NCBI GenBank assembly: GCA_964016885.1
Contig: OZ024754.1
Coordinates: 40,176,001 to 40,240,000 of the forward strand
Reading direction: 5' to 3'
DNA from: Eledone cirrhosa
Lineage: Eukaryota
DNA length: 64,000 nt
The position numbers and the translations under genes are program-made. The notes beneath the pieces were generated by a model. That model ran no database searches. It saw only the letters and a list, made by a program, of their open reading frames with translations, and was not told the DNA's origin. Positions within the stretch are counted from its first letter, which is position 1. Every line of letters begins with the position of its first letter. Below, piece by piece: positions 1 to 64,000 of this stretch.

Positions 1-155
1 CGTATGCTTCCACCTCTCTCCACCTCGCTTAATAAATGGAAAATAATATAGATTTAGTTTATGGAAATTTTATAGAATGTGTACATCATATGTACTTCTG
101 TCTGCGTGTGTGTATATATGTGTGTGTGTGTGATTTAGCTGTATATACATCACTC

Positions 156-443
156 TCAGACCGGGTGATGTGTTGTTTCCTTGAGCAAGACACTTCATTT
201 CACATTGCTCCAGTTTACTCAGCTGTAGAAATGAGATGATAGGGACTGGGGTCCCTATCATTCCACTGCAAAGTGGTCGTGGAGGTGCCACGGTAAAAAA
301 AGCACCCAGTACTCACTGTAAATGAGGTTGGTGTTAGGAAGGGCATCCAGCTGTAGAAATCAAGCCAGAATCAGTTCCTGTCCCACCCTTGCAGCAAGGA
401 AAATCGGACGTAAAATGAAATGATGATGAAAATGATGATGATA
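156..443 (+). mobile_element. 5'-truncated tRNA-derived CORE-like SINE with RTE-type 3' tail (family B)
   Basis: Matches the full copy at 27780-28110 (CCTTGAGCAAGACACT core, GGTGTTAGGAAGGGCATCCAG tail, ends in (TGA)n). Confidence 0.8.
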
Positions 444-596
444 TATACATATATTTATTAAAATAACAGATTAAAGTTTAAGCAAAGAATTAAAGTTTAA
501 ACAAAGATTTGCTGCTTTCACCTTTAACGAGAAAGATCTCGTTAAGGGTGAAAGCAGCAATTCTTTGTTATTTTAATAAATATTTGCTCTACAGTT

Positions 597-670
597 TATA
601 TATATATATATATATATATTATCCTTGTCGAGCCCTCTTCGGATTTTAGTTTTCACATTTATTATTATTG

Positions 671-711
<41 letters not shown>

Positions 712-877
712 TGTGTGTGTATATGTGATTTAGTTGTATATATATATATTTATATATATGTGTGTGCGTGTGTGTGTGTATGTGATTTAGCTGTATATAT
801 ATATATTTATATATATGTGTGTGCGTGTGTGTGTATGTGTGATTTAGCTGTATATATATTTATATATATGTGTGTGT

Positions 878-944
<67 letters not shown>

Positions 945-963
945 ATTTAGCTGTATATATATT

Positions 964-998
<35 letters not shown>

Positions 999-1022
999 TT
1001 GTGATTTAGCTGTATATATATT

Positions 1023-1072
<50 letters not shown>

Positions 1073-1106
1073 TGTGTGTATGTGATTTAGCTGTATATAT
1101 ATATAT
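597..1106. repeat. Compound (AT)n/(GT)n microsatellite with recurring TGTGATTTAGCTG anchor
   Basis: Direct inspection; anchor recurs about 6 times. Confidence 0.9.
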
Positions 1107-1107
1107 A

Positions 1108-1281
1108 AAAAGATTCAGGACCCCGACTGCTGAGCTCCAGCTGTTTCGACAGCTAGAAAACTGTTGAAACGGCCGGAGCTCAGCCGTCGGGGTCCTGAAT
1201 CTTTTCCTATTACCCACTCTACTACCCCAAGTATCGAGTACTCTGGTAGGTTATGGTTCACCTGGTTATTATTATACCCTA

Positions 1282-1290
<9 letters not shown>
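1108..1290 (+). mobile_element. Fold-back element with 3' half of a hammerhead ribozyme, inserted in (AT)n (Penelope-like remnant)
   Basis: Inverted repeat 1108-1205; GAAA-CGGC..GCCG-TC at 1166-1188; downstream ACTC..GAGTAC hairpin; related copy at 49593-49730. Confidence 0.6.
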
Positions 1291-1330
<40 letters not shown>

Positions 1331-1414
1331 TGTGTGTGTGTATTGTTTTAGTTGTATAAATGGATTTAATATATGGAATCAGAACACCATTTATTCCACC
1401 CCTAGCACAATGGG

Positions 1415-1466
<52 letters not shown>

Positions 1467-1574
1467 AGCTTTCCAATATAAAAAAGAAATGAACAACAAC
1501 AAGCAAAAAACCTTCATTTAATTAATTTTTTAAATAATAGCCAAACTGTTACCGCTTCCAAATGATACTAGTTT

Positions 1575-3278
1575 AACTTGACCAGAGCTTTGTAAACTCC
1601 CATGTTGTAATTTACCTTGACCAGAGCTTTGTAAACTCCCATGTTGTAATTTACCTTGACCAGAGCTTTGTAAACTCCCATGTTGTAATTTACCTTGACC
1701 AGGTCTTTATAAACTCCCATGTTGTAATTTACCTTGACCAGGTCTTTATAAACTCCCATGTTGTAATTTACCTTGACCAGGTCTTTATAAACTCCCATGT
1801 TGTAATTTACCTTGACCAGGTCTTTATAAACTCCCATGCTGTAATTTACCTTGACCAGGTCCTTACAAACTCCCATGCTGTAATTTACCTTGACCAGAGC
1901 TTTGTAAACTCCCATGTTGTAATTTATCTTGACCAGGTCTTTATAAACTCCCATGCTGTAATTTACCTTGACCAGGTCTTTATAAACTCCCATGCTGTAA
2001 TTTACCTTGACCAGGTCTTTATAAACTCCCATGTTGTAATTTATCTTGACCAGGTCTTTATAAACTCCCATGCTGTAATTTACCTTGACCAGGTCTTTAT
2101 AAACTCCCATGCTGTAATTTACCTTGACCAGGTCTTTATAAACTCCCATGTTGTAATTTACCTTGACCAGGTCTTTATAAACTCCCATGCTGTAATTTAC
2201 CTTGACCAGGTCTTTATAAACTCCCATGTTGTAATTTACCTTGACCAGGTCTTTATAAACTCCCATGTTGTAATTTATCTTGACCAGGTCTTTATAAACT
2301 CCTATGCTGTAATTTACCTTGACCAGGTCTTTATAAACTCCCATGTTGTAATTTATCTTGACCAGGTCTTTATAAACTCCCATGCTGTAATTTACCTTGA
2401 CCAGGTCTTTATAAACTCCCATGTTGTAATTTACCTTGACCAGGTCTTTATAAACTCCCATGCTGTAATTTATCTTGACCAGGTCTTTATAAACTCCCAT
2501 GCTGTAATTTATCTTGACCAGGTCTTTATAAACTCCCATGTTGTAATTTACCTTGACCAGGTCTTTATAAACTCCCATGCTGTAATTTACCTTGACCAGG
2601 TCCTTACAAACTCCCATGCTGTAATTTACCTTGACCAGGTCTTTATAAACTCCCATGCTGTAATTTACCTTGACCAGGTCTTTATAAACTCCCATGTTGT
2701 AATTTATCTTGACCAGGTCCTTACAAACTCCCATGTTGTAATTTACCTTGACCAGGTCTTTATAAACTCCCATGTTGTAATTTATCTTGACCAGGTCCTT
2801 ACAAACTCCCATGTTGTAATTTACCTTGACCAGGTCTTTATAAACTCCCATGTTGTAATTTATCTTGACCAGGTCCTTACAAACTCCCATGTTGTAATTT
2901 ACCTTGACCAGGTCTTTATAAACTCCCATGTTGTAATTTACCTTGACCAGGTCTTTATAAACTCCCATGTTGTAATTTATCTTGACCAGGTCCTTACAAA
3001 CTCCCATGCTGTAATTTACCTTGACCAGGTCTTTATAAACTCCCATGCTGTAATTTACCTTGACCAGGTCTTTATAAACTCCCATGTTGTAATTTATCTT
3101 GACCAGGTCCTTACAAACTCCCATGTTGTAATTTACCTTGACCAGGTCTTTATAAACTCCCATGTTGTAATTTATCTTGACCAGGTCCTTACAAACTCCC
3201 ATGCTGTAATTTACCTTGACCAGGTCCTTACAAACTCCCATGCTGTAATTTACCTTGACCAGGTCCTTACAAACTCCC
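1575..3278. repeat. 39-bp minisatellite, about 43 copies
   Basis: Unit TTGACCAGGTCTTTATAAACTCCCATGTTGTAATTTACC with few variants; explains the 557-aa repetitive ORF. Confidence 0.95.
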
Positions 3279-3970
3279 TAGTTGTTCTCAATATATTTCT
3301 GACATTACAAGATAGACAGATAAACAACATATTTTGATAACCTTGTGATAATAAAATATAATTTTGTTTGGCCAGGTAAAAACAACAAAACAAAACAACA
3401 AAACAAGACAAGGCTGATAATCTCGGAGAATCAACTGATAAGGTAAAATAAATCCCACTGATTCCACTGAATATTGGTAGATTAGTTCAAGGATACTTGT
3501 ACATGGAACAATTGATTTGGAAATCAATTGTTACCACTTACAATATCGTTGTACTTATTTTATCAAATTAAGGCAGCAACATAACTGAGTTGTTAGAACA
3601 CCGGATAAATTGAATGTTTTGGTTATCTGTGCTCTGAGTTCCAATCCCATCGAGGTCAATTTTGCCTTTCATTTCTTCGAGGTCAATAAAAAAAAGTAGC
3701 AGTACAATATTGGGGGGGGGGGGGGTCAATTCTTCATCTATATCTCCTCTCCCTCTCACTTCGTTTCTCCCACTCCTACTCTGGAAGAAATCACATCCCC
3801 CCCCCCCCCCCCACATATATATATATATATACTAGAGAGTCAGGGTTAAATGGCTGATCTCTTGCCATCTCGACAGCAAATATATTTACACTCTGCTATC
3901 CCAGGTATTGAGTACTCTGCTGAAAAATGGTGGTACTAGTTTAATCCCCCCCCCCTCACACACTCTCTCA

Positions 3971-4004
<34 letters not shown>

Positions 4005-4071
4005 TATAATTGTTTCTACGTTTGGCACAAGGCCAGCAATTACCCAGATCATAAACAGACGTAACTATTAT

Positions 4072-4261
4072 AATTGTTTCTACGTTTGGCACAAGGCCAG
4101 CAATTACTCAGTGCATTACTGGTACTTTATTTTATCGACCCCGTAAGGATGAAAGCCAAAGTTAACCTTGGCGGGATTTGAACTCAGAATGGCAAGGGCC
4201 GTAACTCTAAGCGTCAAAGCATGGCGTCCGACCCTCTACCGACACTGCCAATCCGCCGCCC
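4072..4261 (-). mobile_element. tRNA-derived SINE (family A)
   Basis: On minus strand: A-box-like TGGCAGTRTCGG, B-box GAGTTCAAATCC, central YTTTCATCC..GTCGATAAAATAAAGTACC, tail GAAACAATT; about 20 copies in window. Confidence 0.85.
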
Positions 4262-4319
4262 TGTAACTATTATAATGATTAGGAATGAGGATTCAGTGTT
4301 GCATCAAACCATATTTAAT

Positions 4320-4413
4320 AACATATTACATATGTTTCACTATCAATCAGCTCAAGGCAAGATCTATTATAGATCAAACCTGACTCTGTAATCGAAAGTT
4401 CCTCAGATATGTT
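4320..4413 (-). ncRNA. Type I hammerhead ribozyme with 61-nt stem II insertion
   Basis: AACATAT-CTGAGGA-[61 nt]-GAAA-CATATG-TA-ATATGTT: perfect 7-bp stem I, palindromic stem III, GUA cleavage triplet. Confidence 0.75.
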
Positions 4414-4702
4414 TGGTATATGAGCTTGTCTCCGATATATATATATAAGCGGACGTAAAATGATGATGGTGATGATGATGATACATATATAAAGAGTAAA
4501 AAGTTGATGTCCTGACTCTTTGTAATATAACCATACTCTACTACCCCAAGTATCGAGTACTCCGTTAAGTCTAACCAGTTTCAAACCTGAATCTATCCTG
4601 ATTTATATATATATATATACCACCACCCCACTCTCAAGAGCGTGAAACTAATAAACCTTTGTTCGTACTGCCTCTCTGTTTTGTTACCGTTCAATTTTTT
4701 AC

Positions 4703-4712
4703 TATATATATA

Positions 4713-4765
<53 letters not shown>

Positions 4766-4834
4766 ATATTATATATATATATATTATATATATATATATT
4801 ATATATATATATATATTATATATATATATATATT

Positions 4835-4888
<54 letters not shown>

Positions 4889-4941
4889 ATATATTATATA
4901 TATATATATTATATATATATATATTATATATATATATATAT

Positions 4942-4972
<31 letters not shown>

Positions 4973-5029
4973 ATTATATATATATTATATATATGTATAT
5001 ATATATATATTATATATATATATATATAT

Positions 5030-5082
<53 letters not shown>

Positions 5083-5170
5083 ATTATATATATATATATA
5101 TTATATATATATATATATTATATTATATATATATATTATATATATATATATATTATATATATATATATAT

Positions 5171-5202
<32 letters not shown>

Positions 5203-5253
5203 ATATTATATATATATATATTAATATTATATATATATTATATATATATATAT

Positions 5254-5287
<34 letters not shown>

Positions 5288-5376
5288 ATATTATATATAT
5301 ATATATATTATATATATATATATATTATATATATATATATTATATATATATATATATTATATATATATATTATATA

Positions 5377-5447
<71 letters not shown>

Positions 5448-5485
5448 ATTATATATATATAATATATATATATATATAATATATA

Positions 5486-5558
<73 letters not shown>

Positions 5559-5560
5559 AT

Positions 5561-5591
<31 letters not shown>

Positions 5592-5609
5592 ATTATATAT
5601 ATATATTTT

Positions 5610-5640
<31 letters not shown>

Positions 5641-5642
5641 AT
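4703..5642. repeat. ~940-bp interrupted (AT)n microsatellite
   Basis: Direct inspection. Confidence 0.95.
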
Positions 5643-5976
5643 TAATTGGTGTTGGATGCTTAAAAGTGTCCGTATGTGGTAGGCCGTTTGAGCACTTGAT
5701 GCTCTCATAGAGCAGAGTATGATATCACAGAAAAAAAGAGAATCCATGTTGCCAGCAGTTCAAGCAAAAAACCCCTTACCTCCTACAGTAGCAATTCCGA
5801 TCTAAGAAACAAATTTGATGGAGAATGAAAAGAACCAAATAGTGGACATCCATGAGTGGCTAGAAATATCGATGATGTGTACAATTCTTGACCACTCATG
5901 GAATGACAACAACAGGATCTAAGCCGACAGGCGAAGTATATCGATGTAAAAAGACATTAGGAAAATCTGCTTCAAA

Positions 5977-6072
5977 GACGTATCTGAAGACCTTGCGATT
6001 TTCAGAGTCAGGTTTGATCACCACATCGATCGTGCCTCGAGCTGGTCGCCAGAGAAATCATTGTAATATGTC
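5977..6072 (+). ncRNA. Type I hammerhead ribozyme with 63-nt stem II insertion (homolog of 4320-4413)
   Basis: GACGTAT-CTGAAGA-[63 nt]-GAAA-TCATTG-TA-ATATGTC; compensatory changes relative to the 4320 copy; base of stem II mismatched. Confidence 0.68.
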
Positions 6073-6229
6073 CAATAAATTCCATTCGTCGCAACACTGA
6101 TTCCCTTTTTTTATGTGATATCATCATCATCATCATCATCAATGTTTAACGTCCGTGTTCCACGCTTGCATGGGTTTGGACGGGGGTTTTCCCACTTGAG
6201 GCAAGAGTGATTGTCTTGCTCGCATAGGA

Positions 6230-6289
<60 letters not shown>

Positions 6290-6382
6290 TATATATATAT
6301 ATACACATATATATATATATATATACACATATATATACACATTTATATATATATATATACACACATATATATATATATAAAC

Positions 6383-6413
<31 letters not shown>

Positions 6414-7457
6414 TATAAGCAAGTCTAAACATAGACCTGTGAAGACTTTGGCAATGGCCCAGTGAAAGTTTTATGAAAGTTTTATCTTTCACCTCGTCTC
6501 ATTATTTTAGACTTTCAAACACACCAGACAAGAAGTATATTTAACTTCTCTTAAAACTTCTTATACAACATCAAAAGAGATATTTACTTTTGTAACTACT
6601 TCAATCTGTTGCTATATGTTACTGCGTGAAAAATACAGCTGCTGTCAGAAGAGGACTGGGTCTTAAAACAGGTGGAGTGCTCACCTTGACGTAATAATTA
6701 TTTCTAACAGACTGAGATGGTATGGACATGTGATGTACATGGAGGATGACTGCTGGTTGAAGAAGTGTCAAGTAAACCCACGCACCATCATATCTGAAAC
6801 GGAGTAACTATTATACGCACAAACATTATAGATATCCCGGTCCCCAAAGAAATTATTTAATAGGTTGACAAATACCTGTCTCTTCTAAAATGGAAGCCTT
6901 TGCAAGAAAAAAAAAAAACTGGTCAATTGATCAGCTAGAAGCAGCAGACAAATTTCCCTCAAATCACATCCTATCCTCTTAAAAAATGACAATGTAGTTA
7001 TCAATTTCTAGCAGAACGTTCAACCAAATAGAGGTCTCCCCTCTTTTGCTTGTGAACTTAAAATTTGTTAATGTTCGTAGTACCAAACAATTGTTTATAA
7101 TTATTTCTCATTTGGCTAAAATAAGCAAGAAAAAGGATTATTCAGGCCTTTAACTTGTGATAGCATCGTAGGGACCCCATCATAACATATTGAGACATTT
7201 AAATCTGGCCATCAATCTCTTGGTCAGAACAAAACCGATGTCTTCCAGAGGCTGACAGAGAGAGAGAGAGAGAGAGAACGTGGGATATAGAAAGAAATGA
7301 ACCCCAGTACTAGACTGGTACTTTACTTATTGACCTCAAAAGGATGAAAGGCAAAGTTGACCGCAACAGGATTTGAACTCTGAGCACAGAAAAGCCAAAA
7401 GGAAGAGTCCAAAACATTCTGTCCGACATTCCACTTAATATAAATAACATTTATACA

Positions 7458-7630
7458 ATAATTGTTTCTACTATTGGCACAAGGCCAGCAATTACCCCAG
7501 TGTATTACTGGTACTTTATTTTACCGACCCCGTAAGGATGAAAGGCAAAGTTAACCTCGGCGGGATTTCAACTCAGGCCGTAAAGGGACGTAACTCTATG
7601 CTGCAAAGCATGGCGTCTGACCCTCTACTG
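7458..7630 (-). mobile_element. SINE family A copy
   Basis: Near identity to 4072-4261. Confidence 0.85.
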
Positions 7631-7959
7631 GACCGTGTATAACATTTATGCAATAATGGTGGAATATTCCCCCAGAAAAACGATTGATTAAGAAATATAG
7701 TCACACTTACCATTTTTGTAATCCCACATCAACAGTAAGAACATAGAAACAGTTTGGGATTTAGATGGGAAAAAACACCGTATTTTCTGGGGGTTTCAGG
7801 GTTCTCTGTATGGAAGATATATATATGTGTGTGTGTGTATAGATATATGTATATGTATATGTGTATATATAATGTGTGTGTTTATTAAGGCCAGCTACAA
7901 CAGAGACAGACTTGTTCTATATCTGGATATTTCTACCAAGTTATTACCACTATATATAT

Positions 7960-8010
<51 letters not shown>

Positions 8011-8016
8011 AATAAA

Positions 8017-8063
<47 letters not shown>

Positions 8064-8104
8064 GTATATATATGTGTATATATATGTGTATATATATGTG
8101 TATA

Positions 8105-8175
<71 letters not shown>

Positions 8176-8239
8176 CGTGAAGTTGTATATCTGGCAACAG
8201 ACAGTATGTTAATAAATAAATATATATATATAAATATCA

Positions 8240-8292
<53 letters not shown>

Positions 8293-8914
8293 ACTCAGTC
8301 CATGGGACGAGTTTGGTAGTAGTACTACTGTTAGAAGTGGTAGAAAGAGAAAGAGAGAGAGAGAGGTGTGTGTGTGTATTCCTGAATGTTTTCTCTCTTT
8401 TTTTTTTTCTTTACAGGTCTGCAATACTAATTATTTTCCAAATTGTCATTCACTGAAACCAACACAGCCACCCAGCCACACAACACTAATGGCCGACCTA
8501 CCAGACCAAAGTGATATTGTCGCGTTGGTGTGGTCGTTTGTTTTTTTTAAAGTTAGCTCCTGGCAACAAATACATAAAGCCATTGAGGTTATGACATAAT
8601 AATTCCTCCCCATTAACTTTTGTCCTTTCAAGTAGAAGAAATAGAGCTTTCTCTTATCATTTTTTCTTCTTTTTCCTTCCAACAGTGCATATCTTGTTCA
8701 CTGTTGTCAACCTAGTCAATGGATTTATTCTCAGATAACTTAAAGGCTTACATTCAAAACACGCCAACTATTGTTCTGAAAGCCCACATTCTACACATCA
8801 ATATTTGTTTTTATATTGCTTAAAGCCCTTCTCCCCTTTCATTGATAAATAGCTCTGCAAACAACGAGCCAAGGAGAGAGTCAGCCCTTTAAAGCTGTTG
8901 TAAGAAATAGTTGC

Positions 8915-9200
8915 TAAATCTCCCTCATATCTGCTGAAATCTCTCTCACATCTGCTGAAATCTCTCTCACATCTGCTGAAATCTTCCTCACATCTGCTGA
9001 AATCTCCCTCATAGATCTGCTCAAACGCACCCCGCCCCCACCCCAGATCTGTTCAAATCTCCTTCATGTCTGCCCCCCCCCCTCCCAATCTGCTCAAATA
9101 TCCTTCACATCTACTCAAATTTCCCTCAGATCAGCTCAAATCTTTCTGAAATCTGCTCAAATCTCTCTCACATCCGCTCAGATCTATTCAAATCTCACTC
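8915..9200. repeat. Degenerate ~20-bp tandem repeat (TCTGCTGAAATCTCTCTCACA-like)
   Basis: Direct inspection. Confidence 0.75.
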
Positions 9201-9287
9201 AGAATGTTAGGGTCTGACTTGGAAGCTTTGTGGGAGGGAGGGGTCTGTTCTGGTTTATGAGATCTCGTATGAAATCATGTGGCCAAA

Positions 9288-10271
9288 AACACTATGGGGC
9301 TTCTGCCAAGAGTTGTGACCAGGAAATAGTATGAGGATCGCCTGAAAAGTTCGTAGGCAGACCAAGATACTCTCATGGAATGACCAAATGAGGTTTATTT
9401 TTCAACATAGTCCCTGGAAAGAAACATTGCAGTTATTAATAAGAAGAGTTGAAATTAACCCGAGACCCCAAAGAGTCGGAAGATGGTAAAGTTTGACAAT
9501 CTACTTTAATCTCAGCCACAGATCTTTATTTTCGATAACTTTCCCTGGTTTGAAGAACATCCAGCATTTACCAATATTTGCTAGAATAAATGTCAAATCA
9601 AAACCTTTTTTTTGCCAAAATGTGTATGTGTGTGTGTGTGAGTGTATGTGCGGGTGTGTGTGTGTGTGTGTGTGAGAGTGTATGTGTATGCATGAGTGTG
9701 TGTGTGAGTGTATGTGCATGCATGTGTATGTGTGCGTGTATATGTGTGTGTGTGTATATATATATGTATGTGTGTGTGTGTGTGTGTTCGTGTGTGTATG
9801 TGTGTAAGAGTGTGTACGTGTGTGTGTATGCGCACACACACACACACACACGTACACACTCTTACACACATACACACACGAACACACACACACACACATA
9901 CATATATATATACACACACACACACACATACATACACATTTTGGAAAAAAAAAGGTTTTGATTTGACATTTATTCTAGCAAATATTGGTAAATGCTGGAT
10001 GTTCTTCAAACCAGGGAAAGTTATCGAAAATAAAGATCTGTGGCTGAGATTAAAGTAGATTGTCAAACTTTACCATCTTCCGACTCTTTGGGGTCTCGGG
10101 TTAATTTCAACTCTTCTTATTAATAACTGCAATGTTTCTTTCCAGGGACTATGTTGAAAAATAAATCTCATTTGGTCATTCCATGAGAGTATCTTGGTCT
10201 GCCTACGAACTTTTCAGGCAATTCTCATACTATTTCCTGGTCACAACTCTTGGCAGAAGCACCATAGTGTT
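9288..10271. repeat. ~980-bp near-perfect palindrome centred in a (GT)n/(AC)n tract
   Basis: 9288-9625 is the reverse complement of ~9935-10271 with few substitutions; microsatellite interruptions are also mirrored around TGCGCA at 9829-9834. Confidence 0.92.
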
Positions 10272-10554
10272 CACTCTCTCACTCACACTTACACTCACAC
10301 ACACACACGTTTACATAGCTACATAGATTCATATCTCGAGAAGATTTTTAGTATGATAGATGTCGCAATCTGTGGAAAGTACTGATCAACACATCAGGCA
10401 GCCAGCCTAGACTTGTGGCTGTTAATCTTCCAGTCACATGATAACTTAGAAGTGTAACTTCTGGAATACTTTCTTTGATAAATCTATTTACTACAGGCTG
10501 TAGGAATTCTTATCTTTTGTGTTGTTGTAGCTTTTTTCATATTATAATAATAAT

Positions 10555-10745
10555 AATTGTTTCTACTTTTGGCACAAGGCCAGCAATAACCCAGTACATT
10601 ACTGGTACTTTATTTTATCGAGCCCGTAAGGATGAAAGGCAAAGTTAACCTCGGCGGGATTTGAACTCAGATCATAAAGGACCGTAACTCTATGCTGCAA
10701 AGCATGGTGTCCAACCCTCTACCGATACTGCCAATCCACCACCCT
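10555..10745 (-). mobile_element. SINE family A copy
   Basis: Near identity to 4072-4261. Confidence 0.85.
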
Positions 10746-11093
10746 ATTATTAATAATAATAATAATAATGAAATGATTGTGTACAGTGCTCAGGTGCACT
10801 ACAACTCATCAAAGGTGCATGCATAGTACATAGAATAATGTACAAATGTCAGGGAAGTGAACAGTGTGTGAGTCGTGATATACATGTGTGCGTGTGTATG
10901 GAGGGGGGACATCAGGTATCTCTTCTACACACACACATATTTTACCTTTAATTTCCCACAAAACCAATGAACCAATCATATGCAAGGAAAATATCACAGA
11001 TTTTAGCGCCTTTCATCAATCATAGCTAAAAAATTCAAACATTTTCTATCAGCTGGTTTCTTATCAATAGTGTGTGTATATATATATATATAC

Positions 11094-11142
<49 letters not shown>

Positions 11143-11155
11143 CACACACACACAC

Positions 11156-11198
<43 letters not shown>

Positions 11199-11338
11199 CA
11201 CATATATATATATATCATATATATATATATGTGTGTATATATATATATATATATACACACATATTTATACATATATATACACAGATATATTTATATACAT
11301 ATATATATACATATATATATACATATATATACATATGT

Positions 11339-11381
<43 letters not shown>

Positions 11382-11951
11382 TACACATATATACACATAT
11401 ATATACATATATATATACATATATATACATATATATATATATATATATTTATATATACATATATATAGATAAATATATACATATATATATATATAGATAA
11501 ATATAGATATAGATATAGATATATACATACACACACACATATATATATATATATACATACGATTAGTGTCATTATTTTGTTTTGTTTAGTTTTATTTTAA
11601 TATCCATTTGTTTGTTTTTTTTGTTGGAGGGACGGGGTGTTTATTACTAATAATCAGTTTATTAACTTTGACCCGGTCAGATTGTTTTTATTGGTTGATG
11701 AGAAAATAAATATTTACATCACACTCAACCGAGAGTATTTTCTGTCAAAGCAAAAGGGATTTGATCAGACACGTTCGTTACATCTTCCTATGACGGTTCT
11801 ATCTCGTTAACAAGCCACTTGTAAAAAGCTTATGAGTGCTACCAAACACCGAGAATGTTTAGTTCAAAAGGTAAATGTTTACACTTTAAAAAATACCCAT
11901 TCATATTTTCAGCTGTTATTAGTTTATGTATATATATATATATATCTATCT

Positions 11952-12150
11952 AAGGCGGGTAAAATTCCCGAGATCCATGGACGAGTTCTCTCCAGCGGTC
12001 TCTGTCCCTCATTATCGCCACTGCCATATCCTGCATCTCCAACAGACCAGTGTCTGTCCTTAGGGCATCAACATATGTTAACCTTGGTCTTCCTCTTCTA
12101 GTGTGTCCATATAGGGGCTCCCAAAGGAGCACTGAGTGCAGTCTCAACTC
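11952..12150 (-). mobile_element. 3' fragment of an RTE-type LINE
   Basis: Translates [37 protein letters not shown], a typical RTE C-terminus. Confidence 0.75.
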
Positions 12151-12163
12151 TGGAGAGAGAGAG

Positions 12164-12390
<227 letters not shown>

Positions 12391-12707
12391 GAGGTACATG
12401 GCCTAGTGGTAAGAGTGTTGGACTTACGACCATAATGTTGTGGGTTCGAATCCTGGGTTGGGTGTTGTGTTCTTGAGCAAAACACTTCATTTCACGTTGC
12501 CCCAGTATACTCAGCTGAAAATGAGTACCAGCAATAGCTGGAGGTTTAACCCTGTGATGGACTGTTTTTCTTTTTTTTCCCTTTCTTTGATTCGTCAAAG
12601 TGATACACACACACAAATATTTATATATATTTATATATACTCACACACACACACACACACACAAATGTGTATGTATGTATGTATATATATATATATATAT
12701 GTATATA

Positions 12708-13570
12708 TCATCATCATTTTATGTCTGCTTTTCCCTGCTTTCAAGGGTGGGATGGGTCCTATTCAGCACATCATCTCTCCACTTGTCACGGTCCTTCGTC
12801 ATCTCCTCTGTGAGCTTCAGCAATCTGAGGTCAGCTCTCACCACCTCCGCCCATGTTTTTCGTGGTCTTACTCTACTGCGTCTTCCTTCCACTGGGATTA
12901 CTTGGCCATCCATTACTTCTTCACCCAGCAGTCATCCTCCATGTGCAACACATGTCCATACCAACGCAATCTTCTCTCCTGCGCACTACAACTTATCCCT
13001 CTTATACACGGTTTCTCTCTCAACTCGTCTATGCTTGGTCGTTCACGCACATTGACATTGCACATCCATCGGAGCATACTTGCTTCATTTCTCTCTAGCC
13101 ATCCCATATCCTCTGCATTTGCTGCCCATGTCTCACTACCATGCAGCATTGCACATCTCACACAGGCATCATATAACCGACCTTTCATTCGTATGGAGAA
13201 ACCCTTCTTTATCAACAGAGGAAGCAGCTGCCTAAACTTCTTCCATCCTGTCCTTATTCTAGATGCTATGGCCTCGGAGCATCCTCTTCCCTTGCTAGTC
13301 TGATCACCTAGATATCGGAAGCTATCAACCACCTCTGTAGATCCTATCTGCATTTGAAAAATGTGTCTATCACTGACATTTCTACTATCAATTTTCCCAG
13401 AACATCTACTACATACAATGTTTTCCTTACCTGTTAGTTTACCTGCTATCCCACTACATCTCTTGTGCACCCAAGATTTGCATTGTGTACATTCTATAGA
13501 GTTTATGCCAACTCCATTCCTACATATCGAGCATGGCCATATCCTTGATGGAATCAGTCTTGACCTCTTT
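12708..13570 (-). mobile_element. 5'-truncated RTE-clade LINE (decayed RT C-terminus)
   Basis: FRYLG, LHGSETWA, RRLRWYGHV and RPRKTW motifs; (GAT)n tail. Confidence 0.9.
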
Positions 13571-13954
13571 CATACTTATCAATACTTTAGATGTACAACA
13601 TTTAACTTATACAATACATAACAAAAATTGCCAGCAAGATCTGGAGACAAAGGCTCACACAAAGAGGTTTCACTATTTTGTCCGACTCTTTGACCTTAGA
13701 TGGACAAGCACTACTGTCGGTAGGACCCAAAACTGTGTCCATCCATTTCCATGGCTGATGACCATACAGTTTTTTTATTATTCTTTTTATTGCCACTTGT
13801 GATGCACACATTTTTTCTCTTTTTTTTTATGCTAACCCTTTAACATTTAAACCGGCCATATCCGGCCAGAATTCTCTCATCTCTTTCTGTTCAAACTGGC
13901 CGTAACTGGCCTCTCATACTTATGTTAAGGTATTGTTCTCAAAATAAATAAGAT

Positions 13955-15372
13955 TCGATATTATGTGAGGTAAAGCCTTTGCCATGAAAATACAATAGTA
14001 TATATAGAGTAATGTAAATGTTATGTGAGATATTATGTGAGGTAAAGCCTTTGCCATGAAAATACAATAGTATATATAAAGTAATGTAAATGTTATGTGA
14101 TATATTATGTGAAGTAAAGACTTTACTGTGAAAATACAATAGTATATATATAGAGTAATGTAAATATTAAGTGAAATAATTATGTGAGGTAAAGCCTTTA
14201 CTGTGAAAATATAATAGTATATATATAGAGTAATGTAAATGTTATGTGAGATATTATGCGAGGTAAAGACTTTACTGTGAAAATACAATAGTAAATATAG
14301 AGTAATGTAAATGTTATGTGAGATATTATGTGAGGTAAAGCCTTTACTGTGACAATACAATAGTATATATAGAGTAATGTAAATGTTATGTGAGATATTA
14401 TGCGAGGTAAAGACTTTACTGTGAAAATACAATAGTAAATATAGAGTAATGTAAATGTTATGTGAGATATTATGTGAGATAAAGACTTTACTGTGAAAAT
14501 ACAATAGTATATATAGAGTAATGTAAATGTTATGTGAGATATTATGCGAGGTAAAGACTTTACTGTGAAAATACAATAGTAAATATAGAGTAATGTAAAT
14601 GTTATGTGAGATATTATGTGAGATAAAGACTTTACTGTGAAAATACAATAGTATATATAGAGTAATGTAAATGTTATGTGAGATATTATGTGAGGTAAAG
14701 CCTTTACTGTGAAAATACAATAGTATATATAGAGTAATGTAAATGTTATGTGAGATATTATGTGAGATAAAGACTTTACTGTGAAAATACAATAGTATAT
14801 ATAGAGTAATGTAAATGTTATGTGAGATATTATGTGAGATAAAGACTTTACTGTGAAAATACAATAGTATATATAGAGTAATGTAAATGTTATGTGAGAT
14901 ATTATGTGAGATAAAGACTTTACTGTGAAAATACAATAGTATATATAGAGTAATGTAAATGTTATGTGAGATATTATGTGAGGTAAAGCCTTTACTGTGA
15001 AAATACAATAGTATATATAGAGTAATGTAAATGTTATGTGAGATATTATGTGAGATAAAGACTTTACTGTGAAAATACAATAGTAAATATAGAGTAATGT
15101 AAATGTTATGTGAGATATTATGTGAGATAAAGACTTTACTGTGAAAATACAATAGTAAATATAGAGTAATGTAAATGTTATGTGAGATATTATGTGAGAT
15201 AAAGACTTTACTGTGAAAATACAATAGTATATATAGAGTAATGTAAATGTTATGTGAGATATTATGCGAGGTAAAGACTTTACTGTGAAAATACAATAGT
15301 AAATATAGAGTAATGTAAATGTTATGTGAGATATTATGCGAGGTAAAGACTTTACTGTGAAAATACAATAGT
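13955..15372. repeat. 75-bp minisatellite, about 19 copies
   Basis: 25-aa periodicity in the 492-aa ORF; unit matches the internal MITE sequence. Confidence 0.93.
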
Positions 15373-16659
15373 ATCATCATCATCATCATCATCATCAACG
15401 TTTAACGTCCGTGTTCCACGCTTGCATGGGTTTGGACGGGGGTAGTCCCACTTGAGGCAAGAGTGATTGTCTTGCTCGCATAGGACTGTCTGGCAGGTTT
15501 TCTACAGTTGGATGCCCTTCCTAACACCAACCACATTTACAGTGTGGGTCTGGGAGGTTTTTACCGTGTTACCTACACGGCCACATTACAGCGTGGACTG
15601 TGTGTTTTTTTGTCGTGACACCTACACGATCTCATTTGTTTCGGCTTATGGCGTGGCACCAACATAACTTTACATAGAACGGGGTGGTGTGGATCGGGTG
15701 GGGGTGGGGGTGGTGGGACGGGGTGTATTTTGTTAGAGATGCCTACTGGTTGGAGTAGGTTTTACTATATATTTAGGTAAGGCGGGTCTTCTCTGTTACT
15801 GAGTACCGCCAAAGGTCTCAGTCCAGTGACATTGTCTTGGAGAGGTGTAAGTGTGTGATGTCGGAGTTTATCAGCTCGTCCCAGGTTTTTCTAGGTCTGC
15901 CTATTCCGTGACTACCGTCTATCTTTATTGCCCTGCACTTTGTTATACAGCTATCGACTTTCATGCGCATCACGTGTCCATACCAACGTAGCCTTCTCTC
16001 GAGTAAACAACATCTGATCCCTCTTATCTGTAATTTTTTCCTTAGTTCGTTTATGCTTTGCCGTTCACGTATATTACTGTTACACATCCAGCGGAGCATG
16101 CAAGCTTCGTTCCTCTCTAGTCTGCGTATATCCTCTGCACACAATGCCCAGGTCTCACTGCCATGCAGCATTGCTGTTCGTATGCAGGCATCGTACGACC
16201 TGCCTTTCATTTTTAGGGAGAACCCTTTAGCAGCTAATAGTGGTATAAGCTCTCTGAACTTTTTCCAACCAGTTCTGACTCTAGCTACAGTACTTTCAGA
16301 GCACCCTCCACCACTGCTGATTTTATCGCCCAGGTAACGGAAGCTGTCCACTATTTCTATAGAACCCTCTGTGCAATTGAAAGAGCTAGTATTTTGTGGG
16401 CACTTGCTGCTACTTATTGCACCAGAACACCGGCCACATGTAAAATCTATGTTCTTAGTTAGCTTACCTGTGATCCCACTACATCTTTTATGCACCCATA
16501 CTTTGCATTTAGGACATAAAATGGAGTTTCTACCTACGCCTTTCCTACACACCGAGCACGACCATTTCCCAGAAGGGACCGCCGCCTTGTTTTCTTTCCT
16601 ACAAACTAGAACTTTGGTCTTAGCCAGGTTAATTTTAAGTCCTTTTGACTCTAGGCCGT
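15373..16659 (-). mobile_element. 5'-truncated RTE-clade LINE with relatively intact RT C-terminal ORF (15818-16552)
   Basis: CxxC..WVHKRCSG, FRYLG, LHGSETW, RRLRWYGHV, GRPRKTW; 3' UTR ending in (GAT)n. Confidence 0.92.
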
Positions 16660-17537
16660 GTATATAGAGTAATGTAAATGTTATGTGAGATATTATGCGA
16701 GGTAAAGACTTTACTGTGAAAATACAATAGTATATATAGAGTAATGTAAATGTTATGTGAGATATTATGCGAGGTAAAGCCTTTACTGTGACAATACAAT
16801 AGTATATATAGAGTAATGTAAATGTTATGTGAGATATTATGTGAGATAAAGACTTTACTGTGAAAATACAATAGTAAATATAGAGTAATACATTTCAATT
16901 TTTTGGGGTGTTCTCTGTATTAGGCGAGTGGCTGAGTAGTTAGAGAATTGGATTCACAACTGTCTATTATTTTGATAATAATCACTAAGCTGTTTGGAAC
17001 ATAACTTAACATGTTCTCACTTAATACTATAATTGTTTCTACTATTGGCACAACGCCAGCAATTACCCAGTACATTACTGGTACTTTATTTTATCAACCC
17101 CGTAAGGATGAAAGGCAAAGTTAACCTCGGCGGGATTTTAACTCAGAATGGTAAGAGCCATAACTCTATGCGTCAAAGCATGGCGTCCGACGCTCTACCG
17201 ATACTGCCAATCCACAACCTTAATACTATACTAAACTTATATATGAACACTTTAAAATAAATGGCTTCGTATCAGAGAAACAGGGCAGTTTGGGGGTTGT
17301 TTGGCATCCAATGAGTTAATACTGTGAAGTCTCAGTGTATCTCGTTGTGGAGAGAAAAATTAATCTTTTAAGAAATCCTCTAAATAAAGGGTCAATACAT
17401 TGCATGACAAGTGCAAATAGTCAGAGAATGCCAGGTGCATTCCATAATGGACAAATGTATCCCATAGTAACAGGTGCATTCCTTAGTAACAGGTGGATTC
17501 CTTAGTAACGGGTGTATCCCATAGTAACAGATGTATC

Positions 17538-18243
17538 CTTTCGTTACCATATTTCTAATGAAAGACACTGTCTATGTCATTAACCCTTTCGTTACCATAT
17601 TTCTAATGAAAGACACTGTCTATGTCATTAACCCTTTCGTTACCATATTTCTAATGAAAGACACTGTCTATGTCATTAACCCTTTCGTTATCATATTTCT
17701 AATGAAAGACACTGTCTATGTCATTAACCTTTTCATTACCATATTTCTAATGAAAGACACTGTCTATGTCATTAACCCTTTCATTACCATATTTCTAATG
17801 AAAGACACTGTCTATATCATTAACCTTTTCATTACCATATTTCTAATGAAAGACACTGTCTATGTAATTAACCCTTTCGTTACCATATTTCTAATGAAAG
17901 ACACTGTCTATGTCATTAACCTTTTCATTACCATATTTCTAATGAAAGACACTGTCTATGTAATTAACCCTTTCATTACCATATTTCTAATGAAAGACAC
18001 TGTCTATGTCATTAACCTTTTCGTTACCATATTTCTAATGAAAGACACTGTCTATGTCATTAACCCTTTCGTTATCATATTTCTAATGTAAGACACTATC
18101 TATGTCATTAACCTTTTCGTTACCATATTTCTAATGAAAGACACTGTCTATGTCATTAACCCTTTCGTTATCATATTTCTAATGTAACACACTATCTATG
18201 TCATTAACCTTTTCATTACCATATTTCTAATGAAAGACACTGC
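17538..18243. repeat. 48-bp minisatellite, about 15 copies, beginning with a piggyBac-like end (TTAACCCTTTCGTTACC)
   Basis: 16-aa periodicity in ORF 17531-18091. Confidence 0.92.
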
Positions 18244-19491
18244 CTGTCATTTTCAAATCATCTTGAAAATATCAAGCCAATATCTTTATCAAGCTGATAT
18301 TTGGAACATAACCTAATAAATGTTTTTCCATAAAAATATGATTAAATATAAACACTTTTGGATAAATATAAACACTTTAAAATAAATTGCATTGTATCGT
18401 TAAAAAGCAAGGGTGGTTTTATGTTGTTTAGTATCAAAGTAGTTAAAGGCTATCCCATCCTAAATGACATTTCAAAGTTTTACTATTTTCATTGACAACT
18501 TGTCAGTGGTTTTATTGCATCACCGGAAATAGTCTCCTATATACTGTCAGAAAATGATGCCATGTTGACAAAAGGAATGTTAACGTCCAATAACATATCA
18601 CCAGCAACAAGCAGTTTATTTTTGGTCGTTTGTTCACGATCCAATGACATCTTTTCCTCCATAAACTGAGTAACATTCAACACTAGATTTAACATCAAAA
18701 CATTTCTTATGTTTTACACAAGTTTTGTATTTCATTAGTATGGTTGTATGCAGATAGGCTGAAGGAGTAATACTAGAGCTGTGAAATCTTGCATGCATTA
18801 GTTTCAACTCTTCTTATTAATAACTGCAATGTTTCTTTCTAGGGACTATGTTGAAAAATAAACCTCATTTGGTCATTCCATGAGAGTCAGCCTATAAACA
18901 GGTGACCCTTCTATTTCTATTTCTCCACATGACATTGCTCTATTTACAGTCGGTAGCTTCTTCGTCGTGTTTTATCTCGGGACATTTTTATAGCAAACCA
19001 CCAAAAACTGCTCTTGTTTCGATGGTACAAAACTTAGTGTTTTATGGAGTTTATATTCATCTAAAACCTTCCAACACTGTTTTATGCAAGGATCTTTAAA
19101 TTATGTTCTAAACACCCAACTTAACCCTTTAGCATTCACATTACTCTATATATACTTTTGTATTTTCATGGTAAATGCTTTACCGCACATAATTATCTCA
19201 CATAATATCGAATCTATGAGATTTTGAAAGTATTTATTTTGAGAACAATACCTTAACATCAGTTTGAGCGACCAGTTACAGCCAGTTTCAATTCCTAGTA
19301 GGAGCAGGTGAGATTTGAACCCAGAACGCTTAAAGCTGGATCACATACCACAAAGCATACCATCTGACTCTTGAATTGTTCCACCAATCCACCACCCCTG
19401 GGCTTGTATTTTATTTATAGACCCTGAAAGAGTGAAAGGTAAAGCCAATTGGGATATTTCAAAAAATCCTACCTAAAACACCAAAAAATAC

Positions 19492-19872
19492 TTTATAAAT
19501 AGGGAGACACAAAGGAAGCTTTGTTTAGAAACAGCTAGTAAATGTGAAAATTAGGTAGTAGCATGTGCTTACGCTGTATTTGACTAAATAGAATTAGTCT
19601 GTTAGTTGGGATTTAAAAAAACCCTCTGAATAGAGAAAAAGGATGAGTAATGACGTACATGGCACACGAACCCACATCTTTGGTTTGCCGGACCAATGTG
19701 TTACCATTTCACCAACACGCCACTCATGCTTCCTTCTCTTAATGAGAGATAAATCAGCCACTGGATACACATTAATAAATGTGATTAGTAAAATATTCAG
19801 GGTAAGCAGTAGGTATTAATAAAGTGATTTGTCAACAAAATTCCCTCTGACAATGAGACAAGAGGTAAAAAA
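19492..19872 (-). repeat. Dispersed ~380-bp repeat with internal tRNA-like module (copy 1)
   Basis: High similarity to 42090-42472; partial copy at 60380-60460. Confidence 0.8.
19651..19721 (-). pseudogene. tRNA-like cloverleaf (anticodon GGC), probably not a functional tRNA
   Basis: GGCGTGT/GTACGTC acceptor stem, D-loop GG, TTGGT-CCGGCAA-ACCAA anticodon arm, degenerate T-loop TTCGTGT, T5 tract about 10 nt downstream. Confidence 0.55.
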
Positions 19873-20180
19873 TGTTTAAACACAAAAATATTTACTAACA
19901 TATATAACAACAATAACAACAGCATAGAGGTAAGGAATTGTCCACCATTACATATATTTTATTTCAGTCTTTCTGTCTGTCTCCCCCTCTCTCTCTCTCT
20001 GCCTTTCTCTCTCTCTACCTCCCTCTCTCTCTACCTCTTTCTCTCTCTCTCTACCCCTCTCTCTCTACCTCCCTCTCTTCTCTCCTCAACTCTCTTCCTA
20101 TGTAACCTCAGCTGATTTACTTTGAACTCAATTGCTAATCATATCTCAAAAGGAATTTCTATATGATATCAAACTCTTGC

Positions 20181-20188
20181 TGACGTCA
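20181..20188. promoter_or_regulatory. Perfect CRE/ATF site TGACGTCA
   Basis: Exact palindromic consensus about 110 bp upstream of a TATA box of a bZIP gene. Confidence 0.7.
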
Positions 20189-20298
20189 TTACTAAGCGAA
20201 GAGTGGGGTGTAAAGAGGTGTAAAGAGGTGGTATTGTTTGTGATTCTGATATTTCATTCGAAATCGGTCATTTGAAATAACAAAGGTGATTAGTAGAA

Positions 20299-20330
20299 TA
20301 TAAAAGATATTCAGTCTTTAATCATTCATG
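20299..20330 (+). promoter_or_regulatory. TATA box (TATAAAAG, 20299-20306) and Inr-like TCATTC (20322-20327)
   Basis: Consensus motifs followed by a GTAAGG donor at 20369. Confidence 0.6.
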
Positions 20331-20368
20331 CTGTTATTGTTGTCAAATATGGTTCTGAGATCCCATCC
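20324..20368 (+). other. Probable short first (5' UTR) exon of the bZIP gene, containing a uORF start at 20349
   Basis: Lies between TATA and donor CC|GTAAGG; next acceptor TTAG at 21054. Confidence 0.5.
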
Positions 20369-21068
20369 GTAAGGATTAGTTTTCGTGTTGGACAAAATAC
20401 ACGAGGGTTTAACCGACTTTTTCTTCTATCTTTTTCAGTCAAAGGTGTCCTTTATTTTATATTTATACCTATTCATATTTATAAATGATAATCTATATAT
20501 GTTTGTTTATCTATACAATTGTATTTTATTGTTATAGATTGTTTTGTTTTGAAACGTTCATGTTTTTGTTGGTTCTTGTGGTAAATAAAGAAACGAATTA
20601 AAATTCTTTTTCATGTTTTATAAAATACTAAAATTGATCCGTCTATTGTATAACACCCTCGGCCTTTCTCGTCATTTTTATATAACTTTCTCCAACTCCA
20701 CATTAAAGTAAGTAGAGAGGCCCTGGACTAGATAATATTTGGGGGGACCCAGCATTCGCTCACTAATAAATCTAGGCTTCTACCTGGAGTAATATTGAAA
20801 TTCCAGCATTAATCTATGCCAACTTCTAAAACAAATGTGACAGAGAAAGAAATATATATAATAAGAATTGTAATAGCAATGTCCACTACATCCAACTTTC
20901 TCTCTTCTGAGTTTACAAAATCTTGTGTACAAGAAACTAATAGTTTCATAGTTGTCAAAAGTGTACAGATTTATTATATGTTGTAGGTGTTTTTTGTTTG
21001 CTTTTTGGTTTTCTATAAAAATATTCTTTTTAATATTTGTTTTTCTTCCTTTAGACTCTTTTGGTGAC

Positions 21069-21347
21069 ATGACTAACCTTGATTTCTGCGAAGATTTGAA
21101 AAGCTACCCGTTTGTTGAGACACCAGAACCTATGAAAGGTGATGTTTGTCCGCAGAATGAGTCGTATGACGGCCTCTGCGATAGCGAGAAAGATTCTCAA
21201 TTGAACCAAGCCGTAGAAAAGGTGAAGGAAACTGGTGAGATGATCCATATTATAAAACAAGAGCTAAAATGTCAGATATTATACAAGAGATTCCAGCAAG
21301 GAAAGAATGCTGTTGATACAGAAGTTAAAGCTCCCACACAATACGAA
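21069..21347 (+). CDS. ATF3: ATF3/JDP2/Fos-family bZIP transcription factor, coding exon 1
   Basis: Pyrimidine tract+AG at 21054, ATG 21069, 93 codons, donor GTAATT; KQELKCQILYKR resembles the ATF3 KEELRFAIQNK motif. Orthology is not proven. Confidence 0.75.
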
Positions 21348-22703
21348 GTAATTATTATATTTCTTATTTCATTGCCTCTAAGGGTGGTTGATTGGCAGGG
21401 TCAGTAGAGCAACCGATAAAATGTTTTGTGATATTTAGTTAAGACTTTCTACACAATACGAAGTCATCATCATCATCATCATCGTTTAACGTCCATCTTC
21501 CATGTTAGCATGGGTTAGACGGGAATTGTCCCTTTTGAGGTAAGATTGGCCGGGTGACCGTGTCTCGCTCATATAGGATTATCTGGCAGGTTTTCTATGG
21601 CTGGATGCCCTTCCTAACACCAACCACATTTACAGTGTGGACTGGGAACTTTTTACCATGTTACCTACACGGCCACATTACAGCGTGGACTGTAATTATA
21701 ATATTTCTTATTTCATTAACTGTAACAATTGGTAAAGGTGCTGGATTGGCACAGTCAGTAGAGTATCCGATAAAATGTTTTGTGATATTTAGTTAAGACT
21801 TTCTACATTCTGAGTTCAAATACGGATGAGGCCAATTTTGCCATTTATCCTTCTGGGGTCCACAAAATAAAGAACCAGTCATGTATTAAGGTTGATTTAA
21901 TCAATTTTGCACAAGGCCAGCACTTCAAAAGGCCTACTTGGAACGGCAAGGATAACATTCTTTAGGGCAATTATTTCGGTTGAATAACATCAATGATTGA
22001 GACATCAAGTAAAAAAAACGAAACAATTGTTTCTACTTTAGGCACAAGGCCAGCAATTTGAAGGGGAGGGGAAAGTCGATTAAATCGACCCCAGTGCGTT
22101 ACTGGTACTTATTTTATCGACCTTGTAAGGATGAAACACAAAGCTAATCTCGGTGGGATCAGAACGTAAAGAGCCATAACTCTATGCCGTAAAGCATGTT
22201 GTCCGACGCTCTACCGATATTGCCATTACCACCTTAAATATTTCTATAGAATAATTGTTTCTACTTTTGGCACAAGGCCAGCAATTACTCCAGTGTATTA
22301 CTGGTACTTTATTTTATCGACACCCATAAGGAGGACGAAAGGCAAAGTTAACTTCAGTGGGATTTGAACTCAAACCGTCAAAGGCCAGAACTCTATGCTG
22401 CAAAGCATGGCGTCCGACCCTCTACCGACACTGCCAATCCATCAAATAATGGTTTCTTATTTAGGCACAAGGCCTGTAATTTGGGGGGAGGGGAAAGTCA
22501 ATTAAATCAACCCCAGTGTATTACTGGTACTTTATTTTATCGACCCCCGTAAGGATGAAAGGCAAAGTTAACCTCGGTGGGATTTGAACTCAGAACATAA
22601 AGGGCCGTAACTCTATGCTGCAAAGCATGGTGTCTAACCCTCTACCAATACTGCCAATCCACGTTGTTTTTCTGTAAATATATTTCTATTGTTTGTATTG
22701 TAG

Positions 22704-22811
22704 CTTCGACCAGAGGAACAGACTCGAATTCATAGGAGAAGAGAACAAAACAGGAAAGCTGCACAGAGATGTCGGCAAAGAAAGAAGAATAAAATGGAAC
22801 AATTAGAAGAT
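22704..22811 (+). CDS. ATF3: ATF3-like bZIP, basic-region exon
   Basis: 108-bp phase-0 exon (TAG|..|GTAAGC) encoding LRPEEQTRIHRRREQNRKAAQRCRQRKKNKMEQLED, matching the 36-aa basic-region exon of Fos/ATF3 genes. Confidence 0.9.
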
Positions 22812-22959
22812 GTAAGCTTATTTAGCCATGTTGTTTTTGTTGTTATTAACCCTTTCATCTGAAGACTGTCACCCTACTATTCCTACCTTAATATGTCGTC
22901 TGCCTTGAGGTCCCTGCCGACAAGATGGAGAGGACATTACCCCAGAGGACAGTGAGTGA

Positions 22960-23245
22960 GATGTCCTGAAACAGCCACTCCACTTCGCAGACCTGCGAGC
23001 AACCAAGTCCGCTCTGATAGCAGTGAGCAAGGAGGTTGTCCGGGGGTCAAGAATGTCGGAAGTCTCCACTGCCACTGGCTATCACATGAGCAAGGAGGTT
23101 GTCCGGGGGTCAAGAATGTCGGAAGTCTCCACTGCCACTGGCTATCACATGGGCAAGGAGGTTGTCTGGGGGTCAAGATTGTCGGAAGTCTCCACTGCCA
23201 CTGGCTATCACATGGGCAAGGATGTTGTCCAGGGGTCAAGAATCC
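22960..23245 (-). mobile_element. CRE-like non-LTR fragment with 63-bp tandem triplication (23025-23245)
   Basis: PVAVETSDILDPRTTSLL resembles the restriction-like endonuclease C-terminus also seen at 45480-45720. Confidence 0.6.
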
Positions 23246-23537
23246 CGGAAGATTTTTTTTTTTAGATGGCCGATGACCCTTATGAGTTCTTCAGGTTTTG
23301 TTTTTTGTCCTGCAGAGTGTCCAAAATCACTCTCCTCACCAAGTAAACTTGGTTGGGTTGCCAGTTTAGTCACCAGAATTGAGAAAGAGATATAGAGGAA
23401 GAATTAACCCCAGTACAAGACTGGTACTTTTTTTTTATCGATAATGATTTATTCATTGCTTGAATTATTTATTAATTAATTAATTTATTTATTTGTTTAT
23501 TTGCTTATTTATTAATCTATTTGTTTATTTGTTTCAG

Positions 23538-23684
23538 AATCAGAAATATATGTTGAGAGAGAAGGACAACAACGAAAGGTTAATCAGTCAGTTACAAAGG
23601 GAGAACACTCAACTACATTTTTTACTACAGACTTACACATCGAGAAACTCCTCGTCAAACTGGGGAGAGAACATGCCGTACTAA
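23538..23684 (+). CDS. ATF3: ATF3-like bZIP, leucine-zipper terminal exon
   Basis: TTTCAG acceptor, in frame: NQKYMLREKDNNERLISQLQRENTQLHFLLQTY..MPY*; AATAAA signals downstream near 23908-23940. Confidence 0.85.
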   Translation, partial: NQKYMLREKDNNERLISQLQRENTQLHFLLQTYTSRNSSSNWGENMPY

Positions 23685-24121
23685 TATATATAACAAACCT
23701 ACCTCTCTGGAAGGTTTGAGAACTGTACACAGTGATTCTGATTGGTTGACTCTATCAACATGGAAGCAATGATCTCAATATATAATATTTATAAGTAAAA
23801 AATTACTAGTCATTAAAAAAAAGAAAAATAACAGCTCCTTTTTAATAACTGGTATCGTTGTTTGATGCTAAAATAGATAATAATTAATTAAAAAATGGAG
23901 AACGAGCAATAAAAACAAAACAAAATTAATAAAAAATAAAAAATTGAACAAAAAAAACAACAAACAAACAATAAATTAATTAATTATTAATAAGAAAAAA
24001 CTTACAAAATAATAGCAACAAAAATGGAAAATATGGGAATTTCACTTTTTTTTTTTTTTTAAAACGAAAATAATAATAATAATAATAATAATATGCTTTA
24101 TATGCTACTACACTTCTTGTG

Positions 24122-24155
<34 letters not shown>

Positions 24156-24186
24156 TATAATATATTATATTATATATATATATGAT

Positions 24187-24220
<34 letters not shown>

Positions 24221-24332
24221 CATATATATATAATATATATTATATATATAATATATATTATATATATATATAATATATATAATATGTATAATATATATTA
24301 TATATATATAATATATATATATATATAATATG

Positions 24333-24364
<32 letters not shown>

Positions 24365-24522
24365 AGATATAACGTACAAGTTATATATTTCTTTCTGTAA
24401 AATAATGTACTTTTACTTCTAACAACACACCTGATCTAGGTAATCACTTACCTTCTCTTGTTCCAAGGTATACGAAATATAACAGCAGGCAGGTGATAGG
24501 AAAAAACAACAACAAAAGGAGA

Positions 24523-24562
<40 letters not shown>

Positions 24563-24584
24563 GTGATAATAACAATAATGATAA

Positions 24585-25015
24585 TACTAATTCTCTGGGA
24601 TATGCCAATACATACAGAGAGATCAAGGCCAACTGACCAGATATTATAATCGAAGACCACAAAGAAGAAAAAAATGCCTTCTAATAGATGTATCTATCAC
24701 CACAGGCGACAATATATCTTCCAAGGAAATAGAGGAACTCTCCAAATATCAAGATCTAGAGATAGAAATAACTCGAATGTGGAAAATGAAAACAGCAACA
24801 ATTCCTATAATAATAGGTGCTCTGGGAATGATTAAAAAAAAACACACAGACAACTACGTAGTCAAATCGCCAGGACTTACAAATATATACAGCATCCAAA
24901 AGATATCACTACTGGGCACTGCACACATATTATGAAAAGTACAATAGAAACATCAGCAGAAACTACACTGCTCATACCCAAGGTGCACAGAGCTGCACTC
25001 AATAATGCAGTGACA
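24585..25015 (+). mobile_element. R4/Dong-like non-LTR 3' fragment (restriction-like endonuclease)
   Basis: ILWDMPI..PDIII..CLLIDV..KYQDL..IPIIIGALG..IQKISLLGTAHIL; flanked by (TAA)n-like repeats. Confidence 0.8.
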
Positions 25016-25044
25016 ATGTGCAATAAAAATAACAATGGAAATAA

Positions 25045-25233
25045 TAATTGTTTCTACTTTAGGCACAAGGCCAGCAATCACCCAGTACATTACTGGTACT
25101 TTATTTTATCGACCCCGGAAGGATGAAAGGCAAAGTTAACCTCGGCGGGATTTGAACTCAGACTGTAAAGGGACGTAACTATGCTAGAAAGCATGGCGTC
25201 CAACCCTCTACCGATACTGCCAATCCACCGCCC
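25045..25233 (-). mobile_element. SINE family A copy
   Basis: Near identity to 4072-4261. Confidence 0.85.
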
Positions 25234-25329
25234 TAGCATGGCGTCCAACCCTCTACCGATACTGCCAATCCACTGCCCTTGGAAATGGAAATAATGGAAA
25301 TAAACAATGGAAATAATAATAATAATAAT

Positions 25330-25690
25330 TGGGAAATAAAAAAGGATTTGGGTCTGTCATGAGATCAGGGTCGTCCCAGTTGTCATAGGAGCACTTGGTA
25401 CTATCTCAAAGAGTTTTCAAGATGGTTAAAGAACATTAGTCCGGCCCCCTTTTTTGGAACACTTCAAAAGATATGCTTGCTGGGAACAACAAGAACCCTC
25501 TGATACGTCCTTCAAAAGATATGCTTGCTGGGAACAACAAGAACCCTCTGATACGTCCTTCAAAAGATATGCTTGCTGGGAACAGCAAGAACCCTCTGAT
25601 ACGTCCTTCAAAAGATATGCTTGCTGGGAACAGCAAGAACCCTCTGATACGTCCTGAATGTCTGAGGCTGCAGGTAGCGACTTGATGTTC
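25330..25690 (+). mobile_element. Second R4/Dong-like 3' fragment with 48-bp x4 tandem repeat (25462-25653)
   Basis: RVVPVVIGALGTI..LQKICLLGTARTL; preceded by (TAA)n. Confidence 0.72.
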
Positions 25691-26227
25691 ATTTGAACAA
25701 ACTTTCCAGTTAAATAATATCAATTATGGTTGTAAACTCTGCTAAGAGTATTGCAATCGTTTGTCAGATTACAGAGTTTGTTGCACTTTTAGGCTATGGC
25801 CAGCCACACAAACCCGCAACAGATCCTCAACAAGCAATGCCTGTGCTTTGAAGGTTTTTTTAAGTGGGGAAAGGCCTTGCACTTGACCAGACAATCCCAC
25901 TCTCTGAGCATCGAAAACACTACCCAAAAAGGAGAACTGGTCAACATCATACATATGTACATATACACTAACGCGACTATATAAATTCTATGTACATATA
26001 CACCAATTTGACTAAATAAACTCTAAAACGGCATAATAAACAAGAATCATAAGCATAATATACACATACATACATAAATATACATACATATGTACATATA
26101 CACAAATTTGACTAAATAAACTCTAAAACGGCATAATAAACAAGAATCATAAGCATGTATATATGTGTGTGTATATACACATGCATAGATAAACATAAAT
26201 ACATATATATATATATTTATATATATT

Positions 26228-26265
<38 letters not shown>

Positions 26266-26683
26266 TATGTGGAGGGGGAGTCGGTGAATTGGCAGAATGG
26301 AAAAAGGGTTAAATACAAAATACCTTCTGGTATTTAATAACAGCTTTTTACATTCTGAGTTGAAAAATCCGGCCAGAGTCGACTTTAACCTTTCATCCTT
26401 TCGGGATCGATAAAATAAAGTACCAGTAATATAATTGTCACTTTTCACCCCCCCCCCCCCCCCAACCCACTTCACCCTTACACCAAATTTCTGTTTTTCT
26501 TTGTCTATGTGAGAAACCAGTTTCCATGATGGTGGATTTGTAAAAAGATAACTCAAAGTTTATATATGTTTATATACCTACATCTAGCTATCCATCTATA
26601 CCTGTCATTGCTCACGACAGGATAACTTGTCTAACCCATGCCAGCGTGGAAAAATGGATATTAAACAGTGATGATGATGGTGA

Positions 26684-26722
<39 letters not shown>

Positions 26723-26908
26723 TATATCATCATCATCGTTTAACATCCATTTTCCATGATAACGTGTGTTATATATATTATATATATATATATATATATG
26801 TGTGTGTATGTATATATGTATGTATATATATATATATATATATGTGTGTATGTATATATGTATGTATATATATGTATGTATGTATGTATATATATATATA
26901 TATATATG

Positions 26909-26950
<42 letters not shown>

Positions 26951-27163
26951 TGTATATATATATATGTATATATATATACCTAACACACATATATATATAT
27001 ATGTGTGTATATATATATATATAGAGAGATAGATATAGATATATGTAAATTTATTAATATATATGTGTGTGTATGTATATATGTATGTATATATATATAT
27101 ATATATGTGTGTGTATGTATATATGTATGTATATATATATATATATGTGTGTATGTATATATG

Positions 27164-27202
<39 letters not shown>

Positions 27203-27213
27203 ATGTATATATG

Positions 27214-27257
<44 letters not shown>

Positions 27258-27400
27258 TGTATATATATATATGTATATATATATACCTAACACACATATA
27301 TATATATATGTGTGTATATATATATATATATATAGAGAGAGATAGATATAGATATATGTAAATTTATTAATATATATGTGTGTGTATGTATATATGTATG

Positions 27401-27449
<49 letters not shown>

Positions 27450-27779
27450 GTGTGTATATATATATATATAGAGAGAGAGATAGATATAGATATATGTAAA
27501 TTTATTAATATATATGTGTTTGTATATATATATATATAATAATAATAACAATAATAATAATAATAATAATAACAGTATTGTTATTATTGGGTATAAACTT
27601 TACCAGGGTTCAAAGCTTAATGCAACAGGATTCCCGCAGAGCTGATATAGAAAGATTAGGAAGCACCAAAGAGTCACATGTTTCAACCAATAGAGTTTCA
27701 TCATCCCTATTTGAAATTCTTTTAGTATATATTGTTGTTACTGCCATCTCTATAATTGATATATATTTGATATATATAT

Positions 27780-28110
27780 GGAGGCACATGGCTCAGTGGT
27801 TCGAGCATTGGCCTTGCAATCGAAAGGTTGTGAGTTCAATTCTCAGACCGGGTGATTTGTTGTTTCCTTGAGCAAGACACTTTATTTCACATTGCTCCAG
27901 TTTACTCAGCTGTAGAAATGAGATGATAGGGACTGGGGTCCCTATCATTCCACTGCAAAGTGGTCGTGGAGGTGCCACGGCAAAAAAGCACCCAGCACTC
28001 ACTGTTAATGAGGTTGGTGTTAGGAAGGGCATCCAGCTGTAGAAATCATGCCAGAATCAGTTCCCGTCCCACCCTTGCAAGCAGGGAAAAGCGGACGTAA
28101 AAATGATGTA
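27780..28110 (+). mobile_element. Full-length CORE-like tRNA SINE with RTE-type tail (family B)
   Basis: A box TGGCTCAGTGG, B box GAGTTCAATTC, CCTTGAGCAAGACACT core; tail shared with RTE 3' UTRs. Confidence 0.85.
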
Positions 28111-28602
28111 AGTTGATAATATCTTCATCATCACCATTTTACGTCCATTCTTCCACGCTAGCATGGGTTAGACAAGTTGTCCTGTTGTGGGCAATGCCAG
28201 GTCAGGTGACCATGTCTTGCTCATACAGAACTGATTCTGTCTTTATTTCTACAGCTGGATACCCTTCCTAACATCCACGTCATTTACAGTGAGTACTGGG
28301 TGCTTTTTTACTGTGGCGCCTACACGACCACTTTACAGTGTGGACTGGGTGCTTATTTGTCGTGACACCTCAGCAACCATTTTACTGTGGGAGAGGGGGT
28401 TGGGGCATACCTGTCTATATGCTTCAGCTTGGGCTTGTACCCATGGGAAATCAGGTCTTCAGTATTACTATGCCATTTTGATGCCGATTTTGAACCCATT
28501 TCTGATGGTTGCCGTATAAAACCATAAAGAAAAAATCTTTTTAAAGAATTTTTTAAATTTCTGATTTTCTAATAGCTCTATCATCTGAAACATGTATTTT
28601 TT

Positions 28603-28931
28603 TTAACCCTTTAGCATTCACATTACTCTATATTTATTATTATATTTTCATGGTAAAGGCTTTACCACACATAATATTTACATTACTCTATATTTACTAT
28701 TATATTTCCATGGTAAAGGCTTTACCACACATAATATTTACATTACTCTATATTTACTATTATATGTTCATGGTAAAGGCTTTACCTCACATAATTATCT
28801 CACATAAATGGAATCTATGAGATTTTGATGTTATTTATTTTGAGAACCATACCTTAACATCAGCCGGTTTGAACAAAAAGAGGTGAAAGAATTCTGGTCA
28901 GATACGGTCGGTTGAAACGCTAAAGGGTTAA
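28603..28931. mobile_element. piggyBac-like MITE with internal 60-bp triplication
   Basis: TTAA-CCCTTTAGC...GCTAAAGGG-TTAA. Confidence 0.85.
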
Positions 28932-29849
28932 AAGTGTATTGACTCTTTGGTGCTGTTTAATCTTTATATATATATTTATATTTATATATTTTTATCATGA
29001 GATTAAAATTGCAATAGTGCAATATGAACTGTACATTCTCGTATGTTATTATTATTATTATTATTTCTTTACCATATGCAGCTTTCTAACAACAACAGCA
29101 ACAACAATAACAACAAGACTATATATTTCTACTGTGAGATGTTTTATCTTTGTGTTTTATCAAACGTTGATAGTATCAAAACAAATAAACAAAAACACAC
29201 ACACACAAAAAAAAACAAAACATTTAAACAATAAAAGGCAGGTTCAAAGTCTGAAGTACGTTGATTGGAATATGCAGACAATATCAATATCTCTGCATAG
29301 ATATAGATAGAACTGCCACAATTGTCACTCCTAGTCTTTGTCTTCAAGAAAAGACATTTTGTAGCAATTTAAAAATATGTTGACTGCTGCTGCTGCAATA
29401 ATATGTATGAAAAAAGCTGACCTTACCCAATTACACCTCTCAAAGGCAATGACACACGACCGTGACTTCTGGCGTCACGCAGTAATACAGAGTACCCGAC
29501 CTCCCATGGGCACAAGCTGAAGCATATAGACAATATGCCCCCACCACAAGGTGGTCGTGGAGGTGCCACGGCAAAAAAGCACCCAGCCCACACTGAAAAG
29601 TTGTTGGCAGAACTATGTTGAAAAATAAACTTCATTACTCTATATACTATTGTATTTTCATGGTAAAGGCTTTATCTTACATAATTATCTCACATAATAT
29701 CGAATCAACGAGATTTTGATGTTATTTATTTTGAGAACAATACCTTAACATCAGTATGGGTGGCCAGTTACGGTTGGTTTGAACAGAAATAGGGGAAAGA
29801 ATTCTGGTCGGATATGGCCGGTTTAAATGCTAAAGGGTTAAATAAAGTA

Positions 29850-30239
29850 CAGTGGAACCTCGCTTCAGGAACACCTCTTATCACGAACTAATCGGTTCAC
29901 GAACCATTTTTCCAAACCTAAACTGTCTCACTTCAGAGTATCTCAAGTAACGAACACGCAAGTCAGAAACAATGGTTGGGAGTATTGGCAGGAAAACATC
30001 AGTTGCTGCGTAGTTAGTTACTATGGTGATATCTATCTGTCTTTCACAGACAGTCTCTCTCTCTCTCACTGTATTTCTCTCTCAACAGTTCGTATAGGAA
30101 AAATAGTTTCGGTTTACGAACATTTGCAAGGGTGGTGCCCCAGCATGGCCTCAGTCGGATGGCTGGAACAGGTAAATGAGTATTTCGAGTGACGAGTGAA
30201 TTCAGAGACCAATTAAGTTCATGAACCAAAGTTCAACTG
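29850..30239. mobile_element. pogo/Tigger-like MITE
   Basis: TA-CAGTGGAACCTCG...CAAAGTTCAACTG-TA imperfect TIRs. Confidence 0.7.
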
Positions 30240-30911
30240 TAAATAAAATTTTGAATTTGGCTCATGGTCCCCAAAGGGTCTGCTATCCCCAGATTGGAAA
30301 CCATTGGTCTAACATATTGTTCTTCCTTTGTTGATGACCAAGATTAAGGATTGGCTTGTATGTCTGGTATATCTGATCTAGTCTAGTCTAATCCGGTCCG
30401 ATCTGGTCGAGACTCAGTGCCGGACTAAGAGGACTAAGAGAGCTACAACACAGAGCCTCATAGATCAGGTTGGCCTCCCAGCTTCCTTTCACCTCTTCTC
30501 TATGTAGAATAGAAAGTAAGGGAAGTAACAAGTTCAAGGGGTAGAAACTAAGTGATAAGATGACAAGAAATAGGACAAATAGGACAATCACCTCTACTAC
30601 ATTATATAGTTGAGAGAAATACTTGACCGAAATAGCTTTATCAAAAGATCAATGAATGAAAACAAAAATGACATTTTGCATTCTCCCTCTCTTTCTTTGC
30701 CTTTCATTCATTTAAGGTCAAAGGAAAGAACAATACATTGGTTTCTGAACTATTTTAACCCTTTTATTTCATTTTGTACATATATACACAATTTATGTAA
30801 TATATATCCAGGTGGTGCTATTAAGTTAGACATGGCCTGGGCCAATACTGGCCGAAACCTATCAAAGTTATACATAATTTATATAATATATACACAATTT
30901 ATGTAATATAA

Positions 30912-31103
30912 TTAACCCTTTAGCATTTACTATCACAGCAAAGGCTTTACCTCACATAATATTGAATCTATGAGATTTTGATAGTACTTATTTTAAGAAC
31001 AATACATTAACATCAGTATGAGTGGTCGGTTACAGCTGGTTTGAACAGAAAGAGGGGAGAGAATTCTGGCCGGATATGGCCGGTTTAAATGCTAAAGGGT
31101 TAA
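30912..31103. mobile_element. piggyBac-like MITE
   Basis: TTAA TSD and CCCTTTAGCATTTA TIRs. Confidence 0.88.
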
Positions 31104-31266
31104 TACAAAATATTCAAAAGAAATCAATCAATAGAAATAAATCAATAGAAAGAGAAAGTAATATTGTAAAAGACTATAAATGAGAGGAAAAGAAGCTGAG
31201 AGCAAGGATTATAAAGTAATGAAAGACAGAGAGAAGAGGGAAAGGATGACAGACTCTACACCTAAG

Positions 31267-31409
31267 TCAGGGTGGTGTTTCAGCTGCACCCGTAGACAAA
31301 ATGGCAAATACATTGCCACAGTAAATATCAGATTGCCCATCAAATTTACAAACTTCTATAATTTTTGTCAACACAAACTGCCACAAATCTCCTCCAACTC
31401 TGGTTTTAG
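31267..31409 (-). other. Candidate exon (open 46 codons: KTRVGGDLWQFVLTKIIEVCKFDGQSDIYCGNVFAILSTGAAETPP*)
   Basis: TTTTTAG acceptor, unique sequence, phase-compatible with the candidate exon at 38827-38879; no homolog recognised. Confidence 0.3.
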
Positions 31410-31879
31410 CTAAAAATGTTTTTTAAAAATAGTTTGTTTTAATTGGTGTAAGGTTAAAACTTGACGTGAGTGTGTGTATATGTGTGTGTATAAGTATGTA
31501 TGTGTAAGTGTATGTGTTTGTGAGAGAGAGTGTGTGTGTATGTAAGTATGGATGTATAAGCATATGTGTGTTTGTGAGAGAGAGAGAGTGTGTGTGTTGT
31601 TTGTGAGAGAGAGGGAATGTGTGTGTGTAAGTATGTATGTGTGTGTTTGTGAGAGTGTGTGTGTGTGGAAGTATGTATGTGTGTTTGTGTGAGAGAGAGT
31701 GTGTTTGTGTGTGTTTGAATAAAATAAAGTTTAAATGTACTTATTTTGTGTGTTTTGATTTTAAATATATTTTATAGTATATATGTACTTGTTTGTCTTT
31801 TGTTAGTAGTTATTGTAAACAAACTTTGGTTATATTCACATTTTACAGAGAGAGGAGAGGAGATAGATAAATATATAGA

Positions 31880-32485
31880 TATGTTTCTTTATTAGCCACA
31901 GGGGCACAAAAGAAGGGGACAAATACAAAGGGGGAAGTTTACATACAATAAAAACGTGTAAAATATCCCAAATGCAATTTAAAAATTAGTCAATTTTTCC
32001 CAATAGGGGGAGACATTACATATGGGTAACACATACCCCCGAAAAAAAAAAATGTGCAACCCTCATCTCCAGGAGTACGAAGAGTTTGTACCCCTTTCCT
32101 CTCCTCCTCTTTTTCCTCAACCTACAGGCTGATATAGAGAGAAGGCCCATTCACTCGGGCCATTCTCGCCACTTTCACCCACCTTTCATAAAACTTGCTG
32201 CGGTACAGCACCTCTCTCTCCATCCTGATTCTTCTTCCAAAGTGGTATTTGAAAAAAAGAATCAGTTGTTGGCCGGAGAGAAAGGTGTCTGACCTCAGCC
32301 CTTTCAACCTTGTCCACCATACAACCTCTTTCGCCATAGCTATCACACAAAGGAAAACCGCCTCTCCTTCGTTTTTGAAGGAGGGTGGCGGTTTGATCAT
32401 GACAATGGACTCGGTGGTCAACCGGATTGGTTCCACCCGCGACAATAGTCGTTCTACATAGCCCACAGGTTGGTAACGCCCGGGC
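31880..32485 (-). mobile_element. Tx1/L1-like LINE 3' fragment
   Basis: MEREVLYRSKFYERWVKVARMARV, homologous to 63330-63675; bounded by (GATA)n-like tracts. Confidence 0.7.
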
Positions 32486-33094
32486 AGATAGATAGATAGC
32501 TGAATAGAGAAGAGAGAGAGAGGATAAATAAATATATATATCATCATCATCATCTTTGTTTAACGTCCATCTTCCACGCTAGCATGGGTTAGACGGGAGT
32601 TGTCCCACTTGAGGCAAGATTGGTCAAGTGACCGTGTCTCGCTCGCATAGGACTCTCTGGCAGGTTTTCTACGGCTGGATGCCCTTCCTAACACCAACCA
32701 CATTTACAGTGTGGAACTGGGAACTTTTTACCGTGTTACCTACACAACTATATATATAATATATATACACCTTCCATATACTGTACCGATTGTGTTGTTA
32801 TTTCTGTTTACCTTTTACATACATATATATATATATATGTGTGAATGAAGTAATTCACGTCGGAAATGTCCAGGAAAAAAGAGTGCTCTATGTAGGTAAC
32901 AGAGCTTAATAGTTATGTAATAAACAACATAAGGCAATTATTCCATTTACCAGTGGTTTCTTAAAAGCGGTCTGTTTATTGAATTTGGATTTTTTTTTTT
33001 TTTTTTTTCTTTCGTTCTTCCTTCTCCAGCCTCACTTTCATATAGATTGCATTTTTGTTTTTAAAATCCAAATTCAATAAACAGACCAGGATTT

Positions 33095-33154
33095 TTTCAT
33101 TCTGAGGATTGAAAGCAAAATCTTTTGCTTTTAAGAAACCACTGGTAAATGGAA
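33095..33154 (+). ncRNA. Complete type I hammerhead ribozyme
   Basis: TTTCATT-CTGAGGA-TTGAAAGCAAAA-TC-TTTTGCTTTTAA-GAAA-CCACTGG-TA-AATGGAA; GUA triplet, predicted cut after 33147. Confidence 0.78.
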
Positions 33155-33779
33155 TAATTGCCTTATGTTGTTTATTACATAACTATATATATATAGAGAG
33201 AGAGAGAGAAAGGAGGTATAGAGAAGATAGATAGATAGAGAAGGGGAGAGAGAAGATATATATATATATATATATAGGGAGAGAGAGGGGGGTATTTTGT
33301 CAGCTGTTCTGGTTTATAAGTTTCACAAGTGATATGATAAAACGATCACCATTAAATCTAGTTTCTGGTCACTAGGGCAGTTTTAGTGACAAAATCCTCA
33401 ACAACAAATCTAAACTGAAATATCTTATTTAAGTTTGTTCCATTTATTAAGTCGTTTGTTTTGAAATCCGATCACTAAAACTGTGTCAAACAAAGAAATT
33501 GCACTGATATCAAAAATATAAATGAAAGGATTATTTTTCTTCGCTTTGGTCGAAATTTTATCTCCAAAGTCTTATTGTTTTCTATAAGCTAAGTTAATAC
33601 TTAGCGCGGTGTCACGTACAGAAGAGACGGAAAAAGGAAGAAATAAGTAGATTGAAAGTGAAAGGTGTGAGAATAGGAGAGAGAGAGAGAAGGTAAAGGA
33701 GAAAGAGAATGGGGAAGAAATGGTGGAGAAGAGGGAAAAGAAGAAAAGGTAGAACTGTGAGAAGGAAGAAGGGCGGGAC

Positions 33780-34051
33780 TCAGAACTATAGGCAAAGTGA
33801 TGGGAATCAGAACTGTAGGCAAAGAGAATGGAATCAAAACTATAGGCAAAAAGATGGGAATCAGAAGTATAGGCAAAGAAATGGGAATCATGACTATAGG
33901 CAGAGAAATAGTAATCAGAACTATAGGCAAAAAGATGGGAATCAGAAGAAATGGCAAAAAGATGGGAATCAGAAGTATAGGCAAAGAAATGGGAATCATG
34001 ACTATAGGCAAAGAAATGGGAATCAGAACTATAGGCAAAGGGATGGGAATC
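33780..34051. repeat. 24-bp minisatellite, about 11 copies
   Basis: ATGGGAATCAGAACTATAGGCAAA-like unit; 8-aa periodicity in ORFs. Confidence 0.88.
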
Positions 34052-34608
34052 TCTTCCTAACCAAACAATTCTCTGCTGATATAAGCAAGCACCTATTGTT
34101 AAACATAACTAGTTCTTTTGACATAGTGTTTCTCAGAGACCCGAATCACACCCCTTCCCTTGCAATTCTAGGTTTCCTAATTCCTCTGCCATTTTGAATT
34201 GTCATCTAGTAAGTAATTTTTAAACCAAGCCCCACACTACCTTGACCAAGTGTTTCAGATCCCAGTAATTGTATAGTCCCTAATGGGATTAAGTCTAAAT
34301 CAGCAGTCCTGTGGACTGTTTATTCATGATTGCCCCAACAGTTGTGAATATTAATATTTCATTTGATTTATACGCCTTGTCACAACTTCTGATGTACATG
34401 AGGTGCGTCTAAGGGGGAGGACTAATTTGTCAGAGGCTGAGGTCACTAGAGAAATTAAAGCGCTCAATCAGTTTACCGTCTTTACTGCTGGACAGATTGT
34501 TGGAAAAAATTTTATTTTTTTAATATAATGCAGTCATAGTTCTGTTTTATACTTTTCAAGAATGCCTTATTAATGTGGTACCATGTGGTACAGGATGTTA
34601 GTTAATAT

Positions 34609-34793
34609 AATTGTTTCTACTTTTGGCACAAGGCCAGCAATTACCCAGTACATTACTGGTATTTTATTTTATCGACTCCCATAAGGATGAAAGGCAAAGT
34701 TAACCTCAGCGGGATTTGAACTCAGACCATAAAGGGACGTAACTCTTTGCTGCAAAGCATGGCGTCTGACCCTCTACCAATACTGCCAATCCA
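34609..34793 (-). mobile_element. SINE family A copy
   Basis: Near identity to other copies; lies within a ~100-bp local tandem duplication. Confidence 0.83.
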
Positions 34794-35849
34794 CAATGCA
34801 GTCATAGTTCTGTTTTATACTTCACAAAAATGTCTTGTTAATGTGGTACCATGTGGTACAGGATGTTACTTAATATAATGCAGTCATAGTTCTGTTTTGT
34901 ACTTTTCAAGAATATTTTACTAATGTGGTAACATGTGGTACAGGATGTTAAAAGTTAACTTCTAACTATCACAAATTCATATAGTTAATGTTCAGAACTA
35001 TATTGTTGTTTTTGAAATCTTTATTCTATTAATTTTACGGTCATTGACTTCTTGTAGTAACAATACCAGCAGTGACATGTCAGAATCTAATGTTCAACAA
35101 AACAACTATCTTCCACTGCCTGAAACATTTTAAAAGAAATTTAAATAAGGCAGGCTTGTTATGAATCATATTTAGCATGAGAGGTTAATATCTTCACTGA
35201 ATGTTTACTTAGAAAAATACTTTGATAGCATTCCCTAATTTCTGGTTTGATATTGTTTTATTCAATCTGTGTCAAAGTCCAATATTTCTCTTGTTCCTGC
35301 TTATATGACATTAGCTAATGATATAACTACAGCCATCATACACAATTGAGTATGACATGGTAGTAATCTACCATGCTTTCACTAAGGGTTTTAGGTGACC
35401 ATACAGTCACCAGTTGACACAGAACCCACTCAACTGTCCTTCCTTCCCTTCTTGATCCAGTGGAATATCTAGGATGTGACAGTTGGAAGGAAAGAGGGCT
35501 GTGTGTGTGTATGTGGCTATACTAGTATAAAATAAAACCACATGGTTGCTAGAACTTATCAACCACATGGTTGCTAAGAGAACTTATTGACCACATGGTT
35601 GCTAAGAGAACTTTTTATCCACATGGTTGCTAAGAGAACTTATTAACCACACAGTAGCGTATGTGCTAATAGTACACCCCCCCCCCCCCCCCCCCCCCGG
35701 TTAACTCCCTTCAAGATGTCTATACACCGTGTAGTTCCCAAATCTGTTTTGATATATGCTGTTGAGTTGGTGTAAGTTTCTTTCAGTAGGTTGATGTATT
35801 TTTTTGTTAATTGAGGTCTTGTTTAAGAGTTGCCACAAGCTGGGTAGTT

Positions 35850-36190
35850 TCACGTTGTCAAAAGCTTATGACTGGCAAGCGGCTCAGCAACTGTATCTGT
35901 ATCAGTGAGCTGTTCAACATTACCAGACTCTGACGAATTACATCAATTGTCAAGTCAAGGGTACTCAAACTATATGGCCATATAAAAAGATCAACTCGTG
36001 GTGTGAGTAGGTTATGCCTGGAAGGAAGGTTGGCTGGTAAGAGAAGTAGAGGCCGGTAGTCAAAATGATGGCTTAATAACGTCAACCTATGGACTGGACT
36101 TGATCTTTGCTTTTTAAACTCTGCTGTTGGTGATCGAACTTTGTGGAGAAAAATATCTCATGTTGATGCGCAGCCTGCAACTGGCGGAGT
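35850..36190 (+). mobile_element. Decayed RTE-like LINE 3' fragment
   Basis: SRVLKLYGHIKRS..LCLEGRLAGKRSRGR..WLNNV. Confidence 0.65.
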
Positions 36191-36444
36191 TTAGCGTCAA
36201 ATTAGTAGTAGTGTATGTGGATATACACTACTGCAGGCATGTCAAACTGAGGGTCCCCTGAGGGCCACACAACATGCTCGTGCTGTAAAAACCTTTGTGC
36301 GGGTCGCAGGTGGGCTTGTAAAGGGCCACATGTTTGACATGTCTGCTCTACTGTATGTATAATATGAATATACATTGAAAACACAAGAAAACACCGAATG
36401 TCAGTTTAGGATTAATTAAGTTGCTTAATTAAGTCAACTAATTA

Positions 36445-36861
36445 CAGTATATACTCGAATATAAGCCGATCTCGCTATTTTATGTCTGAGAAATGGGCAA
36501 AAATCCAAACCTTATGGAGAATTTGAAATTGGTGAAAATCATCAAAATATTGGTTTCTGATTCAGGCACAAGGTCAGCAATTTTAGAGGCAGGGAAAGTC
36601 GATTAAATGGACCCCAGTGCATCACTGGTACTTTATTTTATCAACTCCATAAGGATGAAAGGCAAAGCTAACCACGGCAGGATTTGAACTCAGAACATAA
36701 AGGAAGGTAACTCTATGTCATAAAGCATATCCAAAGCTTTATTGACACTGCCAATCCACCGCATCATCAAAATATTGACCCCCTGATATAAACTGCCCTC
36801 ACCACTACCACCATCAATTGTTTGGTCACATATTCCCCGGCTTATATTCAAGTATTTACGG
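36445..36861. mobile_element. pogo-like MITE with nested SINE A
   Basis: TA-CAGTATATACTCGAATATAAGCCG...CGGCTTATATTCAAGTATTTACGG-TA. Confidence 0.75.
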
Positions 36862-37189
36862 TAAGTTGATTAATTAAGTCATCTAATTATGTCCAATTAT
36901 GTTTTCAGCTGACACTCTGAAATGACAACAACTCGTAAATTATTATAAAATGTATCTATTTTATATAACTTTACATTGAGGATTTTGTTAGCAGTCATCT
37001 GATGTGTATGATTGCATATATTATACATAAAATTCCAAAGAAAATAGCTGCCAAAACCATGCTTTTGATGTTTTCATATTGAAGAGCCGTTAATTCTTTT
37101 TCTAAAGAAAAGAAAAAAAAACAAAGAAAAAAAACAAAAGATTTTTTAGAATTTAAATAAAAGATGAAATGTGCATAACAGAATTATAT

Positions 37190-37377
37190 AATTGTTTCTA
37201 CTTTAGGCACAAGGCCAGCAATTACCCAGTGCATTACTGGTACTTTATTTTATCGACCCCGTAAGGATGAAAGGCAAAGTCAACCTCGGCGGGATTTGAA
37301 CTCAGATCGTAAAGGGACGTAACTATGCTGGAAAGCATGGCGTCCGACCCTCTACCGATACTGCCAATCCACCGCCC
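37190..37377 (-). mobile_element. SINE family A copy
   Basis: Near identity to other copies. Confidence 0.87.
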
Positions 37378-37433
37378 TTAAAAGATGAAATAATAATTTT
37401 TAATTTAGACCAATAAGGGGTGAAAGTTAATTA

Positions 37434-37590
37434 CCGTATTTCCCGTCCTCGAGGACGCACCTTAATTTTGACAACCAAAAATTTGAAAAAAAAAAAAAAT
37501 AATAAACAACCTTCGGCCTCCAGGACGCACGGTAGAGTTTTGAGACTTATTTTAGGAAAAAAGCAGCATCTTCGACGCCGGGAAATACAG
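37434..37590. mobile_element. pogo-like MITE
   Basis: CCGTATTTCCCG...CGGGAAATACAG TIRs. Confidence 0.65.
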
Positions 37591-38244
37591 AATATCAACC
37601 CCAGTGCATTACTGGTACTTTATTTTATCGACCTGGTAAAGATGAAAGGTAAAATTAACTTCGGCAGGATTTGAACTCAGAACGTAAAGGGCCGCAACTC
37701 TATGCTAGAAAGCATGTTGTTGGGCGCTCTACCGGTTATTGCCAATCCACAATAATTTGTAGGGATGTGTGAAAGTCAATTACATCAACCCCAGTATGTG
37801 ACTGGTATTTTATTTTATTGACTTTGAAACGAAGGTGAACTAATGTAAACAGGGGAATTTACATAAATGCAATATTTTCTCTTCTCTTTTTTCCTCTCCT
37901 CACTTCTGATGAAGGACTAATGTCTGACACATCGAGTGTCACAGTTCAATCAACAATACTGCCTGCTCATGAAATTAAGGTGCAAGTGGCTGAGCATTTC
38001 ACAGACTTGAGTACCTTTAACATAATTAATTCTCAGGGAGATTCAGAATACCAGTGTGTGAGAAAGCTGAACCTTTGAATTACAGTTCATTTGATTGGAT
38101 TCCAATCAATATCCATCTTCTCAAAGTATGGGTTCACCTAAGGCTACGGTAAATGACTTTGCCTAAGATGCCCCATGGTGGGATTGAACTCAGGACCTAA
38201 TAATTGCAAAGCAAATTTCTTAACCATCCAACCATGCTATGTCT

Positions 38245-38790
38245 ACAGTTTACAGAGTGGACTGGATGAATATTTTCATGGCACCAGAACTATCAGTTTA
38301 CAGAGTGGACTGAGTGCATTTTATTGCAGCACCAGCAATACCACATTACAGAGTGAACTGGGTGCATTTCATCACGACACCAGCACTACCTCTTTACAAA
38401 GTGTACTGGGTGTATCTTATTATGACACCAGCACAACCCCTTTACAGAGTGTACTGGGTGCATTTCCATCACGGCACCAGCACTAACTCTTTACAAAGTG
38501 TACTGGGTGTATCTTATTATGACACCAGCACTACCCCTTTACAGAGTGTACTGGGTGCATTTCCATCACGGCACCAGCACTACCTCTTTACAAAGTGGAC
38601 TGAGTATATCTTATGATACCAGCACTAACCCTTAATAGATTGGACTGGGTGCATTTCATCATAGTACCAGCACTACCTCTTCACAAAGTGGACTGAGTGT
38701 ATCTTATGATACCAGCACTAACCCTTAATAGAATGAACTGGGTGCATTTCATCATAACACCAGCACTACCACTTTAGAGTGGACTGAATG
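38245..38790. repeat. ~39-bp degenerate tandem repeat related to the RTE 3' UTR subrepeat
   Basis: TTTACAGAGTGKACTGGGTG..CACCAGCACT units; similar array at 57045-57310 in opposite orientation. Confidence 0.75.
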
Positions 38791-38826
38791 ATCACTTTCA
38801 ATTAAACATTTTCAAATACTACTTAC

Positions 38827-38879
38827 CATGTTTCTTTATTTGTTTTCGCAATCGGTCCTGACAGTCAAGAAAACTCAGC
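38827..38879 (-). other. Candidate 53-nt internal exon (LSFLDCQDRLRKQIKKH in one frame)
   Basis: CATTTTAG acceptor and ATG|GTAAGT donor. Confidence 0.4.
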
Positions 38880-39129
38880 CTAAAATGAAAGAGTTAAAAC
38901 CTTTATTATTATGTAGAAAAGTATAAATGAGATTTTCAAGAAGGATTTCCAGTAACAATATACCTCCTTCAGATAATTACCACAGACTCGACTCACATTT
39001 AAAAGATTCAAAATACATTAAATAAAAAGACATTAGATTACTGCAAAAGTGAAATGTAAATATATATCTTTACTTAGTAATTTAACATCTTAATCCAGCG
39101 ACCTACTCCAGCCAAATAATACTATAGAG

Positions 39130-39317
39130 CATGCATGTCAAACATGTGGCCCGTGGGCTGTAAGCAGCCCTTTACAAGCTCACCTGCGGCCGCACAAAGG
39201 TTTTTACAGCGCGAGCATGTTTTATCTTTGTAATATAAAATTTTAAAAAATTAGTTGTAATGTGCGCAATTAGTTGTTATGTGTGGCCCTTGGAGGACTC
39301 TCAGTTTGACATGCCTG
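39130..39317. mobile_element. hAT MITE
   Basis: TIRs CAKGCATGTCAAAC and perfect 8-bp TSD CTATAGAG; shorter relative at 36234-36344. Confidence 0.88.
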
Positions 39318-39750
39318 CTATAGAGTACTATCACCAACACCTCGCTTGCCTCAACCACCATTCTGTATATCTACATGCTCACATGAAGCTGGACTGCTAC
39401 CAATGTGTTCTAAACTATAGTGAACATATCAAAAACAAAACAATATTACTCCTAAACAACTGTTTGATGACAACACATCAAAGGATAATTATTATGCAAC
39501 AACTTTGATGTCTTTGAAATGTGCATAACAGAATTATATAATTGTTTCTACTTTTGGAACAAGGCCAACAATTATCCTAATACATTACTGGTACTTTATT
39601 TTATCGACTCCGTAAGGATGAAAGGCAAAGTTAACCTCGGCGGGATTTGAACTCAGATCGTGAAGGGCCGTAACTCCTATGCTGCAAAGCATGGCATCAT
39701 TAAACAGAGGATGTATACATAAAGCCATCTCTCTTCTTTATAATATACAT

Positions 39751-39795
<45 letters not shown>

Positions 39796-39798
<3 letters not shown>

Positions 39799-40010
39799 TG
39801 AAATAAATAACATAAGACTTATTTCATTTACCAAAAGTTTCACGAAGACAAACGTCTGAAATCGTTCAACAATTTCAGACGTCTGTCTCAGGCTCGTTTG
39901 TCTTCGTGAAACCTTTGGTAAATGAAATAATTGTCTTATGTTGTTTATTACATAATTAAATAGCTCTGTAACCTACATAGAGTACTCTCCTTTCCTATGG
40001 AAACACTTAT
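39796..40010 (+). mobile_element. Fold-back element with 3' half of a hammerhead ribozyme (same family as 32870-33185)
   Basis: Inverted repeat 39796-39955; GAAA-CCTTTGG-TA-AATGAAA; downstream GCTCT..AGAGTACTCT hairpin. Confidence 0.62.
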
Positions 40011-40751
40011 TATACATATATATATATTTAATACCTAGATGATCTGAGTAGTTGTTCTATAGCCCTAGGTTGGCTGTGGTTGAGTATATAAAAAAAAGCT
40101 GGATAGTAGTAGTTTTATAGCCCTAGGTTGGCTGTGGTTAAGTAAACCTAGAAAAGCTAGGTAGTAGTAGTAGTAGTAGTAGTAGTTGTTGTTGTCTAGC
40201 ATAGGTCATCTGTGGTTGAGAATACCAAGAAAAGCTCGGAGTAGTAATAGTAGTAGTAGCTGTTTTTTTGTTGTTGTCTAGCCGTAGGTCAGCTGTGGTT
40301 GAGTATACCTAGAAAAGCTGGGTAGATAAATACAGTGACAAGAAAGATGTTTAGATAAACGGGAGAGATAATAAATAATAGATAAAAATAAAAACTATAA
40401 CAGGAAATAAGAGTGAAATAAAACAGAGGAAAATACCTGAGAGGAAACACAGGTGAAAAAAACCCCCAGAAAATTAAAAAACACTAAAATAGTTTTAGAT
40501 AAGAAAGTATGTACTAAAGTTGCTCGTTTGAACCAGGTCTGATATTTGTAAAGATTAGATTATTGCAAAGTCATCTGGTGTTGGAATATCATAGAAACTT
40601 CTAAATCTCAGAAAGATATCTAGTTTTATAGAATTCCATTTTTACTTTACAATTAGTTGTGTGTGAGCAAGACACGGTCACCTGATCTGACTTGTCTCAC
40701 AACGGGACAACTCATCTAACCCATGCTAGCACGGAAAAATGGACGCTAAAC

Positions 40752-40997
40752 AACGATGATGATAACGGTGATGGTTGTGGTGGTGATGATGATGACGATG
40801 ATGGTTGTGGTGGTGATGATGATGACGATGATGGTTGTGGTGGTGGTGATGATGGTGATGATGGTGATGACGGTGATGGTTGTGGTGACGGTGATGGTTG
40901 TGGTGGTGATGGTGATGGTTCTGGTGGTGATGATGATGATGGTGATGGTTATGATGGTGATGATGATGGTGATGGTTGTGGTGGTGATGATGATGAT
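40752..40997. repeat. (GAT/GGT)n trinucleotide expansion at an RTE tail
   Basis: Direct inspection; follows an RTE 3' end. Confidence 0.9.
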
Positions 40998-41069
40998 AAA
41001 TTTCTTTAACCCAGTTTTCTCAGTTAATATTTCTGCAAAGTACAAAAAAAACAAACCATCTTTAACATA

Positions 41070-41267
41070 CAAGGGTGGGCTGAAAAGTTCATAGCCTGAT
41101 TATGAAGGAGTGATGCTAGAGCTGTGAAATATTGCATGCATTACTTTCAGCTCTTCTTATTAATAACTGCATTGTTTCTTTCTAGGGACAATTTTGAAAA
41201 ATAAACCTCATTTGGTCATTCCATGAGAGTATCTTGGTCAGCCTATGATCTTCTCAGCTGACCCTCG
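41070..41267. mobile_element. mariner-like MITE
   Basis: TA-CAAGGGTGGGCTGAAAAG...CTCAGCTGACCCTCG-TA; fragments also at 9330-9457, 18755-18910 and 62967-63075. Confidence 0.8.
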
Positions 41268-41468
41268 TATTTCAACTGATATTTGAGAATGTTCATGATT
41301 ACATTTTTAGGCCAATTACTTGCCACGAGAAGCCAGTCTGTTGTGGAAAGGAGTTTACTTATTATCTACCAGTTGTTGGCAGAAGTATCACTGCTTTACC
41401 AGCAGCAGGAGGAAGTAGGATTTGAACTCTGAATGGGACAGGCACCACAAAGCATCCCATCTTACCTT

Positions 41469-41694
41469 TTAACCCTTTAGCATTCACATTACTCTATATA
41501 TACTATTGTATTTTCATGGTAAAGGCTTTATTTCACCTAATTATCTCACATATCGAATCTATGAGATTTTGATGTTATTTATTTTGAGAACAATACCTTA
41601 ACATCAGTATAAGTGGCGTGTTACAGCCAGTTTGAACAGAAAGAGGTGAGAGAATTCTGGCCGGATACAGCTGGTTTAAATGCTAAAGGGTTAA
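41469..41694. mobile_element. piggyBac-like MITE
   Basis: TTAA TSD and CCCTTTAGCATT TIRs. Confidence 0.9.
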
Positions 41695-41749
41695 CATTTC
41701 TAGTAATACACCACCCCAGGATTGGTACATTATTTATTGACTAAAAAGT

Positions 41750-41931
41750 AGTGGATTGGCAATATCGGTAGAGTGTCAGACGCCATGCTTTGCAGTATAA
41801 AGTTATGGCCTTTTACGTTCTGTGTTCAAATCCCACCGAGGTTAACATTGCCCCTTACGGGGCTCGATAAAATAAAGTACCAGTAATGTACTGGGATAAT
41901 TGCTGGCCTTGTGCCAAAAGTAGAAACAATT
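41750..41931 (+). mobile_element. SINE family A copy
   Basis: Reverse-orientation match to the family. Confidence 0.82.
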
Positions 41932-42089
41932 ATTTATTGACTTTGAAAGGGTAGTAGGCAAAATTAACCTCAGCAGGATTTGAACTCAGAACAGAGAGAA
42001 ATGGAATAAATACAGAAATATTTAATCCTACACTCTAATGACTGCCAATTCATACACTCAATACAATATTTCTAAATTACCCTTTATTT

Positions 42090-42472
42090 ATATAAATAGG
42101 GAGACACAAAGCAAGCTTTGTTTAGAAATAGTTATCAAATTTGAAAATTAGGTAGTAACATGTGCTTATGCTGTATTTGACTAAATAGAATTAGTCTGTT
42201 AGTTGGGATTTTAAAAAACCCTCTGAATGGAGAAAAAGGATGAGTAATGACGTACATGGAACACAAACCCACATCTTTGGTTTGCCGGACCAATGTGTTA
42301 CCATTTCACCAACACACTACTCATGCTTCCTTTTGATAAAGATGAGAGATAAATCAGCCACTGGATACACATCGATAAATGTGATTAGTAAAATATTCAG
42401 GGTAAGCAGTAGGTATTAATAAAGTAATTTGTCAACAAAATTCCCTCTGACAATGAGACAATAGGTAAAAAA
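42090..42472 (-). repeat. Dispersed ~380-bp repeat with tRNA-like module (copy 2; cloverleaf 42248-42318)
   Basis: Similar to 19492-19872. Confidence 0.8.
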
Positions 42473-42781
42473 TATATATATAATCAGGTAGTAACATGTG
42501 CTTACACCATATTTGACTAAATAGAATTATGATGTCTGACAACATCAAATAATATTCATTTGTAAAGTCGTTTTTTTTTTTACCCCTAAAGGAAGAGAAC
42601 AAAAAAAAAAAAACACATGTAAAAGACACTCCTCGTTTACCCACCCCTATAGAATGTGTCTGCACAAACAAGACACACAAAAAACAACAAAAACATCCAA
42701 ATTGAAAAGTTATCCAATATTTTTTTTGTGAAACTTGAACTTGTAAAAGAGAACATCTACCACAAGCAACTATAGTAGTAG

Positions 42782-42827
<46 letters not shown>

Positions 42828-42895
42828 TAACAATGTTTTCTTTATTAACCACAAGGGTTTACATAAAGCAGACATTAAAAATAACATAATAATAA

Positions 42896-43800
42896 TAATT
42901 GTTTCTACTTTTGGCACAAGGCCAGCAATTACCCCGTGTATTGCTGGTACTTTATTTTATCGACCCCGTACACAAGGCCAGCAATTTAGGCGGAGGGGAA
43001 AGTCAATTAAATTGACCCCAGTGTTGGTACTTTATTTTATTAACCCCGTAAGGATGAAAAGTAAAGCTAACCTCGGCAGGATTTGAACTCAGAAGGTAAA
43101 GGGCCATAACTCCTATGTTGCAAAGCATAGCGTCTGATGCTCTACTGATACTGCCAAATAATAATAATAATGTTTCTACTTTTGGCACAAGGCCAGCAAT
43201 TACCCCAGTGCATTACTGGTGCTTTATTTTATCGACCCCATAAGGACGAAAGGCAAAGTTAATCTCGGCGGGATTTGAACTCAGAACATAAAAGGCCATA
43301 ACTCTATGCTGCAAAGCATGGTGTCTGACGCTCTACTAATTTAGGTAGAAGGTAGAAGGTCAGCAATTTTGAGGAGGGAAAGAGAAGTTGATTGAATTAA
43401 GCCCAAAAGGATGAAAGGCAAAGCTAACTTTGGCAGGATTTGAACTCAGAACATCAAAAGCTGGTAGAAATATGGCAAAGAATGTTTCCCAATATTCTAC
43501 CAACTCTGTCAATCTACTGCCCTCCACCACCCCAAAATCTGTTTCTACTTTTGGCACAAGGTCAGCAATTTGAAAGGGGAAGGGGAAAGTCAATTAAATT
43601 GAACCAGTACATTACTGGTACTTTATTTTATCAAAACGACTTCTCCGTAAGGATAAAAGGCAAAACTAATCTCAGTGGGATTCTTAACTCAGAATGTAAA
43701 GGGCCATAACTAGATGGATTCTTAACTCAGAATGTAAAGGACCATAACTAGATGCCACAAAGCATATTTTCTGGTGCTCTAGTTACCAACACTGTCAGTC
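42896..43800 (-). mobile_element. Cluster of 4-5 tandem SINE family A copies and fragments
   Basis: Repeated GTTTCTACTTTTGGCACAAGG and GATTTGAACTCAGAA motifs. Confidence 0.82.
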
Positions 43801-44420
43801 AAACTCCCTCCAATCAACACCACCGCCATACTAATAATAATTTAATTAGAATGACTAAACAAAACAACAAAAGAAATATACAAAAAAAACAAACATGCAT
43901 TACAAAAACAACCAACAAAAATAATATTGTGAGAAAACAGAGTTTCCTCTGAATATTGTGAGGAGGTGAACAACAATAAAATAAAGACTGAAAAGCAACA
44001 GAGAGGCATTCTTATATTTGAAAGTAAATTTAGTGTTTGCATTCCATATATATATAATAAAATGTGAAAAAAAAAGTTAAATGAAAGTGTGTTTTAAGGT
44101 GTACATTGTGAAAATATGTTTAGTTCTTACAGCAAACACCAGGGGAAAGTATCAGGAAATCACACCTACCGGATCTCTCTGGAATAAATAAATATTTACA
44201 AAAAATCTATATGAAAACAGAGAGAGAGAAAGAACAAGTACAGAAAGGGAGTGGGGGGGGGACAAATGTAGAGAGAGAGAAGAAGTGCAGAGAGGCAGGG
44301 GAGAGAGAGAGAATGCAAATATGGAAATGGTTAAAAAAATAGAAAAAAAATAGAACTCTTTCTTAAGTGAAATAAGAAACAAAACCGAAAACTAACAGAT
44401 ATGACCTGTCAATCAATCTC

Positions 44421-45404
44421 ACAGTCACCCCACAGCTATTGACAGAACAGTCACCCCACAGCTATTGACAGAACAGTCACCCCACAGCTATTGACAGAAC
44501 AGTCACCCCACAGCTATTGACAGAACAGTCACCCCACAGCTATTGACAGAACAGTCACCCCACAGCTACTGGACAGAACAGTCACCCCACAGCTATTGAC
44601 AGAACAGTCACCCCACAGCTATTGACAGAACAGTCACCCCACAGCTATTGACAGAACAGTCACCCCACAGCTATTGACAGAACAGTCACCCCACAGCTAT
44701 TGACAGAACAGTCACCCCACAGCTATTGACAGAACAGTCACCCCACAGCTATTGACAGAACAGTCACCCCACAGCTATTAACAGAACAGTCACCCCACAG
44801 CTATTGACAGAACAGTCACCCCACAGCTATTGACAGAACAGTCACCCCACAGCTATTGACAGAACAGTCACCCCACAGCTATTGACAAAACAGTCACCCC
44901 ACAGCTATTGACAGAACAGTCACCCCACAGCTACTGGACAGAACAGTCACCCCACAGCTATTGACAGAACAGTCACCCCACAGCTATTGACAGAACAGTC
45001 ACCCCACAGCTATTGACAGAACAGTCACCCCACAGCTATTGACAGAACAGTCACCCCACAGCTATTGACAGAACAGTCACCCCACAGCTATTGACAGAAC
45101 AGTCACCCCACAGCTATTGACAGAACAGTCACCCCACAGCTATTGACAGAACAGTCACCCCACAGTTATTGACAGAACAGTCACCCCACAGCTATTGACA
45201 GAACAGTCACCCCACAGCTATTGACAGAACAGTCACCCCACAGCTATTGACAGAACAGTCACCCCACAGCTATTGACAGAACAGTCACCCCACAGCTATT
45301 GACAGAACAGTCACCCCACAGCTATTAACAGAACAGTCACCCCACAGCTATTGACAGAACAGTCACCCCACAGCTATTGACAGAACAGTCACCCCACAGC
45401 TATT
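44421..45404. repeat. 26-bp minisatellite, about 38 near-identical copies
   Basis: Unit ACAGTCACCCCACAGCTATTGACAGA. Confidence 0.95.
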
Positions 45405-45479
45405 TTCATAGACACATAATTCCCATAGCACAGCTATTTAAACACACACATTATTCCCACATTTGACAAAAGAACTATC

Positions 45480-45720
45480 CTAAAGTAAAGGCCAAACGGC
45501 ATGACCGTCTTCCAGTTCCACAGTGGTAAACCCCTTGTCTGGGATGCCACATGCAGCGACATTCTCCAGTGGTAACCTGGTGAAGTCTGCGACTAACCCG
45601 GGCTCTGCTGCACTTCGGGCTGAGGAGGGTAAACTCGCCAAGTATCGGTCGCTCTCTGACACTGACAGGTTCTCTGACAGGTTCGCAGTCAAGCTCCTAG
45701 CAGTGGAGACTTCTGGAAAC
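45480..45720 (+). mobile_element. CRE-like non-LTR fragment (restriction-like endonuclease)
   Basis: RPNGMTVF..GKPLVWDATCSD then, after a frameshift, PGSAALRAEEGKLAKY..AVETSG. Confidence 0.72.
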
Positions 45721-46438
45721 CACCAATTATGCGGAGAAGAGAAAGTTGATTAAATCAACCCCAGTACTTCACTGGTACTTTATTTCATTGATCCCAGAAG
45801 GATGAAAGGCAAGGCTGAACTCAGTAGAATTTGAACTGAGAAATCTATATGCTAAGAAAGTCTGATCTAATTTATATCAATCACATCTGTGTATATGTAA
45901 TTTATATTGATCAGATCTATTGTCATTAGAGAAAAGAAAAGAAGCCAAAGTGAATTATGAACCCCTAATATTTTCTGAGTTATTTCTCCATTTGCCATTC
46001 CCCACAAGACTTCATATCTACTTCCAACGATGTACTGTATACAGCAGTGTTTAGCTCAAGGGGAATAACTCACTCTGGTTTATCAATTCATTGTATACAT
46101 TCACAACTGCCACTAGTTGATTGAGCCAATGGAAGAGTCTTTATATGGCAGCTTGTCCAACTAGAAAATAGCAGCCAAATCTCCCTGAAAATGCACACTA
46201 CTGTCTTAAATCTGAACATTGTATAGAGATTCAGAGAAGAGAAGCGGTAAAGAGAGACAGTAAGCTAGAGAGAGGAGAGGCAGAGCAAGAAAAAGAGAAG
46301 GCGAAGGTGAGAAGGGGGAGAGGGAGAGAGAGAGAGAGAGAGAGAGCAATAAAACACAGACTAGAAGTAAGATTTCAATCTTAGGTAAGATTGAAAGAAA
46401 AAGTATTACATCAGAGAAAAACGTGTGTGTGAGTGAGA

Positions 46439-46470
<32 letters not shown>

Positions 46471-46702
46471 ATGGCATATTTATGTATTCAAAAGTTCAAA
46501 TTATAAAAATTTGTTGGAAATATTTTCAAGGACATAAATACATAAATAACACTAATGGTGATGTAGTAAATGTAGGAAGACAGCGTTTCATTGTAAAATA
46601 ATCAGTGTCATACAAAGATAGTAAGTATTGTGGAGCAAATGGCTTCCACTAAACTTTATTTGCAATCCACTTATGTTTCACAGTTGAAGCCAGTGCACTT
46701 AC

Positions 46703-46958
46703 TCTTGCAACAGCATTGGAAAAGGCATGAACGTCACAAACCCAACCTTCCACTTCCTTGAATAAAAATTAAAATCTAGTCTTGTTCTTGTATTCAAATT
46801 AGTTTAGACAAAGTGTACGGGAGACAACTCATAAGCAAACCTCCCAGGAATAAGTGTGCTTCTGGAAAGCATATTTGCAGACTCTGCTTCCACAGCCCAC
46901 CCAGAAATAAATGGGTAAAGAAGATTGACTTCATAATAAGTGACATCTCCAGTAAGAT
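46703..46958 (-). other. Candidate 256-nt exon of a minus-strand transcript
   Basis: TGTTTAG acceptor and AGA|GTAAGT donor around unique sequence. Confidence 0.35.
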
Positions 46959-47467
46959 CTAAACACAGCTGATTTTTTCCAAAGAAGGAGAGAGAGAGAA
47001 GGAATTGATGCTCCAGCCCTGGTACTTTTTTTTAATCAACCATGAAAGAATGAAAGGCAAAGTTTTAGAGAGGACACATTGGTCCGCTTAAGAGTTATCT
47101 CCCATGGAAGTAAGACAATTTCCAACAAACATTCATTCCTCTCTCAATGTCAGCTTCTCTGCAGACGATAACACCGAATGATTATTGTATCAAAACAATA
47201 AACTATTCGATCTTACGGTAGAACAACCAGCTCTCTCTCTCTCTCTCTCTTTCCAACAAGATAAAAACCTATAAACCTTTTTATATTGAAGTAAAACTAT
47301 AAATCACTCGATCCGATAGATCGTATATTTAGATCAGGGGCGTGCAACAGGCGGCCCGCGGGCCTCAATCCGGCCTACCAGACCAGTCAGAGTGGCCCGC
47401 GGGTCACAATCCGACCCGCCAGACCAGAGTGATCCTCTGATGGTCAATGTGTGTGTGTGTATGTACG

Positions 47468-47498
<31 letters not shown>

Positions 47499-47764
47499 CA
47501 TCATCATCATCGTCTCTGTATACACACCCTTATATTAACATACTTTTGCTCATAGCTTCGTACTTACATGCACACACACTCTTTTACTTACATATACACA
47601 CACATTTCTTTTTAGCTTCGTACGGACGTATAACACACACACACATGCTTACGCGCGTGCACAAGTATAGCTCTTTTTTACAAAACGGTTTTTTTTTTCT
47701 ATTTCAGGTAGACGCGCTCCATCATCCACTTTTCTAAAAAAACAAATCATACACAACAGCTAAT

Positions 47765-47953
47765 AATTGTTTCTACTTTTTGGCACAAGGCCAGCAATTA
47801 TCCCAGTGTATTACTGGTACTTTATTTTATCGACCCCGTAAGGATGAAAGGCAAAGTTAACCTCGACGGGATTTGAACTCAGATTATAAAGGACCGTAAC
47901 TCTATGCTGGAAAGCATGGCGTCCGACCCTCTACCGATACTGCCAATCTACCG
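47765..47953 (-). mobile_element. SINE family A copy
   Basis: Near identity to other copies. Confidence 0.86.
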
Positions 47954-48376
47954 CAAATCAGCACCAACAGTTTTGCAAGAGATATCAACATGAATGGACC
48001 TGTTATTTTTTTATCTAAAGACATGTTTTCCAATTCCAACCCGCCCGTCCCCTCAATCTATCTTATTTCTCATTCTTTCAAAACGTTAAGACCCTCTTCC
48101 TGCTATATCAAGCGTTAACCTAATATATTCCTTCCATATACTGTACCGATTGTGTTTGTTATTTCTGTTATATATATATATATATATATGATTCGCAATC
48201 GTAAGGTTGCGAGTTCGATTCCTGGACCAGGCGATGCGTTATGTCCTTGAGCAAGACACTTTATTTCACGTTGCTCCTTCTACCTGGAGTTGCGACCGAT
48301 AGATAGTACTAGCAATTGGAAAGACCAACGGAAACATTGTCCCCCTCGGTCCGATTTGACGAAAGTCGATCGTTCC

Positions 48377-48695
<319 letters not shown>

Positions 48696-49027
48696 CACAA
48701 TAATCAAAACTATGTTCAAATAATTTTATTGCTATTTTTCTTACTGGTAATAAGGTAGTAATGAATTACTGACCTTTCCTGTTTATAGTTGTATATAGTG
48801 TATATATAACTATATATAATTGTTTCTACTTTTGGCACAAGGCCAGCAAATACCCAGCGCATTACTGGTACTTTATTTTATCGACCCCGTAAGGATGAAA
48901 GGCAAAGTTAACTTCGGCGGGATTTGAACTCAGGATGGCAAGGGCCGTAACTCTATGCTAGAAAGCATGGCGTCTGACCCTCTACCGATACTGCTAATTC
49001 ACTTATAAATAATAATTTTTTTTTTTC

Positions 49028-49250
49028 ATTTCATTTCATTTTACGTCCGCTTTTTCCCAGCTTGCAAGGGTGGGACTAGTATGATAGGGACCCCAGTCCC
49101 TATCATCTCATTTCTACAGCTGAGTAAACTGGAGTAATGTGAAATAAAGTGTCTTGCTGAAGGAAACAGCACATTACCCGGTCGGAGAATTGAACTCACA
49201 ACCTTTCGATTGCAAGCCCAATGCTCTAACCACTAAGCCATGTGCCTCCA
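49028..49250 (-). mobile_element. SINE family B copy (internally deleted)
   Basis: Reverse complement of the 27780-28110 head and tail. Confidence 0.8.
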
Positions 49251-49541
49251 TATATATATATGGAGGCACATGTTTACTGTCTCAACTATAATATATATAT
49301 ATATTATAGTTGAGACAGTAAACAAAACAAAAAAGTGGAAGCGAGGAGGCAGTACAAATGTTAATATTAGTTTCACGCTTGACAGCGGGGGGCGGGGGTA
49401 CACCACACACATACATATGCGGGAGAATATAATATATTACATTCTGTAATTAAGTTTTTTTATTGATCTGTCTCATTAGTAAACCATATTCCCCCACCAC
49501 CGAAGCCCAGCGTAGTTCCACAGGAAGATATCAAATAAAAT

Positions 49542-49595
<54 letters not shown>

Positions 49596-49726
49596 AAAAT
49601 GTTTGACCCCGACGGCAGAGCTCAAACCGTTTCGACGGCTATTTCTGGATTACCCACTCTACTACCCCAAGTATTGAGTACTCTGGTGCGTTATGGTCCA
49701 TCTAGTTCCTTACCACACCCCCTTCG

Positions 49727-49805
<79 letters not shown>

Positions 49806-49861
49806 ATTAATATTATTCAGAATAATAATAAATGAAGACATTCACATAATCAAAATATATG

Positions 49862-49923
49862 TTTTATTATATATATTTCGAAGGTACTGTGCTGTTTTTT
49901 CAGTATGTCCTCGTCAGATAAAA
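49862..49923 (-). ncRNA. Type I hammerhead ribozyme (mirror copy)
   Basis: Reverse complement of 50021-50083 with small stem II differences. Confidence 0.7.
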
Positions 49924-50020
49924 TACATGAAATGATGTAGGACATACCTCAACGGTCTTGATCGTTCAATTCCAGTATTGGCAGTACTGGAATTGAACCA
50001 TCAAGACATCACTTCATGTA

Positions 50021-50083
50021 TTTTATCTGACGAGGACGTACTGAAAAAAACAGCACAGTACCTTCGAAATATATATAATAAAA
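50021..50083 (+). ncRNA. Type I hammerhead ribozyme
   Basis: TTTTAT-CTGACGA-GGACGTACTG..CAGTACCTTC-GAAA-TATATA-TA-ATAAAA; AUA triplet, palindromic stem III. Confidence 0.72.
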
Positions 50084-50226
50084 CATATATTTTGATTATG
50101 TGAATGTCTTCATTTATTAATATTCAGAATAATATTAATAACTCCAGAAAACTTCACTGTAGAGTGCTTTTAATCTATTGTAAAACTATATTCATTGAGT
50201 AATCAATGAACCATAATAATCTTTGG

Positions 50227-50288
<62 letters not shown>

Positions 50289-50518
50289 ACCTTTTTTATG
50301 TATAGTTTGTGCCTTCAGTCGGTTATCTTGGTGTCACATTTTTTTTTTAAATCGAATTATACATGTACTGCAGCTAAAGTTCGATTTACAAATATATCAA
50401 ACTTTAATTAGAGAAAATTCAACCAAAATTCTTGAAGTAGTGTTTATCAGTTTACTATTGTTTCGAAAAATGAGATAACAAACCCAATCAATAAATGTAG
50501 ATACTATCAATATTTCAA

Positions 50519-50603
50519 AAGGAGTTGGTCATAATTTGCTCTTAATAACAAGTATATCTATTAGATATACTTGTTATTAAGAGCAAATTATGACCAACTC
50601 CTT
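50519..50603. repeat. Perfect 42-bp-arm palindrome sitting as stem II of a hammerhead-like core on -
   Basis: Arms 50519-50560 and 50562-50603; flanked on - by CTGAAGA and GAAA. Confidence 0.85.
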
Positions 50604-50840
50604 GTCTTCAGATAAATTTCAAAAATATGTCAGAGACGATTTCAACAAGTGTGAAGATATGTATACCAGTAATTTTACCAAAAAGAAACAATATTGGGAA
50701 ACAACGAGGAAGGTCTCGACATATTTTCTGGTCACAAATACATCTGCAGCCATATATATATTGGGTGGTCAAGTATGGATTTTGTAGAAATTTGTAGAAA
50801 TTTGTTTATTTCTACAAATTTCATACTTGACGGCCCTATA

Positions 50841-51020
50841 TGTTGTTATATTTGGGGAGGGTCATATTGTTATAATATTGCCAGAAATAATAATAAAACA
50901 CACTCACTGTTTGTTTGGATTGGTTTTCGCTTCAGTAAATCCAAAACAAACAGTGAGAGTGTTTTATTATTATTTCTAGCAATATTATAACAATATAACC
51001 CTCATCCAAATATAACAATA
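50841..51020. repeat. ~180-bp imperfect palindrome
   Basis: ~80-bp arms around a ~16-nt spacer at about 50922-50937. Confidence 0.85.
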
Positions 51021-51229
51021 TTTGTTTCAATACACGATTTCATATCAAAAACCTTGCAAAACAAATATATATATCACACACTCTATCTATCTCTATAATA
51101 AACTCCATCTATCCAAATTCTATGATGAACGATCATCCAAAATCCAATAAATACTCTTCCATGGATTAATCAACCACATATGTTCAATTTTCTGATGTTT
51201 TTTTTTTTGCAAAAGCGTCTAACCAACAT

Positions 51230-51256
51230 TATAATATACACGCTCATAATATATAT

Positions 51257-51291
<35 letters not shown>

Positions 51292-51345
51292 ATATACACG
51301 CTCATAATATATATATATATATATACACGCTCATAATATATATAT

Positions 51346-51388
<43 letters not shown>

Positions 51389-51415
51389 CACGCTCATAAT
51401 ATATATATACACACA

Positions 51416-51464
<49 letters not shown>

Positions 51465-51922
51465 GCTCATAATATATATATACACACACACACATATATA
51501 TATATATACACGCCCATAATATATATATACACACGCACATATATATATATACACGCTCATAATATATATATATACACACACACATATATATATACACGCT
51601 CATAATATATATATACACACACATATATATATATATATACAAGCTCATAATATATATACACACACACACACACACACATATATATACACGCTCATAATAT
51701 ATATATACACACACACATATATATATATATATACACGCTCATAATATATATATACACACACACATATATATACACGCTCATAATATATATATACACACAC
51801 ACACACATATATATATACACACACACATATATATATACACACACACACATATATATATATATACACGCTCATAATATATATATACACATACACACATATA
51901 TATATATATATACACGCTCATA

Positions 51923-51985
<63 letters not shown>

Positions 51986-52050
51986 CACGCTCATAATATA
52001 TATACACACACACACACATATATATACAAGCTCATAATATATACACACAC
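51230..52050. repeat. Compound (AT)n/(AC)n minisatellite with CACGCTCATAAT anchor
   Basis: Anchor recurs more than 15 times. Confidence 0.9.
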
Positions 52051-52268
52051 ACAAATTGTGTTTACATTATATATATACACACACACAAATTTCGTTTACA
52101 TTATAAATCCCGTCGAGGTTAACTTTGCATTTCATCCTGACGGGGGTCGATAAAGTAAAGTACCAGTAATACACGGTTGGCTTTTCTGGCCTTGTGCCAA
52201 AAATAGAAGCAATTATATATATAAAACAATTATATATATATAAGCTCATAATACACACACACACACAC

Positions 52269-52314
<46 letters not shown>

Positions 52315-53080
52315 AATGAGTTATATGGTTGAAATACGTATAATAAAATAAATATGAGTATGTACACGTACATACATATATGTATACAGACGTACAGTAG
52401 TATGTACATATATATACATACATAAATATGGTATTATAAAAATATAAATTTTGTTTATATATATATAGAGTAGCTAAATTATTTTGTTTATATATATATA
52501 TAGAGAGAGAGAGTATATGTAATATATATAGAGTATATGTAATATATATATAGAGTAGCTAAATTATTTTGTTTATATATATATATAGAGAGAGAGAGTA
52601 TATGTAATATATATAGAGTATATGTAATATATATAGAGAGTAGCTAAATTATTTTGTTTATATATATATAGAGAGAGAGAGTATATGTAATATATATAGA
52701 GAGTAGCTAAATTCAAATATAAGTTGGTTTAATTGAAACTATATATATAAAGCTACTGTAAGTATAACTACAGGTTGATGTAAAAGTGTCATCTTTATTT
52801 TAGGGGTTTCGATATAAAACAACAGTTGTCATTGAGGAAGAAGACAACGGACAACAATGAAATTAAACCCCAGAAAGGAAGAAAGCGACTGGGAAAATGG
52901 AATATTTCATTTGAAGAGAAGAAAATGTTGGTTTTTGTGGTGTTTATGGATTTCCTTTGAAAGGAAATGTAAGACGGGAGTTGATAAATGAATGACAGTA
53001 TCGAGGCTATTTGGTTTACCAGAAATCAATATATATATGTATTTGTGTACGGATAGGTAGATATATATATATATAGATGT

Positions 53081-53113
<33 letters not shown>

Positions 53114-53231
53114 TGTAGATATATATAGGTAGATAGATTTATATATATATATATATAAAGAGAGAGAGAGATGGATAGATATAGAGAGATATATATATAT
53201 ATAGAGATAGAGATAGAAATATGTAGATATA

Positions 53232-53311
<80 letters not shown>

Positions 53312-53382
53312 TAGATGCATAGATAGATGTAGATATATATATATATTTATATATAGAGAGAGAGATGGATAGATATAGACAG

Positions 53383-53413
<31 letters not shown>

Positions 53414-53510
53414 TAGAAATATGTAGATATAGACAGATATATATATATATATAGTTATAGATGCATAGATAGATGTAGATATATATAGACAGATAGATGT
53501 AGATATAAAC

Positions 53511-53557
<47 letters not shown>

Positions 53558-53962
53558 TACATAGATATATGTAGAAATATATAGAGTGAGAGAGATATAT
53601 ATAGATAGATATATGTAGATATATATAGACAGATAGATGTAGATATATATATAGACAGATATAGATAGTTAGATGTAGATAAGATACATATATAAATATA
53701 GATAAACAGAGAACAATCTTAGAGAAGCTAAGAATGTGACATGGTGAAATAATAATGAGATCCCACCTTTCGTTGTCTGAAAGATGTTTCTCTCTTAAAG
53801 ATTTGTCTATCCGTTCGATATGTGTTCGACATGCTTTGATTCCCTTCTCGACAGCTTCGATCTGAAGGATAATGAAAGATTATAGTTCAGATCAGATCAT
53901 ATAGAATATAGATAATAATAACAATAAATATAAAGGGAGAGTTATTAAGAAGAAGTACTTAC

Positions 53963-54026
53963 CTGACCAAAGATGCTTGGCATATTGATGCCGTAACACG
54001 TGTCACGCACTTAAAGTCGACTTCCG
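53963..54026 (-). promoter_or_regulatory. Candidate promoter and first exon of an unknown minus-strand gene (ATG 53983, MPSIFGQ)
   Basis: Local CpG enrichment, ETS motif CGGAAGT (54020-54026), E-box CACGTG (53997-54002), perfect donor CAG|GTAAGT at 53963. Confidence 0.5.
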
Positions 54027-55187
54027 TTATTTTATCTAATTCAAATATTCATTTCCTACAGTAAACGGAGGGAGGAAAAAAGTCTTTTATTATTATTTGT
54101 TCAAATTTTAAACTAATCATAAAGATCTAATATTAATATTTAGATTGCTTAAACATTAATTATATTTCGCATAATCAGCTATTGATTATGTGACACCTAT
54201 AATATGGTTGAATATACTATTAAATATGATTAATATATGAGAAGCTTCGTGTCCGTTGCGACGATGAGCATTCTAATTGTTCGTTAAACCGAACTCCATA
54301 CCTCTTATATTATATTTGTATCTCTTAAACGTAATATTTAGGTAGAAATCATGTGATAGTTTTCCCCTCTCCCCCACAGTCTCCCCTCACGAGGCTTCGA
54401 TCGATTCCAAGCTATTGTAAAAGGCTATTTCCTACTCAATAAGCTACTCAGTGAGATCGATTTCAGGGTCTCGTGGCTGTGAAGAGAACTTCTAATTCCT
54501 CTTTAATATTACCTCCTACACACAAACGTTACATAAATTAAAAGGGTTTTTTTTCTTTCTTCTGAAGACATACAATATGTTATTCCCTTAAGGGTCCGAG
54601 CTGGATAGTGTTTGTTTCAATGTTTTATCGGCAAAGATTTCATCCTTTTGAGGTTGATAAAAAAATATCAATCTATTAATGGGGTCAATTCTTCCTTCCT
54701 TCCCTCTCTCTCCTTCACTACGGCACTCCTACGATTGTTTCAGGGTTCATACATACATACATACATACTGCCTCAATACAAATCTTGAGAAGCTGGGCTT
54801 CACAGAAACAGAAAGAACACAACTAGTTAGGAAATTACAAGTACAATCCATTAATGGAACAGTAAAAATATGTAAAACATTCCCAAAATTCTGCATCTAA
54901 TAACTCCATATACACTTGTACAGATACAAAGCATATGCACATGCACACATACAACTCAAAACATACACGTCCACACATACAATAACATCCATACCTGCAC
55001 AAGCATGCATGCAGACATGCAGACATATCTACCTAGTTGATGGTGTGTAAATTCCAATGAGAGAGTCTTGTGTCTATGTTAGAAACCGACTCTCTCTCTA
55101 TTGGCAAAAATTTGTGAAATTATCAAACAAGAAGAACATACATACACAGGCAGACATATACCTCATCATCCTCATGTTTATTTTCCT

Positions 55188-55700
55188 GAAGGATGACAAC
55201 TGCATAAAAAGGTGCAGAGCACTAGAAGTCGATGGAAACCGCGGAGTGGGGAGACCCAGGAAGACCTGGGATGAGGTGATAAAAGCCGACCTTACCCAAT
55301 TGCACCTCTCAAAGGTGATGACACAAGACCGTGACCTCTGGCGTCACACAGTAATACAGAAGACCCGACCCCCCCACCGGTACAAGCCGAAGCTGAAGCA
55401 TATAGACAATATGCCCCCACATCCTCCCACTGCAAAGTGGTCGTGGAGGTGCTACGGCAAAAAAAGCACCCAGCCCACACACTGTAAAGTGTACGTGTAG
55501 GCACCACGGTAAAAAAAGCACCCAGCACTCACTGTAAATGAGGTTGGTGTTAGGAAGGGCATCCAGCTGTAGAAATCAAGCCAGAATCAGTTCCCGTATG
55601 AGCAAGACAAGGTCAGCCGACCAGACACTACCCACAACAGGACAACCCATCTAACCCATGCTAGCGTGGAAGAACGGACGTAAAACGGTGATGATGATGT
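55188..55700 (+). mobile_element. RTE LINE 3' end
   Basis: DNCIKRCRALEVDGNRGVGRPRKTWDE..DRDLWR, 3' UTR, (GAT)n tail. Confidence 0.87.
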
Positions 55701-56315
55701 AATGTCTTGTTTGCATGGATCTGTTATACATCTTTGTAGCAACATCTCAAATCTAATTTAACCACTTGAAACATATTCTTTCTCGGCAGAGCTGTTATAT
55801 GTGGAGAAGGGGTCATAGGTGGCAGATGGTGATATAGCCACCAGACATGGGGGTTAATTACAATATATGTAGGGTCCTGCTAGAGAACGGGTTGCAAGTG
55901 GCAGATACCCTCCATCAGGCATCTACCATACTCTGAACACCTTGCTTCCATGTGAATGGATACATTGATACACCGAAGCTTCGTCGTCTGGCAACTGACT
56001 TGGTAAACACCCACAAAATTATTAACCATCTTGCCAACAACAATCCTCAGAGTTGCTGAAGCATGGAACAAACTACCTGCATCAGTTGTTAGCTGCCGAG
56101 CCATTGCATCCTTTAAAACCTCCACGCTTCCTGAGATTCGCCAACACCACACCTGATATCCCCCCCTCCGTACACCTGCACACCTGTATTTCATGACTCA
56201 TACACTGTTCATTTTCCTGACATTTGTACATTATTCTATGTACTATACATGCACCTTTGATGAGTTGTAGTGCACCTGAGCGCTGTACACAATAATTGCA
56301 TTATTATATTATAAA

Positions 56316-56506
56316 GGGCAGTGGATTGGCAGTATCAGTAGAGGGTCTGATGCCATGCTTTGCAGCATAGAGTTACGTCCCTTTATGGTCCGAGTTCAAA
56401 TCCTGCCGAGGTTAACTTCGCCTTTCATCCTTACAGGGTTGATAAAATAAAGTACCGGTAATGCACTGGGGTAATTGCTGGCCTTGTGCGAAGTATAGAA
56501 ACAATT
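56316..56506 (+). mobile_element. SINE family A copy
   Basis: Full length, GGGCAGTGGATTGGC to GAAACAATT. Confidence 0.85.
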
Positions 56507-57477
56507 ATTATATTATATGTGGAGAATGAGTCGCAAGGGGCAGATCGTGATAGGGCCACCAGATAGAATAGTTAGTTACAATATATGTGGGCTGCTTTCA
56601 GACAAATAAACAACAGGGAGCTTAGCTCAAAAGACCAGGGAGTTGCTACTTCTCTGAATCGAGAGATCACTGCTCCAATACTACAAAACAACAGGATATC
56701 TTCTCTCATTAGCTTGTGGCATTTTTACATCGCAATTTGAAGAAGATTTTATTACTATGTCAAGCATGTTGAATGGCCTCCACAAAGAGCTTCCCTTACC
56801 AGCTGGCTCAAACAAGAACACCCTTGATAATATGATTGAGGGTCCCTGTACATAAAACAAAAGACAGGGTAGTCCTGTGCAAGTGGTGTAATTAATGGAT
56901 GTTAAGAGAACAGTGTAGTGAAAATAGAAATTTAAGGAGTTATTAAGTGGAAAAAAAAAAACATGGTTCCATATGGCATCTTTGTTTCTAGCCAACATTC
57001 TTGTATAGATATTAAAATGGAAGAAAAAGAAAAAAAAAGTGGTCATCTAGGTGTCACGACAAAAACACCCAGTACTCACTGTAAAGTGGTCATGAGAAAA
57101 AGTACCCAGTCCACACTGTAAAGTGGTCATGTAGGTGTCCCATCAAAAAGCACCCAGCCCACAATGTAAAGTGGTCATGTAGGTGTCATGAGAAAAAGTA
57201 CCCAGTACTCACTGTATAGTGGTTGTATAGGTGTCACAACAAAAAGCACCCAGTCCACTGTAAAGTGGTCATGTGGGTGTCACGACAAAAAGTACCCAGT
57301 ACGCACTCTAATTGTGGTTGCCGTTAGGAACGGTATTCAGCCAAAATCAGTTCTGTATGAACACGTAGTCATCTGATCTGACTTGTCTCACAATGAACCA
57401 ACTTGTCTAACCCATGCTAACATGGAAAAATGGCCGTTAAATGATGATGATGAATCAAAACACAACAATTTCAAATA

Positions 57478-57623
57478 TTAATCCTCATTAGTTTTTATTT
57501 CAGATAAAAAACGTTCATGTTTTAAATGAGTCTTTTTCCGTTTTTTCTTTAAATATGTTTCTACTTTGCCTTTGGCTTTTAGTTCTCGGAACTTTTCAGC
57601 AATTTCTAGCAATTTCTTGTCAG
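57478..57623 (-). CDS. RRP36: Ribosomal RNA processing protein 36, last exon
   Basis: CAG acceptor; (S)DKKLLEIAEKFRELKAKGKVETYLKKKRKK..NED*, matching the RRP36 C-terminus. Confidence 0.9.
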
Positions 57624-57697
57624 CTGGATAAAAGTAAAAAGAAAACAAAAGATTAAAAAAAATATCAAACACACATACATATAGATATACACACAGA

Positions 57698-58187
57698 GGA
57701 GATTACGTTGGTATAGACATGTGATGCACATGAAAGACAACAGCTGTATAAAAAAGTGCAGGGCGATCAAAATTGATAGAAGCTATGGAGTAGGTAGACC
57801 AAGAAAAACCTGGGACGACATGATAAAAACTGACCTTGCACACTTACACCTCTCTAAGACAATGTCACTGGATCGAGACCTTTGGCACGATGCAGTAGCA
57901 CAGAAGACCTACCTTCCCATGCGTACTAACTTAAACCTAGTCAGTAGGCACCTCTTAACTCAATATACCCCACCCCACATCCTCTACTCAATCCTCCTGT
58001 TAGAACCACAGAACACCCAGTCCACACTCTAAATGTGGTTGGTGTTAGGAAGGGCATCCAGCCGTAGAAAACCAGCCAGAAACAGTTCTATATGAGCGAG
58101 ACGCGGTCACCCGACCAATCTTGTCTCAAGTGGCACAAACCCGTCTAACCCATGCTAGTGTGGAAGATGGATGTTAAACGATGATGA
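57698..58187 (+). mobile_element. RTE LINE 3' end (intronic)
   Basis: GRPRKTWDD..DRDLW motif plus 3' UTR. Confidence 0.85.
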
Positions 58188-58223
58188 TATATATTATATA
58201 AAAACATTTTTAAAAAAACTTAC

Positions 58224-58341
58224 ATTTCTTTAAGAAATACCGTTTCTTTCCTTGATTAACTAATTCTTTTTCTTTGTTGTGCCAGGTTTTCTGTATATCT
58301 TTAGATGTAGAATGCTGTTTATCAGCCAATTTTTGTTGCTC
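58224..58341 (-). CDS. RRP36: RRP36 internal exon
   Basis: 118 bp, CAG|..|GTAAGT; EQQKLADK..EKELVNQGKKRYFLKK. Confidence 0.9.
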
Positions 58342-58595
58342 CTGGGAAGAATAAAAAAGAATTTTCATATAAAGATTAAAATGTTTCAAGTGATAGGTTC
58401 TTTATTTATTTTGAAATATTAACATTATATATTGAGGTAGACATGGGCTACCTAAGTGAAGGCATCCTGTCTAGGAGAGGAGGAACTGTAACTAAATACT
58501 AGCGTGTTGGAATACCTGCCTAAGTGAGCAGAAGCTCTACTGCATGGTAGAGATGTCTTAGTGAGTGAGAGCAAAGGAAACTTATCTAGAAGCAT

Positions 58596-58810
58596 TAAGC
58601 CTTTAGCATTTAAACCGGCCATATCTGGTCAGAATTCTTTCACCTCTTTCTGTTTAAACCAGCTGTAACTGGCTGCTCATATTTATTTTAAGGAATTGTC
58701 CTCAAAATAAATAACATCAAAATCTCATAGATTCCATATTATGTGAGGTAAAGTGTTTACTATGAATATACAATAGTAAATACAGAGTAATGTAAATGCT
58801 AATGGGTTAA
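58596..58810. mobile_element. piggyBac-like MITE
   Basis: TTAA ends, family TIRs slightly decayed. Confidence 0.8.
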
Positions 58811-59405
58811 ACATGATAGAGACAACTAAAAGATTTTAGTAGAGATCATCATTATCATTTTATGTCCACTTTTCCCTGCTTGCAAGGGTGGGACGGGTCC
58901 TCTTCAGCACAGCATTTCTCCATTCGTCACAGTCCCTCGTCATCTTCAGCGATCTGAGGTCAGCTCTCACCACCTCCGCCCATGTTTTTCGTGGTCTTCC
59001 TCTACCGTGATTTCTTGTCACTTCTTCACCCAGCAGTCATCTTCCATGCGCATCACATGGCTATACCAACGCAGTCTTCTAAACATGATAGAGACAACTA
59101 AAGGATTTTAGTAGAGATGTAGTCACTATAATAATATGTTCTCCTCCCTGTACTAACTTCATTTCATACACTTGTTTAATCATCTGACTGAACAACTGTA
59201 TCAAACTAACATAAAGCAGATTATTCCTCTTGTTTCTATTATAATTATTTTATTATCATTGCTATTATTATTATTATGATTATATTTTGCCTAGTTTTGT
59301 GTTTGAAGAAAAACTTTGTGTTAAAACAACTGTAAGGTTTAAATGATTTATGAACTTCTTTCTGTCATCTTAATGTTTTATATTTAGTAGATTATATATA
59401 TATAG

Positions 59406-59737
59406 AGGCACGTGGCTTAGTGGTTAGAGCATTGGCCTTGCAATCGAAAGGTTGTCAGTTCAATTCTCAGACCGGGTGATGTGTTGTGTCCTTGAGCAAG
59501 ACACTTTATTTCACATTGCTCCAGTTTACTCAGCTGTAGAAATGAGATGATAGGGGTCCTTATCATTCCACTGCAAAGTGGTCGTGGAGGTGCCACGGCA
59601 CAAAACCACCCAGCACTCACTGTAAATGAGGTTGGTGTTACAGCATCCAGCTGTAGAAATCAAGCCAGCATCAGTTCCCGTCCCACCCTTGCAAGCAGGG
59701 AAAAAGCGGACGTAAAATGAAATGATGATGATGATGA
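59406..59737 (+). mobile_element. SINE family B full-length copy
   Basis: Matches 27780-28110. Confidence 0.85.
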
Positions 59738-59739
59738 TA

Positions 59740-60100
59740 GAGTTACAATTGAAAGATGAGACCACTTCGACTGTGCTCCACCAGAAGCTGGGTGTGGATG
59801 ACATCACTGCTGTCCTTTCGCACACAACGTCTCCATTGGTACGGACATGTGCAGCGAGCCACGTCATGCATCAACTCCATCACTCACTCGGCAATCCCTG
59901 GCACTAGAGATCGCAGCAGACCAAGGAAGACGTGGTTGGAGTGCGTGAAGAGTGATTTGTATAAATGAAACTTGGCCAATGTCGATACCATGGACAGAAA
60001 TTCATGGAGAGCGGCTGTGAGACACTGCCTGGTGTTGTCTGCCTCGGAGTCTGGGACAACCGCAGCACCCTAAAGACCAAAACTGGACATGGATGGATGG
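59740..60100 (+). mobile_element. RTE-like LINE 3' end of another family, (ATGG)n tail
   Basis: QRLHWYGHVQR..RSRPRKTWLECVKSD. Confidence 0.78.
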
Positions 60101-60268
60101 CATAATGTAGTCCTAAATATATATTGCCTGAGAGAAAGATGGGATAGTTATGGCTGGAACACCTTTGATTATGAGTCTTCGGGTATTCTCAGTTAGGGCT
60201 CATCTGGGACTACAGAAGAATGTAAAAGTGTATTAAAGATTGAAAAATAATATCATAAACAGTTTTAC

Positions 60269-60343
60269 CATTCTTGTTATAAGGTACTTGATATTCTTGG
60301 ATCTGTCGTCATTTGGGGCTTTCTTCATTTTCTTCTTAAGAAC
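60269..60343 (-). CDS. RRP36: RRP36 internal exon
   Basis: 75 bp, phase 0; VLKKKMKKAPNDDRSKNIKYLITRM. Confidence 0.87.
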
Positions 60344-61279
60344 CTGTCAATGAAAATAAATTAAGACTTAATAATAATCAGGTAGTAACATGTGCTTACA
60401 CCGTATTCGACTACATAGAATTAGTGTTAGTTGGGATTTTAAAAAAGCCTCTGAATGGAAAATAATAACAATCATCATTTTTTTATGCCAACTTTTTATG
60501 TTGGGTTGGATGGGTTGGTTGCTACACTCCGATTCAGTTTTTATTTGAAGTTATTGTCCAGCTAGACATGTTAACAGAACATGTCTTATTCATCATCATC
60601 ATTTATACATCTGCTTTTCCACACTTGCATGGGTTGGACAGGAGCTTTTCAGTAGAGCATCTCTCCACTTGCCATGTGTTGTATGGTTTCTATGGCTGGG
60701 GTCCTTAAAACCAGGCTTTTGAAATGTTAAATGTTAAAACTCTTTTTCTACTATTTCTACAGGTTTGTCCCATTTAGAGGCAAGTTGGATCAGGTGACCA
60801 TGTCTCGCTTGTATAGGACAGTTTCCGGCTGTTTTTCCATGGCTGGATGCCCTTCCTAGCGCCAACCACATTTACAGTGTGCTGGGAACTTTTTACTGTG
60901 TCTTTTACACGATCACTTTACAGAGTGGGCTGGATGTTTTGTGGTACCAACGTAACATACACACACACATATATCTACATATAGACACACATATATATAC
61001 ATGTACACACACATGCATACATACATATATATATATATATATATACATATATACACACACACACACATACATGCATATATATATTTATACACACACATAC
61101 ATGCATATATATATATATACACACACACACATATATACATACACACACACACATATATACATACACACACACATATATATACATACATATATACATATAC
61201 ACACATACATATATACATATACATACATACACACATACATATATACACACATATACATATACACACACACACACATACA

Positions 61280-61311
<32 letters not shown>

Positions 61312-61504
61312 CATACATACACACACATCATCATCACCTCCGTCTTACGTCCATTTTCCATGCTAGCATGGGTTAGACGGGTTGTCCTGTATCAAGTATT
61401 AATAAACTAATATAGATATGATTTGGGAAAGAAGCAGAATTCAGAGGAAGTTTCCAAGAGTAATAATAATAGTAATTTCTTGCATATAAATAGAAAAACA
61501 ATAC

Positions 61505-61609
61505 CTGTAACTCTTTCTCTTTATAATCATCAATGAATGAGTAAGACTTCTTGAAAAAATCTTCACTGTAAGTTCCTGATAAGTTATCAAATCTTGGGTC
61601 TCGCTTAAC
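61505..61609 (-). CDS. RRP36: RRP36 internal exon
   Basis: 105 bp; VKRDPRFDNLSGTYSEDFFKKSYSFIDDYKEKELQ contains the RRP36 RDPRF signature. Confidence 0.93.
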
Positions 61610-61821
61610 CTAGGGTTGAAAAAATAGAAAAAAAAATATAATAATTTCTGATTTTGTCACAGGAAAGGAAAAATAAGCAGGATTTGAACGCAGAACATAA
61701 ACTGCAGCAACTAAAGGCTGCAAAGCATTTTATCCAATGCTCTAATAATTCTACCAATCTGCTGCCCTTAACTACCTGTAGTGAAAATATGGTTACCCTG
61801 AGATTTTGATGAAGAATCAGA

Positions 61822-62035
61822 ATTAACCCTTTAGTATTTACATTACTCTATATTTACTATTGTATTTTCATGGCAAAGGCTTTACCTCACATAATTATTT
61901 CCCATAAAATCAAATCTATGCTATTTTGAGAACAATACCTCAACATAAGTATGAGAAGCTGGTTACAGATGGTTTGAACAGAAAGAGGTGAGAGTGTTCT
62001 GGCCAGATACAGCCAGTTTAAATGCTAAAGGGTTA
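61822..62035. mobile_element. piggyBac-like MITE
   Basis: TTAA TSD and TIRs. Confidence 0.87.
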
Positions 62036-62508
62036 ATAGAGGACATGGTAGAACCAGACAGTACATTTTGAAATGTAATGAGCATCACCATATTTTGTTG
62101 TACCATATGTGGATCTAAAGAAAAATATGACTCAATATATCTTCCAAGTAAATGACTTTTTTGTTTTTAATAACATATTCAGCTGGTGCTATTAAGTTAG
62201 ACATGGCCTGGGCCAATACTGGCCGAAAGTTATCAAAGTTATTCAAGATGACAATCTTATTTTTTCCTGAATGAAAGAACAAGCTATCTAAACCAGAAGC
62301 CCCCAAACTGGTTGATATCACCCCATCACAAGAGTTCGATGGAACTACCCAGGAGGTTGACTAAACTTTGGGGCTAAAACCTGACATTTTTATAAGAAAT
62401 GAAAATACATATAATGATGATGATGAACTTTTTCATTATTAAGCTTGTATTTTTTTTAGCATAACTTAAAGATTTTTACATAACATTGCAATGGAAGTGT
62501 TAAACAGT

Positions 62509-62731
62509 TTAACCCTTTAGCATTCACATTACTCTATATTTACTATAGTATTTTCACAAAAAAGGCTTTATCTCATATAATATCTCACATAATACCGAAT
62601 CTACGAGATTTTGATATTATTTATTTTGAGAACAATACCTTAAAATCAGTATGGGAGGGGGTGCCAGTTTGTACAGAAAAAGGCGAGAGAATTCTGGCCA
62701 GATACAGCCGGTTTAAATGCTAAAGGGTTAA
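62509..62731. mobile_element. piggyBac-like MITE
   Basis: TTAA TSD and TIRs. Confidence 0.88.
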
Positions 62732-62813
62732 AAGAAACAGCTTTGTTTAGTCAGTTTGGTAAAAAAAAAAAAATGGGTTATAATAGAGATAAATCTAGAA
62801 GGAAGAAAAATAC

Positions 62814-62880
62814 CTTTTTCCGGACAGGAATTACATGTCTTAATTTAGACACTGGCTTTTTAGAGGACATTTCCAATGGT
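62814..62880 (-). CDS. RRP36: RRP36 internal exon (most 5' exon in window; gene is 5'-partial)
   Basis: 67 bp; (R)PLEMSSKKPVSKLRHVIPVRKK matches the conserved RPLEMS motif. Confidence 0.92.
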
Positions 62881-63329
62881 CTGTTAATGATAAAATAATT
62901 AATTAATTAATTAGAGTAAAGAGATGTTGAAGTTGCATGACATACAGATTACAAACATGAGTAAAATACAAGGGCCAGCTGAAAAGTTTTTAGGCTGATA
63001 TGATGTAATGATGCTAGGGCTGTGAAATCTTGCACGCATTAATTTCAACACTTCTTATCAATAACTGCACTGTAAAGTTATTGCTGATAGGAAGGATTAT
63101 CCAAACAAATGGCCAAGAAGACTCATCAGTTGTGTCAAAGACATGACAACCCCCCCTAGTGCTGGTGTCAGAATAAATTGCACCTGGTGCACTCCTTAGT
63201 GTGGGGACATATGTGAGATGTGGCCCCCTGACCTGTCTGAGAGGCCAGTAATTCCAATTAAGTACTAACTTTGTGACAACCTGTCCAACCCTCATTAGCA
63301 TGAGATAGATAGATAGGTAGGTAGATATA

Positions 63330-64000
63330 TTTCTTTATTTGCCACAAGGGCGCAAAAGATGGGGACAAATACAATTGGGGAGTTTACATACAAGGCGTGT
63401 AAAAATGTATGACAAAAATGATCAATAAAACAAACGAAATCCCCAATAGGGGGGAGGCGTTACAAATGGGTTGCACACACCCCGAAAAAAAATGTACAAC
63501 CCTCATCTCCAGGTGCACGAAGAGTGAGTGCTCCTTTCCTCTCTTCCTCAACCTTCAGGCTTATATAGAGAGAAGGCCCAACCACTCGGGCGATCCTTGC
63601 CACATTCACCCACCTTTCGTAAAATTTGCTGGGGTGCAGCACTTCTCTCTCCACTCTGATTCTTCTTCTAAAATGATATTACGCTGCCACTCCTAATCGC
63701 TTCTTCTACTTTATCTACCAGTTCCTTTTCAGTCTTATTCCTATCTAACGCTAGTTCTTTACTAAAGCATATCGATCCTAATCTAATTGCTCTCTTAAGA
63801 GAGCCCCACCACCTGTTGTTGACAATTGCCCCCGTCAACTGCTGCTTAACTAAAGTGCTAATCCGACTACTGTATGCTTTACGTGTTGGTAACGACAGGT
63901 TCATCTTCCAGTAGCCGGGTCCCTGCCTATGGGTTCTATCAAGGTTGACTACGCAGGTCACTAGTTTGTGATCTGAATAGGCAACCATGAACAAAATTTG
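63330..64000 (-). mobile_element. Internally deleted Tx1/L1-like LINE (end of APE domain joined to 3' end)
   Basis: YSDHKLV..GPGYWKMNLSL (63668-63994) abuts the C-terminal MEREVLHPSKFYERW; 3' end adjoins (GATA)n. Confidence 0.8.

Follow-up and report, generated by a model that had tools for sequence, protein, structure and literature searches.

A conserved predicted hairpin in place of loop 2 in hammerhead motifs of Hydra-clade Penelope-like elements

The window, a stretch of 64,000 nt, lies in a TA-rich animal genome of 3.0 Gb. Two type I hammerhead motifs, copy A on the minus strand and copy B on the plus strand, are found on either side of a long (TA)n tract, each within a fragment of a pseudo-LTR. 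The features of this part of the window are as follows.

4268 to 4436, minus strand: 5'-truncated pseudo-LTR fragment of subfamily A, 169 bp, matching another A copy at 89%
4314 to 4319, minus strand: AUUAAA, a hexamer like a poly(A) signal, 8 nt past the predicted cut site (from the sequence; putative function)
4320 to 4413, minus strand: type I hammerhead, copy A (from the sequence and covariance model R1)
4348 to 4390, minus strand: stem II extension of copy A, 43 nt (from folding and subfamily comparison), consisting in order of a bulge, CAG/CUG, the AG/G loop, UC/GA, AGG/CCU and an apical GAUC hairpin
4700 to 5645, no strand: (TA)n tract between copies A and B (from the sequence)
5657 to 5752, minus strand: inverted 3' end of subfamily B with its ~56-nt "tail", in head-to-head orientation to copy B, matching the end of element L084 at 93%
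5751 to 6124, plus strand: pseudo-LTR fragment of subfamily B, 374 bp, from a Hydra-clade Penelope-like element, matching the 3' end of L084 at 88%
5977 to 6072, plus strand: type I hammerhead, copy B (from the sequence and model R1)
6000 to 6044, plus strand: stem II extension of copy B, 45 nt (from folding and subfamily comparison)
6074 to 6079, plus strand: AAUAAA, a hexamer like a poly(A) signal, 9 nt past the predicted cut site (from the sequence; putative function)

The first-pass annotation of this DNA had reported two hammerheads of shared architecture, and its coordinates and letters are right; it recognized the hammerheads and missed their setting in pseudo-LTR fragments of Hydra-clade Penelope-like elements, the palindromic stem III of the dimer type and the hexamer past the cut site. 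Copy A has the stem I AACAUAU/AUAUGUU, the core CUGAGGA at 4406-4400 and a stem II of 61 nt (4399-4339) followed by GAAA-C-AUAU-G-UA, with the predicted cut after GUA falling between 4327 and 4326. The corresponding parts of copy B are the stem I GACGUAU/AUAUGUC, the core CUGAAGA at 5984-5990 and a stem II of 63 nt (5991-6053), the predicted cut lying between 6065 and 6066. Both copies thus hold a hammerhead core with a 7-bp stem I, a 2-bp stem III and a GUA site, and CUGANGA, GAAA, A15.1-U16.1 and an NUH cut site are present in each. The palindromic stem III ACAUAUGU is intact in copy A and damaged in copy B (UCAUUG versus CGAUUG in the family), and the position of the G10.1-C11.1 pair is A-U in copy A and C.A in copy B. 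The two copies align at 76% over 128 nt (E 1e-15) from stem I onwards; upstream of stem I their adjoining sequences do not align.

Folded alone, each window copy is weak (z -1.64 for A and -0.65 for B), and model R1, which was built from relatives, scores copy A at 100 bits. Relative to the family majorities, 13 of 147 sites are changed in copy A, whereas copy B has 6 changed sites and a 7-nt gap. CpG-to-TpG decay accounts for ATTGA in copy A (ATCGA in the family), for TTT in both copies (from TTC) and for the T of YGAG in copy A (from CGAG), so that three of the stem II differences of copy A are decay. On this sequence evidence, copies A and B are decaying pseudo-LTR fragments from two subfamilies of a large repeat group. 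These results also bear on three earlier claims. The extension of ~60 nt is real as a domain of 61 and 63 nt, which is the whole of stem II, and the part beyond the basal 8-9 pairs measures 43-45 nt. The extension was said to covary between A and B; it is near-identical in the two, and the pairs cited as covarying belong to stem I and basal stem II. The change from TCGAT/ATTGA to GCGAT/GTCGC does reflect basal covariation at the level of the family, with the ATTGA of copy A being CpG decay.

Other structured motifs occur elsewhere in the window. An inverted pair of type I hammerheads lies beside (TA)n at 50019-50085 (plus strand) and ~49866-49930 (minus strand), with a stem II of 31-32 nt that is devoid of the AG/G loop and a weak match to model R1 (30.5 bits). 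At 50497-50619 (minus strand), a hammerhead core surrounds an 88-nt stem II holding a perfect 41-bp hairpin (z -14), which may be a fold-back from an insertion or a very long-armed family. At 33102-33147 (plus strand) lies a motif resembling a hammerhead, its stem II being 26 nt long with ~12 bp and its stem III region reading CCACUGG. Near-identical tRNA-like matches at 19651-19721 and 42248-42318 (both minus strand; 44.9 and 35.8 bits) are possibly the heads of a tRNA-derived SINE.

The hammerhead motif is abundant in this genome. A pattern built from the core, stem III and the first part of stem I, separated by a spacer of 50-75 nt and leaving the sequence of the extension unnamed, gives 4,363 genome matches versus 5 for a reversed control, so the motif is not a product of chance; 99 among the 100 of these matches that were listed look homologous by eye. 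The core combined with the left arm gives 1,747 exact matches versus none for the control. When the spacer is shortened to 12-42 nt, the pattern yields 129 matches versus 11 for the control; among the 100 of the 129 matches listed, most are single deletions and a few recur between GATC repeats (five type F rows), and the latter may represent a small shortened subfamily. Two pattern scans of metagenome contigs returned no matches. Three contig runs from one sample showed neither joints nor ends, a result that has no bearing on expression. A DNA search of the genome produced 2,428 first-look candidates for A and 3,767 for B, 40 of each being scored. Many copies of subfamily B are accompanied by a match to query positions 4-93 on the opposite strand, which are inverted truncated copies, and a TA or TC microsatellite lies at most 95 nt from the 3' side in 41 of 56 B copies and 26 of 37 A copies.

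Long copies of subfamily B hold an ORF for a reverse transcriptase (RT) with a C-terminal endonuclease, and at locus L081 direct pseudo-LTRs (1899-2282 and 6774-7155) flank this ORF together with a tail. The ORF starts ~110 nt past the pseudo-LTR and was read as a single frame, piecewise across stops and frameshifts, in L081 and L082. Its protein carries RWR, DKT, YRDD, CxCX5C (CNCRVGEEC), a GIY-YIG-like motif, CKLC and CRH, the CCHH motif being absent as judged by eye; the Pfam GIY-YIG model matches it with E 0.0012 and 19.5 bits, below the cut-off of 22.6. Features listed for the Hydra clade are a single RT and GIY-YIG ORF with RWK, DKT, a CxCX5C linker, CxxC and CxH and without CCHH, as well as a preference for (TA)n targets, and the same source gives pseudo-LTRs, inverted truncated copies and a tail as the usual anatomy of Penelope-like insertions (PMC8557442). 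The copies in the window are therefore almost certainly fragments of Hydra-clade Penelope-like elements, as judged from motifs and anatomy, the RT having been compared with the published alignment by eye. In subfamily L, the motif is likewise found downstream of RT and endonuclease sequence on the same strand (L253, L249). The parent Hydra-clade ORF is thus identified for subfamilies B and L and is likely for A; no parent ORF of A was seen in the flanks and loci examined, and A and B have tail sequence in common. Further remnants of Hydra-type ORFs, 35-50% identical to that of family B, occur at L248 (3422-4992, minus strand), L251 (5071-6636, plus strand), L252 (6571-8646, minus strand) and L086, and point to a diverse Hydra clade in this genome. 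One B copy (L054:263-760) joins the endonuclease end to sequence that lies ~550 nt further on in other copies, this junction being an internal deletion or a lost intron.

We compared stem II across the repeat group, starting from 20 seed subfamilies and keeping for tests on majority sequences the 13 with at least 5 copies (the counts per subfamily may include a copy fetched twice). Seeds I, G, M, N, O, P and Q, with fewer than 5 copies, were left out of these tests, and I, M, N, O and Q are nonetheless represented among the 18 real copies used for RNAalifold and for pairing counts. In all 13 subfamilies stem II is 57-63 nt long, the lengths differing by 1-nt indels, and follows a single plan: nine basal positions of which the fourth is a mismatch or wobble, a bulge of 1-3 nt (placed by hand where missing, in subfamily F), three pairs, the AG/G loop, UC/GA, usually a bulged pyrimidine, three further pairs and a variable apical hairpin. 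Loop 2 is therefore replaced by a predicted hairpin of 43-45 nt whose near-invariant G-AG-UC/GA-G-C loop is ~12 pair steps from the core. The G-C, U-A and C-G pairs around the AG/G loop are present in 13 of 13 majorities. Among the neighboring pairs, C-G has become U-A in K and L, A-U has become G-C once in L and once in E and F, and A-U has become U-A in L; in E and F the extension opens with a broken pair (A.G). Moreover, the apical helices of L and H have been replaced and are still paired, and the loop region is 80% identical among the nine main subfamilies as compared to ~50% for basal stem II.

Pairing of the extension across the 13 subfamilies was equalled in 3 of 5000 permutations. Own-family pairing exceeds cross-family pairing in stem I (0.86 versus 0.67) and in basal stem II (0.93 versus 0.73), to an extent reached by 0 of 5000 permutations. 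Unprompted, RNAalifold recovers the same stem I and stem II helices from the 18 real copies, mispairing two core bases in place of stem III. When the full structure is named for these copies, 92.7% of 466 cells are paired and 17 of 26 pairs show a double change; for the extension alone the figures are 94.4% of 214 cells and 6 of 12 pairs, versus 1.6 in shuffled data (0 of 500), with the caveat that the shuffle controls ignore relatedness and that a single L copy contributes two of the three double changes in the apical part. A tree built without the extension places E and F as sisters (100/99) and K and L as sisters (90/95, below the starred level), which reduces the compensatory changes beside the loop to about four independent events, three of them involving subfamily L. 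The extension hairpin has z-scores of -1.1 to -3.4 in all 13 subfamilies, and in 10 of 13 the fold of the sense strand is better than that of the complementary strand. Once the sequence further downstream is added, however, the predicted probability of the extension pairs falls to 0.5 or below in seven of eight subfamilies, which counts against a simple stable fold.

Taken together, these data indicate that the extension is very probably an RNA hairpin under selection with a sequence-specific surface. The first-pass annotation had proposed an extra structured domain kept by selection, and this proposal is borne out by 13 subfamilies that fold alike, with the four or so independent compensatory changes lying in the proximal part; the additional copies show both the covariation and the conservation of the internal loop that the two window copies had led it to expect.

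Within the hammerhead itself, the 8-bp self-duplex of stem III is full in 11 of 13 subfamilies, reaches 6 of 8 pairs in L and is unclear in H. The G10.1-C11.1 pair is G-C in only 4 of 13 majorities. Deviating majority cores occur in J (CCGACGA), in K, where one base is inserted, and in J2 (AAAA). Subfamilies with an altered core have been amplified, with 34 copies examined for J (for example L160:1507-1652, minus strand) and 6 for K (L134:1692-1839, minus strand), and J and K may, on this sequence evidence, be subfamilies that spread with their catalysis weakened and the extension retained.

Downstream of the predicted cut site, A(A/U)UAAA is found in 13 of 13 subfamilies (AAUAAA in 9 and AUUAAA in 4), starting 7-14 nt after the cut, and after it come a stretch that contains CA and a tract rich in U; similar hexamers are visible in two rows of a published alignment. 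Because the hexamer is downstream, a cut at the predicted site would part the RNA from its likely poly(A) signal. The tail bears ACUCUG, the reverse complement of CAGAGU in the extension, in seven of the eight subfamilies for which a tail majority is available. As both sides are nearly invariant, there is no covariation by which a CAGAGU-ACUCUG pairing could be judged. In the tails of A, A3, B, C, H, J and L (e.g., L055:1022-1077), ACUCUG stands at the start and is accompanied by a CAUCGAGUGCU block; E has ACUCUG only. These tail sequences, ACUCUG and CAUCGAGUGCU, are candidate recognition sequences for the endonuclease.

What the extension might do can be considered in light of work on related elements. 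Hammerheads of Penelope-like elements are reported to cleave as dimers (PMC4209133, PMC6765202). In the element of the green anole, insertion was unaffected by catalytic mutations and used mainly uncleaved RNA as its substrate, and reverse transcription begins at internal positions, which set both the end and the tail (PMC11167929). Insertion of the anole element with a dead ribozyme implies that the fold can matter without the chemistry. We tentatively favor the idea, with confidence just short of even, that the predicted 43-45-nt hairpin in the place of loop 2 of these predicted hammerheads is a binding site for the RT-endonuclease of the element. In this mechanism, selection would act on the RNA of active master elements and not on the copies in the window; two ribozymes would pair through the palindromic stem III and then cut after GUA; the protein would read the loop and so pick the RNA; and the same protein would start reverse transcription at two ends, ~50-60 and ~110 nt downstream. 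The position of the extension, ~12 pair steps from the core and past the usual loop-loop contact, together with the anole data, favors protein binding over its rivals, and the retention of loop sequence beyond what pairing needs fits a recognized surface. Other hammerheads of this genome have arms of 20-36 nt without the AG/G loop, and one of these is downstream of the Hydra-type ORF at L248 on the same strand, indicating that the loop is not needed by Hydra elements generally.

The near-fixed distance of the loop from the core, set by nine basal positions in all 13 subfamilies, could also be explained if the AG/G loop were a tertiary-contact module that docks on an outward extension of stem I, replaces the usual contact between loops 1 and 2 and raises the cleavage rate at low magnesium. 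Contacts between stems I and II are known to speed natural hammerheads (PMC3088659), stem I of several subfamilies can continue beyond an internal loop, and the outer stem I pairs better within a family than across families (p 0.005 and 0.015). Unrelated control segments, however, gave similar p-values in the same kind of test, and the outer pairing is weak in three subfamilies (-1.8 kcal/mol in B, -1.4 in C and -0.3 in K). Furthermore, A(A/U)UAAA is displaced by ~6 nt in subfamily L with the loop unmoved, so that the hexamer is not a partner of fixed geometry. We regard docking of this kind, and the replacement of the loop-loop contact that goes with it, as unlikely, albeit deserving of attention. 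A further alternative is that stem II contains an aptamer-like domain through which the protein of the element, or an alternative pairing over the poly(A) site, sets cutting, polyadenylation or template use. Such allosteric control seems rather improbable; if true, a regulated ribozyme module would be common to thousands of retroelement ends in an animal genome.

Invariance also admits an explanation at the level of DNA, in which the conserved letters are an internal promoter or endonuclease site, or are plainly inherited, and the hairpin is incidental. Most pairs of the extension never vary and hence say nothing on pairing, the pseudo-LTR of Penelope contains an internal promoter (PMC2377424), and the match between the tail and the complement of CAGAGU fits a DNA signal. 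Against this, compensatory changes are seen on both sides of the loop, the replaced apical helices of L and H still pair, the hairpin z-scores are negative throughout, and the sequence just 5' of stem I is unalignable between A and B, so plain inheritance does not account for the 80% identity of the loop. We consider an incidental hairpin improbable. A final possibility, which we rank last and think about as improbable, is a switch in which the 5' strand of the extension pairs ~17-27 nt past the poly(A) signal and hides the poly(A) site of the upstream pseudo-LTR, thereby allowing transcription to read through into the ORF. The invariable hexamer with its CA-bearing and U-rich sequence is consistent with such a switch, as is the ORF start ~110 nt past the pseudo-LTR, since the upstream signal would need to be bypassed if the promoter precedes it. 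An alternative 7-9-bp duplex of -9 to -12 kcal/mol is predicted in 9 of 13 subfamilies, but it is weak in L and absent in A (the subfamily of one window copy), J and J2; its own-family advantage (p 0.046) is no better than that of control segments (p 0.006-0.47), and the change between AAUAAA and AUUAAA may be a single event.

Several other candidates were rejected. A coding stem II like that of the anole element is contradicted by single-base length differences and by the ORF starting downstream, and a 3' splice site (TTTCAG in A and B) by the purines that E and F have there. AGUC/YGAG resembles loop A of the hairpin ribozyme, for which G+1, G8, C25 and A38 are described as invariant, with G or A at position 11 and a loop B (PMC8216279); the equivalent of G+1 is A in K, position 11 is C, no loop B is seen, and there is no Rfam match. 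The loop does not fit the kink-turn consensus by eye. A pseudoknot or switch with the downstream CUGAYU stretch does not rise above controls and is kept as a weak rival.

Searches against known RNA families gave no Rfam match at the gathering score in the window and none at E values up to 10 in 4200-6200, and we found no paper on this extension in the literature that we searched, which did not take in Dfam or Repbase. The earlier suggestion of a possibly undescribed variant is hence upheld as regards Rfam, and the motif also falls outside the published descriptor, in which stem II has 3-7 bp, loop 2 has 3-10 nt and the arm is at most 24 nt (PMC4209133), as compared to 57-63 nt in all 13 subfamilies here, an arm about three times as long as those described. 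This limit on the length of stem II explains how thousands of ribozyme-like motifs in one genome were missed by standard searches. In its account of the minimal hammerheads of metazoan Penelope-like elements the same source calls G10.1-C11.1 highly conserved, unlike the situation described above; since this pair is variable in published Hydra motifs too, the deviation lowers the expected rate and does not affect membership. Its anatomy makes the motif a Hydra-clade type I hammerhead, with predicted activity. It shares with the Hydra-clade hammerheads presented in PMC8557442 the type I form, a location near the 3' end, a short palindromic stem III, a variable first pair of stem II and (TA)n targets, and by eye subfamily E and Hydra-1_oBim have similar basal stems II, with seven of eight left-arm letters in common. 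The Hydra motifs listed there, however, have a stem II of 3-7 bp and loops of 3-10 nt, whereas here a 43-45-nt hairpin contains a conserved internal loop. Among the Penelope-type hammerheads in that source, PLE-X1_sMoe and PLE-X1_sTam of spike mosses are marked as deviating, with loop 2 inserts of ~29-35 nt; they differ in clade and host, and their entries report no conserved internal loop or covariation.

The Poseidon element PAc of the green anole likewise carries a hammerhead in its pseudo-LTR and has two internal RT starts that define end and tail, but its ORF starts inside stem II (PMC11167929), whereas here the ORF begins beyond the pseudo-LTR and stem II is far longer. The hammerhead in the mammalian Clec2 3' UTR also has its cut site upstream of a polyadenylation signal; that ribozyme is discontinuous and located in a host gene (PMC6765202), unlike the retroelement end described here. 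Hammerheads of Penelope-like elements cut slowly in vitro, and the anole element remains able to insert when its catalysis is mutated (PMC4209133, PMC11167929). For separating cutting from protein recognition the loop offers a direct handle, being conserved, located outside the catalytic core and available in 13 natural variants. The hammerhead type and the element clade are thus known; to these the present analysis adds the conserved loop and the covariation seen between subfamilies, along with the adjoining hexamer.
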